NCBI GenBank assembly: GCA_001600815.1
Contig: BCKZ01000015.1
Coordinates: forward strand, 434,001-498,000
Origin: Alloascoidea hylecoeti
Taxonomy: Eukaryota
Length of the DNA: 64,000 nt
Direction of reading: 5' to 3'
The notes beneath the pieces were generated by a model. The model saw only the letters and a list, made by a program, of their open reading frames with translations. It was not told the DNA's origin and made no database searches. The position numbers and the translations under genes are program-made. This document shows positions 1-64,000 of this stretch, piece after piece. Position 1 is the first letter of the stretch. Every line of letters begins with the position of its first letter.

Positions 1-1
1 A

Positions 2-1474
2 GCTAGAGATTCATTGAATAAATTAATTCATGTTTTAAAAAATGGTGATTTAAAATCAAATTTATCCCCAAATTCGAAACAATTATTACAAAAATCAGAT
101 TGGTTGAAACATATTTCTATAATATTAGATGGTTCAAATTTAATAACAAAACAAATACATTATCAACATTCTCATGTCCTTATTCATTGTTCAGATGGTT
201 GGGATAGAACATCAATTTTATCAAGTTTATCACAAATATGTCTTGATCCTTACTATAGAACTTTAGAAGGTTTTATAATATTAATTGAAAAAGAATGGAT
301 ATCTTTTGGTCATCGATTTGCAGAACGTTGCGGTCATTTAAATAATTCTAAAAATTTCATTGAATTAAATAATAATGATGGTAATAATCAGGCACAAAAA
401 GCATTAATTAATGTTAGTAATAAATTAAATTTTGTTAATAATAACAATAATAATCAAAGTAATAAAAAAACAAATATCAAATTAACATCACCAATTTTTC
501 AACAATTTTTAGATTCAGTTTATCAAATAATTTTACAATTTCCAAAAGAATTTGAAATAAATGAAAGATTTTTAAGAAGATTATATTATCATCTTTATAG
601 TTGCCAATATGGTAATTTTTTATATAATAATGAAAAGGATAGAATTGATTCTAAACTTTTTAAAAAAACAAGAAGTTGTTGGGATTATTTTTTATCGAGA
701 AGACATCAATTTATAAATTCTAATTATTCTCCAACTTTAAGTGGTGATGTTGTTATTATTCCAAATTCAAAAAATTTAGAATATTGGTATCAATTATTTG
801 GTAGAAACAATAATGAAATGAATACCTTACTATCTGAAATTGAAGTTAATAAATCTCCTAAATCAAATTTGAATTTAAATTCAAAAACAAATTCAAATTC
901 AAATTCTAGAACTTCTTTAAATATTAATGAAGACCAAAATATAGCTCCTTTTAAAAATCAAAAACCTAGCACAACTGACGCGCACTTGATAGAATCATCA
1001 CCATCATCTTATACAGACAAGGTTAATGATACATCGTTTAAATCAAAAACCGAAGGACACGAGGATTACAATTCAATTGAGAATAAGGCAGCACCATTAA
1101 ATTCAAATAGGATCCCATCTAGATCACGATCAAATTTAATTTCAAATTCGGAAATACCCTTATCGAATGAAGATCCACTATCAAAACCGCTGGCCAACGA
1201 ACTAAAAAACATTAATACCCCGCCTGTTAAAATAACAGGTCAATTTCAAGATATGTCTTTAGATGGTAATTATGATAAAATAGTTTCTAAGGTCAACGAT
1301 AATGATAACGGAAATGATGGATCCGTTCCAACCTTAAAGATTTTTTCAAATATTATTGATAAAATTAGTACTACGGTTAATAATTCATTAAATAATTCAA
1401 ATGATATTAATAATAATAATAGGAGGGAATATGATGATTTAGGATTTGTTGTTAGTGAGAATTGGAAGAAATAA
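2..1474 (+). CDS. YMR1: Myotubularin-family phosphoinositide 3-phosphatase, 5'-truncated by the window edge
   Basis: Catalytic motif HCSDGWDRT plus LDPYYRTLEGF, EKEWISFGHRFAERCGH and SPIFQQFLD. The frame is open from position 2. Low-complexity Asn/Ser tail. Confidence 0.93.
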   Translation, partial: ARDSLNKLIHVLKNGDLKSNLSPNSKQLLQKSDWLKHISIILDGSNLITKQIHYQHSHVLIHCSDGWDRTSILSSLSQICLDPYYRTLEGFIILIEKEWISFGHRFAERCGHLNNSKNFIELNNNDGNNQAQKALINVSNKLNFVNNNNNNQSNKKTNIKLTSPIFQQFLDSVYQIILQFPKEFEINERFLRRLYYHLYSCQYGNFLYNNEKDRIDSKLFKKTRSCWDYFLSRRHQFINSNYSPTLSGDVVIIPNSKNLEYWYQLFGRNNNEMNTLLSEIEVNKSPKSNLNLNSKTNSNSNSRTSLNINEDQNIAPFKNQKPSTTDAHLIESSPSSYTDKVNDTSFKSKTEGHEDYNSIENKAAPLNSNRIPSRSRSNLISNSEIPLSNEDPLSKPLANELKNINTPPVKITGQFQDMSLDGNYDKIVSKVNDNDNGNDGSVPTLKIFSNIIDKISTTVNNSLNNSNDINNNNRREYDDLGFVVSENWKK

Positions 1475-2537
1475 TTTTTATTTGTTTTGAAAGTTTTTTT
1501 TGTTGTTGCCGTTGTTGTTGTCATCGTTGTCGTTATTAATTATAACGCTGTTAACGTGGTTGCTAGTGACGATTTATTGATTTATTTTGTACTTAGTACT
1601 TATTGATATTGCATTTTCTTTTTTGGCCTATACATTTATTTATTCGTTAGTTTATAATTTTGTTTGCTTATTGCAGTTGATCTTGTTAATCAATTATAAT
1701 TGGAGTTATTGTTCAATTGAAAGTAATATTAGGGATGAGTTCGAGAATTGAAAAAAATCATAATATAGATCTAGAACAGAAAAAAAAATATAAAATTATT
1801 AACAAACACAATTCCAATGAAAATGAAAATTTAAAAAAAATTCTATAATCTAGATTTAAGGTTAAAGGATTATAATTAATGTTTGTTTCTAATTATAAAT
1901 ATTAATTGCGATAAAATGTTTACAATTAAGCTTAAATGTGATACATAAATGTATTTAAAAATTTATTCATTTGTTTATACAATCATGAAATATTTTAGAA
2001 ATATTTCCTTATTAGTAGTCACTCCAATAACATGTCAAATAAGATCTAGAATCTAGATCCTTTCAATATAATAACGTCCTTAAAACAACGGATTGCAACT
2101 ATGATGACTTGTTTGATCATTGCCACAGGGCCACAGCCAAATTAGTTGTATTTTTTAGTCGTTTTCCTTCATATTAATTTTACAATCACATTTCAATTGA
2201 AATATAAACATTTATTATAATTAAATAATATTTTGGTTTGTAATTTTGTTTTAGATAGGAGATATTTTGTACTCATAAATACTCACCAAACTCATGATCA
2301 CCACCGTAAAAGAATTGGTACACAAAACCGTTTACATAATAATTCTACAAAATTATAATTCTTATAAGAAATCTACGAGATCTATTCCAATTAAATTCAA
2401 CCATTGTTTACCATATTTATTCATAATTATAATTAATTATTTGTATTTCAATTTATTGTTAATCTTATAAAATGAAATGAAAATCTCCCGATTTTACAAA
2501 ACCAACTTTCTTTACTTCTCATTACTTTGCATCGAAA

Positions 2538-3587
2538 ATGAATTTCAAAAGTTTCAAAACAGGTCCTATCACCGTTACTTATATGAGTATACCAGCAGAC
2601 TATAAGAATTTTAAGGCTGCTGGATTATGGAAGGAAAAAGATCTAGGTACCGGTGTGACAAAATCAAAATCACATGCTGACCATGACTCTAAAACAAATC
2701 AGTTATATAAAAAATTCCTAAAAACAAAGGTAAGATGATGTATAAAATTGAGGTTGATGGAACTAATATATTAACATTATTTGAAATTTCTAGTCAGAAG
2801 AAGAACGAGAGAAACTCTTATCTACTTTGACAAATGATGAATACTGTTGTCCAGTTTGTCTGGAAACTATGTATGCTCCGTTTATCACTCCTTGTGGTCA
2901 CACACACTGTTACAGTGTAAGTCATAATTATTTTTAAAATTGAAAATTAATGGTTTGATCGGCAAAAAAGGATCTCACAATTTTTTTTTAATCACCAATT
3001 AAGAGTTACGATTAATCGTATACTAACTATTATCGTGTTTTAAATCAATTAAGTGTGCTCTAGATTGGTTCAAACGTCAAGGGGACTGTCCATTATGTCG
3101 AACAAAAGTCCCAAGCTCTCCAAAGCTAAATCAAAAATTATTAAACATTGTAAATATTTACTTCGAAGCTTCTCTAATACTAAATAAAGATCCTTCAAAA
3201 ATAATAAATGAGAAAAAAAGATTAACTAGTTTATATCTAAGTCATAAAGCAAATAATCAACTGTTTTTAAACCTATTCAGATCTCCAGCGAAATCATATC
3301 GTGATTGTTTAGGTTATAAAAGATGTTCAAATTGTGACTTTTTAATTAAAGATAGGAAGAAATCAGTATGTGAACATTGTGGAATCGAAATTGAAAAGAA
3401 AAGAAAACAACATTCAACAAGATCTTCAACTTCTTCTTCTTCTAATAATAATAACAACGTTAACAACATCAATAATAATGATAATGATCAATCTGGCCAT
3501 AGATCAAGACATCGACATCATCGCAGTCGCAGTCATCATCATCACCACCATCACCGAAATCACACTAGTCAGGCGATTGAAAGTTAA
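2538..3587 (+). CDS. C3HC4 RING E3 ubiquitin ligase, Psh1-like. Exons 2538-2729, 2794-2916, 3054-3587 (282 aa)
   Basis: Introns GTAAGA..TAG and GTAAGT..TACTAAC..AAG join CPVCLETMYAPFITPCGHTHCYS|CALDWFKRQGDCPLCR. A second Cys cluster (RCSNC...CEHCG) and a His/Arg-rich tail follow. Missed by the ORF track. Confidence 0.85.
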
Positions 3588-5784
3588 ATTCACAAATTCA
3601 CAGCTACTTTATTTTGCGACTGAAATTCATTCTTATGATTCATTTTATTTATAATTGACTTGATTTGCTATACTTATACCTTATTTGTTTATTTTCAAGA
3701 GTGTATTATTAGGGATTTTTGCTTTCAATTGCTATTAATTACTTGTTATCAACTTGCAATTGTATCTTTCTTTCTTTGTCTTTGAAATTTGTTTTTATGA
3801 TGTTAATTATAATTTAATTATTTGATCACGACTAATTCATATATTTATAAAATTTACACTTTAAAGCTTGCAAATAAATGCTCCCTCCGGATCCTCTAAC
3901 TCCTTTATTTTTCTTCTTATTCTAGTCTAGTTGTTTCTCTTATTATTTAATATTGTGTTTTAATGTTAATGCTATCTACTATAAAATATAAGAAATATAA
4001 TATATTTTAACACACCACAAATGTTGTAAATTTTAAAATATTAATTAATTAAATGAAAAGCTTAAATATCCCCTATTCGTATCACCTCGGTAATTTATAG
4101 TCTCAGCCTGCTTTCAGGTGCTGCGTATCTCTAATTTTATAATTAAAATCTGTAAAATTATAATTATATTCACATGAGATCTTATACTGGTTCATACCAA
4201 GATAATCCAATGTTTAATATTCTGCTAGAAGTGTAGTGTCTATCTATATGCCTATATAGCTGAATATATATATATAACAACTAGTATCAAGCAATGCATC
4301 ACAACAAACCAATTGCTAGTACTCTGGAAATAGTGTTCTAACCAAGGTACTTTAAATCACTATAACGTTCTAAACGGTCGCAATATCTTAAAGGAAGCCT
4401 GTCACACAACGGTTGTCATTTATGTATATGCTGTCAAAGAAGTTCTAATTATAATCATACACGAGTAAAGGGCCGTTTCTAGGATATCGATGTATACCTA
4501 CCTACCTGGTATGTATTATAAGCAGGCCATAAATAAACCCCAACTACCTTGGTTATCTCTTATATTGTATTATTGATTATAACTAATTAGTATACTGCAT
4601 ATTGAATAACACAATTGCAATAGATTATATAAATTTATATTTACACGCATGGCAACTACAGTTATATCATATACCGGCACATATGTTATTTTACATTCGT
4701 TTCTCCATTCATCACCCGGATGATGAGAGTTCCATTTCCCTAAAAACCCTATTGGTATAAGTTATACAGTGTAAATACGTAGATCAGATACTACCCGAGC
4801 GTTTTTCCAACTAATTTAGAGCGTATATGATCTCAGATATACCATATATATATATACAATCATATAATAAGACTACAATTATAGAGAAATATAAATCTAA
4901 CTCGTAACTAAATCTCCAATATGGTTCTAGATCATTTCAGCTTGATTATATGTATATTGATCTAAAGATAGTCTTAGATACAACTGAAAGGACTAAATAT
5001 ACACACATGTATACGTATACTAGTACTACTCCTTATAACCAAGCTTTAATTACAAGCTTCTTTAAATGCAATTGATATTATTAAGTATTAAGGCTTCATT
5101 AAAATGGGCCAGGGTGTTGTGACGATATCATTTCTAGTACTACGTATACTTTTAAGTATACTAGTACTGCTATATTTATATACTAAGCCTTCACAAAATG
5201 GCCAACTTCTGCCCATGACCATTAATATTATACTAGTGTATATTAATCATTTTTGTATTATCTCCATTTCTAATTCGTTACTATTAATTTCTTTTTTGTA
5301 TCCACGAGAAACCAAACACTTTAACAGCTTATTACTCCATCAGAAAAGTTCACCGTGATCATGAAAAGTCGTAATTACAATTGTAATTGTATAGATAATT
5401 GACAAAAATGGTATTATAGCTTACAAACTATCTACCAACATAAAAGTCTACCAGGATGAAAAAGGCTATCAGAACGTCCAAATTTGAATTGGAAAACCAG
5501 TAACAAATATAAATTATTAAAAATAGTACTAAAATCTACTTAATCTCATAATATTGATAATATGCCCAATATTCAATTTTGTAAATTTCGTTATAGTGTG
5601 AAATTCTTCTGCGATTTGGTGTATTGAACTCACTATCTTGAAGTTCCCGACACACCTCTATCTTGGTTATCTCTGGATATGTAATTAGTGCTCTTCCTCT
5701 TTTAGTTTTAGAAGTCTGAATTCCACTTCGAATAGTTTTGAGGAGAACTTCGAGCACTGCGGTGGAACTTTGAGCTAGCACAAG

Positions 5785-5982
5785 TCATTGGATGTGTCAT
5801 GCTTTGGATCGCTAAAGAGAAGGTAGAAAACTATTTACGAGAAGCTAGTAACAAATCCTACCTGCCACCTGCCTCAAAAAAAGGATTTCGATAAAATATG
5901 CCAGAATGCAAGTTCTAAAGTTATTCCCTCTAAACATATTCCATTGGGCTTTGCAACAATTGGATCAACTTTCTTAATCCCC
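5785..5982 (+). mobile_element. Degenerate pogo/Fot1-type DDE transposase fragment
   Basis: Translates SLDVSCFGSLKRR*KTIYEKLV...KKDFDKICQNASSKVIPSKHIPLGFATIG, resembling the pogo/Fot1 QPLDVxCFxPLK...DF...A...NIxxGFxxTG block. In-frame TAG at 5824-5826. Confidence 0.65.
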
Positions 5983-7590
5983 AGAAGAAACTATCGAAGC
6001 TCGGTTTGGCAAGTGAAAAGTAGCTCAATATGCCGAATCGTAGAAACACGATCGCACCACAATAATATTTAGAAAACTAATATCGAGTATATATTTTCTA
6101 AATTATGACACCAAGTAAATTTTTGATAATACTATTTTCAATAGTTATATTTGTTGGTGGTTATGCACAATGAAGATTTCCTAATATGGCGAGTGATTGA
6201 TAAGTAACCATAACTGTTTTCCAATGATATTGCTTTTGAAAATTCAACCTTACTTCTGATTTGGTATTTTGAACTACTATGTAAAAGTGAGAACTGTAAT
6301 ATACCAATATAAAATATAAAATATAATATAATATATTATTAGTAATAAGATTCCTGTTGCACTGTTCATTTGCTATTTCCTCTTTAAAGTATCTTCCATT
6401 TCTGGAATATCATGCAAAAAATGTAAAATATAGTTTAAACAGAGGTGGTAACCAAGCTTAAGGTATTTTGAAAAATATGGTATATAAAAGTATCTATTCC
6501 TTATCTATTCCATGCTTAAAAACGCGATAGCAATTAAATGTAATTTCAAATATCAATTAGTGAATTTATATTTAATCTTTTTAATTACTAATAACCTTTT
6601 GAACTAGTACTTTTAATAATTTCTAATTTCAAACCTCATTTGATATGTAACTTTTTACTACAACACATGGTTTGGAAGCGATATAATTCTACTTGTATAT
6701 TGATCAATATCAAATATATATTACGATTTCTACCAGATTTAACCTTTTTATTATCATTTACCGGTTCAACGGACTTACGCTTATAATCAGTATACATTTC
6801 TCAGTAATTCAAGGCCAATTTGGTTCTGCTCATGAGTTTAAACTTCCACTCTAACTTCGATTGCGACTTATAATTCAGAAAAGTATTTATATTCTAAATT
6901 GCCTTACCTTTTTTTTTTTTCCTTTGACTCAATCACTCTAAACCAGTATCAATAATTATCGACTTTACCTTTACTATATATTATTAATAAACACTCACTT
7001 CTAGATGTTGATGAATAAACATCAGATTTGATATAAATTAGCGCTGTGAAATGTTGGAGTTTCATGAAGAAATATCACAAAAGCGAATTGTTATCTCCTT
7101 TTTAACATTTCTCTTGTTTTTTTTTGTTTGGTAAAAACCATATTTAAATTCTCACGGGTTCGTGAAGGCCAAGTTTAAAAAGAATATTTTTATAGTTTTA
7201 CCGAGTGATTTACTGTGTGTCAGGCTCTATCTTATAAATTACACAACAGACATACGACCAATAATTTATATCATATTCCCACTAAAATAAATAAAAATAA
7301 AGACAACATGACTTCCTCCTATAAATATAAACTAATTCCCTAAACAAAAGAAACAATATTTGCCTTACAGTTTTATAATAAAAAATTTAACAATATCTAT
7401 CAATAACTAAATAATCTCCATAATTATTTTAGTATTAGTTAACTCTGTAACGAAAGTAATAATACAAAATATAATAAGTAAATTTTTTTCTTTCGATCCT
7501 TTTTAACTTAAAGAATGCTCAAAAACAGTATCATAAATCATAAATCATTTAAAATGAATGCTTGTTTAGATAATATTATTAATGATAGAC

Positions 7591-10497
7591 CTATATCTCA
7601 TTTTCAACCTCAGATTGCGTCTCACCAAGATCCTCATCGTTTTTATAAGTTGGTTTTTTCCCCTCTCTATAAGAGTTCATCACTTGTTCAAACTCTTCAC
7701 CTCTTTTATTCCAAATGGATTCTTCAACTGGTGATCTCTTAGCTATACTACTATAGCTGATGTTAGGATCATTAATATATGTTGAATCAGTATTAATCGC
7801 TTCAAGAGATGCGCTACCATTAGAAGTCAAAGAGGTTGCAGTACTTATAAATGTTTTATCAGATGCTGTACCAGATGATGCACCAGATGACGTACTGTCC
7901 TTTCTACCCAATGAAGAATCATTGTCATTGATTTTATCATTATCAATGTTATCATTCTTATCATCATCAGCGGTACCATCATCATGATTATCAACATTTT
8001 GAATAATATAATCTTTTGTTGACAAAAATCCAGTTAGTCCAGTACTTGCTGTACTAAAAGTGCCAATTGTAGTTGAACTAAAATTTCTGTTCATAACTTT
8101 CAGGACAGTATCTCCAACCATATACCCATTTAGCATAAATTTCTTAATCCCTAATTGATCCAATGCAATCGTATCTGAACTAGATTTTTTCTCTAAGATT
8201 TCCTTGATTTTCTCAAGATCAATTTCATTTGTATTTTCGATCTTAATATTTTCCATATTTTTATTGAGATCAATATAGATATTTTGATTCTTATAACCCT
8301 TATCGCTTGCAGAATTATTAGCCGGATGAACAACAGGACTATTTGACTTCCTGACTTCTGCTAATACTTTTGCTCTTCTGTATGAGCATGTCCTTGTATA
8401 CATACTTGTATCGTTATCACTGGGTATACTAATCTCCGGCCTTTTAGGATTATTGAAGACTTTATTTGAATGCATAATTGATGATGATGAGTCAAATTCT
8501 TCCTCACTTAGTTTAGTACTAACACTATTTTTGTGTGTACGATGTTGAGTTTTTGATAGCGTTCCAGCACATAAATATTCATAATCCCTTGACTCTTCTA
8601 TACGTTTTTCAGCAGTGATGCTATCAATAGTATCATCTTTTGTATTTGACTCTTCCAGTTTATTTTGATGTTCATTATTTTTATCATCTTCTTCAATTTG
8701 TTGTTCTAAGTAGTAAAATGGATCCTTCCTATATTCATATTTAATGGATGACATTCTTCTTGGTCTATAAGGATAGACTGGTTTTTTTTTTAAACTAGAT
8801 GACCTTGATACAAAGAAATTGGACTCATTAGTACAGTAGGAATCATTTGTTGATATACAACTAACAGGAGAATATGAATGTCTATTAATTGCAGGAGATC
8901 TTGGTGAATTAAAATTTCCAACTGGCGATGAAGTTGTTGCTTCACGGTTGATTGAATTAGTAAAATTTGTATATGATTGAAAATTGATAGAATTACTCCT
9001 AATCGGTTTATGTTCGGGGATCTTAGAAAGCTCAATAATATCCGGTGATTGAGGCGGTGTTTGGAATGAATTATGGTGTCTGTCATTATTTGAAATTGAA
9101 TTTTTTGTCCTTAATGGTATAACAGAGGATGAATTATTATAAGATGTTTTGTTAGATAATGATGTATTAAACCGTAAGTTTTCAAAATTATTTCTTCTGA
9201 ATTCACTATTAGGTTTAGTTATGGGTGGGTTGAGACGGCCATGATCATACAAGTTAGATGTTTCAACAATAGGCCTATTATCTTTCTTTTCTTTTGGATC
9301 TTCACTATTAAAAAATGAATTATTAATTTCAGCAATTGAGTAATCTTTTGTTCCACATGATCGAGCCTTATTTTTAAATAAATTCATTTGAAATTGTCTA
9401 TCATCAGAATCAATATGATTATTATTCATATTTGCATTGAGTGCTGTTGGCGATTTTGATCTAGAATTTGCTGAAGAATTAAACGTCAAAACGCTAGAGC
9501 TATTCATATTTCTTCTTATATGTGCTCTCATCAAACCACCAGATACATTACGGTAGTTTCTATTGCCATTTCCTTTTCTATACTTATATGAGTCAATTGT
9601 TGATTCATTAAACAATATTGGGTTGGGTTTTAATAAAAATTCTTTGTTTCTAATATCATAATCAATACTCATATTGGAATTTTTTACTTCACTTTCAGTT
9701 GCAGTAGTATATTCTTCAAATTCCGAATCAGATGAATCGATTATACCATCATGACATATCATTGAAGCTCCATCATCGTCTTCTTTTTTGGATTCATTAT
9801 AATCATAATTATCATAATTAATACTTCTAGATCTGTTTTTAAGAGTATTTTTGGGACTGTATACTCTTTGTTGAAACTGCCCTTTATGTTTAGGATTAGA
9901 ATGACTTTTATGGTATCTATTTGGTAAAGTAGACGTACTGTTACCTTGAATTTTTGGTTTTACATTTTGTCTGGGCCTTGGGGCAACAGTAGTCGATTGC
10001 AATTGTACTTGAAATTGTCTGATGCTCTGCCTCTTTACGTTAGCCACAGGCGTAGATATTCGTTTAATATTAACACATTTTTCATTAATTTGTAATTGCT
10101 TTAAATGTTTTTCTATTTGAATTAAATTCCGGTTATTTCTTCGTACACTATTACCTTTCTTTAATCTTTGTAATTGTAGTTTCGCATTAGACAATTTTTC
10201 ATTATTATTCCCAGTTGTATATTGATAGTCTTCAGTAAATGGTTCAATAACTTCAACAATCCTTTCCTTCTTACTACTATTTTTTAATTTTAATGAATGG
10301 AATGGATTTGGAAAACAATGGTTCTAGATCAATATTCATACATCAAAGTATTTGATTTGTTAATAAAATAATATGGTGTATCACAACAACAACTCCAGGA
10401 TGCATACCTTTAAGTTTAATTCTTTGTTATCGTTTAATCTTGAACTCAAATCTTTTGGTATTTTTGAAGATCTTCTGAAGTTTGGAAGACATGACAT
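7591..10497 (-). CDS. Large Ser/Asn-rich, probably disordered protein of unknown function. Exons 10497-10408 and 10323-7591 (~940 aa)
   Basis: The 867-codon ORF extends open upstream to a TAG acceptor at 10324-10326. A GTATGC donor at 10407 joins the in-frame ATG exon MSCLPNFRRSSKIPKDLSSRLNDNKELNLK. No recognisable domain. Confidence 0.8.
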
Positions 10498-11240
10498 TTT
10501 CTTTGTAATTTTCAAAATACGTTAAAATACCAAAAAATCTATATTTAATAGAATCTTTCTTTTTGATGAGAAAAGAAGGGGGGAAAAGAGGTTCAGAAAG
10601 CAACAGAATGAAGCGGATATATATAGGTATTAATATATTTAGCGACAATAAAACAACCCAGCATATAAATTATATTCACTTACTTCTATAAAATATTTAC
10701 AATTAATAATTATATAGGAAGAAGAATCCTGAGACAGATTGTCATTCACGGAACAGATGCAGGCCTTGATTCGTTATTTATTTATTTATTTATTCATTTA
10801 TCGTTTTAATTCTAATTAGTTATTTTTGCAATGGCTGGTCGTTTACAAGAAATTGGAAGTTTCTGTTGAATTTTAAAACAGATGGCGTGCAATAAGCAGC
10901 TCTAACTGATTTCTATTAATATACAGTGAAACTCAAAATCACTGCCTTAATTATTAATATTATAGTACTCGTGATTTCTACTTCATGTCAGGGCTGTAAC
11001 TACACTTCACCTTCAACGAACAAAATATTTATTATATCTACGCCATCTTTGAACTTTTATAATTAATTTATTCTGAAACATTGCAATATTTTGCAATATT
11101 AATGCCAAATCGCCAATATTGATTGTTATCAGCATTGATTCAGCGATATGCACACTGTGGTCGGGTAATCTTGTGTTTTACATCATGTGACCTTGGTAAA
11201 ACTTGAAAAATTATTTATCTTATTTTCATTTGGACAGAAA

Positions 11241-12308
11241 ATGACTAAGATTAAAGAAATCAGTGATGATATATCGAAGATTATTATTCAGCAAGACAAA
11301 GAAAATGATATAACTAATTCCGTAACAATCAAGCATGAACTGGCAGACCAGAAACCATCATTAGATCAACGCATATCAAGATTAGGCCGAGATAAACCTT
11401 TCGATTTTGGTACAAGAGTTTTAAAGGATGATAATGAAGTTTGGAATCATAATGCTTGGGATCATGTTGAATGGGATGAAGAACAGACAGTTGAAGCGGA
11501 GCTGAAAATTCAAAAGCAAAAGGAAAATCCTGTAAAAGATTATTATAAAAAATTATATATGAATCAACCTGAAAAATATTGGGATTTATTTTATAAAAAT
11601 AATAAAGATAATTTCTTTAAAGATAGGAAATGGCTAAATATTGAATTCCCTCTATTATTTGATCTACTGAAGCCAAAAAAGGAAGAAACTAATAATGATC
11701 AACAAATTATATTAGAAATTGGATGTGGTGCTGGAAATACTTTATTTCCATTATTGGAACAAAACGAAAATGAAAATTTAAAAATAGTTGGTGTTGATTT
11801 TTCAAAAGAAGCAATTGAAGTGGTAAAAACTGATCCTAAATATAAAAAATATAATCAAACAAATAATACTTTTGCGGCTGTTTGGGATTTATCAAATCCT
11901 GAAAATTCATTACCAGATACAATTAATCCAAATTCTGTTGATATAATTGTAATGATCTTTGTTTTCAGTGCTTTATCCCCCGATCAATGGGATTCCGCCA
12001 TAAAAAATTTACAAAAAATGTTAAAACCAGGTGGTAAGATTTTATTTAGAGATTATGGTCGTTATGATTTAACGCAATTAAGATTTAAAAAAGATCGGTT
12101 ATTAGATGAAAACTTTTATATTCGAGGTGATGGTACAAGAGTGTATTTTTTTACAGAAGAAGAATTGAGAAATATATTCTGTAATAATGATCATTGTAAA
12201 TTTATCGAAAGAAAAATTGGAACAGATAGAAGGCTATTAGTAAATAGAAAAAGAAAGATAAAAATGTTTAGAATTTGGTTGCAAGGTGTGTTTGAAACTC
12301 CATTATAA
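11241..12308 (+). CDS. TRM140: tRNA m3C32 methyltransferase (Trm140/Abp140, METTL2/6 family)
   Basis: WNHNAWDHVEW, FFKDRKWL, SAM motif ILEIGCGAGNT, LFRDYGRYDLTQLRF, YIRGDGTRVYFF. First ATG at 11241. Confidence 0.93.
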   Translation: MTKIKEISDDISKIIIQQDKENDITNSVTIKHELADQKPSLDQRISRLGRDKPFDFGTRVLKDDNEVWNHNAWDHVEWDEEQTVEAELKIQKQKENPVKDYYKKLYMNQPEKYWDLFYKNNKDNFFKDRKWLNIEFPLLFDLLKPKKEETNNDQQIILEIGCGAGNTLFPLLEQNENENLKIVGVDFSKEAIEVVKTDPKYKKYNQTNNTFAAVWDLSNPENSLPDTINPNSVDIIVMIFVFSALSPDQWDSAIKNLQKMLKPGGKILFRDYGRYDLTQLRFKKDRLLDENFYIRGDGTRVYFFTEEELRNIFCNNDHCKFIERKIGTDRRLLVNRKRKIKMFRIWLQGVFETPL

Positions 12309-12358
12309 TTAATATAATATAAAGAATACATATATTTTGGGTCTATAGTTAATATCGA

Positions 12359-13553
12359 TTATCTCATCATGACTACCGTTATATGAAGAAACCCATCTGT
12401 ATACATTGAATTGTATAATAACTCCACTAATGGCACACTCAAACGCACTATAATACCATGAATAAGAGGCCTTGCAATTATGCACCTTTTTGGCGATGGA
12501 AATAACTCCGGCAGGAAATAATGTAATGTTGTACCAAGAGTATGAAAGTCACCTAATTATGATATACCACTTTTGTTAGACATGTTTTGTTAAATATTTC
12601 AAGTTTTTAATAATAGCTTACCTCTTTCATTTAATAAGTTTATGGGCGCTTGAAGAACATTATTGGAAACTGGTAGATATAACTTTGCAGGTATATGGCG
12701 TATATACATTCTATTCGAAGGTAATAATCCATTAACAATAGACCAATATAAATAAAAGTCATCTATCATAATATGAATGAAAATCATCAATTTATCAGTT
12801 AGAAAGTCATACGATATCTGCTTTATATGATAAAGTATCAAAAACAAGCATACTTTCTTTAACGCTTTTCCATAATCGTGTTGAATCATCTTTTGATAAA
12901 TTCATTACATCTTTCGCATTACCATTCCTGACGAAACAAGACTATTGTGCACAATATTAATATACCAACAATAACAAATAATAAAGCATAAAGACCTATA
13001 ATTTACCTCTTTAAATTGATTCCACCACATATCTTCAATCGACTTTTCATTATCCAACCCAGCAAGATACCCTTTGGGATAATCCTTATAATTTAATATT
13101 AAATTAAATGGATTGATTTTATCATCTCTACCATTTGATGGATCAAGACCAGTTAACAGATCAAAAGAAAGACCAATAGGCCAGTTCCTATATGGTGGCA
13201 GCGTTAAAAATATTGGCAAGGATTACATGATACATCATAATGAGAACATACCATTTAAGTGGGACTCCTTCAAATTCAAACCACCATTCATACGTGTCAT
13301 TGTATTTAGATTCAACAATGAATGGTTTAAAATAACTTATTATTTCAGGTAAATATAAAGGCAGATAGGATATTCTTGGTATTGTACGCTGATAAAGATT
13401 AGACTATTTCTCTTAAACAAACCTAAGAAGAAAAAAAGAAAGACGTACTAAATATTCAGCAGGTAAGTCTAGAGATATATTATCAGACAGAGATAACAAT
13501 ATCCTAACATTTATGGATCCTTCCCAAATTCTCTTTCTTACCGCCTCTGTCAT
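12359..13553 (-). CDS. ATG5: Autophagy protein Atg5, 6 exons: 13553-13449, 13388-13252, 13187-13007, 12941-12854, 12762-12622, 12552-12359
   Basis: Five GT-AG introns splice in frame to give IWEGSI...PRISYLPL...[20 protein letters not shown]...FKESCFVRNGNAKDVMNLSKDDSTRLW...RHIP...TLG...IHGI...YTDGFLHI. Confidence 0.92.
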
Positions 13554-13623
13554 ACTTTTGGAGTTTGGAGTTTGAAGTGGAGTTTATCTCTAAGTTAATC
13601 ATTTGAATATATCCTTGGGTATG

Positions 13624-13639
13624 CACGTGTGCCGGGTAA
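13624..13639. promoter_or_regulatory. CACGTG plus Reb1-like CCGGGTAA in the 148-bp ATG5/SED5 bidirectional promoter
   Basis: CACGTG at 13624-13629 and CCGGGTAA at 13632-13639. Confidence 0.5.
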
Positions 13640-13701
13640 CTTTTATTGTTTTTACATGCAAGTATAAATTTAAGTTAGACACCTTTTGGTTTTCTCCACA
13701 A

Positions 13702-14775
13702 ATGACTACACTTCTTGGAGTTCCACCATTGATCCACGATAGAACAAGTGAGTTTTACTCGTGTGTTCAAAGCATTTCAAAATTATCGCGTGAACGGAAT
13801 AGAAGAAACAATAACAATTATAATAACGACCAGAATCCTTCATCAATAATTGCCCCAAAAAGCGAATTTCAAATAAATGCTTTTGACATCTCAACAAATA
13901 TTAGGAAAACAACAAATCTATTACAGCAACTATCTATTTTAGCTGAAAAGAAAACTTTATTCGATGATAAATCCGTTGAAATTTCTGAATTATCGTTTAT
14001 TATTAAAAAATGTTTATTTAAAATCAAAGAAGATATAACAAAGTTGTCTTTATACCAGAAGAATTTATCGTCACATAACCAAATTAAGGAACATTCAAAT
14101 AATGTCATTAAATATTTACAAAATAATCTAGGTGATATAACAACTCGTTTTCAAGGTATATTAGAAACAAAAACAAAAAATATGAAAATTGTTAAAAGTC
14201 GAACAAAGAATTTTATATCCACAGCCCAATCAAAGCAACAACCCGTTCAACATGATTCATCATTGCAATCAAACGCCCCAAATAGAACTTATTCTCCTTT
14301 AAATTCAAATCGTCCAACTACAAATTCCCCCCTTTATGGGGCTCCTGGTACTAGTACACTTGTAAATCGGCCTGCCTCGAAAATTAAAAATATAGCTTCA
14401 GACAATCCATATTCTGAAACATACTTGAATAATTCAGATACATTATCATTACCTGATCAAACACAACAAATGCTATTACTCGAAGAACAACAACAAGATA
14501 CATATTCATCAGAAAGAAGTTCAGCAATTGAAACTATTGAATCCACAATTCAAGAATTAGGTGGTATTTTTTCACAACTAGCTGTCATGGTTGCTGAACA
14601 AAGAGATGTTGTACAAAGAATAGATGCAAATATTGAAGATATTCAATTAAATGTAAGTGGTGCTCAAAGGCAATTATTAAAGTATTTTAATACAGTTTCA
14701 AGTAATCGTTGGCTATATTTAAAAATATTTGGGATATTAACTTTTTTCTTTTTTATTTGGGCGATTGTATCTTAA
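13702..14775 (+). CDS. SED5: cis-Golgi Qa-SNARE, syntaxin-5/Sed5
   Basis: N-terminal DRTSEF motif, SNARE motif AIETIESTIQELGGIFSQLAVMVAEQ...QRID, and C-terminal TM after SSNRWL. Confidence 0.95.
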   Translation: MTTLLGVPPLIHDRTSEFYSCVQSISKLSRERNRRNNNNYNNDQNPSSIIAPKSEFQINAFDISTNIRKTTNLLQQLSILAEKKTLFDDKSVEISELSFIIKKCLFKIKEDITKLSLYQKNLSSHNQIKEHSNNVIKYLQNNLGDITTRFQGILETKTKNMKIVKSRTKNFISTAQSKQQPVQHDSSLQSNAPNRTYSPLNSNRPTTNSPLYGAPGTSTLVNRPASKIKNIASDNPYSETYLNNSDTLSLPDQTQQMLLLEEQQQDTYSSERSSAIETIESTIQELGGIFSQLAVMVAEQRDVVQRIDANIEDIQLNVSGAQRQLLKYFNTVSSNRWLYLKIFGILTFFFFIWAIVS

Positions 14776-16977
14776 TATATGAACTACTACTGTAAAATAC
14801 GTTTTATAACTTATAACTTAATATAATATAAATTTAAACTGATTATTGTAGAGTGTGTATACGTTCTAATTTATAACTTATACTATAGCTATAAATGCCT
14901 CATAATTAGATAAATTAGGAAGACTGCTGAATTGACTGTGGTAAATAATTACAACTGGAAAATATTTGGTCATGATATTGATTGAACTCGAAGATTTACT
15001 TCTGCGTTCAGCATTAGATAAAAAAAAAAGAGACAAGTCCCATTGGCCATGATATAATAAATCAAGAATATAATGATAACATTATACATCATATTCTTGT
15101 GGTATTAGTGGATGGTTTGATATTGATATAAAGTTCAGTTAAATTTAAAGAAATATGATCAATCAATTTAATTTGTCTATACATTGCCCGTGGCTAACTG
15201 AAATCAATGTTCTCATTGCTCAAACTTGATTGTTCATTCGCCTCATATAAGCATCTTTATAATAAATTATAAAGAATTCCCTTCCCCATAGTATGGTCAA
15301 GGTATAAAGGAAAAGACGAACGAAATCATGGTCAACGTGAGAAATCATAGAAATAACTGTGGCATAAAACATCATTTCATAAACTTCTTTGTATAAACTA
15401 CAAGGAATTATTAATAAAATGAATTTAACTTACATATTGATGAATAGGGTATAGGATAGGAAAGTCGATATATTTATATACTAAGCTATCTATTTGAAAT
15501 GAGACGAAGCTGAGTCAGATTATGCTTCATCTGATGATTCCTCGTTAAAGTTTAACTGAGGCGATTTAATATAAACTTATAGATGTCAGATAGAGATGGA
15601 TAAGGGCGCCAAATCCTAAATCTTTGACATCAAGATCTTTGAATATACTCCAGAAGTTATGTATGTTTTCACCTGGGTAAATATATTAACACCCTCACAC
15701 AATAAATATTATGTTAACAAGTGGATCCCCGAAATTAGAATTGGTTATAAGAACGATTGAGTTGTAAGGATCATATCCATGTAAAATGGGTTTAATACAA
15801 AAGTTCAATTTTGAGTTAATTGAAAGCAAATTAAGGCTGGAAATGGCTCCTACAGTATATGTAAACACCATACAGTTATCCTGTAGCTAAGAACTGGATT
15901 TCTCAAACTTAAGCAAAACCCTCTCTTAAAAAGCGCATATACAATAGATTGAGTTGAGAGGATTAAATATGTAAACTTTTATTAGAGAATTGAGATTGTG
16001 GGTGGAGAAAAAAGGACTGATTTCTTTCCCGCCCCTAACCATAAAAAAAGTTTTCCTAAAATACTATTAGAAGCATCACATTTTATAATATAATTAAATG
16101 AAAGTTCAATAACAACTGTAATTAATTGGAAATTCCTATTGTAATATTTCAGTGCTAGTTCCACACATTGATATAAATTATTATACTGTAATTTCACCTA
16201 GTTTCGACCACCTGGTGGACTAAATATTCGTACATCTTTTAAACTAAAAAATCGGTCACTTTTATTGTATTGATAATTAAATGTTAGTTGCTTGTATGAC
16301 TGACACATAGTTCGCCATTTGTCTAGATTTATTTAGTTGTAAAAATGGCATATATTTCGTTTGTATATTAGTCACTAGTATGAATGTATATTCACTATTT
16401 AGTAGAGTTAATACTTCGTTGCGCTGGTGACAAAGGGTCGTCGCCAATTCGGCATGTGTGTGAATTTATTTTAACCACTATCTATGTAGAGTAAATATTA
16501 AGCGTAATACCTATTTCGTTATTTGGGCTCTACATTTGGACATCTGGTTTCAGACAATCATTTGTCTAACAATTATTTCGTCACTTCCCTTTTGGATAGC
16601 TCGTCAAGTAGTAGACCAATATTTTGTGCTTTCGAAAACTATTCATTGAACTGTTGATGCTAACCGAAATTTATCTCCCACTTCCTTCGAATTCATTAAA
16701 TGTTCGCCACTTATACTGTTCCACCAGATTTTCAGCTATAAGGTTAGATCTAGAGCTTTGTAAGTTTACTATGAGAGGATGTAAATGGAGAAATCTTCAT
16801 TAAAAATAATAATAATTAATATTATAAACTAAAATTCACCATATGGCCTTATTAGAATTCATTAAAATAAATTACATAATAAATAGTAATTAAGTAGATT
16901 AAAATGTAGCTATGTTTATAATGCCCGGATATTTTGAAATATAAAAAACTCTAAAATCTATACTAATATTTTAAGTT

Positions 16978-19407
16978 TCAAACAATCAAAGCCCTCGCTC
17001 TTTCTTCTTCATCAATACTACTCAATGCATCCTCGATACTAGCATAAAAACCTTCTCCTAATCCTGTTAATAGATGTGATTTTCTTCGTTGGTTTACGTG
17101 ATCTCCAGTAGATACACCATCGGAAAGCTGCTTCCCACTGTCAGCTAAATTTTCATCATCAACATTGTATTCATTTATAAACGGTTCATATGTATCAATG
17201 TTCATTATATCCTCACCCTTTTTTTGAATTAAATTCACGATTCCACTTGATATAAAAACATCCCTTATTTTTTTATTCACTGGAATGCGAGTGAATAAAA
17301 CATAAACACCTCTACTTTTATATGATTGTATGATTTCAAATAGAATTTGTACTGCTGATATATCAATATTTGTCATTCCTTTCAAATCTAATATCAAATA
17401 CCTCGTCATTTTTTCATCTCTAGTGGCTGGTTGTGATGGGTGAATATGTAATGTACCATATTTTTCTAATCTTAATAATCTTGTTTTTAAATCTTCTGTA
17501 TTTACAAAAGTTAATGGTTCTGGAATTTTAACAATTAAACATCCTTCTATTTCCTCAATTTCTGAAATTATGTTTGGATTAATTGTTGGCAATTCTTGGT
17601 GACCATGACTATGTTCATTTGATCCTACTGGTCTTGTATTAAAATCGTCAATATAATTGAAAGCTTCCTCTATTAATTCATCAGCGTTTCTAAATATATT
17701 TGTATTTGGGACACGCCCTAGTATTTGTATTCTTGATTTATAAGAATGACGAATTACTCTATCAATTGCTAAACCAGTACCAATAGCAATACCAGCCTCC
17801 GCAGAACCAATAACGGTTACCAAAAAGGTAATTAGTAATGTTAATAACTCTTGATAACCAGAAACTTTCCAATAAAATAGAATATCTGATGGTGCTTCCT
17901 CTAATAGAGATATAGCAATTATTGATATAATAACTGCAAGTATACATTCAGGTAGATAATAAAACAGCGGTATTAGAAACCAGACACTGAATAATGTTAT
18001 AGTTGCTAGTACTATACCAGCCATTGGAGTTTTTGCACCAGATAAAACATTTATTTTACTTTTTGCATATCCACCAAAGGAAGGAAGTGCTCCAAATAAT
18101 GAACAACCGATATTGACCATACCAGCAGCGACTAATTCTCTATTTGAAGATACAGTAAAATTAAAATTTGCCCCCAACGCTTTAATAGTTGTACAAGTAT
18201 CAAAGAATCCTAAGATTGCAATAATAAAAGAAGTTGAGAATCTTTTTTTAAAGACAGATAAATTGTTGAAATTTATTGGAAAGCGTATTTTAATAGATGA
18301 ATTTTCAATTGAACCAACAATTGAGACTCCTTTATGTTCCCAGTTTAAAAGTTTTGATAGAATAGTTGTAATGATAACTGTTATTAAAATTTCAGGTATA
18401 AATATTATCCATTTGAACTTTTTAAATCTGGTTAATTTCTTTTTTAAAATTTTAATAACTAATAATATACAAAAACAAATAGCTGATATCGTTGTCGTTA
18501 ATATATGGATTTTATCAAAATATTTATGAATAAATTTCATTTTGTCAAATGTTGTTGAAGTTAATCCAGGTTCTTCCAATTCATAACTTGTTAAGCCTAA
18601 CTCACTAATCAATTCACTAATTAACATGACAACTCCAAAAGCAGCCATGAAACCTCTTAATAACGCTCGTGATAAAACATTATCCCAAAACCCAACTCGG
18701 AATAACCCTGCTGCTAGTATTAGACCACTAACGGTTCCAGTTATAACAGATACTATTTCTTGAGCTGAATACTTTTGATTAGGATCCTGTCTTACTTCGT
18801 CAGATATTTGACCTAATATGAGAGTGATTGCAACATCTGGACCTAATATCATTTGAGATACACTTCCAAATATAGCATATATGAATCCTGGTATAATTAA
18901 GCTGTATAATCCCACTATAGGAGATAACTTTGCTAGAGATGACGCATAGGACATGCACAAAGGGATTTGAAAGGCTGCCAATGATAGACCAGCAATTAGA
19001 TCGCCCCAGAATTTATTCATGTTATATTCTGGAAGCCATGATAAGATAGGCAAATAGTATGAAAGATATAACCTGTATGATAAAGTCTTAGGGAATATAA
19101 TTGGCCTTTCAAAAGATTGTAAGGTCATATTAGAAGGTCGTCGCCCAATAATTGATGTCATATTATGGGTTGAATTGCTTCTGCTATTGTTTCCGCTATT
19201 ATTTCTGCTATTGCTTCTGCTTGTATCGAAAACTAAAGATCTGGCTTCCTGATTCATAACACTAGGTGGCTTGTTGACCCTCATTGATGTCACAGACCTA
19301 TGGCTACCATAATAATTATTATCTTCTCCTGTATTAAATAGACGAGTGGACTCATTTTGACTTGGTCCTCGAGATGTTGAAGGTTGTATTGGGACTGGAT
19401 TGACCAT
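16978..19407 (-). CDS. SulP/SLC26 anion (sulfate) transporter with STAS domain, YPR003C-like
   Basis: YLPILSWLPEY..GDLIAGLS..QIPLCMSYA, GLYS, SSNRELVAAG, many TM segments, and a C-terminal STAS (ILDLKGMTNIDISA). Confidence 0.92.
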   Translation of the reverse strand: MVNPVPIQPSTSRGPSQNESTRLFNTGEDNNYYGSHRSVTSMRVNKPPSVMNQEARSLVFDTSRSNSRNNSGNNSRSNSTHNMTSIIGRRPSNMTLQSFERPIIFPKTLSYRLYLSYYLPILSWLPEYNMNKFWGDLIAGLSLAAFQIPLCMSYASSLAKLSPIVGLYSLIIPGFIYAIFGSVSQMILGPDVAITLILGQISDEVRQDPNQKYSAQEIVSVITGTVSGLILAAGLFRVGFWDNVLSRALLRGFMAAFGVVMLISELISELGLTSYELEEPGLTSTTFDKMKFIHKYFDKIHILTTTISAICFCILLVIKILKKKLTRFKKFKWIIFIPEILITVIITTILSKLLNWEHKGVSIVGSIENSSIKIRFPINFNNLSVFKKRFSTSFIIAILGFFDTCTTIKALGANFNFTVSSNRELVAAGMVNIGCSLFGALPSFGGYAKSKINVLSGAKTPMAGIVLATITLFSVWFLIPLFYYLPECILAVIISIIAISLLEEAPSDILFYWKVSGYQELLTLLITFLVTVIGSAEAGIAIGTGLAIDRVIRHSYKSRIQILGRVPNTNIFRNADELIEEAFNYIDDFNTRPVGSNEHSHGHQELPTINPNIISEIEEIEGCLIVKIPEPLTFVNTEDLKTRLLRLEKYGTLHIHPSQPATRDEKMTRYLILDLKGMTNIDISAVQILFEIIQSYKSRGVYVLFTRIPVNKKIRDVFISSGIVNLIQKKGEDIMNIDTYEPFINEYNVDDENLADSGKQLSDGVSTGDHVNQRRKSHLLTGLGEGFYASIEDALSSIDEEERARALIV

Positions 19408-19458
19408 TTCAACAAAAGTTGGAGAAAAAGAAGTAGGATTTCATAACTTTAATATAGG

Positions 19459-19466
19459 CACGTGAT
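19459..19466 (-). promoter_or_regulatory. Cbf1-type E-box (ATCACGTG) ~52 nt upstream of the SulP ATG
   Basis: CACGTGAT on the + strand reads ATCACGTG on the gene strand. Cbf1 is a known sulfur-regulon factor in yeasts; function here is inferred. Confidence 0.45.
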
Positions 19467-19897
19467 ATTTCTTGTCTTAACATTCAAACCTGGGTGAAAA
19501 CAAAACTTCCGGAAAATATAGTGTGTAGGCCCATAGTTTGAATTGTAAGAAGTTTTATAAAGAGTTTGGCCAGGAGTAGAAAATCTAATGCATCAAGATT
19601 TTTGTCCACAAAAGCGAAATCTTTAATCTTCAACACGTAAAAACTTTGGAAGTAACCATTGAAGCCAGGAACCAGAAGAGTCGTGATATTAGATATTCAA
19701 TAAAGTTCTTTTGGTTAAGATATAGATTATTGTGTTTTCGACACCTCGGACATTGTTGAAAGAGATTGCATTTCCATTTTCATTATGTTATTTCGTTGAG
19801 TTATATTTCATTAGGCTACAGTGCTACCGTGCTATGCTGATAATTATAATGTTATAATTACGTCTATATAGTCTAGACTCTACAGTGCTGCTACATA

Positions 19898-20109
19898 CCG
19901 TGAAGTTGCCAGAATGAAAACCAAGGTAGTACCCGTACCGGGTATTCGGGGTTCATTTATTAGCTACCGGTAACTAGGTAATATTTTAAGCTGGAAGGAT
20001 ACCCGGTACATTAGTAAGCTCTGCCACAAGTAAAATACAGTACGGGTGCATTGAAATCTGCCCTGCTGAAGTATTCATTTTGGTAGTTTTCACTCTGGCA
20101 ACTTCACGG
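19898..20109. repeat. Nested inverted-repeat (MITE/foldback-like) element
   Basis: CCGTGAAGTTGCCAGAATGAAAA (19898-19920) versus the reverse complement of 20087-20109 matches 22/23. Inner perfect 11-bp IR GTACCGGGTAT (19935-19945) / ATACCCGGTAC (19999-20009). Confidence 0.7.
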
Positions 20110-22021
20110 GTAGCACATAAACGAAATTTTATAATGCGGGTGGCACGATTGAATGCAGGGTGGTATCTAATATCTATCCTTATCCAATAACAGTTTTGTT
20201 TAGTATATGTTCTTCGAAGCTTTACCAATTTATCAGTATTTTTAACTGAATTATATCTCAGACATCTGTTCAATATGTATTAAGTAGTACTGCAGTTGAT
20301 TTAAAACCACAAACCCCAGGCCCGGTTTCAGTGTTAGTGTGGCTATAATCTTATATTTGATCATGCGGTATATTCAACTAGTATAAATAGTGCCATCGAT
20401 CGATCGCTTTTGTGCTAGTGATATATATATATATATAAGAATTATAAGGAATTCGAGTCATTGATGAGTATCAGGTGAAATTATATAGAAGAAAAAAATT
20501 ATAACTAATTTAGGATCAGACATTAAAGTTCGCAATTGATTGATTAAAGCCTTTATATATTATAGTTTAGTATTTAATAAGGCATAATTGTTCGGAAATG
20601 TCGTCGTAGAGAATAATATTAATACCAGCCTACCAGGAAACCTTATTAGTTGGTAGAATGTCATATGGTGACGAAACTAGCTATAGTGTGGAGTCCGAGA
20701 CCTCAAACACCTAATTATGAACTGACATAATATGAATACGAAAATGTCTCTCGATGATTTTGTAGTTAATAGCTACGTAGTATGTATATTATACATCTCG
20801 TAGTATATCACCAATGATTCACCATATAAATTATATGATAATTATTATTATTACATGTTATTACTTATTAGAAGGCCCTGTTGTATCACCATACATGGGT
20901 TTGTAATTGAACTCCCCGGTTATATTTGAAAGGAGTTATGAGACAAAAGTACGAAAGTATACCATGTGTACCTAAATTAATGGTCAATTATAACGTTAGA
21001 AATTCCCTTGTAATTATATATATAACATTGTTATACAACGTTAACCAATAAAAACTAAAGCTTAAGAAATACTACAACTAGTCTATAAGTATATGTTATA
21101 CTAGCTAGCAAATATAGACAATTATATTATGGCACAGTATTATATAAATTTAAAAGCAAATGTTATGTATATAAATATAAGCTTGGATCACGATTACTTT
21201 ATAATTAATCGCATTGAACAGCATTATAACCTTCCCATATGCATGGCTAGTTTTAACAATTATTGGATCATTTTATAAAAGAGGAGATGTCTTAAATTCT
21301 AACATGATCATCACATTCACCAGCAACAACTCCTCCAGGCTTAAGTTCCAAGTTCCAAGTTCCAACCGTCAAGGTTAAGACAGAAACACTGAGTAATTAT
21401 ACAGGTATGCATGCATATGAGGTCTCGGATAAACTATGAAGTCAATTACAAATGTACAATTCTCTCTGTACCCCGCGTCATGAAAGATACGGTATTAAGC
21501 GCCATTTAAGATCTATAGTTTTTTATTCCTGGAAGTACCGCGGCCTAAGCCAGTTTTCGAAATAAATTAAATTATGTATAATTATCTTATAGCAAAAAAA
21601 CAAGTTTTTATATCGATGATGATTACCATACCTGATCATCATATCAACTTAATACACATCCAGAGTCATCCCATTACTTAATTTATATATGAAATATATA
21701 TAATTATAAGCCTTGAAAACTGAATATATATAAATATATATGATAATTATAATTTTACGATCACATATTGATATTTGAAAGTATTATTCTATCATATTGA
21801 AAGAACTACAAATATTCTATTTTTTTAGGTAATTGTTCCGATTCGAAGATATTAACTGTGATCGTGATATAACGATATATTATACATCCTCATATATTCC
21901 AATTGCCTGTAGCTGTAGCTGAAAATGATGGAGCATAAAAGACCTTGATATCCTCTTCAATCTAACTTTTTATTTTATCAACAGCTTTGAAGCTTCAAAG
22001 ATTTAATCTGTGATATAACAA

Positions 22022-23340
22022 ATGATTTCAATTCAAAAGATCTTAGCTCTCGGTACAGCTTTATTTATTGGAACAGCAAGTTCAGCACCAATGTATGTTT
22101 AAACTATTTATAGGTATTTAACTCTAATATTTTAACTTTAAACTAATCTTTCATATTTAGTCAATTACTCAGTCGAGATGACAATTCAACAGAAATAACA
22201 AAGGGTGTGAATCTCGGTGGTTGGCTTGTCTTAGAACCATTTATAACTCCTTCTTTATTTGAAGATTTTGATGATGTTATTCCGGTTGATGAATATCACT
22301 ATTGCAAATATTTAGGACAAGAGGAAGCTAAAACTAGATTGACTAAACATTGGAATTCTTGGATTACAGAAGGTGATTTTTATAAAATTAAAGGATACGG
22401 TTTCAATACAGTTAGATTACCAATTGGGTATTGGGCTTTTGAACTTGTTGATGATGATCCATTTGTTCAAGGAGCCGCTGAGTATTTAGATAAATCACTT
22501 GAATGGGCTAGGTCTGCAGGATTGAAGGTTTGGATTGATCTTCATGGACATCGTGGTTCACAAAATGCTTTCGATAATTCTGGTTTAAGAGATGAACATT
22601 CATGGTACGATGAAAATGTTACATTGTCTCTAAAAGTTGTTAAAGAAGTTACCGAGAAATATGGGCAATCAAATTATAGTGATGTCGTTTCTGGAATTCA
22701 ACTTATTAATGAACCTAAAGCTTCATTATATGACATTACGGATATTAAGAAATATTTTGAAGATGGTTACGAAATTGTCAGAAATGGTAGTAGTTCTACG
22801 CCTGTTATTCTTCAAGATTCCTTCCTTGATGTGGATTACTGGAATGACTATATGTCATCTTCTGATTATACAGATGTTGTTATGGATACTCATCAATACC
22901 AGTTTGTTACTACAAATAAATCATTAACTATTGATGATTTTGTGCAGAATGCTTGTGATATTGGTGAATTGATTAAGAATGCCACTCTTAAGACTATAAC
23001 TGGTGAATGGACTTCAGCAATGACAGATTGTACAAAATGGGTTGGCGGCGGAGTCGGTCTTGGTCACTATTATGATGGTACCAAAGGAAATGATTCTGCT
23101 GTTTATATTGGTAGTTGTGATGAAATCAATAATATTAACGAATGGAGTGAAGAAAGGAAAGTTAATACTAGAAAGTTTGTTGAAGCTCAAATGGACGCTT
23201 ATGAGCAAGGTGAAGGTTGGATATTCTGGACATATAGAACAGAAAGAGCAGTTGAGTGGTCAGTTGAAACATTAATTTCCAAGAATTTGTTCCCTCAACC
23301 ATTAACTGAAAGGAAATATTCGAACCAATGTGGTTACTAA
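22022..23340 (+). CDS. EXG1: Secreted GH5 exo-beta-1,3-glucanase. Exons 22022-22092 and 22161-23340
   Basis: The signal-peptide exon MISIQKILALGTALFIGTASSAP joins via a GTATGT..ACTAAT..TAG intron to KGVNLGGWLVLEPFITPSLF. Catalytic NEP and GEW motifs; SQNAFDNSG. Confidence 0.93.
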
Positions 23341-24435
23341 TGATTACATCTTCTTACTCATAATTTTATTTTCTGGTCCTTCACAGGCTTGTTTATTTTA
23401 TTCTCGTTAGTTGGGTCATATATTGAGCTTATTGCGCATCACATTTTTAAAGACCAAGTATATCGTCAAATCAATATTAGGATAGCAAAAAATACATAAT
23501 TTTAATGATAATGTCATGACTTCTTTTTAATTTACAGATACGATAACATGTGTACAATTAATAATTTCCATATCAGGTTCTTGAAAAAGTGCTTGTTGTA
23601 ATGTGTTGAAATAAAATTACTAATTAACTCCACATTGGTGGTTCACCAATTAATTTTAAATGCATCAAAAACCCGAAAGAAATCATTTCTTTAAATATAT
23701 GAAAATCAACGAAAAAGGTCAGAAAAAAATGTTGCTTTTAGAACGCTTAGAAGAAGGTAGTAAAAAAATGTGGAACTTACGGAAGAGTGATCAAATACCA
23801 TGCTAATAACTTATATTATTGTTTATTATAAACTTCTTTACAAACGTCTAGAAACCCCGTTTTCTCTTCCTAACATGAAAAGTAAATTGATAAGAATATG
23901 ATTTCAAGATTTATACTATTGCTATCACAACTATAACAGATTCATGATTATAATCATCTTCCATAAATATTTTTGTTAGGAACTGTAATCGATATCGATT
24001 GTAAGTGTTATATATATATATGCTCATTATAGCTTTTGTCTAACTTTTATAATTGACTATCGCTATAACATATAGCTAGTTTTTTTCAATATAAACATAT
24101 TCAATTCACATATATGCATTAATATTATATATTTGAAGCATATTTTCTTTGAAAATATGTAGCACTTTGAGCAAATATCGACCACTTATTAACCTATATT
24201 CGCCCAGATCATTTAGTCAAGTTTTTAAGCGCGATATTAGTTCAGCCAATGTGAAAATGGGTGTAAATCTTTGTGAATAGCTTGTCTTGGAGCCATGCAT
24301 CACTCCTTCTTTGTTTGAAGTTTTCAATGGTACAGTTTCCAGTAGATGAATATCGTTCATGTGAATGTTTAGAATGTTTAGGGAGGGAGGAACCAAAAAT
24401 TGTGATAAATAAACATTAGGATACATTTTATAAAC

Positions 24436-24631
24436 GAAGTGATTTTATAGAATTGCGGAATATGGATTAATACTGTTGGAATATCAGTTGAAGATTGGGC
24501 ATCTGAACTTCGATCGCGAGAATACTTATTCATTAATATTTTATTCAAGGAGTTGCAGATTATTTAGATAAAGCACCTGAATAATGGTCTAAGAATCCAG
24601 GATTAAATAAAGGTATGGATTGATGTTCATG
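24436..24631 (+). pseudogene. Frameshifted fragment of an EXG1 paralog
   Basis: Nucleotide similarity to EXG1 22369-22546, e.g. TTCAAGGAGTTGCAGATTATTTAGATAAAGCACCTGAAT vs TTCAAGGAGCCGCTGAGTATTTAGATAAATCACTTGAAT, and AAGGTATGGATTGATGTTCATG vs AAGGTTTGGATTGATCTTCATG. Indels and stops present. Confidence 0.85.
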
Positions 24632-25935
24632 TTCAACCCATCCCTTCGTTCTACTAGTGTCTTTCCCGGCTCCTTATCTTCTCCATGTTTTAGCAACTAA
24701 AACAAGGCCAAGTGGAGCTTCCCCTCATCATTTTCTTTAATGTAGTCCTTCCAAAAATTTCATGGTTGGATAAATTCGGTATCTGCAATATCCCCCTGTT
24801 ATGCTTCATTTTATCCTGATGATTTCCCAACGACTTATCTTAACGCTACTCCCAAAATGTTGGGCCGAGAAATAAAAAATGAAGATGAATTAGAACCATT
24901 TCCATCTTGCAGAATTTATTTTGGGTTGAGGAACATTTCTGGTTCTACACATATGCATATAACTTTTCTTCGTGAATATTAATTATAAATGGGGACCAAA
25001 ATAATATCTGAAAGATTTGAAATGGAATCCATCAGACATCAGTGTACTGCGCATGGATTTATCATCACTTCTTATTTCTTTCACACTTAATGTTTTCTAA
25101 TTAAGTCTTTATTTAATTTATAATCATAATTTAATTTTGAGGCTATACCATAATATAACTTCCACGACATCTATAAAAAGAAAATTATATATATGATGGC
25201 ATTAATTATTGCATTAATTATTAACCTCAGCTTAAATTTCTTCACTTGCTATATTGATGTTACTGGTTCTGGATGACCATTCAGTTATAATGATAATATA
25301 AAGTTTAGATCTCTAATTGAGGCTCTAATTTTCGATACCTTTATTAATTGAGTTTTTCAAATTAAATGGAAGCTTCAATCTAGCTAGATAGACATTATTT
25401 TTAGTGAGTCTGAGTCATGATGATATTTTATATATGTAATTATAAATTATGACGTTGCATAATTAGGGAATTTTAAGGGCTCATATCGTATATGTATATT
25501 AATATTCGTAACCACTTACGATTTCAGAGGCTTCTTATAAATTGATACCTTCCACTAAGAATAGTATCATTCTTGCTTACCTTCATTTTTCAGGCATATT
25601 ACTTTATATGTAACAGAAGCGTATAAATTAGATAATCTCAGCACTGCCAAAGGAATGCTGTTGTTATAATTATGTAACTCAAAAATCTAGATCTTCTACT
25701 ACGTAATGCTAAATTAATAATGTAATGAGCATACGCTTAAAAAAAACTATGTATATAGTCTTAATTATAACTTTAAAAAATTTGAATCTATATAAAGTCT
25801 TTTCATATTCCTGCTCATCTTCAATTTATTATTCTCTCATCTGAATAGCTTAATCTATATTGATATATCTGGTTTAATAACTATAAAACTAATTGACGTA
25901 CAATTTATCCTGCTATAATTACAATCATCATCACA

Positions 25936-26265
25936 ATGGTCAACTCATATGAATCAGATATTTCTATTAACTCTACGGTTTCAGAGCCTGAAGAATCATT
26001 TATCAATGTTGTTATTTACAAAAAAGATCAATTAAATCAATTTCCATCTCCTTGTAACCACCCCAGTCAATTGAAGAAAAAGCAGGGCAAATCTAGAACA
26101 CTACAACTATCATTCCCTGCATCTAAATTTCCCGAAAAGTTTCTTATGAACGGGTTAACAGGAACACTCAGTGATAAAAGTGGTAGACTTCATACAGATT
26201 ATGCTTCTCCTACTTGTCATCCATCTCTAATAAAGGCTCGACGCATCTTTGTTGTCCAAGGATAA
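25936..26265 (+). CDS. Small orphan ORF (109 aa), coding status uncertain
   Basis: ATG in ACAATGG context, TATATAAA ~145 nt upstream, open 110 codons in very AT-rich DNA. No homology recognised. Confidence 0.3.
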   Translation: MVNSYESDISINSTVSEPEESFINVVIYKKDQLNQFPSPCNHPSQLKKKQGKSRTLQLSFPASKFPEKFLMNGLTGTLSDKSGRLHTDYASPTCHPSLIKARRIFVVQG

Positions 26266-27743
26266 CCCATCATGATAATAAGAATGCTTATTATTTGATT
26301 ATAAGTTGGACATCTGTACATTATAGCATCGGGAAATGGGGGAAAAATGGCCCATATATTAAAGTATAATTTTTTTATTGATATACTATAAATTGTCTTA
26401 TTTTATGTTAGTCTAATATACCGTTTATCAATTTAATGAAAGTTACTCATTATAAATGTTTATGTTCTCCAGTAGTAACACTTGTAGTGAATCCGGCTTT
26501 ATTATCATTCTTGTTGAGATTAGATGATGCTTATGACACTCTATTAGATCTTACAGTGCATGACTTAGAAATAGCTTCATTCGAGGGTGGGTTTTTGATC
26601 GATATCTTTCGAATCTGGCTTTTGGAACATTGTTGAAAACGTGCTAAGTTACTGCTAACAATAGTGAATGTCAAATCTTCCCCAACACACATATGTCCTG
26701 GTTTTTCTGAATAAAGCTCCTCAAAGGTGAACTCTTTGAATAGTCTAAAACTATTCTTCCTCTCCACTTGTTCTAATTAATTCAATTTCCAATATTGACA
26801 GGTAGCGCTGGATATATCTACATATATGAAGTCCGATATTTACTCACAATAAATAAAAATTAGGCTTTAAACTTAGTAAAACTTAAAATATCATTCTTGA
26901 ATCAATTAATCAAGTTTTCAAAGTTCAAACTGAAGTCCAAAGGAATGGGAATATGGTTTGAACCAAACATCGAAAGAAACTCTAAAAGGAGGATCAAATC
27001 GATTTCGTGATCCTCATCAATTTTACTTATGATTGGCTAATGGAGATACATCAGAAGACTTCAATAATGTGAGGATCTGTTCACGAGGTTCTTGACTGCA
27101 GTCACATGTACCATAGAGAAAGAAAGTACGATACTTGGAATTAAAACGTCGTGATCCAACGTATAGTATATTAATTAACTGATGCTTTTGTAGACCTCAA
27201 TAGTAAGGCTTGAGTGACCGATAGATTCTGTGAACATGCAATCCTACAGCTGCCATAAGTCTTTAAAATCGTAGCACATTTTGGAGATCTCTTTAAGAAA
27301 GTGGTTAGATAAAGATAAATAAATACATGTATGAAGTTAAGATTGAAAACAGCTGCATATTTTACTCTTTTTGTCGATTTCATACATTCCTGTTAATATA
27401 GTCGGTCCGAGTTCAAAATCCAATTGCAAAATAAGCCACAATTATCCCATGAGACACCATAAGTTTTAGATCCCTTTAAGAAGGGACCGATTATTTGAAT
27501 AAATATATAAATATAGATCTATATATAAATACTATACTTTACAATGATCACTGCCTTGAAAATTTTCATTCCATATACTGTAGAAGAAACATCCTAACAA
27601 CACCAATGTTTCACAGCCCCTGGAACAGCCAAATCATATAAATTGGTATCATTCTACAGATCCTCCTTATCCATTCCTAAAGCTATTAACAATCAACTCA
27701 CCTCTTTTTCGAATTCTTGGAATACATTAGAAAACTTTCAAAA

Positions 27744-29003
27744 ATGCCATTGGCTGAATCTACTAGTAGTCTTGGAGCCGAATCTTCCAAACTCCAATCT
27801 TTCATGAATAAATTAAGTGGACAACCTGCCTCGTATGCCCATAGGAAAAACTATCTTATGGGTAAAACCCTTGGTGCTGGTTCTTTTGGTGTTGTCAAAC
27901 AAGCTAAAAACACATTGACTTCTGAAGATGTGGCCATTAAGATCATCCTCAAGAAAACTCTAAAGGGAAACGAACAGATGGTTTATGATGAGTTGTTACT
28001 ACTGAAAAGTGTCCAACATCCTCATATTGTCAGTTTAAGAGACTGGTTTGAAAGTAAACATAAGTTCTACATTGTTACACAATTAGCTACTGGTGGTGAA
28101 TTATTTGATAGAATCTGTGACTATGGAAGATTCACTGAATCTGATGCTGCCAATACGATGGTTGATATTCTAGAAGCCGTTGATTATCTACATAATATAG
28201 ATATTGTTCATCGTGACTTGAAACCAGAAAATTTATTATATTTAACAAAAGATCCAAAATCTGAACTGGTTTTAGCCGATTTTGGTATTGCTAAGAAGTT
28301 AGAAACAGAGAATGAGGTATTAACTTCAATGGCTGGATCATTTGGTTATGCTGCACCTGAGGTCTTAAAGGGTGTTGGTCATGGGAAGCCTTGTGATGTT
28401 TGGAGTATTGGTGTAATTGCTTACACCATATTATGTGGTTATTCTCCTTTTAGATCAGAATCTGTTCCGGATTTCTTAAATGAAGTTGAAGATAATAATT
28501 TCTTAGTATTTCATGAAAGGTATTGGAAATCAATTTCAAAAGATGCTAAGATATTTATCTTGAAATGTTTAGATGTAGATCCAAGTGAAAGACCAACAAC
28601 TCAAGAATTATTAAAAGATCCATGGATCTTGACTAAATCAGAAGATTACAGTAATGCTGATTTGTTGCCTAATATTAAAGAAGGATTCAATGCTAGAGCT
28701 AAGTTTAGACATGCAATTGAAGCCGTTATGTTGGCAAATAGAATTAAGAACTTGCATATGGGTGAAGATGATGATGATTCTGATGATGAGGATTTGCCTC
28801 CTGTGGCACCTGGACCAAAAGCCTCTTCACTTTCTGGTATTTTCAAATCTGCTACTAAATCATCTTTAGGATCACCTGAACAACCTCATAGGAGAAAAAC
28901 AAGCATGAATACTAAGGTATTCCAGGAAGTGGTAATGGCAGCAGCTAGAAATAAGGACGCTGTTATTGATTATGCTGATCCTAAAAAGAGTGAAACACAG
29001 TAA
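27744..29003 (+). CDS. CMK2: Ca2+/calmodulin-dependent protein kinase (Cmk1/Cmk2 family)
   Basis: GKTLGAGSFG, VAIK, HRDLKPEN, ADFG, AGSFGYAAPE, and CaM-binding FNARAKFRHAIEAV. The CMK1/CMK2 distinction is not resolvable. Confidence 0.92.
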   Translation: MPLAESTSSLGAESSKLQSFMNKLSGQPASYAHRKNYLMGKTLGAGSFGVVKQAKNTLTSEDVAIKIILKKTLKGNEQMVYDELLLLKSVQHPHIVSLRDWFESKHKFYIVTQLATGGELFDRICDYGRFTESDAANTMVDILEAVDYLHNIDIVHRDLKPENLLYLTKDPKSELVLADFGIAKKLETENEVLTSMAGSFGYAAPEVLKGVGHGKPCDVWSIGVIAYTILCGYSPFRSESVPDFLNEVEDNNFLVFHERYWKSISKDAKIFILKCLDVDPSERPTTQELLKDPWILTKSEDYSNADLLPNIKEGFNARAKFRHAIEAVMLANRIKNLHMGEDDDDSDDEDLPPVAPGPKASSLSGIFKSATKSSLGSPEQPHRRKTSMNTKVFQEVVMAAARNKDAVIDYADPKKSETQ

Positions 29004-29237
29004 TTGAGTCTTGTCATATGAACTGTCAGTTGTTCATAGATATACTCTCACTTATACAAATTGTTTTATAACATATTATATCATTACATAAACATTACTT
29101 TATTTTTGCTATCATTTATCGTTTTTATTTTAGTTGTTCAGTGTTTATCGTTAATTATGAGTTATACTAATTATCTTTAAAGGATATTATATATCAGTAG
29201 TATATACGAAATATTAGTATTTCAATTCCTTTAAATT

Positions 29238-29782
29238 TTATGCTCTTAGCATGGGTCTACTGTGAACAAATTTTTTCAAATCATCAATAACAGCAACGCC
29301 TAATACAAAACGTCTATCTAAATCGGTAACAACAGCAAATGGTTCACCAGTGGAGAAGAATTTTGCGAGATTCTCTAGCGGGGTATCAGGAGTAATTTTA
29401 ATAAATTCTCGCTGCTTGGGACCATTTTTAACGAATTTTATAAGGTAATCAGAAACTTTTTTCACTGCAAATTGATCAGCCTTCGGTTGTGATTGTAATA
29501 GTTCCCTTAGTCTATCAGCACGTAGGTATCCAATTAAGGATTTGTTCTTTGGAGAGATAACAGGGAGATATGAATATGATCGTTCGTAAGAAGCTTCAAG
29601 AGCATCCAGAAGAGGTGTTGAAGGATAAATTGTAAATGCTGGAGGCAGATCAAGATCCTCTATAGTAGCCTAATAATAGAAATATCTATTAGATTAGATG
29701 GTTGACTTATTTTACAGCGGAGTACACTTACACCTCTAAAATCTATCTTTGTAAAATCGACATTTTGCTGGGGTTGTGGCAT
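29238..29782 (-). CDS. Stand-alone CBS-pair (Bateman) domain protein. Exons 29782-29732 and 29669-29238 (160 aa)
   Basis: A GTAAGT..CTAAT..TAG intron joins MPQPQQNVDFTKIDFRG|ATIEDLDLPPA..YERSYSYLPV..LIGYL..ITPDTPLENLAKFF..FAVVTD..VLGV..DLKKFV. No PLP catalytic domain. Confidence 0.85.
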
Positions 29783-29892
29783 TTTTTGATAATGGTTGGA
29801 AGTTTAAAACAGGATAGCAGTGAGTGGTGCAGAGTGGCAGGCCCGGAAATCAAATATTCGAATATCCGAACACGCAAACCGAATCACAACGG

Positions 29893-29918
29893 CCGGGTAA
29901 CCATCACACGTCACGTGA
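29893..29918. promoter_or_regulatory. Reb1-like CCGGGTAA plus Cbf1-like GTCACGTGA in a GC-rich divergent promoter (CBS gene / ZRC1)
   Basis: CCGGGTAA at 29893-29900 and GTCACGTGA at 29910-29918. Confidence 0.5.
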
Positions 29919-30226
29919 AGTCCGGGAAACAGGAGAGCCGGGTAGCTGCTGCCCGGATTCCGGACGTGTACGGTATAAACTTTAAGGTGATTATTGGCGT
30001 TGGTACGCGTCATGGGCCGGAAGTGGAACCGATTGCTTCGTTTATTGGCCTGTGGAACGAAAACAAAGAAAATGCTGATGATGGTGCTAGTGCCATACAG
30101 CTAACCATGTTTACCATATATAATTAAATTTTTGTGTCGATTTTTACCACCTTTTTTTCGGAAACCACTTCACGTAACAATATTAATTGTCCTGTTTGGC
30201 CTTCAACTGCTGGAGAATTATATACA

Positions 30227-31492
30227 ATGGGAAAAGAAATAAGAATCGCCTCTCTCCTGGTGTTGGACTCAATCTTTTTTTTATTGGAAGTCATCGTGGG
30301 ATATGCAGTCCATTCTCTTGCTCTGGTAGCTGATTCTTTTCATATGCTAAATGATATCTTCTCTCTAGTAATCGCTTTATGGGCTGTAAGAGTTGCAAAA
30401 TCAAGATCACCGGATGCAGAGTATACCTATGGCTGGCAAAGAGCTGAAATTTTGGGTGCTTTGGTCAATGCGGTATTTCTGCTGGCTTTATGTTTTAGTA
30501 TTTTCATTGAAGCTGTCCAAAGATTTTTTGAGCCTCAGGAGATTACGAACCCTGCTCTCATTTTGGTAGTTGGAACCTTAGGACTACTTTCCAACTTTGC
30601 TGGATTGTTGCTCTTTCATGAACATGGACATAGCCATTCCCACGGTGGCGCAGAAACATCAACGTCTCATGGTCATGGACATTCTCATTCTCACTCTAAC
30701 TCACTAGAAGAGCACTCACATTCTCATGATGAAGATGAAACAGATCCATTGATTTCTGGCCAAGAAAGTGACGAGATTGAGTCTCTTTTACCTGAAGTTG
30801 TCGTTTCAAGATTAGCAAATGAAAGAACCTCTTTGTTAAAATTTCAGAGAAACAGGTCGTTTACTGGTGATATTGAAGCTCCATCAACAGCTGTGAACGC
30901 TGAAGCAAAGAAATCAAAATCTTTAAATATGCATGGCGTATTCTTACACGTCTTGGGAGATGCTTTGGGTAATGTTGGTGTTATTGCCACCGCTCTTTTT
31001 ATTTGGAAGACCGATTATACTTGGAGATTTTATTTTGACCCAATTGTTTCTTTGTTTATTACTTGCATTATTTTCGCATCTGCTTTACCATTATGCAGAA
31101 CAGCTTCTAAAATTTTGTTATTAGCTAGTCCAGAGACAATTGATACTGAATTGATTAAAAATAAAGTGGAGGCGATTACTGGTGTTAATTCAGTTCATGA
31201 TTTACACATTTGGATCCTCTCTGAGAATTTATTTGTTGCTAGTTTACATGTGGCAGTTAAATCAAATCCAGAAGAATTTATGACCTGGGCCAAGAAGATT
31301 AGATCATTGTTACATGATTATGGTATTCACTCTGCTACTATTCAACCGGAATTTATAATAGATAATGGCGTAGAACCACAAACAATTAATCGTAAGGACT
31401 CACGTTATGCTGCAACTTCTGAAGAAGCTCCAGATTGTTTGGTTGATGCCAGCTTGGTTAAGTCTGATAACTGTCCTCCAAAAAAGTTGTAA
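30227..31492 (+). CDS. ZRC1: Vacuolar CDF zinc/cobalt transporter (Zrc1/Cot1)
   Basis: SLALVADSFHMLND, YTYGWQRAEILGALVN, His-rich loop, SLNMHGVFLHVLGDALGN, VHDLHIW, GIHSATIQPEF. Confidence 0.95.
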   Translation: MGKEIRIASLLVLDSIFFLLEVIVGYAVHSLALVADSFHMLNDIFSLVIALWAVRVAKSRSPDAEYTYGWQRAEILGALVNAVFLLALCFSIFIEAVQRFFEPQEITNPALILVVGTLGLLSNFAGLLLFHEHGHSHSHGGAETSTSHGHGHSHSHSNSLEEHSHSHDEDETDPLISGQESDEIESLLPEVVVSRLANERTSLLKFQRNRSFTGDIEAPSTAVNAEAKKSKSLNMHGVFLHVLGDALGNVGVIATALFIWKTDYTWRFYFDPIVSLFITCIIFASALPLCRTASKILLLASPETIDTELIKNKVEAITGVNSVHDLHIWILSENLFVASLHVAVKSNPEEFMTWAKKIRSLLHDYGIHSATIQPEFIIDNGVEPQTINRKDSRYAATSEEAPDCLVDASLVKSDNCPPKKL

Positions 31493-31747
31493 AAAAATAT
31501 TGGATCACTGTGTATACTAAATAAAGTATAAAACTTTTTCTAGGAAATTGGTTAGTTTTTATTTCAAAATAATACTAATAGAAATTATTAAGTTTGACAT
31601 ATTTTCATCCCGTTTAATTAATAAAATCTGACATGTTTGGGTTATTCGTGTTGTATTATAACTTATACATATAATTATATAGGTGATTTCACTCTGAAAA
31701 ACATTTATAAACATAAAATTAACAAGGAAATATTGTCAAATAAAATA

Positions 31748-32146
31748 CACGTTCTCCAACAGATTCAAGTATCGCTGGAGACAATTCTAATAGTCAATAT
31801 ATGCATTTAATTTGAGCATTGTTCTGTTGAAAAATTACACTCTCAATCAAAGGCTTGAATAAACGGGTTTGCTACCTTTTGTACTTTTTTGGTATATAGC
31901 TATAGCTCTGAATGAATCCTTCCTGGAACCCCTCCATCACAGCCGAATAATGTGTATCGCTGAACCTTTTTGTGATTCTCTTATTAAACCGGTACCCCTT
32001 AGATCTCGCGGGGAGAAATTTGGCTCTCGGTAAGTTGGTTTGGTAGCGTTAGTGCGAGACGCCCCTAGCTTCACTTCAAATCCAATTTCAGCATAGGTAT
32101 GGCCATCCGCAAGATATTACTTTTTTTGTGTAGTTAGCCGAGTCAT
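31748..32146 (-). mobile_element. Heavily decayed Tc1/mariner-like transposase relic
   Basis: In order on the minus strand: HTH-like MTRLTTQKK*YLADGHTYAEIG, FSPRDLR..LIR, VIFQQNNA (31838-31815; cf. FQQDNA), and LNLLENV (31769-31748; cf. SPDLNPIENVW). Stops, frameshifts and large deletions. Confidence 0.6.
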
Positions 32147-32315
32147 TTTTTATAATTGGTATATATTTTGAATGATTAAGCATTCAATGAGTTACGTTTA
32201 AGAGCTGAATGAAACAAAGTTGTATGATATTGTTGTAATTGTCTTTCATATAGCTTTTTTTAAATATGTTAAAATTACATTACATAGTAAGAATTTGATG
32301 ATAAGTTACAGTACA

Positions 32316-34889
32316 TCACTCTATATGGATGTGTCGGTGACTGCTGAAATCTTCATAAACTTCTAACGATTCTTTCGTTATCATTCTTGGAATATTTTCA
32401 AGAACTCCTAAGAAATGTCTAAATTCTACATTTTCAAAATGAATATCTTCTCGAAATGCTGAAAGGCCTGCCTCTTGACTTACTAATGTCATATCTGCAC
32501 CAGAACATCCTTCTGTCATTTCAGCTAGTTTTTGAAGTTCTTCATCAGTTAGATTAGTTGTCATATCTTTAATAGAATTTATCAAAATTTGTTTCCTTGC
32601 TGCAACATTAGGAGGCCTGACATAAATATGTCTATCTAATCTACCAGGACGTAATAAAGCAGGATCAAGTATATGAGGCCTATTTGTGGCAGCGACAATA
32701 ACGACACCTTTTAATTCTTCGACACCATCAATTTCATTTAATAAGGTTGTTAAAACATTATCGGAACTATGCGATGAACCATCAGATGATCTAACGCTAC
32801 CAATTGCATCAATTTCATCAAAAAATATTATACTTGGAGATGCTGCTTTTGCTTTATGAAAAATTTCACGAATCTTTTTCTCAGATTCACCAACGAATTT
32901 ATTAAAAATTTCTGGACCTTTAACAGCCAAGAAATTAACACCAGTTTCTGTTGCTAATGCTTTTGCTACCAAAGTTTTGGAACAACCTGGTGGCCCATAC
33001 ATTAAAAGACCTTTAGGTGCTTTAAGACCTTTATTTTTGAAGATTTCTGCTTCTTTCAATGGTAAAGTAATCATTTCATTTAATTTTCTTTTTATTTCTT
33101 CTTGACCACCAATATCTTTCCAATAAACCTTTGGAGTTTCTAAAAAGATTTCCCTCATTGCACTTGGTCTAATTTTTAACATTGCCTTATTCATATCATC
33201 TATTGTAATTTTTAAATTTGATAAAGGAATTTTAAGATTATCACCTCTTTTAATTGCTTCCTTTGCTGATTCCCTTACTAATGCCACAATATCTGCACCA
33301 ACATAACCATGAGTTTTTGCTGCAATGGTTTCAATATCATTTTTAGACAGGCTATGTTTTGTACCCATTTTTTGATATTGTAAACGTAAGATATCCAATC
33401 TTGCATTAATATCAGGTACACCAACTTCAATTTCTTCGTCAAATCTTCCATGTCTTCTTAAAGCAGGATCAATAGAATTTGGCCTATTTGTTGCAGCAAC
33501 AACAACGACTCTACCACTATTACTCATACCATCCATCAAGGTTAATAAAGTTGAAACTACTCTACTTTCCGCTTCACCCGAATCATCACTATCTCTTTTT
33601 GGAGCTAAAGAATCAATTTCATCCATAAATATAATTGATGGTTGATATTTACGGGCTTCTTCAAAAACTGCTCTTAAAGCTGATTCAGTTTCACCTAAAT
33701 ATTTTGAGACGATGGAAGGCCCATTAATTGTTAAAACATGAGCATCAGTTTCATTTGCAACCGCTCTTAATAACATTGTTTTTCCAGTCCCAGGAGGCCC
33801 ATGTAATAAAACACCACGAGGTGGAGAAATACTAAAATGTGTGAAATATTGTGGTGACTTGAGCGGTAATTTGATATTTGTTGATAATAGTTTAATTTGC
33901 TCTGATAATCCACCAACAGAATTATAAGTTATATTCATTGGTAAATTATATTGTTTTGGAACATTATTAATGGAATATTTAATTTCAGTTTGCTGATTAA
34001 ATAGAAATACCGGAGATACAGTCGGTACGGATGGATTTTTACTGTTATAATCATGATCTTCTTCATTATCATTTAATGATAATTTTTCAAGTGTTGGGAT
34101 ACCATATGAATCTGTTATCACAACTGATAGAGGTTCTGTTTCCGAACCAACTTTAATTGGAGAGATTATTATACCAGGCATAACTATTCCAATTTCAGTA
34201 AATAGTCTCTTAACCTTATATAAGTTTTTTTCTAATAATAAAGAGGTTTCTTTATTAATTTCATTATGATTTTTATCATTAGAAATAGAAACTTCAACCG
34301 TATCTGCATATTCAATTAATTCATATTTTTTAATTTCAATTCTATCACCTAAAACCAATGCACCTAATCTTCTTAAACTTTTTGAAATTTGAATAGTATT
34401 AATTTCTACTAGATTCTTATGTTCAGCAGCAATAGCTTCACCAACAATACCCATTTCACCGGGTCTTGAAACATGTATATGCGAACCATTGGAAATATCC
34501 AAATTTTTTAGTACAGATGGATGTAGATAAATTTTAAACTGATTTTTTGGTGTGAAATTGTTTGTAGGACGGACAATAAATTGTTTAGGAATTTTAACTG
34601 GGGGATCATTATCATTTTCTTTAGAAGAAGACTTGTTTGACTTTTTGGATTGTGCCTTTTCCATTGCAATTGGTGTATATATAGGATTTGTTATATCTTT
34701 AAGTGGTGTTGTATTTGGCGTTACCAAATTTTTAAAAGGTTTATTATCTCGATCTTTTGATTTCAATGGAGTCTTCGAACCTGATGTGGTATTTTTCGAT
34801 TTTCTAGTAGTATTATAAGGAGAATTTGTAAATAATGATCCTCGACTCATAACAAAGCTTAAGGTATGTTTAATTTTTCTTTCTTTCAT
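32316..34889 (-). CDS. AFG2: Double-ring AAA+ ATPase Afg2/Drg1 (60S maturation)
   Basis: Two AAA modules GPPGTGKT and [42 protein letters not shown]. The true start may be the ATG at 34850. Confidence 0.93.
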
Positions 34890-35813
34890 ATCACGTTTAA
34901 ACTTTTTTCCAAAATTTCAATCATAACACCCATACATCACAAATTGAGGTCACCCAAATATTGCAATTGTCTTCTCTTTTAGGTAAATATTTCAAATGGT
35001 TCGGAATCAACGTCTCCTCAGTGTTTCCAAGCACGTCCTCATCAAAATGCCAATACAACTTGCCCGAACATTAGTACATTACGTGTACGAATAATTATGT
35101 ATCAGTCCACAAAATTTAAATGCAATTTTCCGATGTTGTGCATGGCACTGCATATGATAAATGTTGAAAGTTATTTGTGCTCTTCTGCTCTTAACTAAAT
35201 GAAGCTGAATATATTCACACTGAATTTCACAGTAGATCCAGTGGATGCCTAAACAAATGGACTAAAAGTAGACTATAAATGGTATCAATATTCAAAATAT
35301 ATATGCATACGTGCTAATTATAAGTCCATTTGTCGATATTGTTTTAAACTAATAACTCTGTATTCACAAACGCCCAATTAATATTGTTTTGTGTTAAATC
35401 ATCACGGCCCGCGGTTAATCAATTTAATGTATTTAAATATTTGAAATTTCCATATAGTATCTCCGACATATAACCGATATATCCATAAACTTCTCTGGAC
35501 TTATCTCCTATAACTATAGCATTTTTAATTAATACGACATATGCCTATAAGTACAAATGCTTGTGTAAATATATATAGATATAGTTACATTTATATATGA
35601 GGGATTTAAATCTGAGATATATAGATTATCATGTTATTTAATTTGATATTATAGGCCTAGGTCTATGATGGATATATAAAAATTCAACACACCTATATGC
35701 CAATAGCTCGGAATATGAATGATGTGATCTTCAAGTTCAATTGTTACAATTAGAATTATAACAAGAAATGTTTCCTTTTTTTGTTGAATATGTAATTATC
35801 ATATTAATCATCA

Positions 35814-37262
35814 TTAATTTGGTAATAACATCTTCCCATTTTTCCATTTGACAACAAATATTGAAAATATGATCATTCCAATTCCAACACTACTAATACT
35901 GACAAATACAGGATATTCAAACATGTCAGGTTTATGTAGGATTAAAGTCATCAAGTATCCACTTAATTCAAAGGTACCAATTAGACTTTCTTCAATAGCG
36001 CTAAATTGACTTCTTTGAGAATCATCAGTAATGTAAAGTTGAACCATATTTTGAATTACTAAATCATAACCCCAGAGTCCAACACGGGATAAGGGAACAA
36101 AAAGACATAAGAGCCAATGACGGTAAGGGAGGTTTAAGACAAATCCAATTAAGATTGGACACAAGAAAATAAATTCAGAAGAAATGGAATACATACCAGT
36201 ATTTACGAGCCCTACTGAATTAACAAGTTTGGGGGTTATGACTGTTGCAGAAAGTTCGAATATTGTTGAAACTGCCTTTAGACAACCAACGGTTAGGGAA
36301 TTAATATCATCAAAGGATAAAAGGAAAGCGATTGTTTGATTTCCAAAGGATAGAACAGTTAAGTAAAGCATTGCATATGCCAATGTTGGGAGACACATTA
36401 AAGAATGAGTGAAAGTGTGAACATTTTGAAGGAATTGGCCATGATTATCATGAGATTCATTATTAGATACAGTATTATTAGTACAAGTAGATGTAGATGT
36501 AGATGTAGATGCGGATTCATTAATAATATCAGGTTTATGTTTCGGGATCTGTAATGCTGGAACCAATTGATATACTTTTTTAATTGAAAAATATTCCAAA
36601 TAATTTGAAATAATATTCATAACAATGATAAAAAGCATTGAATAACGAATTGAAACCCCAGCAAGTAGAGAAATAAAAGTAGGACCGACTAATTTACAAA
36701 AGAGGTCAATACCCCTTAACTTAACATTAAGTTCCATAAGGAATTTATCATCATGAGCTGCGATTGTTACCAACCAGTCTCGAGCAATGGATATTTTATT
36801 TGCGATTTGACACAATCGCTCAATACAACCACCACATATGACAAAAGCTAAGGATAAATATTTCATTGTTAAGATATGAGAAGCTTTGATGGGGGATTCT
36901 TCACCGCCTGGGTTCATATGAGCGAAGACATGGGTTGTTAATAAGACGACAGTAGGTAGTAAAACAGCAGTCCTTTGGATAAAGATTGACTCTCTAACAA
37001 TATGAAGTCTTTCACCATTTTCGACAATTGAGGCTACCTTGGATGCACCTAGAATTCCAGAGAGGCAGGAGCATAGAGAAAATAGAGAAGATGGCCACAA
37101 AGTGTTTGGAAATAGGTCCACAAGAAACAAGACAAATCCAAATTCAAAAACCCTCGCGTTCCAGACATACAGGGAGTGAGAGATATATAATTGATTTTTG
37201 ATGGCAGAGTGGGATGGGGTTGCTCCTCCCAGCAATGGAGCTTCTTCAGTATTAATATTCAT
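35814..37262 (-). CDS. Ferroportin (SLC40/FPN1/IREG)-family transporter
   Basis: LYISHSLYVWNARVFEFG, SIARDWLV, LRGIDLFCKLVGP, LYLTVLSFG and SRVGLWGYDLVIQNMVQ match ferroportin family blocks. Confidence 0.9.
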   Translation of the reverse strand: MNINTEEAPLLGGATPSHSAIKNQLYISHSLYVWNARVFEFGFVLFLVDLFPNTLWPSSLFSLCSCLSGILGASKVASIVENGERLHIVRESIFIQRTAVLLPTVVLLTTHVFAHMNPGGEESPIKASHILTMKYLSLAFVICGGCIERLCQIANKISIARDWLVTIAAHDDKFLMELNVKLRGIDLFCKLVGPTFISLLAGVSIRYSMLFIIVMNIISNYLEYFSIKKVYQLVPALQIPKHKPDIINESASTSTSTSTCTNNTVSNNESHDNHGQFLQNVHTFTHSLMCLPTLAYAMLYLTVLSFGNQTIAFLLSFDDINSLTVGCLKAVSTIFELSATVITPKLVNSVGLVNTGMYSISSEFIFLCPILIGFVLNLPYRHWLLCLFVPLSRVGLWGYDLVIQNMVQLYITDDSQRSQFSAIEESLIGTFELSGYLMTLILHKPDMFEYPVFVSISSVGIGMIIFSIFVVKWKNGKMLLPN

Positions 37263-37548
37263 AGATAAATCTAAAACTAAGTTTAAGATGTAATGGGAGT
37301 TTTTTCAAAGAAAAGAGGTCCAGAGAAAAATTTATAGTGATAAGACATGAACTTAAATAATAAAATAGAGTGATTGGTATAGATGGAATAGATTGCTGGA
37401 TTCGTAAACCCAGTGTGAACGAGTTAAACGAAAGGTTTTCATTGAATATGCTTTCTCGTTTTGTTGGCTCGCATTTGTGACTTATCATAATGGGGCCCGT
37501 ATAAATATTTGCATTCGGAAAACACTTCCAGTACTACTGCATTTAATC

Positions 37549-38454
37549 ATGAACAGATCAAGATCAAGAAGCAGATCTGGAGAGAAAGCAGGAAAAAGCG
37601 CAGTTCGATATCGGTCTCCGTACAATTTACGATCCAATCTCCGGAATATAGTGGAAGCACAAAGTCCCCCCAAGCCTAAATCAGTTTCTTCTCCAGAAGC
37701 CTCCAGCATTTCTTTTCTGGGTTGTTATGAGTCTGCTTGTGAAGCTGATGATGAGTTGGAGCCATTGCTTGCCAGCTGGCCGAGAATAAAGGCTACCACC
37801 AAGCCTACCACCAAGCCTATCACCAAGCCTATCACTAGGCCTACACATGTAGCTAAGTCTATGGCTAAGCCTGTGGCTAAGCCTGTGGCTAAGCCAAATA
37901 ACCAAGCATGGCTTGGATGGTTGTTTGCAATTACTCTAACGGCTTTGGTTGCTTACAATTGGGCCCCTGTTAAATCTTCAACTTTGGTCACAGAACCACT
38001 TAGGGAAAGCGAACACGAAAGCGAAAGCGGATGCGATGTCCGTCGCGGATGCTATACGGAACTTTCACCCCACGTCGCTCTGGATGTGCCTCTCAACGCC
38101 AGTGAGGGGCTCGCAGCGGTGGAAATATCAGTGAGGACGCTGTACGATGACCAGTTTCCGTTCCACGCTCTGGAGTTGGCGGTGCGAGTGGATGGCCTAG
38201 AAGCAGGGACGGTCCGGCCGTTTGCGCACAGATATCACCTCAGCAGCGACGAATTTCCTTGGATCCAGCTCATGAGCACATGGAAACAGTCCATCACCAG
38301 CTTGAGTGCCGTCGCGGCCCCCCAAACAGTGCAAGTGGTTCCACAGGCTCTACCCTCAGTGTCCGGCTGGCACCCTCGTCCCTCTGTGCCTCCACGTGAT
38401 GGCCACACAACTTCCGCACAGCGCTGCTTCTGTTTTAAGGCCTGCAAATGCTAA
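37549..38454 (+). CDS. Orphan single-pass membrane protein with an RS-rich N-terminus, KPxx repeats and a GC-rich C-terminal region
   Basis: ATG at 37549 (MNRSRSRSRS), TM-like WLGWLFAITLTALVAYNW, 301-aa ORF. The C-terminus weakly resembles PNGase A. Confidence 0.6.
   Translation: MNRSRSRSRSGEKAGKSAVRYRSPYNLRSNLRNIVEAQSPPKPKSVSSPEASSISFLGCYESACEADDELEPLLASWPRIKATTKPTTKPITKPITRPTHVAKSMAKPVAKPVAKPNNQAWLGWLFAITLTALVAYNWAPVKSSTLVTEPLRESEHESESGCDVRRGCYTELSPHVALDVPLNASEGLAAVEISVRTLYDDQFPFHALELAVRVDGLEAGTVRPFAHRYHLSSDEFPWIQLMSTWKQSITSLSAVAAPQTVQVVPQALPSVSGWHPRPSVPPRDGHTTSAQRCFCFKACKC
37789..37895 (+). repeat. Coding 12-bp tandem repeats (AAGCCTACCACC / AAGCCTGTGGCT variants)
   Basis: Encodes KATT-KPTT-KPIT-KPIT-RPTH...KSMA-KPVA-KPVA-KP. 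Confidence 0.8.
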
Positions 38455-38606
38455 TTATGCATAATTAATACTCTTACCTCTTCGCTGCTCATTCTTTCTT
38501 GAAACTTCTCTCCTTTCTTCTTTTTTTCACTTCCCACTTCTTTCGGATTCTCATATTTTATTCCTCGTCGGTTCTCCAGATCTTACACATCTGTCCTGTA
38601 TTCTGA

Positions 38607-39005
38607 ATGGCTCTCCAAATCCTCAAGAACTCAGATCTTGCTACCTGGATCCGCCATGGATCCGCTCCAAACGGGGCCTTTGTTGTTGTCGATGTTAGAG
38701 ACTACGACTATATTGGGGGGCATATCAAGAACTCTCTACATTTCCCTTACGATACATTCGTATCACAGATCCATGAACTATTAGACCAGACTAGCTCTAT
38801 ACCTAATGTCATTTTTCATTGTTCCTTGTCTCAACAGAGAGGACCTTCTGCTGCAAGAAAATATTTTCAAATAATATCAGAAAGAGGTTCTGTTGATAAG
38901 ACAGTATATATCCTAAAGGGCGGCTTCACCGAATGGCAAGCAAAGTATGGAGAGGATACTTCTTTAACCTCCAACTTCAGAAAGGATATATGGCGTGGTT
39001 TTTAA
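38607..39005 (+). CDS. YCH1: Cdc25-like rhodanese phosphatase / arsenate reductase (Ych1/Acr2/Ibp1 family)
   Basis: VDVRDYDYIGGHIKNS, active loop FHCSLSQQRGPSAA, YILKGGFTEW. Confidence 0.88.
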   Translation: MALQILKNSDLATWIRHGSAPNGAFVVVDVRDYDYIGGHIKNSLHFPYDTFVSQIHELLDQTSSIPNVIFHCSLSQQRGPSAARKYFQIISERGSVDKTVYILKGGFTEWQAKYGEDTSLTSNFRKDIWRGF

Positions 39006-41186
39006 TAATGGTGGAGAGGTTGTTTCTCTACTAGGTTGGCTCTTCAAGAAGTTTTTTTTACAGTTGCGACATTAATTATATTAATATTGCTACTGTATTT
39101 TTTTATATCATTTCATGCCATTTCTTCCTTTAAATTTGCCATTACCATTATTAGAGTTATGATTGCCGAAGAGTTGCCGCTTCCTTTGTGCTCCTAAGTG
39201 TTTGTATTATTCAAAGTATTTATGCTTTAAATTAATTTATGTTTTTTTACTTTTTGGTTCTATATTATCATGTATTTAATGTACCCATCTATGTATTTTG
39301 TGTTGGATCTATATATTTTCTGTAAGCTTAAGTTATTCATTATACGGGATCATTTGGTCCCTTCTTTTTTTATTACTGTTAAATAGACTATTTGGATATT
39401 TTGGCTTTAGTTTTTATATTTAATCAAGTTTTATTTGTTTCTGATATTTGCGTTTGCCTCATTATGGAAGTTAGCCGTAGGTAAGGTATAACTTGTAATG
39501 TAAGGTTTTTTTACTCATAATACTATTAATATATGAATTTTCACGATGTATCCGAGATTCGTTAGATTACTCTATATTGTTAATTATATGATCATACCGA
39601 TTGTAATCTATAAATAGGAATATATATCACTCACTTATAATTAATATAAACTTTTCTCATCTATTTCTCATTGTTCTAATTTACTCGCAAAATAGACGTA
39701 TAATTATTAGACACAAACAATATATTGTCTTAAACATATAGCCTATAGCTAAACTTAGCTACTGGTACATTATATATGACAGACGTCGACTGACATTGAC
39801 AGTTAATAAAATTATTTATATTTATAAGGAAAATAGACCTAGATCTAGATAGGCATATTTCTCTTTACTTTACATAGTTACGTTGTAACTTTTAATAACA
39901 TGAATACAAACAAATTCAACCCTTAGATCGTTTATCGTTAGCATCACGAGAATTCTATGGCGCTTTTATTATATTTAAATGATATTATTCATCTTTTGTT
40001 GCCACTAATTGTAACACCAAAACTATCTAGACTCTTACCTTTTAATCAACGAATCTGCCTTTTTTGCGGTGATTGTTTAATTTTGATATCTATATTAAAT
40101 TATCCCCTCAAAAGAGGTCACACAGTCAGTCAGTCTTACACTTGACCCATTTCCCTTCAAATTTAAATAAAGCACTATAATCTCCTCTCTCAAAATCAGG
40201 TAGGTCGTCGAATTTCCTCTAGTTCTCCGTTTAGTTTAACTATTCTTTTATATAAATATGCAACAAAGACCCTAATCCATTTTGCTGCTTCTTTAAAACA
40301 ATCAACTGAATTACCTCTAGATCTAAATGATTTAAGAGAAATCATCGATTGTATGCCGGTACCGGTATAGCTCTTGCTTATAATTTCGAATATTATCGGC
40401 CTTTTATATTAATTGTACAATTTTGTTTCAAGCTATTTTCACCTAATTAAGCTTAAGTTTATCAATCCCATTAAATTAAATTTATATTTTTTGAGGAATA
40501 TTTAAATTGTTTTTTGAATAATATGAAATATACCTCTCGTTTTCTTCAGTGAAACTATAAATTTGTAAGGAATTATTAGTTGAATACGATCTAGCAATTG
40601 TTTGATTACTCGGTTATTTTCACCACATGCTAATTTTGAAATCGTTTTGATTCTTGAGATTCCGCTGATGTGGTATATTCTAAACTTGCACTTGCATATG
40701 CAGGGCGAGCTGTTCTACAACAATATATTAATATTGGAATATTGGGATGTTAAACCAGACTGCACCCCCAACCAGAGTTAACCTCGATATTAGGGAGGGC
40801 GACAATGATATTGTAAATGTTTTATAAATTTAAAGGCACTGGCATTGGTAAAGTAATCTGGTATAAAGAGTTCATCGCTAACGTACATTACTAAATCCTT
40901 AAGCTGGTATTGTTAACGTTCGTGGGTCACTCTTCCCTCTAATTACAATGATGATAACATACTGACAAGAGTGGCCAACTGATTACGAGAAAAGGATAAA
41001 TTTATTCCGAGGACAAAAAGGAAAAATTGGCCAAAACTCGGTGCTAAGGTGTAGATTAACCAGTGGAAAGACTGCCAGACCAGAAACCCCATAGCATCTT
41101 TATAGTTTCATTGGTTTGGGAAGAATTATTACCCGGACAAAGTTCAAATTCATCCATTTTTTTCAAGTATCAGTATCAATTGCAAA

Positions 41187-42203
41187 ATGAATCAACCAAA
41201 ACAGAGTATACTTTTAATCAACAGACTTTTATCTATAAAAGATACTTCTCCATTTGTGCTGATATATGACTCAGTGGCACAGTCTGCTCATTACTTGATA
41301 CAAGAACTCTTTCATAGAGCAGATAAAGTGAGTAATTAATTGAATTTAAATGTGAGATGTATTTGATCTGAAACTAATTATAACTCGAGTAGAATGTCAA
41401 TGTTATATATCTATCTTTTGAAACGATACGGAGACCACAACGGGTCGATCACTTCATAGATGGTAATGGAAACGATTATAATTTGTTGGTCAGTAAAGTA
41501 TCAGCTAAAGTTCAAAGTGAAAGTAAGTAAAAGAATATGAATATGAAGAGAAAAACAATATTTTCTAACATGATTATAAAAAATAGAAAAAAATTTAATA
41601 ATTATTGATGATATTGGATATATTGAAAATGAACAAATCTCTCAATTCATATCACAACTAATTGCACCAACTATTCAAGTTTTTGCAATCTACCATAGTT
41701 TTATACATGACCCAATAACTCCACAAAATCTATATTATCCTTCGACATCTTCTTTATTATCTTATTTTGCAACCGATATAATCACAGTAACCCCTTTTGA
41801 AACAGGAACAAATGATAGTGAAGAACGTGATTTACAAATTTCAAATCTTACAATTCCATTAGATTGTAACCTTCCCAAATTCGAAATTAAACTAACTCAT
41901 AGACGTAAATCTGGTAGAGCTATAACCTCATTTTTTATAATAAACAATGCAACACATTCCTTGAGTGTCATAGATAAACAAGAATTGGCCACTGCTGGTG
42001 AAACAACTGGTGATTCAGATGCATTATTAAAAGGATTGACTACATTTCAAATCGGTCTAACTGATAGACAGAAACAAGTAAGAGATGGTGTTGATTTACC
42101 ATTTTTAGAGGCTCAAGAATTCAACACTGGAGGAGCCATTGTTTATGAATTTGAGAAGGACGATGATTATGATGAAGAGGATCCATATGAAGATCCATTT
42201 TGA
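41187..42203 (+). CDS. ELP5: Elongator subunit Elp5/Iki1. Exons 41187-41327, 41393-41522, 41587-42203
   Basis: LLINRLLSIKDTSPFVLIYDSVAQSA, YLSFET, HRRKSGRA, LTTFQIGLTDRQK, and C-terminal GGAIVYEFEKDDDYDEEDPYEDPF. Two GT-AG introns in frame. Confidence 0.93.
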
Positions 42204-42765
42204 TTGCGTATTTTATTTTATATATTTGATTTATTTATTAATAAATAACACGTTCAAATCGTACAATTTTTCTCAGCTGAGTATAGGTATATATTTGAAA
42301 TTTTATTCAAATGATGGTATCGATTATTTTATTTCATATACTCCCAATATATAATTTGTGTGTGAATCACATCGCAACAATTCTACTACTCAGTTCTTAA
42401 TAAACAGCCAATTGAAAAGCCATTGCTCTTATTAACTCTGTAATCCAAAATAGATATATCTCCTGAATACCACAACTTGTAGAAAACTAAGTAAAGAATT
42501 GAAATGATGAGTATTGTTTATTTCTGCACTGTCTCACTCTCATAATCCCACTCATCATCTCACAGTCGCAAAGTCTCCGATAACATCACTTGCCAATTAA
42601 CCAACGAATCTGTTGATGGAGTTCTACGTTGTAAACTTACTTGCCTACTCTGATTTTGATTAATTGGCTATAAAGTTACCCGCACTTAGCAGCAAACCCT
42701 GATAATCAAAAACAAAAACTGTTGTACACAATCCAAAAACAGGACAAACCACTTTTTATAGGAAA

Positions 42766-45312
42766 ATGAGCGAGCCTTTCTCTAGGATAGGGGAAATACT
42801 AGAAAGTGCTTCTCAGCTGACTCTTGAGGCTGCCACATCTGTAACGAGCAGACTAGCAGATCAACCAGTGGTTCAAAGTCCTAAAGAAATTCATAGGTTA
42901 CTTGGCTCTCGCTCAGACAGAGATAAATTATCAGGTATAAAACAAGCAACCTCCATCATGGCTCAGGGAGGAAACAGTGCTCAATTTTTTCCAAGTGTTG
43001 TAAAAAATATATCGACTCCTAATATTCAACTACGGAAACTGGTCTATGTCTACTTGTTACGCCATGCATCTAAAGAACCGGATCTAGCTCTGTTGTCCAT
43101 AAATGCCATACAGAAGTCTCTCACCGATAAAAATGCAATGCTACGAACCTTGTCATTAAGAGTGATGTCAAGTATTAATATATCTGTCATTGCCCCAATT
43201 GTTCTTTTGGGTATAAAAAGAGCTATATCTGACTCTAATCCTGGGGTTCGAAGAGCTGCTGCTTTTGCATTGGCTAAACATTATGAATTTCATTCCAATT
43301 CTTCAAATCCGGAAATACTAAATATGGAAACGTTAATCGAATCATTGGAACAACTATTACGTGATAAAGATATGATGGTTATTGGTGCTGCACTCATAGC
43401 TTTTAAAACAATCTGCCCAGGTAGGCTTGAACTTTTACATGGCCATATACGCAGATATTGTAGAGATGTACGAGAGTTTGATGAATGGTCCCAAATAAAT
43501 TTTATCAACATATTTATGAGTTATGCTCGTGAATATTTACCAAAACCTCAAATTAGCGATCCATCTAGTAATAATGATGATACATTTGAAATATCAAATG
43601 ATATATCCGACCCTGAATCCCTAAAGAAATTTCAATTACATCTAGATCCAGATCTACAATTATTTCTAGAATCAATTCTATGTTTATTATACTCTCGAAA
43701 TGCTCAAGTCATGATTTCTGTTTCCTCGGCTTATTTTTATTTGGCTCCTTCTATTTTATACCAACAACAAAATATTTCAACTCCATTGGTTCGAATACTT
43801 AATAGTAGACAAGAAGGTACAAAACTTGTCGTTTTAAAAAATATTCTATCAATTTGCATGAAATATCCCTCATTATTTTATAATCATATTTCTTCATTTT
43901 TCTTATTTCAAACTGATGCTTTCTTTATTGCAAAATCAAAATTAGAAATTCTTTCATTATTAATTACTGACTTAACGGTTCAAAAAATCATTCCAGAATT
44001 AAAATACTATGCAACCGTTTATAATGATAGTAGAATTGCAGCAGAAAGTGTTAAATCACTGGGGAGATGTGCTTTTGTTTCCTCTGAATGGTCAAATAAA
44101 TGTTTGAAATGGCTACTGAAACGAATCAAAGATACTGACCTAAATCCCGATATTCTTAGTGAATGCCTAACCGTCATAATCTACTTGATTCAACAAGATC
44201 CCCAAACAAATATAAAATCTGTTGCGAGACTATCCCGTTTATTGGATACGAACTTGGTCTCAAATGCAAAAGCGAGTATTATTTGGCTTGTAGGTGAATT
44301 TGCTGGCATTGCACCAACAATCGCACCCGATTTATTAAGAAAACTACTGAAAAACTTTGCTTATGAACCAGACCAAGTAAGATATCAAATAATGTTATTG
44401 GCAGCTAAGACTTATTCATATGATATCGACAATTATAAGAATGAACATGGTACTGTCGATACTTATGATAAAGCGGCTATTATTCCACAAATGCTTTCTC
44501 ATACTTTATACCTCGCGAGATATGATTCTAATTATGATACAAGGGATCGTGCACGAATGTTACAAGCTTTATTGTTAACCTCCAATCATTATGAAGTTGC
44601 AACTTTGATTCTACAGGCTCCTAAACCTCCCCCTTCTATATCATTGCTTGATCAGCAGACCAACTTTCAAGAATCAGTGGATTCAGATGGGATTGCTTCT
44701 AGAACACCTGATATTGGCACATTATCACATTATATTGGTCACCCAATGACCGGGTATAAATCATTACAGGATTGGAGAATTGTGGATAAAATTATTGACT
44801 CTTCTATAAGAACTGAAATTGAACCTAAAGATTACTCAAATAGTAAGTTTACAGGTGTATCAAAAATTTCTAATTCTGTTAATGGAATTCCCTCTCAGAA
44901 GCAACCACAATTTCAGAACACCTCGTTGTTTCCGACCAATAATAGTGGTCCTACTTCTACTGTACCAAAATATAAATTGCAAAGTTTGGATGATTTCTTT
45001 TCTGAGCAGCCAAAACAACCAACCTTCGGGAAACCATTAATTAATAAAACTGTACATATTGAAGAAGAAGAAGAGACATCGAGTGAAGAAGACACGGAGG
45101 GGTCATCCGATGAATATGAGGAAGAAGAAGAAGAAGAAGAAGAAGAAGATGATGATGAAGAAGAAGAAGACGAAGACGAAGAAGAAGAAGAAGGTTCATC
45201 TGATGAATATGAAGAAGAAGATGGAGATGATGAAGATAATGAAGATGATGAAGATGATGAAGATGATGAAGATTCGGCCAATGAAAGATCTAAAATGCTT
45301 CCCATAAGTTAA
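42766..45312 (+). CDS. APL6: AP-3 adaptor complex beta subunit
   Basis: FFPSVVKNI, LRKLVYVYLLRHA, LALLSINAIQKSL, IWLVGEF, YLARYDSNYDTRDRAR, LQSLDDFF, and an acidic tail. Confidence 0.93.
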   Translation: MSEPFSRIGEILESASQLTLEAATSVTSRLADQPVVQSPKEIHRLLGSRSDRDKLSGIKQATSIMAQGGNSAQFFPSVVKNISTPNIQLRKLVYVYLLRHASKEPDLALLSINAIQKSLTDKNAMLRTLSLRVMSSINISVIAPIVLLGIKRAISDSNPGVRRAAAFALAKHYEFHSNSSNPEILNMETLIESLEQLLRDKDMMVIGAALIAFKTICPGRLELLHGHIRRYCRDVREFDEWSQINFINIFMSYAREYLPKPQISDPSSNNDDTFEISNDISDPESLKKFQLHLDPDLQLFLESILCLLYSRNAQVMISVSSAYFYLAPSILYQQQNISTPLVRILNSRQEGTKLVVLKNILSICMKYPSLFYNHISSFFLFQTDAFFIAKSKLEILSLLITDLTVQKIIPELKYYATVYNDSRIAAESVKSLGRCAFVSSEWSNKCLKWLLKRIKDTDLNPDILSECLTVIIYLIQQDPQTNIKSVARLSRLLDTNLVSNAKASIIWLVGEFAGIAPTIAPDLLRKLLKNFAYEPDQVRYQIMLLAAKTYSYDIDNYKNEHGTVDTYDKAAIIPQMLSHTLYLARYDSNYDTRDRARMLQALLLTSNHYEVATLILQAPKPPPSISLLDQQTNFQESVDSDGIASRTPDIGTLSHYIGHPMTGYKSLQDWRIVDKIIDSSIRTEIEPKDYSNSKFTGVSKISNSVNGIPSQKQPQFQNTSLFPTNNSGPTSTVPKYKLQSLDDFFSEQPKQPTFGKPLINKTVHIEEEEETSSEEDTEGSSDEYEEEEEEEEEEDDDEEEEDEDEEEEEGSSDEYEEEDGDDEDNEDDEDDEDDEDSANERSKMLPIS
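45061..45272 (+). repeat. GAA/GAT-rich coding repeat (poly-Glu/Asp tail of Apl6)
   Basis: Long GAAGAAGAA/GATGAA runs; GSSDEYEEE occurs twice. Confidence 0.85.
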
Positions 45313-45561
45313 TGTAATAGATTAATCATAATTAAGTTTTAAAATGAAAAACAGGAAGATTGATGTATTCCGGAGATTTATAACTTATATAGAATTAAAA
45401 TGCTTTTATTTATTTTATTTCAAAGCCTAAGATTTATGAAGACTGCTATATTCTAAAATGTGTAACATTATATTATAATGGAGAAGAAAAAATATCTAAA
45501 CGAAATTAAGTTAGTGCACTGATTTTAATTATAAAATAAAATTATATAGATTTATATAGAG

Positions 45562-47385
45562 CTATGTTGCTTTGACTTTTCCAAATTTATTCGTTATTCT
45601 AGCACGAAATACTTGAAATCGATTTTTAAAGCTTAGGCTTTTTTCCTTGTTGTAAAATTCAGCTTCGTCATAAGTCACCAATCTCTTAATCAATAAATTA
45701 AATACAGTTCCAAATACCAATGCCATTACAGTTGATGTTAGAATGATGACATTATATGGCATACTAAAATCTGGCGTAGGTAATGTTAAGAGCAATGATG
45801 TAGTTCGTGTTGAGTAAGGGTCATCGCCGATTGTGGTAACTACTGCCGGGTCAATATCGAAACCTCGATTGGCATCTGGAGGATATTCAGAATATAAAAT
45901 TAATACCTTATCAAAATCGTAGTTAGTGGTTACAGTTCCACCTGGTGGAATGGTGATACGCAGCTCTAATTGAGATGGTCGTTGTCTATCAACAGCTGGT
46001 TTGTAATATGTCGAATGTATAACATCTTTTGTATCTTCCATCCTAACGCCATTAACTTCCAACTGTATATTTAATGTGTGTAAATAAACCCGCATGTACC
46101 ATGGTAATGTTTCATAATAGACCAGTTCGAGTTCTTTATCTGGAGAGGTGTTCTTAAAAACTGTTCGAAGACCACCTTTATCTTGACCATATCCAGTGAA
46201 TGATCTAGTTACTAGAACAGGTGGCGTTTCCAGTGATGGGATAATATTACTATTTTCGGTTTGAAATCGAAAATTATATTCTTCACCAGATGAAATATCA
46301 AAGCATTCGTCTAAAATTGAGAATGTGTGTAGATATTCACCTTTAGAAAATATCTGAACGATTTCTCCCCAGTTGTCAGTTTTAGTCGCACATACTTGGC
46401 CTGGTTTTGAAGAAATAGGGCAGGAGCCTTTTATATTTTTTCCGAAAAGAGAAGTCAAATTCCAATTCACACTTATAGGTTCAGGTAGTGGGAAACACTG
46501 ATAAATGGAGTAAGGTTTTGTCATATCGCACCTTAATTCATCGCCTGTAACGGGTTTGGGAACTGGAACTTCTAAGCGTCGCAAGGTTCTTGGGATATTA
46601 ATAACGGCATCGATATTTTGATTCATATCTAGACGGCAAGTGGTATTATTACAAACAGTCTCCACATCAATTGACATACTATGCCATTGAGCATCATAAA
46701 TTTTATGGCCATCTAAAATAGAAGCAATACCAGCATTTCCTCTGCACGGCAATAACTTGAGGAAAGGAGTAAGATTCTCTGTACACACTGTTTCCCTTGG
46801 CAAAACACCTCTCATCAAATACAAGTTCGATGTGGCATATTTCCCATAATTGCCTTCAGATTGGAATACTCTTCTAGGATATGTTGTATGAGAGCTATCA
46901 ATAAAGTTGAGAGAAGCACAAAATAAACCAGAGAGAGAGTTAACGAGGGACTTCCATTGCTGTTCCGCTTCGTCCTTTGTTGAAGATTCTATCCAAGCAT
47001 AAAGTTCAACCCCATTTCCACCTGCTCGAGACCCATTTCGAGGAAGTGATCCCCACTCTTCGGCATCCCACCAGCCGTTCGAGAACTTCAAATGAAGTTC
47101 CCGGGTTCTAGTGAACTCGAGAATTGGGCCTAACGATCTCGGGAAAACAGTATAGTGAGAGTAGTGGTCCACATCCTGGGAAGTGTGCAGAGCCCTAAAC
47201 TTTTCAATTGGGGTTTCAATTGATGACAGTTCAAAGTTGAAAGAGGTTAATAACAAGTTCCTAGGGAGAGGTCTCAGTTGTAAATATTCTTTGTATGGAT
47301 ATCCTCCGACATCATTTCCAAGCCCACTGCAAAAATGGATAAGAACTATAAATATTATAAAATATCGACCCAGTCCCAAAATCAT
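45562..47385 (-). CDS. GPI16: GPI transamidase subunit Gpi16/PIG-T
   Basis: Signal peptide, LSGLFCASLNFID, ETVCTENLTPFLKLLPC, EYPPDANRGF, LPTPDFSMPYNVII. Confidence 0.95.
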   Translation of the reverse strand: MILGLGRYFIIFIVLIHFCSGLGNDVGGYPYKEYLQLRPLPRNLLLTSFNFELSSIETPIEKFRALHTSQDVDHYSHYTVFPRSLGPILEFTRTRELHLKFSNGWWDAEEWGSLPRNGSRAGGNGVELYAWIESSTKDEAEQQWKSLVNSLSGLFCASLNFIDSSHTTYPRRVFQSEGNYGKYATSNLYLMRGVLPRETVCTENLTPFLKLLPCRGNAGIASILDGHKIYDAQWHSMSIDVETVCNNTTCRLDMNQNIDAVINIPRTLRRLEVPVPKPVTGDELRCDMTKPYSIYQCFPLPEPISVNWNLTSLFGKNIKGSCPISSKPGQVCATKTDNWGEIVQIFSKGEYLHTFSILDECFDISSGEEYNFRFQTENSNIIPSLETPPVLVTRSFTGYGQDKGGLRTVFKNTSPDKELELVYYETLPWYMRVYLHTLNIQLEVNGVRMEDTKDVIHSTYYKPAVDRQRPSQLELRITIPPGGTVTTNYDFDKVLILYSEYPPDANRGFDIDPAVVTTIGDDPYSTRTTSLLLTLPTPDFSMPYNVIILTSTVMALVFGTVFNLLIKRLVTYDEAEFYNKEKSLSFKNRFQVFRARITNKFGKVKAT

Positions 47386-47459
47386 GGTCTAAAAGGTTGC
47401 TTAACTCTGTTTGGTGATGGTTTACTAATCGCTGGCGAGAAGTACAAAGAGGTCGGGTA

Positions 47460-47505
47460 ACTCAGTACGTATTAATATCATAGAGGTCACAGGTTCGATC
47501 CCCAA
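47460..47505 (+). pseudogene. tRNA-like remnant (B-box / T-arm)
   Basis: GAGGTCACAGGTTCGATCCC matches the tRNA variable loop/T-loop consensus, but no complete cloverleaf could be folded. Confidence 0.25.
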
Positions 47506-49943
47506 CACCGGTTAAATGATTAAAATGATTTTTCTTGTTTTAAGAGTTTAATAGTACGTTTATATCACAGTTATCATCAGGTCTTGAAATGAAACGGTTC
47601 TGGATGTATTTCCTCTTTAGTGACTCAATTCAATTAAGATATATAGAGTAAAGGAACTGTCGGGGCCATCGAGGGGAGAAATGAAGCAGAATAAGTGTCT
47701 ACGAACTTTGTGATAGGCCTTCTGGAGTAGCAAGAAGGACGGTGATGATCACTATCTTGCGGGATAAACGAAATCTTGTATTGGTCTTGAAACGGGGTAT
47801 AACCGTCAAGTTGACATTCAGTGGTTTTCTTCAAAGGATCATAAGTGCATTTTCTATGGTTCTTGTCGAAATTTTTACTATTTGGATCATGGTATTGAAA
47901 ATTTCCAGTTCTCAATTAGTACTGTGTCAGTACTGATTGAGTAAAACTTACCTTATATGTGTACTTGTCAAGCTGAGTTTGCCATTGTGTCATAATCGAT
48001 ATCTTTGACAAACCAGGTTCCGTTGAACATTGCATCTACGTCAATATTTTCTCCTTCATCATATTCAATAAATTACCCGAAATTGTATTTAGTAGTATCA
48101 GATGAGGGGAAATCATTTCTTCAAATATACAAATGCAAACGATCATGATAGATCAGTTGGTAGTGGTGCAAAAATTAGTTTTCAATCAGAATATGACGAA
48201 CCATCACAAATTCAGGACAACGTAGAATCAAGGATTAATTATTCTATGAATGATCCTCAGGTTCTTAATGAGAATGAAGACCTTACACTAATATCAAGAT
48301 CATTATGGTACTTTTTTTTCAAATGAGTCCTGGCAAATATTGATTTTGTTATTTTAATGTCAGTATATATAATACTGTAGATATATCTTTGGTTGGGTAG
48401 AGCTACTTAATTATGGTAAATACATATCTGTAAAGGAACTTTTGATTTCCATTTAGAAATTTTATATGTAAACCGCAGCTCCTGTTGTTTTATATTGTAA
48501 GCTTCCTGGTAAATTACAAATTTTAAAGTTCTCCCTGAAAATAAGTATAGAATTGAAATTATCAGAACGACTACAATTAAATGATTTTGAACTATCAAAC
48601 TATTCAAGTTGGTATATTCCCTCTACTTTAATATTACAAAGATTATACGCTATCAAATACACTCAATCGGCAAATAAGGGCAAAATAATCCACAAAGAGA
48701 GAAGTTATAATAAAGGGTACAGTGAGATTATCTGTGGATATTTAAGCTTCATGGATTAACATAATTTCGGATAGAGATATTTGATCTCTAGGTGTTTACT
48801 GGCGGATTTTGCATGAATTATGGGATATTATTTAGGCTTTTATACAATGAATCACCTAGCTAGACACCGATGGTTAGACTGAACCAACTGATAAGATCTT
48901 GTTTCAGAAGACAGGCACAAGGATTATTTAAGCATGTTAGAATTCTCGTACAATAATAGCTATCAGAGAAATATCAATTGTTCTCCAGTTTCTTCACGGG
49001 GGAGGAGGAGGATACTAACCGTCACGTCCACTGCCACTTGTATTCATAATTACTCTTCATCTGTTATTTATTAAGAAATTCTAGAGTGAAGATTTTGTTC
49101 AATTTCCGACTCTTTATATTTGGTATTAATGTCCCGATTAAGTGAGAAAATATACCACATCTTGTTGAAATCCAAACTCTATCACAACTATTTTTTTTAT
49201 TTCTAAGTGTGAACATTTTAATTTCCAACATACATGTCCTAATTATATAAGAAAAAGGAGCATTTTGTTTAAAATACCACACTAATCTGAACTATGTCCT
49301 AATTGAGGATAGTGAACATTTGTTAATTTCAAAATTCTATTTGGGTATTTCAGAGATGCACTTTTTGGCATGTCATTATTTCTGTGAAATGAACACAGCT
49401 AGCGCTCTTTTAATTACGATTCTTAATATTCTTTTAAAATTTAGTAATAGTAATTCAATTAACCACCAGGGGAAGGTTTCAACCTCATTATCATTAACCC
49501 ATACATTCCATTACACGGTATTATGTTTGCTGAAAATACACATTTGTAAAACTGGCTATCGAAGTGCCGATAGCGATAAACCATATAGAGCTTAAGGTAT
49601 ACCAGTAAGCTTATAACTTATTTCTGGAGCTGAAGCAACTTAGTCGTGAGCCCCAAAAAAGATAAGATTCAAATTAGAATTAGAATGGAAATTAAACATG
49701 AAATTAACCATGAAATTAAAAAAGGAAATTATACATTTAAATTATGTTTTTTGGAGTAAAGCCCACCCCACATTAATAGAATATATCGGAAAGGTAAACA
49801 ATCGTATGAAAATGATGTCCAAGAGGATGAGTAAAATATTAGAAGAACAAATTAAAAAATCTTCAAACTAGAAAGTATATTCATGGTAATATAATTACAA
49901 TTTATCAATATATAATGTAGCATTAAAAGAAATATTTAAAGTT

Positions 49944-52900
49944 CTAAAGTTTAATTCTTGATGAAGGATCAAAATCTGGAGGTGCTTTATAAAAATCAAT
50001 TTTTCCTTTGTTATCAATAATACATGATTCACAAGAAATCTCAACACCTTTAAATTTTGACTTTATTCTTCTAATTTCTCTATCTGCTATTCCCAAGTCA
50101 TCTCTAGGTATCCAGGCAATTGGCATCTTTTCCCTAATTGCATAATGATGAAATAAAACATCAATTAACTGCTCTCTTATATCAAGTGGTAAATCCTCAT
50201 AATCTGTTTGAAATCCCTCGTATAAAGCAGAATATTTAAGTGCTTCTTTATTCCCTCCTTCTTCAGCATTTTTTTCGTCCCCTGTATAAACAAAGTGAGT
50301 GAACTTTTTCATTGCTCTTATTGGAACAGAAACAAGGTTGCTTTTATGTTGTTGAAGAGCTAAAATTTTCAAATTTTCATCATCAATACTATCAGTCTCG
50401 GTAGATTTTGTTTGACGACGATGAATTACTGTAAGCGGCGCTTGATCTGAGTTAATTATAACACTGCTAGAAGGATTTGATGAAATTGAATCAGTTCGTT
50501 GAATATCTAAACTTAAATTTAAACCCATACTAGTTGATCTTTTCGACATCTTGTTACGAATTCCATCTTCTTCTTCTTCTTCAATAATAGAGCCAAAACC
50601 AAGTTCATTATTCTTGCCGCTAATTGGAGATGCAATATTACTATCAAATGGATCATTAGAGGTGCTTTCACCGTCGATGACCTGTGATTCTTTTGTTGAC
50701 CAATAAGTGCTTTCTTTGCGTATTGATTCCTTTTCTTTACTAAATGGCAAATAAACAAATAATGGATGGTATCGTACCCTGAAATGATAATGAACAATAA
50801 TTGTGATAGCTGATAAAACCAACATTATAATTGCATGAGGATAGCAAACAACCTCATCCTTTTCATTCCGTACTAATAAAAACAATCCAATTAGTACAAT
50901 TTCAAGAAAATATATACCTGTGTATAATTGAAATAAAGCCCTTGGATATAATCGACCCCATGTTTCTGATTGAGTAATACTGCAATACCGAATATTATAT
51001 TTATGAGATATAAAAAAAAATGCAAATGCAATAACACAAAATATCAATATTAAAGGAGAAATAATGGAGTAAATTATACCTATGCATGCTAGGACTGTGA
51101 AGGAAGCATAATCTGATCCCCAATTTATAGTGGAAAGTGTTGATAAAGTGTTGTATTTAGCCCGTGGGGTATGATGAAGCTTATGAAATAAAAGCAGATT
51201 TAAAAGCCGAATGATTTGCATTAATGAATTACCAGATAGTAGTAATCCTTTAATAGTGATAAATGAAAAGAAAAAATTACCAGCTTTTGGTAAATTTTTA
51301 GCTAGCATTGCAGGAATTGACGTTGGGGTATTAATTAAGTCTTGAATGACTGTTGTGAGTCCTGAAGAAATTGTAATAACTAAAAACATTTGAACAAAAT
51401 AAAAAGCGAATAGATAGGCTTGTGAATCATATTCAACTTCTGCACCAGTTTCAAGACCTTTTAAACGAGAGAACCATCTGAAAATAATAGGAACAAGCGC
51501 CATTAAACCAAATAAAGCCAGAGATGGCAATAAACCGGAAATAACACCTTGTACTACTGACGGTGTATCGTTCAACCACGATAAGAATGGGGCTATTTCA
51601 GTAAGGTAGTCCAATTGAGATACGAGACCAACAAAAGTAACGGGGACAGCCCATATAAAAATTAATCCGATCGTTAAAACTGTGACTATTATCCTTCGTA
51701 TAAGTTCTTCCCACCAAAAAATTCTTGTATTCATCCATACAATATCATTTGGATTGACTTCGATGATTTTTCGGGACATGTGTTGCGCCTCTTCGTAGGT
51801 TAAAGATTGACAAACAATATGAGCTGACATTTGATTATTAAACTGAACAAAACATGAATTTTGGTAATTAAATTCATTGTTATTTGAAGATAATTTTTGG
51901 ATTTCTAACGTCGTTTTTTGAATGATTTCTGATGCCCAATCGATTGTATCGACTTTCTCTCCTATAAAAGGTAAACGAAACTTGAACTTTCCTAGTTTGA
52001 TTGGGTTTCTTCTTGTTGGACGTAATTCCGAATACTCGCGTATTTCGACACCATAAGGACTATCTAGAGATTCAGATTGCTTGTCTGACTTTGACTTTGA
52101 CTTTGATCTTTTCAATACTTTTGCTTGTTGTTTTAAACATTTTTTAATAAAAGTTAATTCAGCGGTTTCTAAAGCACTAACAGCATCCTTCCGTTTATCT
52201 ACAAATGAACATAATTCTTTATAATCCATATTAAACCAGACATTTTTTACACCACCAGGAAATCCATTAAATAAATCAGTTATTGTCTTTTCATTCCTAT
52301 ATTCTTCTGGAATGTCTTTCACAAGGATTGTTGTTGCAGAAGCTCTAAAACGATGTTGGGGAGACATTAGCTCCTCCTGGCGGATTTTAACGTAAGATTT
52401 AAGTTCACGCCATAATATTATGTGGAATACAATGACGGCCACAATGGCGAGTACTAAATGTGCTGAGTATCTTTGTGTTTTAACAACAGAAATGTTAGAC
52501 CATGATAAGACGTCCAACCCTTTAACGCCATCTGTGACTGTTCCATTTGTGCTTGATGAATAATTGGTACTTGCACCTGTAGCATTTATTGGAATGAGAA
52601 TTGGCATTACAATAACAGCGAGAACGGAAAAGAGCACCAAGAGGACATATAGATAACGGAGGAAGAAGTAGGCATCAAGACCTGCTGTTTTCTTGAAGTC
52701 GTTTAAAGGGATGGTGAACATTGGTTTCAGCCAATCGAAAAGACCGACTGATGGAGCTGGAACCTGCTCTTTCTTTGGGACCAGAAAACTTTTAGGCTCA
52801 TAAATTCGAATGATTCTTTTTCGTAGTATGATAAAAATCACAATTTGGAAACAAAAAAACACACATGAAACCACCAAGGAAGAGAAAAATGTTTGTACTG

Positions 52901-53027
52901 TTGCTCCGCTAAGGGATTGTGCAGAGCCTGACCTTTCGCCGGTGAGATAACCGATATCAAAGAGATTTGAGAGCGATGAAGAAGAAGTTGAGCTACTGGC
53001 AGAAGAGGTTGAAGTTGAAGATGCCAT
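49944..53027 (-). CDS. OSCA/TMEM63 (Csc1/Phm7/Rsn1-family) Ca2+-permeable channel
   Basis: IYEPK, GLDAYFFLRYL, PILIPINA, DTIDW, FVQFNNQ, PNDIVW, LAKNLPKAGNFF, YSIISPLI, GRLYPRALFQ, WIPRDDLG. Confidence 0.93.
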   Translation of the reverse strand: MASSTSTSSASSSTSSSSLSNLFDIGYLTGERSGSAQSLSGATVQTFFSSLVVSCVFFCFQIVIFIILRKRIIRIYEPKSFLVPKKEQVPAPSVGLFDWLKPMFTIPLNDFKKTAGLDAYFFLRYLYVLLVLFSVLAVIVMPILIPINATGASTNYSSSTNGTVTDGVKGLDVLSWSNISVVKTQRYSAHLVLAIVAVIVFHIILWRELKSYVKIRQEELMSPQHRFRASATTILVKDIPEEYRNEKTITDLFNGFPGGVKNVWFNMDYKELCSFVDKRKDAVSALETAELTFIKKCLKQQAKVLKRSKSKSKSDKQSESLDSPYGVEIREYSELRPTRRNPIKLGKFKFRLPFIGEKVDTIDWASEIIQKTTLEIQKLSSNNNEFNYQNSCFVQFNNQMSAHIVCQSLTYEEAQHMSRKIIEVNPNDIVWMNTRIFWWEELIRRIIVTVLTIGLIFIWAVPVTFVGLVSQLDYLTEIAPFLSWLNDTPSVVQGVISGLLPSLALFGLMALVPIIFRWFSRLKGLETGAEVEYDSQAYLFAFYFVQMFLVITISSGLTTVIQDLINTPTSIPAMLAKNLPKAGNFFFSFITIKGLLLSGNSLMQIIRLLNLLLFHKLHHTPRAKYNTLSTLSTINWGSDYASFTVLACIGIIYSIISPLILIFCVIAFAFFFISHKYNIRYCSITQSETWGRLYPRALFQLYTGIYFLEIVLIGLFLLVRNEKDEVVCYPHAIIMLVLSAITIIVHYHFRVRYHPLFVYLPFSKEKESIRKESTYWSTKESQVIDGESTSNDPFDSNIASPISGKNNELGFGSIIEEEEEDGIRNKMSKRSTSMGLNLSLDIQRTDSISSNPSSSVIINSDQAPLTVIHRRQTKSTETDSIDDENLKILALQQHKSNLVSVPIRAMKKFTHFVYTGDEKNAEEGGNKEALKYSALYEGFQTDYEDLPLDIREQLIDVLFHHYAIREKMPIAWIPRDDLGIADREIRRIKSKFKGVEISCESCIIDNKGKIDFYKAPPDFDPSSRIKL

Positions 53028-53241
53028 ATAACTAAATCATAAAAGATAAAGGGCGTTGCGAAGGTTTATATTTATAGAGAAATGTAAAACTGTTAGTGTG
53101 GAATATTTAGACATTTTGATGACCTTGCATGACGTATGATTCCTTTGCATCATGAGTGTTATTAAATTATATAAACCTTATCAAAAAAAAAGTATACCTG
53201 ATAAATAAGACTACTTTCTATAGCTATAGTAAAAAAAACTC

Positions 53242-55509
53242 TCATTGTTTCAAACTACTCAATTTAAAAACAAAAGACAACAATGTAGATAAAGCAAGCG
53301 CAATACAAATAAAAGTTGGTCCAATTTTATCATCATATCGAACGGCTCTTTTATTTCGAATAGCAATGACTCTCCAAATATATAGCCCGGTTGAATATAA
53401 AATTGTAATAACGGCTGTGAAGAAAAATCCCACAGCTGCTGCCAAAGCGGCTGCATCTCCATAATTTAGTAACGCAATGGAAGTACCACCGATTAACAGG
53501 GCAATTGATAACCATGATAGGAACGTACGTTCAGTTGCAAAATATACTTTGGGTTCAACACGAATAGGAACACATATTTTCTTACCAGGTGGTGCTCTAA
53601 ATCTGGATTCATAAACAATATTGGCTCCACCGAATGTTCTGTTATCAGCAACAAAATGTCTAACAGCTGACCAAATCTTATGACTTTTATTAGCGACTTG
53701 TGAGAGGCCCTTAGAGACAGTGGTTGAAATGACATTTCCTTGGCGTCGAGAAGGTGAACCGTTGAGTAGAGGAGCGCTAGCAGATGAAGAAAGATAAGTG
53801 CCATCAATTTCTTCTGGTTCGTAGTTATCATCATCAGAGAATCTAACCGCTTTTCTATTATCGTTCCCACCATTAGGTAAGTCTTCTAATACTTCTTCTT
53901 CATCTAACTCATTAATAGATTCACTTTGAGTTGAGCCATGATCTGGTCTTTCTATACCATAATTTTGATCTGCAGGTTTTCTAATATCGGTATCCATCTG
54001 AGGTAACCAGAAGGGTATTAAATTGGCTTTATCGGGCAATAAAGCAGCAGTTCCATGAATGAATTTTGAAAATTTTGGAACAGCTTCAACTAAATGAGAT
54101 CCTACCAAATCACGAACCCATTGTGGAGGTTCCTGTCCCAATTGTGTTTGTAACTTAACTTCCAAAACAGCATATGGGAAACGGCAAATATCTTTATCAG
54201 GTAATTGAGTAAATGGCCAATCAACTCCAATATCCATTCTACGCCAGTTTTTATTAGTTCTATCCTTACCATCAAAATTGTCTTCTCTAGTCATTGTTAA
54301 CTCTGTATCCAATGAAATACGGACACGAGCATCACCAGGTAATTGAAAAGCGGTTCTATTATAAAAAGAACGAGTAACAGGATGTAATTTTCTAGTAATC
54401 ACAGAATATTGAACCTCTCGAGCCAAAGCTTCTAAAGATTCAATTTCTTTTATAGATTTCTTTTTATCTTTTCTCATTTTATCAAATGCTTGATCAACAG
54501 TAAATTTTCCTTCCATAAAAGCATTAACATGTTTTTCTTTTAAAACAAATCTTGCTTTAACTGATTTTTCACCGGTCCAATCTTCACGATGAGTTTTCCT
54601 TTCAACAAAGATTTGATCAGAACCCATTCCACCATACCATCTTAATCTGATTGCTTCAGCACCTTCATCTTTTCTAAGACGTCCAAGATACAATTCTAAA
54701 TCTTTATTATCATAATAAATTGAAGTAATTGCAGAATCTTCTTTTTCAAATTCTTTATTTGAATTAAAAACAAGAACAGGTAAATGTTTTAAAATAATTA
54801 ATTTTAATTCTGTTATATTATCAGGATGAACCCAATATTTTGTTGTTTGACGAACAAAATTTTGTTGACCACCACCAGCAGATGAATCACCTTTAACAGG
54901 ATTACCTCTAGTTCTAACTAAATCATATAATTTTGATAATTTAACAATTAATATGTCATAATTATCTTTAAAAAAAGGTTTTGCATTTAATCTAACAGAA
55001 AAAATGGGTTTTAGAATCCAACCGGTTTGTTTATCATGTTTTTTAATAATTTTTTGAAACCCAGTATAATTTAAACGAGAAAATTTAGCCATATCATGAA
55101 CATTTGCAATAATATCAGATAATTCTTCTTCCAAAAATTCAAAATCTGCGTCATCTGGTGGAGAACTTGAACCAATTGATTCTACTACTTCATCAACTTC
55201 TCTTTCAGAATCTTTAATTCTTCGGGTAATTTCACCAATTTTCACTTTTTGAAAAGTATAGACTTTATCTAATTCGGCTTCTAGTGAGGCAACAAAAGTT
55301 TCTTCCAATTCATCGGTCCATTTTGAATTTTGTGCCAATCCAGCTTTTAACTCATTCTTAAGGTCATCGTACGAGATATAGTAGTAATAGTAGTCTCTAA
55401 AATTAAGTTAGTTTCCATTTTCAACAGTTGAAGGTTCAGCACTTTTCAAATCCTCGATCAACCAAACTTACCGAATAAGAGATGTTTTCAACTGTTGTCC
55501 GAACTTCAT
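53242..55509 (-). CDS. VTC4: Vacuolar polyphosphate polymerase Vtc4. Exons 55509-55472 and 55396-53242
   Basis: SPX start [26 protein letters not shown] via a GTAAGT..ACTAAC..TAG intron; [46 protein letters not shown]. Confidence 0.96.
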
Positions 55510-55625
55510 GGTTGAAGAGATTGAGTTTCCTGAAGTTGGAGATTTAAATTTAAATTTAAGCCTTTCAATAAACACATGGGCTTCAAACATCCAATGACCT
55601 CAAGACAAAGATCAACCATGAAATG

Positions 55626-55633
55626 CCGGGTAA
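55626..55633. promoter_or_regulatory. Reb1-like site in the 177-bp VTC4/RPC17 bidirectional promoter
   Basis: CCGGGTAA exact match between the divergent ATGs. Confidence 0.5.
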
Positions 55634-55686
55634 ATCGACATTTTTATATTGGCAAAAAAATAAATAAGTGAATTTGAATAGAAAAA

Positions 55687-56242
55687 ATGAAGGTATAAAA
55701 CAATTCATATCCATTTATTTTTTAGTAACTTGGTTTAACAAAATATATAATAGGTCGAAGTTATTAGAGAAAATGATTTATCAAATTTTGAAGTCCTTGA
55801 AGAATTAAAGACGATACATGGAGATAGAGAACAGAGGAAAGGATCCGGAATTGTAGCAGCAAAAGGCTTCATCACAATAACTGAAGATGTATGTTATTAA
55901 ATCTTTATATCTAATAATATTTACTAACTTTAGTTTTTATTATGATAGCTACGGCAGTATTTAGAAAAAACACCTGCTGAATCTCAAACCACCGAAAATA
56001 TAGAAGAATTTATGAAACAACTAAATCATTATAAATTGGAGAAGGTTGAAAAATTACAAATTTTAAACAATACACCTCATTCAGCTGTTCATTTATATGG
56101 AATTGTTGAAGAATGTGATCAAAGATTTTCAGAAGATGAAATAGAAGCTATTTTAAAGTTGGTAGAAACGTATTTCCCAGCTCCAGAAGTTGAAGGAGAA
56201 GAAGAAGAATGGGATGAAGAAATGGAAGAAGCTGATATTTAA
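55687..56242 (+). CDS. RPC17: RNA polymerase III subunit C17. Exons 55687-55692, 55754-55888, 55949-56242
   Basis: MK|VEVIRENDLSNFEVL...LEKVEKLQILNNTPHSAVHLYGIVEECDQRF. Two GT-AG introns, the second with TACTAAC. Confidence 0.88.
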
Positions 56243-56388
56243 TAATTGAACTTTTATTTTTTATAACTTTTGTGCACTGTGTAATTTAAGATTTATGATA
56301 TTTGGACGTATGGGTGTACTTCATTCGACAACAGATACGGTAAGATGTAAACAATATATTTAACTTCATAATCAACTACATATTAAAA

Positions 56389-57886
56389 ATGGATCCAAAT
56401 ATCGTTTCATTTGATGATATAGAACTACACAAAGAAAACATTGAACCTATACGAGAAGGAAGATCTGCAAAAGCATTAGTTAATGCATTTTCATCTGAAC
56501 CATTTGAGTTAAAAGACACCCAGTTAAAAGAACGACAGTTTTTTGAACAACAATTATTAGAAGCAGAAGAATTAGATGATCCATTACAACCATATTTGGA
56601 TTATTTAGATTGGATCATTAAAACTTATCCACAAGGACAAAGTGTTGAAAGTGGTTTAGTTTCATTATTAGAAAAATGTACTTCAGTTTTTAAAGATTTT
56701 GAATTTTATAAAAATGATCCAAGATATTTAAAAGTTTGGATATGGTATATAAAATATATTGATTCACCAAGAGATTATTTTCAGTATTTATCAAGAAAAA
56801 AAATTGGTTTAAATTTAGCAACTTATTATGAAGAATTTGCAAAATATTTAGAAGCAAATAATCGAAAATTACAAGCTGATGAAATTTATCAAACAGGTTT
56901 ATCAAATAAAGCAAGACCAATTGAAAGATTACAAAAAAGATATGATGAATTTTTAAAAAGAGTGGAATTAAATCCACCTGAAACAAATGAACCTAATTCA
57001 CCGGCAATACCACCAGTTCGAAGTGCATTGGCTGTTAAAGAAATATCTCTTGATCGTAGTAGTAGTAGTGAACCAGATATAACAATCACAATTCCAAAAT
57101 CAAATAAACCAAAGATGAAGTTGGCTGTTTTTGAAGATCCTGATGGTATAGAAGATGGTGCTAAAGCAACAAATTCTGGTGGTTGGGATACAATAGGTAG
57201 TATTGCTTCAAGAAGGAAAGAAAATGTCGTTGAAGCTAAATCTTGGGTTGGTGAAACATTACCAATGAAAGGTAAAATCAATAAAACTCATGAAAAGATA
57301 TCTATATTTAGAGATGAGGTATGTTTTTATTTCAAAAAATTTAATTTAAACGAAGTTCTAACAGAATATTATATATAGAACTCTTCATCTGATATTTTTA
57401 AAGATACAGAACATATTTATAAAACTATTTTACATCCAGGTAAAAAAACAGAACGAATTGATTTAAATATTGATCTATTATATCCAAATGATGAATTAGA
57501 ATTTTGTTTAAATGAAATTTTAGCAAAAACAAAAAAAATATCAATTAATGATTTTAAATCAAAAACCACAATAACTTACTCTTCATTGGGTGAAGTTACA
57601 ACAACTCAAACTGTTCCTTTAAATGGTATGTATGTTATTAATTCATGATGAATAATAATTACTAATAAATTTTATTATTTATTTAGGCCTAGGTGAGAAT
57701 TTTCAAAATTTCAATACGTCATCTACACCAGATCCAACAATAACCGCTTGTACAAAAGCAGCAACAGATGAAGTTTTATCAATGTTTAGTCAACCTTTAA
57801 CAAAAGAAGATGTATTTGATGGGCCTGAACATACAGGAAATACAGGCAAATTTAATTTAGAAGAAGGTGATTTTGAAGAAGAATAG
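56389..57886 (+). CDS. MAD3: Kinase-less Mad3/BubR1-type spindle checkpoint protein. Exons 56389-57318, 57379-57625, 57687-57886 (458 aa)
   Basis: KENIEP KEN box, TPR (DDPL, YKNDPRYLKVW), ABBA-KEN-ABBA (LAVFED..RRKEN..ISIFRD), GLEBS-like LLYPNDELEFCLNEILA. Stop at 57886. Confidence 0.85.
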
Positions 57887-58230
57887 TTTATTTAAATGCT
57901 TATGATAATAATGATCTTCTAAGAATATTAATGATTATTGATTTGCTTGAAACTTCTTTCAATTTAAATTCCTATTCTATCACTACCTACTATAGTCTAC
58001 TATTTTATAATAATGTTTGATATCGATTCGATATAGATATTTGAAAATTATAATAATTCCCCATGATATTTGTGTATATCCGTTTACATGTATCATGCAT
58101 ATATAATACAGAGTTATAATTCGGATTAATTTTTTATGATTTACAATTGATTGATGATTATATGACAATATTCAAATTACACGTAAATTTATATTATAAA
58201 TAAAAATTATGATATGATCATAAGTTGTAA

Positions 58231-59505
58231 TTATATTTCAGAGTTTGAATTATGTAAATTGAGATCATCTATATTGTTCGAAATATTTAAATTGCTGATA
58301 ATAGAATCTCTGTTATTTAAAGTTTGACTTTGATTTCTTTCACGATTCTGATCTGAATTTATTGGATTTGGACTATTAACAGTTGAAGATAAATGAATTT
58401 GATTTATTGTATTTTCACGTCTTGGCCAAACGGAAGGTAAAGCTACTTGTTGAAATCTTGGGGAAACACATCTATCAACGAACCATTTACGTAATCTTGA
58501 TTCGATTAATTCACCAACTTTTGGAACATCTTGTAATTTTGAACGAGAGCCAATAAGGGATTTTATTTGAAATTCAAGTCTGTAATCAGGAGCAAAAGAA
58601 AAAAGTAAAGAAGCGCTACTTTTTTTCTTTTTCTCGTCGTTATTATCAGTAGCAGTAGTAGCAGCAGCAGCAGCAGCAGCAGCAGCAGTTTCAGTTGAAT
58701 CAGTAGGGATTAAAGTGATGGTTAAACAAGCGGAAAATCTCACGATTGAAACGCTTAAAGAAACAGGCAAAGCAGCCATTAATAATTTTGGATAATTTAA
58801 TAATAATTTGGACTCAACACCAAAAGTTAAAGTATCAGATAAATCAACATCAATTTTTGCTTCCAAACCAGAATTATCGGCGGTGTGTTTAATTCTACAG
58901 TTACTGAATATGGGGAAATCATCACCAATATCAACTTCAGTAACGTTAATTGTATCGATAAAGTCGGGTAATGTGAGGCCCGTTATGATCTCATTTAAAG
59001 TTTTTTCGAGCTTGCCATTTGTATTGGCTTCGTCTCTGAATTGACTAATGATCTGGGCAATTAAGACATTGAACCAATCCAGAGATTCGGGGGCATGGGT
59101 AGAAACGTTGTAATAGGTCTTTTCGAGGATGGTTGCTATGGAAACGTTGGGTTCAGGAGACTGGGGCACCGGAGTCTTCTTGTGGGACGGGGAAAGAAAG
59201 GAGGTGAAAGTTGCGGAGGAAGGAGTTGACGCATCGGAAAATATGAAGAATCTGATGGCGACGGCGACGATGAGGATGACACTGAGCTGGCCGATCTGTA
59301 CGAAAGAGTGTGAGGATGTATTGCACGGGTACGGGCGAGGGTAGAAGACTTACAATGAAACCCTGGGCAAACCCCCAGCTAGGCACGTGTTAGTAAGTGT
59401 GAGCAGACGGCCTCGGCGACGGACTTACCTGCTCCGGTCCTGGTGGAGGGACAGCTTATCGGAGATCTCTGCCAGCTGAGCTTGTACTTGTGGGACTTGT
59501 TCCAT
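58231..59505 (-). CDS. MMM1: ERMES subunit Mmm1. Exons 59505-59429, 59378-59354, 59295-58231
   Basis: Splicing restores the TM WGFAQGFI|IGQLSVILIVAVAIRFFIF. SMP domain: PESLDWFNVLIAQ, IGDDFPIFSNCRI, SLIGSRSKLQDVPK, LPSVWPR. Confidence 0.93.
58660..58687 (-). repeat. Trinucleotide microsatellite encoding poly-Ala in Mmm1
   Basis: (GCA)9 run on the + strand. Confidence 0.85.
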
Positions 59506-59520
59506 TAGGTGCTACTGAGT

Positions 59521-60184
59521 CTAAGCTACTATGAAGAAGGGCGACGGGCCGGGTAACACCGCGCGTCTCTGCGCTGTCTCCGCTCTTTGCGCTCTCTGCG
59601 CCTCGTCCACCTTGCCTGCGATTTCCTTCAGCGCCCCCCGTTCCTCGGCAGATATGGCGTCCTGGGGCAGGGGTTTGGCCAGTTCCGGCTCGATGTGCAT
59701 CTGTTGAAGCGCGTTCTTCACGCACTCCACGCTGATGTTGTGCGGAATGTTGCAGTTGGCCTTACGCCTGGTCTCGTTGTGGGAAAACGTAGTCACGTCA
59801 ATCAGTTTACTGCCCACGGTCATGTTAGACACTCGCTTGGGTTGCCCTTAATACAGCATAGCATGCGCACAAAACTTACTCTCCTGTCTCGTTCACAATG
59901 TCATTCAGTTGCTGCTCTCGTTCCCGGTTGTGGTGCGGAGATCCGCTTATGTTGCTGCTGTTGTCAGTTAAGTGCAAACCTTAAATACTTCTGCTCGTAG
60001 TGCTCACCTTGGGTTGGTTCTTATGGTGGTTTCTGCCAATAATGGTGTTCTTTCTGTCTGCTGTTCCATTAATTTTGTTTTGGTTAGTGTTTCGAATAAC
60101 CAATACTGTAATCATGTACCTAGAACATACCTGGGGATCGTCCTTTTCTTCGCCCCCTCTTAGACAAGACAATATAATTCCCAT
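59521..60184 (-). CDS. MEH1: EGO/Ragulator anchor Ego1/Meh1 (LAMTOR1-like). Exons 60184-60131, 60060-60008, 59957-59880, 59809-59521 (~157 aa)
   Basis: Lipidation-type N-terminus MGIILSCLR, dileucine ERTPLL, and REQQLNDIVNETGDKLIDV (cf. Ego1 REQELRDIVANTNDKLIDI). Three GT-AG introns splice in frame; the acceptors of introns 1 and 2 are tandem CAGCAG, so +/-1 codon is possible. Confidence 0.85.
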
Positions 60185-60755
60185 AGTAGTATAAAAAGTG
60201 AAAGTTGAAGACACAAACCTTAAAAGACAAGAAACTTTATAAATTAAAATGAATAGAAAAAAATCAACCAAACAATTATTATTAGCAATGGTCACGTGTG
60301 TGATCTTAAGGTATGGCTCAACTTTAAAGAGCACAACTTCCCTACAGCCGATTATTCTCCATAACCATAACAGACAATGGAGTTTCCTGTTGTAGCCACG
60401 ATTAGTAAGCTTCATTTAAAATATGTAGGAATTTCTGGTTATCCCACCCCTTTGAGCTGAATGAGAGACACTCTTGAGGATCCTTTCGAGGAAGTCAGTC
60501 CGAGCTTCTTAGAATAGATTACAACTGGATAAAAGATCATTCAAGGTTTGTTTCTCCATGTCCGATTATTCTCTAAATGAAATTGTGTATTCAGCATTAG
60601 TAAGGAATACCTCTTATGATTAGTAATGGTATTTTTTATCGAAGAACATTAATAATCCTCTTTAAGCAATACTTATTTCTTATATTTTTTTTTTCGATCA
60701 TTTTTTTCATTTTTTCATTTTTTAAAATTTCTACTATTATCAGATCTTAAAAGGA

Positions 60756-62783
60756 ATGGGTTTTTTGGATATCCCAGATGAGGTTATTCAAATTATCATT
60801 TCTTACCTTGATATATCATCTTTTTACAATCTTTCACTATCATGTCCTACTTTATTGAAATTCTTTATAAACCCTCAATATGATAAATTGTTCAAAAATA
60901 TCTCTATACAACAACAATTTTATTTTCTAACTTCTGCAACTACTGATAGAAATACACAAACTCCTTGGAAAAATGCAATAAAAAGATATTCAAATATAAA
61001 ACAAAATTTTGATAAGGTTATTGATATATCTGATAAAGATTTATATAAACCGCCAAAAGTTTTGAAATCGGTTCCAGTTAATAAATCTTTATTATCACCT
61101 TTGGATTTTGTTTGCTCTATGCCCTTCAAAGGTCCATGTGGTTTATGTGTAGATTTCGATGAGGATGAAACTACTGTCAGCGATTCTAAAGTTTTAGATT
61201 TACAATTACGTGCTTGGGACATTAAAACACGACCAAATTGGAAACCAACAACTGAACGCCAAAATACATTTAAATGCAATTGTAATCAAAACTGTAATTG
61301 TTTATCTCGTTTTTCACAACCTCATAATCAACAAATTTCAACTATTATTCCAAATTCAAAAAGAAAACTTCATCTTATACCTTTATTAATCCTCGGTAAT
61401 CATGAATCAATTAATTTAAAAGATAATAATAATACTCTTGAAGTTAAAACTTCAAAATATTCAAATACTACTTGTTTAAATCAAGATGAAATAACAAATT
61501 GTCAATCTAATGTAAATACATGGGATAATCTAATATTTATGACTGGAAGTGCTTTTCAATGGAAAATTAAATTACCTTTAAACATAAATTTAAAATTCCC
61601 TCATAAGTTGAAATATGAAATTTATCATAATATTTTATATTTAATGTTTGTTGAAAAGCATAATTCAAAAGTAATTATTATGGCATATAAATGTATTGAA
61701 ATAAATCATAATACAGATAGCACAACCGATAAAACCACAAACATAAACCCAAATGATATTACTAATCAAAACTTTTCAAAACTTTTATGGATAACAAAAC
61801 TTGATGATAAATCACATTCAATTTATAGAGATATTTCGGTTAATCATAATTATATTGTTATTAGTATGTCATGGAATACATCAACTGTACATCCTGTTGT
61901 TGTTTTATTAAGAGATACTGGTCATATATTAGGTATTCATGAAAATTCACAAGGTTTTAAATATCATCGAATAAATGGATCATTTGTTATGTGCTATAAA
62001 CATGTTACTTGTCCTGATAAATTAAGTGATGATGATGACGATGATGATGATGAAGATGAAGATTATGTTAATTATGATGGTTGTGGTAAAAGATATGTTA
62101 CTAAAAATGGGATTTTTTCAAAACCATTAAAAGTATTTTTACAAGAATTAGAAACAAGTGAAAAGCATTGGAAATTATTAAAAAGAAGTTTTGGTTTAAA
62201 CTCAAAAAATTGTAATACAAATATACCTTTTGGATTAAAAATATTTATTGAATTACAAAAACAAAAATTAAAATCAAATGTTAAAATTGAAAAATCATTA
62301 CAATTAAATATAATTAATAATTTTTTATCTTCACAATTATCTCAAAATATGAATCAACATGAAGAAATTGAACCTTGGAAACCTGTAATTGTACAAGAAT
62401 CAAAACATTGTAAAATATATGAATCATTAAATTTTCAATGGTGGTTATTTGATGATTGTTTAATAACATTAGCACTTTTACCTGATGAAAAATTTAAAAA
62501 TGTTGATACAGATATGGTAATGTCTGATGTTGATTCAGATACATCAATAATTAATAATTCTCAAGAAACATCAACTTCTTCAAATACTTTAAATCCTACA
62601 CGTGAATCATATCGAAGAAATGGTTGTGTTTGTCTTTATAATTTTGTTACTGGGAAAAAGAAATATTATGATATGGGATTAATTAGTTTGGAAAAAGAAA
62701 ATAAGAAATGTTTACTCATTGATGATGATTTTTATGGTTTGGTTTTACATGATGATCATGTTGAAAAACTACAACATGATTAA
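60756..62783 (+). CDS. F-box protein with a divergent C-terminal region
   Basis: N-terminal F-box FLDIPDEVIQIIISYLDISSFYNLSLSCPTL in a 675-aa ORF. Substrate-binding domain not recognised. Confidence 0.8.
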   Translation: MGFLDIPDEVIQIIISYLDISSFYNLSLSCPTLLKFFINPQYDKLFKNISIQQQFYFLTSATTDRNTQTPWKNAIKRYSNIKQNFDKVIDISDKDLYKPPKVLKSVPVNKSLLSPLDFVCSMPFKGPCGLCVDFDEDETTVSDSKVLDLQLRAWDIKTRPNWKPTTERQNTFKCNCNQNCNCLSRFSQPHNQQISTIIPNSKRKLHLIPLLILGNHESINLKDNNNTLEVKTSKYSNTTCLNQDEITNCQSNVNTWDNLIFMTGSAFQWKIKLPLNINLKFPHKLKYEIYHNILYLMFVEKHNSKVIIMAYKCIEINHNTDSTTDKTTNINPNDITNQNFSKLLWITKLDDKSHSIYRDISVNHNYIVISMSWNTSTVHPVVVLLRDTGHILGIHENSQGFKYHRINGSFVMCYKHVTCPDKLSDDDDDDDDEDEDYVNYDGCGKRYVTKNGIFSKPLKVFLQELETSEKHWKLLKRSFGLNSKNCNTNIPFGLKIFIELQKQKLKSNVKIEKSLQLNIINNFLSSQLSQNMNQHEEIEPWKPVIVQESKHCKIYESLNFQWWLFDDCLITLALLPDEKFKNVDTDMVMSDVDSDTSIINNSQETSTSSNTLNPTRESYRRNGCVCLYNFVTGKKKYYDMGLISLEKENKKCLLIDDDFYGLVLHDDHVEKLQHD

Positions 62784-64000
62784 TCAATATAACACTCATA
62801 TATGTTTCTTTTTATATATACACATTCTCTTTTTTTCTTTTTATGATTTTCTATTGTTTGATAACTCATTTATTCTTGTGTTTACTGTGTCTTTTTACTT
62901 CATTTGTTTTATACTTTTTTATATTATTAGCTAGTTTTGCTTTGAAATGATGATTATGATGGATATCATATATCTATATAAATGTAATATATTATCATAT
63001 CTATATTTACCGCATTGCTTAATAAAGGGTCGAAGTATCCACATAGTTATAGTAATCATAACATTGGGCCAGTGGAATATGAAGCCTAATCGAGATTAAT
63101 GTTTTGAATAGTAGGTCCAGGAGTAAAATCTTAATTGATTTGTCCAAGTTAGCTATGGGTTGGTCTGTTCGACTAGGTGGGATATTAATAACATTGAATT
63201 ATGTCAGGTATTTGGTTTTCTATTAAACACAGCAAATGTTTGCATTTATACAAGAATTATTCCTACTTGTAATAGACAGATAGGATCTGGGGCTAATGCT
63301 TGTAAAAATACTATTAAACTTTTAATGTGCAAATTTCGGGGATCATTAATTACACGTGACCTGGGGGGGAAAAAAGCGCGGTGCATGTTGTGAAGGTCCC
63401 TCTTTTAATTTACGAGATGCATATACTCTTATATGACATTTTACTTGTAATCACAATAAGAATGAATCGGAAGGCTTGTAATTGGATCCTTATTTAATTC
63501 ATGTTGATCCATCGTGGTAACTTTAAATGTGCAGGGAGACTTAATAAATTTTATAATGGAAAAGCATGAATCGAAAAGGGATGCTGATCACAGATCTCCC
63601 ATAAGTATGACTACAAATTGTTTTATTTCTGGTGGAGATAAGGTTAATATTGGTTGTAACACAATTATTTGCATATGATCGTATTTCGAATTCGAGGACC
63701 AATGCCATGAACCTCGCGGAAATACTATGGCTGTCATAATTAATCGATTATAAGGTTCACAGACTTGCGAGTAATTATGAACATGAAAGATGCCGTATAT
63801 GCACAATTTTATAAAAATATGTTTATGGAATTTCCAAGTCTAGGCCAAGTCTATTAAAAGTATGAACGTTGAACAGTCATGACCATTTTATACCTGACAT
63901 TGAAATAAAAATATATAAAACGAAATATGACACAGCGTCTTTGAAGATATTTAAAGCTTTAAGTTGTATTAATTTCCTAATTTGTAAAAATCAGATTTAA

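Follow-up and report, generated by a model that had tools for sequence, protein, structure and literature searches.

The window is the whole stretch of DNA that was analysed, 64,000 nt of contig BCKZ01000015.1 of Alloascoidea hylecoeti (positions 434,001 to 498,000 of the forward strand); all positions given here are those of the window. It carries approximately one gene per 2.5-3 kb, generally with intergenic gaps of hundreds of nucleotides. Two tandem minus-strand genes, an EGO1/MEH1-like gene followed by MMM1, form a tight pair that is a local exception to this spacing. The features of the locus are listed in Table 1.

Table 1. Features of the EGO1-MMM1 locus and its flanks, sorted by position.
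Feature	Position	Strand	Characteristics
AT-rich convergent 3' region after MMM1	57887..58230		MMM1 3' flank 81% AT; TATATA at 58105
MMM1 gene	58231..59505	-	Exons 59505-59429, 59378-59354, 59295-58231; 1167 nt, 388 codons
GC island	58949..60091		300-nt windows >45% GC; covers EGO1 exons 2-4, spacer and first ~120 MMM1 codons, introns too
Spacer ACTCAGTAGCACCTA	59506..59520	-	15 nt between EGO1 stop and MMM1 ATG; read from sequence
EGO1/MEH1-like gene	59521..60184	-	4 exons, 157-158 codons; splice signals and frame
EGO1-like exons	60184-60131, 60060-60008, 59957 (or 59960)-59880, 59809-59521	-	Splice signals, frame
Reb1-consensus octamer TTACCCGG	59549..59556	-	In EGO1 codons GTG TTA CCC GGC (V-L-P-G); candidate MMM1 promoter core
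AT-rich divergent promoter region	60185..60755		Between EGO1 and F-box gene; EGO1 5' flank 71% AT; CACGTG at 60298
F-box gene	60756-62783	+	Divergent neighbour of EGO1

The assignment of the downstream gene to Mmm1, the ER-anchored SMP-domain subunit of ERMES, is supported by a profile match: the product of exon 3 covers all of Pfam MMM1 PF10296 (profile positions 1-244/244, E 9.1e-111, 369.4 bits for a cut-off of 21.9). Homologues numbered 1633 (best 57% identity). Exon 2 is a 25-nt microexon encoding a conserved W-x-F-x-Q-G motif that precedes the single membrane helix; both can be aligned to 45 homologues. The N-terminal stretch before the helix core G-Q-L-S-V has 34 aa, compared with 0-119 aa in homologues, and the tail encoded by exon 1 is not more similar to homologue tails than shuffled sequences are (25 of 100 shuffles reach the best score). 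The start at ATG 59505 is forced, because the frame contiguous with exon 2 on its upstream side meets a TAA without any ATG, exon 1 has a single ATG with its frame shut by a TAG three codons above, and exon 1 left unspliced runs into a TAA at the donor. The base at -3 of this ATG is C.

The upstream gene has a spliced length of 474 or 477 nt, in frame. Its introns are 50-70 nt long, with donors GTATGT, GTGAGC and GTAAGT and branch sites of the CTAAC/CTGAC type. By its motifs, which are the basis of this assignment, it looks Ego1/Meh1-like, Ego1/Meh1 being the LAMTOR1-type lipidated scaffold of the EGO complex. Exon 1 encodes MGIILSC, i.e. Met-Gly and a nearby Cys, a predicted lipidation-type N-terminus. 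The product of exon 4 has K-L-I-D-V at its start and LPGPSPFFIVA at its end. The former may correspond to the Gtr2-contact loop Ile72-x-Ile74 of S. cerevisiae Ego1, where two aliphatic residues flank an Asp, and the P-G-P-type tail presumably resembles the end of the same protein. In S. cerevisiae Ego1, residues 1-32 are described as the myristoylation and palmitoylation region, and Ile72-x-Ile74 as the Gtr2-contact loop, Phe184 being also named (PMC6760929).

Protein homology tools were queried with the contiguous products of exon 4 (95 aa) and exon 3 (25 aa) separately. The exon 4 product had no Pfam match at E<=1 and no Atlas match; an all-against-all phmmer search of 1.84 billion representatives returned itself and one 795-aa low-complexity match only; word-index searches at near and longer protein lengths gave no homologue of it at E<=10. 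Neither exon 4 nor exon 3 matched Ego1 in the PDB at E<=10, and the longer-length protein search contained no annotated Ego1-Mmm1 fusion. The outcome of these protein, Pfam, PDB and Atlas searches would suit a reading in which the last exon is an open frame that arose by chance in GC-rich DNA, or the EGO1 gene is decaying or ends elsewhere, the DNA upstream of MMM1 being an ordinary promoter. GC-rich DNA does yield long ORFs by chance: the island holds one of 147 aa on the plus strand and one of 101 aa in a further minus-strand frame, and at ~60% GC roughly 5% of frames are estimated to be open for 96 codons. This reading is nevertheless improbable. Exon 4 is preceded by a canonical intron in the correct phase, belongs to a gene whose exon 1 has the MG...SC lipidation-type start, and ends a few residues past a P-G-P-type tail of the kind at the end of S. 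cerevisiae Ego1; its GC3 (0.65-0.85) exceeds its GC12 (0.38-0.62), as in the adjoining bona fide MMM1 codons. The putative likeness of its K-L-I-D-V start to the Gtr2-contact loop described in PMC6760929 points the same way. Moreover, Ego1 is described as highly variable among yeasts (PMC6760929), so that failed homologue searches are expected.

On the minus strand, the EGO1-like stop TAG is at 59523-59521 and the MMM1 ATG at 59505-59503. As the spacer length is divisible by 3, the ATG shares the frame of the stop. A first-pass annotation of this DNA had described the 15-nt in-frame tandem gap, a second in-frame TAG within the spacer, a Reb1-like site inside Ego1 codons, and a lack of room for a terminator plus a promoter. 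Rereading of coordinates and letters agrees with it: the second TAG is present at 59514-59512, the site is TTACCCGG at 59556-59549, and neither AT-rich promoter-like nor terminator-like DNA lies between the genes. The RNA of the junction folds no better than shuffles (z +1.36).

Contigs compared over 55000-63000 came from two DNA metagenome runs, one second strain and one metatranscriptome. An assembly artefact can be dismissed, because the junction recurs in a metagenome contig covering 58701-60095 (0 differences) and in a second-strain contig covering 59405-62769 (4 differences, none in 59506-59556). Strain variation amounts to 11 substitutions in 8 kb, with 0 in 59506-59809, too few for a test of constraint. 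The metatranscriptome gave just one 39-nt contig (3 mismatches) and one chimeric 183-nt contig over this interval, neither of them usable, and a look-up of sequencing runs containing 57900-60500 returned none of RNA.

A 15-nt gap is unusual. The other readable same-strand ORF gaps in the window are 153, 215, 925 and 1224 nt, and in 10 metagenomic loci related to this one MMM1 is preceded by a gap of 237-785 nt. Adjacency of EGO1 and MMM1 is read as derived, because related yeasts carry a cytidylyltransferase gene upstream of MMM1 (at 237-491 nt). Spliced Ego1 used as a tblastn query against 80 metagenomic MMM1 loci (best 57% identity) gave low-complexity matches only (E>=0.69), and an Ego1 motif scan of the 80 loci gave 2 matches, both irrelevant. 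The anatomy of the coding sequences shows that two real, unrelated genes have come to lie side by side in this lineage, without any remaining intergenic DNA. As there is no room outside EGO1, either the MMM1 promoter lies inside the neighbouring gene or one RNA is common to both genes.

The junction is the centre of a GC island of 1.1 kb (61% vs 32% GC), the maximum of which (61.3%) is centred at 59548, on the TTACCCGG site. Elevated GC is also found at silent sites and in introns: GC3 is 0.70-0.85 near the junction vs 0.05-0.30 in distal MMM1, and introns in the island have 50-58% GC vs 31% for EGO1 intron 1. Four GC peaks occur in the window, and just two of them clearly have their centre close to a putative promoter motif. 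The peak at 29688-30186 coincides with a promoter-like stretch with TTACCCG, CACGTG and TATAAA, ~270 nt upstream of a cation-efflux gene; one peak is ~300 nt inside GPI16, and one falls in the 3' portion of an ORF, with ~360 nt still to go to the next gene. The 29688-30186 peak speaks for the model favoured below; that GC peaks are not all at promoters counts against it. The third-position purine fraction is 0.57-0.62 in EGO1 and 0.35-0.37 in MMM1 vs 0.40-0.57 for 18 other ORFs; the coding strand flips from purine to pyrimidine near the MMM1 start, at silent sites. This silent-site flip is real but is not counted as TSS evidence.

Both flanks at the junction are outliers relative to 18 other ORFs: the 150 nt upstream of the MMM1 ATG have 39% AT (60-80% for the others), and the EGO1 3' flank 43% AT (69-81%). 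The first TAYRTA/AAWAAA hexamer after the EGO1 stop is found at 514 nt, compared with 3-284 nt elsewhere, and neither gene is followed by terminator-like DNA until the AT-rich region at 57887..58230 is reached. No TATA-like octamer occurs on the minus strand between 60700 and 58106. GC-rich DNA devoid of poly(dA:dT) is atypical as a yeast promoter, which counts against an embedded promoter.

The TTACCCGG octamer, given as the Reb1 consensus in PMC5052057, lies 43 nt before the MMM1 ATG and 25 nt before the EGO1 stop; its TTACCCG part is at 59550-59556. TTACCCG is enriched about fourfold in the window (11 observed vs 2.62 expected; 0 of 100 shuffles reach 11). Outside the gene pair, 4 of 9 sites are within 150 nt upstream of long-ORF ATGs (binomial P 2.7e-4), the 150-nt zones upstream of 17 such ATGs making up 4% of the window. 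The spacing between site and start had been annotated as similar to that of Reb1-like sites at other genes. This is borne out just loosely: in the four clear promoter cases TTACCCG is 69-131 nt from the ATG vs 43-51 nt at MMM1, and this shorter distance counts against an embedded promoter. Two further TTACCCG sites are 23 and 52 nt from short ORF starts. The second TTACCCG of the gene pair falls within the coding part of MMM1 (58965-58971), so that a copy of the motif in a reading frame does not necessarily mark a promoter. Of the 15 leucine codons in the island core (59908-59082), 14 are of the CTN type; the remaining one, a TTA, is the codon forming TTACCCGG, an argument from 1 codon among 15.

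Reb1 sites of S. cerevisiae are reported within ORFs and 3'UTRs; Pol II reads through 495 of them, and 322 roadblock it (PMC5052057). In view of the read-through at 495 sites, a putative Reb1 site within EGO1 need not kill EGO1. Nevertheless, a bound site 25 nt before its stop could truncate or block EGO1 transcripts. Such roadblocking is awkward for a promoter embedded in this exon. A close likeness is SNR161-PDX3 as described in PMC5052057, where the TSS is 80 bp downstream of the Reb1 site: the octamer here, identical to the consensus given in that paper, is likewise just upstream of the start of the next gene and in the path of upstream transcription. Unlike there, the putative site here is in a protein-coding exon, where a roadblock would cut an mRNA and not a snoRNA or cryptic transcript.

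The reading given most weight, with a probability of about 0.5, is that a separate TATA-less promoter of the Reb1 type, located in the last EGO1 exon, drives MMM1 and that EGO1 transcripts continue into MMM1. TTACCCG enrichment, promoter proximity, the lone TTA and the island peak at 59548 lean towards an embedded promoter; the 514 nt without a poly(A)-like hexamer and the 43% AT flank lean towards an EGO1 3'UTR passing through MMM1. In this model, MMM1 would be transcribed from a TATA-less general-regulatory-factor promoter with its Reb1-consensus core and nucleosome-free region in the EGO1 last coding exon; MMM1 mRNAs would have their 5' ends in approximately the final 100 nt of the EGO1 frame and be translated normally from ATG 59505. 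EGO1 transcripts, having no AT-rich 3'-end signal, would continue for 500 nt or more within MMM1 and might reach its terminator, so that many EGO1 mRNAs would be bicistronic in format while yielding Ego1 alone. The GC island would have been left by GC-biased repair, acting at a recombination hotspot on the embedded promoter; this repair may have raised the G and C content of silent sites and introns and shifted part of the protein sequences in the same direction. The first-pass annotation had offered a bicistronic RNA or an exon-embedded promoter; both were fair options, and the evidence leans to the promoter without deciding between them.

One alternative to an embedded promoter is an operon-like arrangement: Mmm1 would be made mainly or solely from a single EGO1-MMM1 mRNA that starts at the EGO1 promoter, ribosomes restarting 15 nt past the Ego1 TAG. 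The very short spacer and the lack of AT-rich promoter-like or terminator-like DNA between the genes would suit it. However, the upstream ORF is long (157-158 codons) and classical 40S reinitiation requires short ORFs; the MMM1 ATG has C at -3; and the 90 nt leading up to the EGO1 stop showed no 18S-pairing motif of the UGGGA type, which comes from calicivirus work. The enrichment of the TTACCCGG motif and the codon usage at this site also indicate a promoter. Translation of Mmm1 from a true bicistronic mRNA thus appears less likely than an embedded promoter, and such an mRNA is an unlikely main source.

Comparison with S. cerevisiae cuts both ways. Wu & Cox 2021 (PMC8573964) report 367 bicistronic transcripts, the highly expressed ones having shorter, GC-richer and less structured spacers. 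The EGO1-MMM1 pair is like them in being same-strand neighbours, here with a 15-nt spacer in a 61% GC island, and its GC-rich junction, folding no better than shuffles, resembles that of the highly expressed ones. Those transcripts were shown by TIF-seq, whereas one covering EGO1 and MMM1 would be a prediction from DNA sequence; the majority of the pairs in that study additionally produce monocistronic forms and are separated by ordinary intergenic DNA, and they are not known to include two conserved housekeeping-type genes just 15 nt apart (PMC8573964). Second genes of yeast bicistronic RNAs are moreover reported to have lower translation efficiency (PMC8573964). For 80S reinitiation, Sun, Bock & Li 2025 (PMC11952965) describe activity at 0-50 bp between stop and start (15 nt here), which is best with short spacers in activated S. 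cerevisiae strains. According to the same source, the process is normally off, the second cistron not being translated in normal yeast, and is inhibited by extra stops in the spacer; an extra in-frame TAG is present here. The earlier argument that this second TAG counters simple readthrough is sound; extra spacer stops also reduced 80S reinitiation in the activated S. cerevisiae strains (PMC11952965), and the same TAG speaks against an operon-like restart. Rather improbable is the fuller claim of a natural two-gene operon, born by deletion at a GC-marked recombination hotspot, in which Mmm1 would come mainly from the EGO1-MMM1 mRNA via restart, its output tied to that of Ego1.

Alternative splicing of a pre-mRNA from the EGO1 promoter could also deliver the MMM1 ATG: an early EGO1 donor would be joined to an AG near this ATG, leaving a short uORF that ends at one of the TAGs, followed by efficient reinitiation at MMM1. 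A pyrimidine run and four AGs (CATAG, CTTAG, CTCAG, GTAG at 59527-59512) directly precede the ATG, and EGO1 exon 1 (54 nt, phase 0) joined to any of them stops within 0-3 codons. YMR147W_OSW5/Ldo45, in which a splice joins adjacent genes, is an S. cerevisiae precedent (PMC8573964, Table 1). However, no CTAAC, CTGAC or CTCAC is found in the 100 nt before the AGs, whereas all five real introns of the two genes have a branch site, and an intron of ~600 nt would be needed, compared with 50-70 nt in these five. This alternative is very improbable.

In compacted genomes such as those of microsporidia and nucleomorphs, genes contain the promoters and 3' ends of their neighbours, and an mRNA includes parts of more than one of them. 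The overlapping transcription units proposed for EGO1-MMM1 would be of this kind; those genomes are compact throughout, whereas the tight pair here is a local exception. If the MMM1 promoter is in the EGO1 exon, the same bases would carry protein code, a transcription-factor site and recombination-hotspot drift, in an otherwise non-compact genome. The locus would then be a natural test of a yeast promoter working inside a transcribed exon, of Pol II passing or failing at a Reb1-type exon site, and of where an mRNA ends when no terminator follows its stop codon. If bicistronic translation is true instead, it would be a rare natural case of second-cistron translation in a budding yeast; an operon would tie the output of Mmm1, the ER anchor of an ER-mitochondria tether, to that of the vacuolar TORC1 anchor.

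The junction between the EGO1-like gene and MMM1 is real DNA. The tandem arrangement described by the first-pass annotation, with its 15-nt spacer and a Reb1-like site inside EGO1 codons, was re-read on the minus strand, and every letter and coordinate was correct. The EGO1 stop and the MMM1 start share one frame. A metagenome contig (58701-60095) carries the junction with 0 differences and a second-strain contig (59405-62769) carries it unchanged.

Features of the EGO1-MMM1 region, GC-rich stretches of the window, and the gene preceding MMM1 in L001, L002 and L005 (metagenomic loci of related yeasts carrying MMM1)
Feature	Coordinates	Strand	Description
EGO1-like gene, ATG	60184	minus	
EGO1 introns (3, short)	60130-60061, 60007-59958, 59879-59810	minus	
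TTACCCGG	59556-59549	minus	within EGO1 codons GTG TTA CCC GGC
EGO1 stop TAG	59523-59521	minus	
Spacer ACTCAGTAGCACCTA	59520-59506	minus	15 nt, EGO1 stop to MMM1 ATG
Second in-frame TAG	59514-59512	minus	in spacer
MMM1 exon 1	ATG 59505	minus	77 nt
MMM1 intron 1		minus	50 nt, GTAAGT + TACTAAC
MMM1 exon 2 (microexon)	59378-59354	minus	25 nt
MMM1 intron 2		minus	58 nt
MMM1 exon 3	ends 58231	minus	1065 nt
GC island	58949-60091		300-nt windows >45% GC
GC peak	29688-30186		promoter-like stretch upstream of cation-efflux (CDF) gene
GC peak	~300 nt inside GPI16		
GC peak, second large one	37509-38670		maximum 60%, centre 38246
Cytidylyltransferase-like gene (PF01467)	L001 3282-4700; L002 4156-5529; L005 4226-5458	MMM1's strand	

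The identity of the downstream gene as MMM1 is certain: the Pfam profile PF10296 is matched along its entire length by exon 3 (E 9.1e-111), which has 1633 homologues (best 57% identity), the named ones being Mmm1 of many budding yeasts. Its start at ATG 59505 is forced. The microexon encodes the W-x-F-x-Q-G motif that precedes the membrane helix in aligned Mmm1 homologues; the frame contiguous with it, followed upstream, reaches a TAA and contains no ATG. The exon 1 frame has a sole ATG, is closed by a TAG three codons above and, if unspliced, reaches a TAA at the donor. The resulting N-terminal tail has 26 residues before the W motif and 34 before the aligned G-Q-L-S-V membrane-helix core, inside the range of 0-119 found in 45 aligned homologues. 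Its similarity to homologue tails is not significant (25 of 100 shuffles score equally well). Further downstream (58637-58700), a (GCT)n/(ACT)n run encodes poly-Ala/Thr within the SMP-domain region; contigs from other runs break there.

The upstream gene is probably Ego1/Meh1, an identity less secure than that of MMM1. Its three introns have GTATGT, GTGAGC or GTAAGT donors and one CTAAC/CTGAC-type branch site each; the spliced frame has 157 or 158 open codons, two adjacent CAGs being alternative ends of intron 2. The product shows three Ego1/Meh1 hallmarks: an MG...SC N-terminal start, a K-L-I-D-V stretch and a short tail rich in proline. The K-L-I-D-V stretch is placed at what we take to be the point of Ile72/Ile74 in S. 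cerevisiae Ego1. These residues are given as the Gtr2 contact in PMC6760929. None of the tools found a homologue of the last exon when its 95-residue product, not the spliced protein, was the query. Codons for Ala, Arg, Gly and Pro are abundant in this exon. GC drift has probably reshaped its protein, which may be why the searches came up empty. That the exon is not what it seems is kept as a quite unlikely alternative because chance ORFs are frequent in such a GC-rich stretch; its correct intron phase, the Ego1-type motif in its first codons and a GC3 exceeding GC12 speak against it.

No GC island in the window is stronger than the one whose centre is the junction (maximum 61.3%, centred on 59548; window mean 32%). 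GC3 is 0.70-0.85 near the junction and drops to 0.05-0.30 in distal MMM1; introns within the island are 50-58% GC, EGO1 intron 1 31%. Since silent sites and introns are affected too, the island reflects regional substitution bias, not protein selection. Between the reference and the second strain, 5 of 11 substitutions (8 kb) fall inside 870 nt (59287-60152). Those at 59287, 59372 and 59460 are all C (reference) to T (second strain) on the plus strand: two are synonymous, and one replaces Asp by Asn in the tail of Mmm1. Very small as these counts are, they hint that diversity is raised in the island or that substitution there is biased. Third-position purine fractions on the coding strand are 0.57-0.62 in EGO1 and 0.35-0.37 in MMM1, the two extremes among 20 window ORFs; silent sites flip from purine-rich to pyrimidine-rich between the genes, and introns do likewise.

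Support within the window is mixed for reading such GC peaks as traces of GC-biased gene conversion at promoters. Upstream of the CDF gene, the peak contains CACGTG, TATAAA, a TTACCCG site and another, CCGGGTA-like copy; an ORF of 111 codons is called in this GC-rich promoter DNA but is probably open by chance. The second large peak lies towards the 3' end of an ORF of 301 codons, and a rhodanese-domain gene begins ~360 nt further on. The 301-codon ORF matches no Pfam family; its product has a single hydrophobic helix and repeats of the form KP(V/T/I)xKP. Only 153 pyrimidine-rich nt separate it from the rhodanese-domain ORF on the same strand; the two may form a further close tandem junction beneath a GC peak, or be a single intron-bearing gene.

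TTACCCG, contained in the Reb1-consensus site, is a genuine motif of this genome: the window has 11 sites vs 2.62 expected, a number attained in 0 of 100 shuffles. Outside the gene pair, 4 of 9 sites lie 69-131 nt upstream of long-ORF ATGs (n = 17; P 2.7e-4, these upstream zones making up 4% of the window). Two further sites lie 23 and 52 nt ahead of short ORF starts, which may belong to first exons. The EGO1-embedded copy lies 43-51 nt from the MMM1 ATG. In the island core, 14 of 15 leucine codons are CTN and the sole TTA is that of the motif; outside the island TTA dominates. The lone TTA is modest evidence that the motif resisted GC drift. A second copy inside the MMM1 coding sequence (58965-58971) warns that some sites are not promoters.

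The 15-nt gap leaves only three routes to a ribosome-usable MMM1 mRNA. The preferred one, given a probability of about one half, is a TATA-less promoter of the general-regulatory-factor (Reb1) type embedded in the EGO1 last exon, with EGO1 transcripts running into MMM1. Consistent with it are the Reb1-consensus site itself, on which the GC maximum falls, the enrichment of the motif and its tendency to lie close to promoters, and the TTA codon kept there. The 150 nt ahead of the MMM1 ATG are 39% AT (60-80% ahead of 18 other ORFs), and no TATA-like octamer occurs on the minus strand from 60700 to 58106.

Translation of Mmm1 from a bicistronic EGO1-MMM1 RNA is unlikely. Such RNAs are common in S. 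cerevisiae, where TIF-seq detected 367; those expressed well have spacers that are short, rich in GC and weakly structured, like that found here (junction RNA fold, z +1.36); however, the same source reports poor translation of their second cistrons (PMC8573964). In the reporter tests of PMC11952965, second cistrons had no translation in normal yeast, and 80S reinitiation in activated strains was inhibited by extra spacer stops, of which this spacer has one. The EGO1 ORF is also long and the MMM1 ATG context weak (C at -3). Least probable, and very unlikely, is alternative splicing, in which a transcript begun at the EGO1 promoter would be spliced onto the AGs clustered just ahead of the MMM1 start. 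These AGs and a pyrimidine run are present, but a branch-site-like sequence is missing and the intron would be ten times the length of the five real ones.

With an embedded promoter, EGO1 transcripts would have to pass the candidate Reb1 site. PMC5052057 describes Reb1 sites inside ORFs and 3'UTRs as common in S. cerevisiae, 495 being read through and 322 acting as roadblocks, depending on upstream NNS signals; on this split, passage is plausible but not free. Mutual interference of the two genes is expected to some degree. The 150 nt past the EGO1 stop are 43% AT vs 69-81% past 18 other ORFs, and the first TAYRTA or AAWAAA hexamer lies 514 nt 3' of the stop (elsewhere 3-284 nt). Because an AT-rich 3' signal is absent, the ends of EGO1 transcripts would lie 500 nt or more inside MMM1, or else at the MMM1 terminator, so many EGO1 mRNAs would be bicistronic in format.

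The EGO1-MMM1 adjacency is derived. The gap upstream of MMM1 is 237-785 nt in 10 loci; three of the nearest yeast loci have a cytidylyltransferase-like gene as tandem neighbour on the upstream side, at a distance of 237-491 nt. In these three related metagenomic yeasts, this gene and MMM1, both lipid-related, make up a conserved neighbourhood. Ego1-like sequence was found near MMM1 in 0 of 80 metagenomic loci, in a search of low sensitivity for so fast-evolving a protein. Alloascoidea hylecoeti has lost or rearranged the cytidylyltransferase-MMM1 neighbourhood.

Bicistronic and overlapping yeast transcripts, Reb1 sites as promoter organisers or roadblocks, and GC peaks at hotspots are already known; the combination of a 15-nt gap, an element in codons and a GC island is unusual. 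EGO1-MMM1 would be classed with overlapping transcription units having a promoter inside the upstream gene. In a genome otherwise not compact, 15 nt from stop to start separate two conserved, functionally unrelated genes, and the bases of a candidate promoter element double as codons beneath a GC island.
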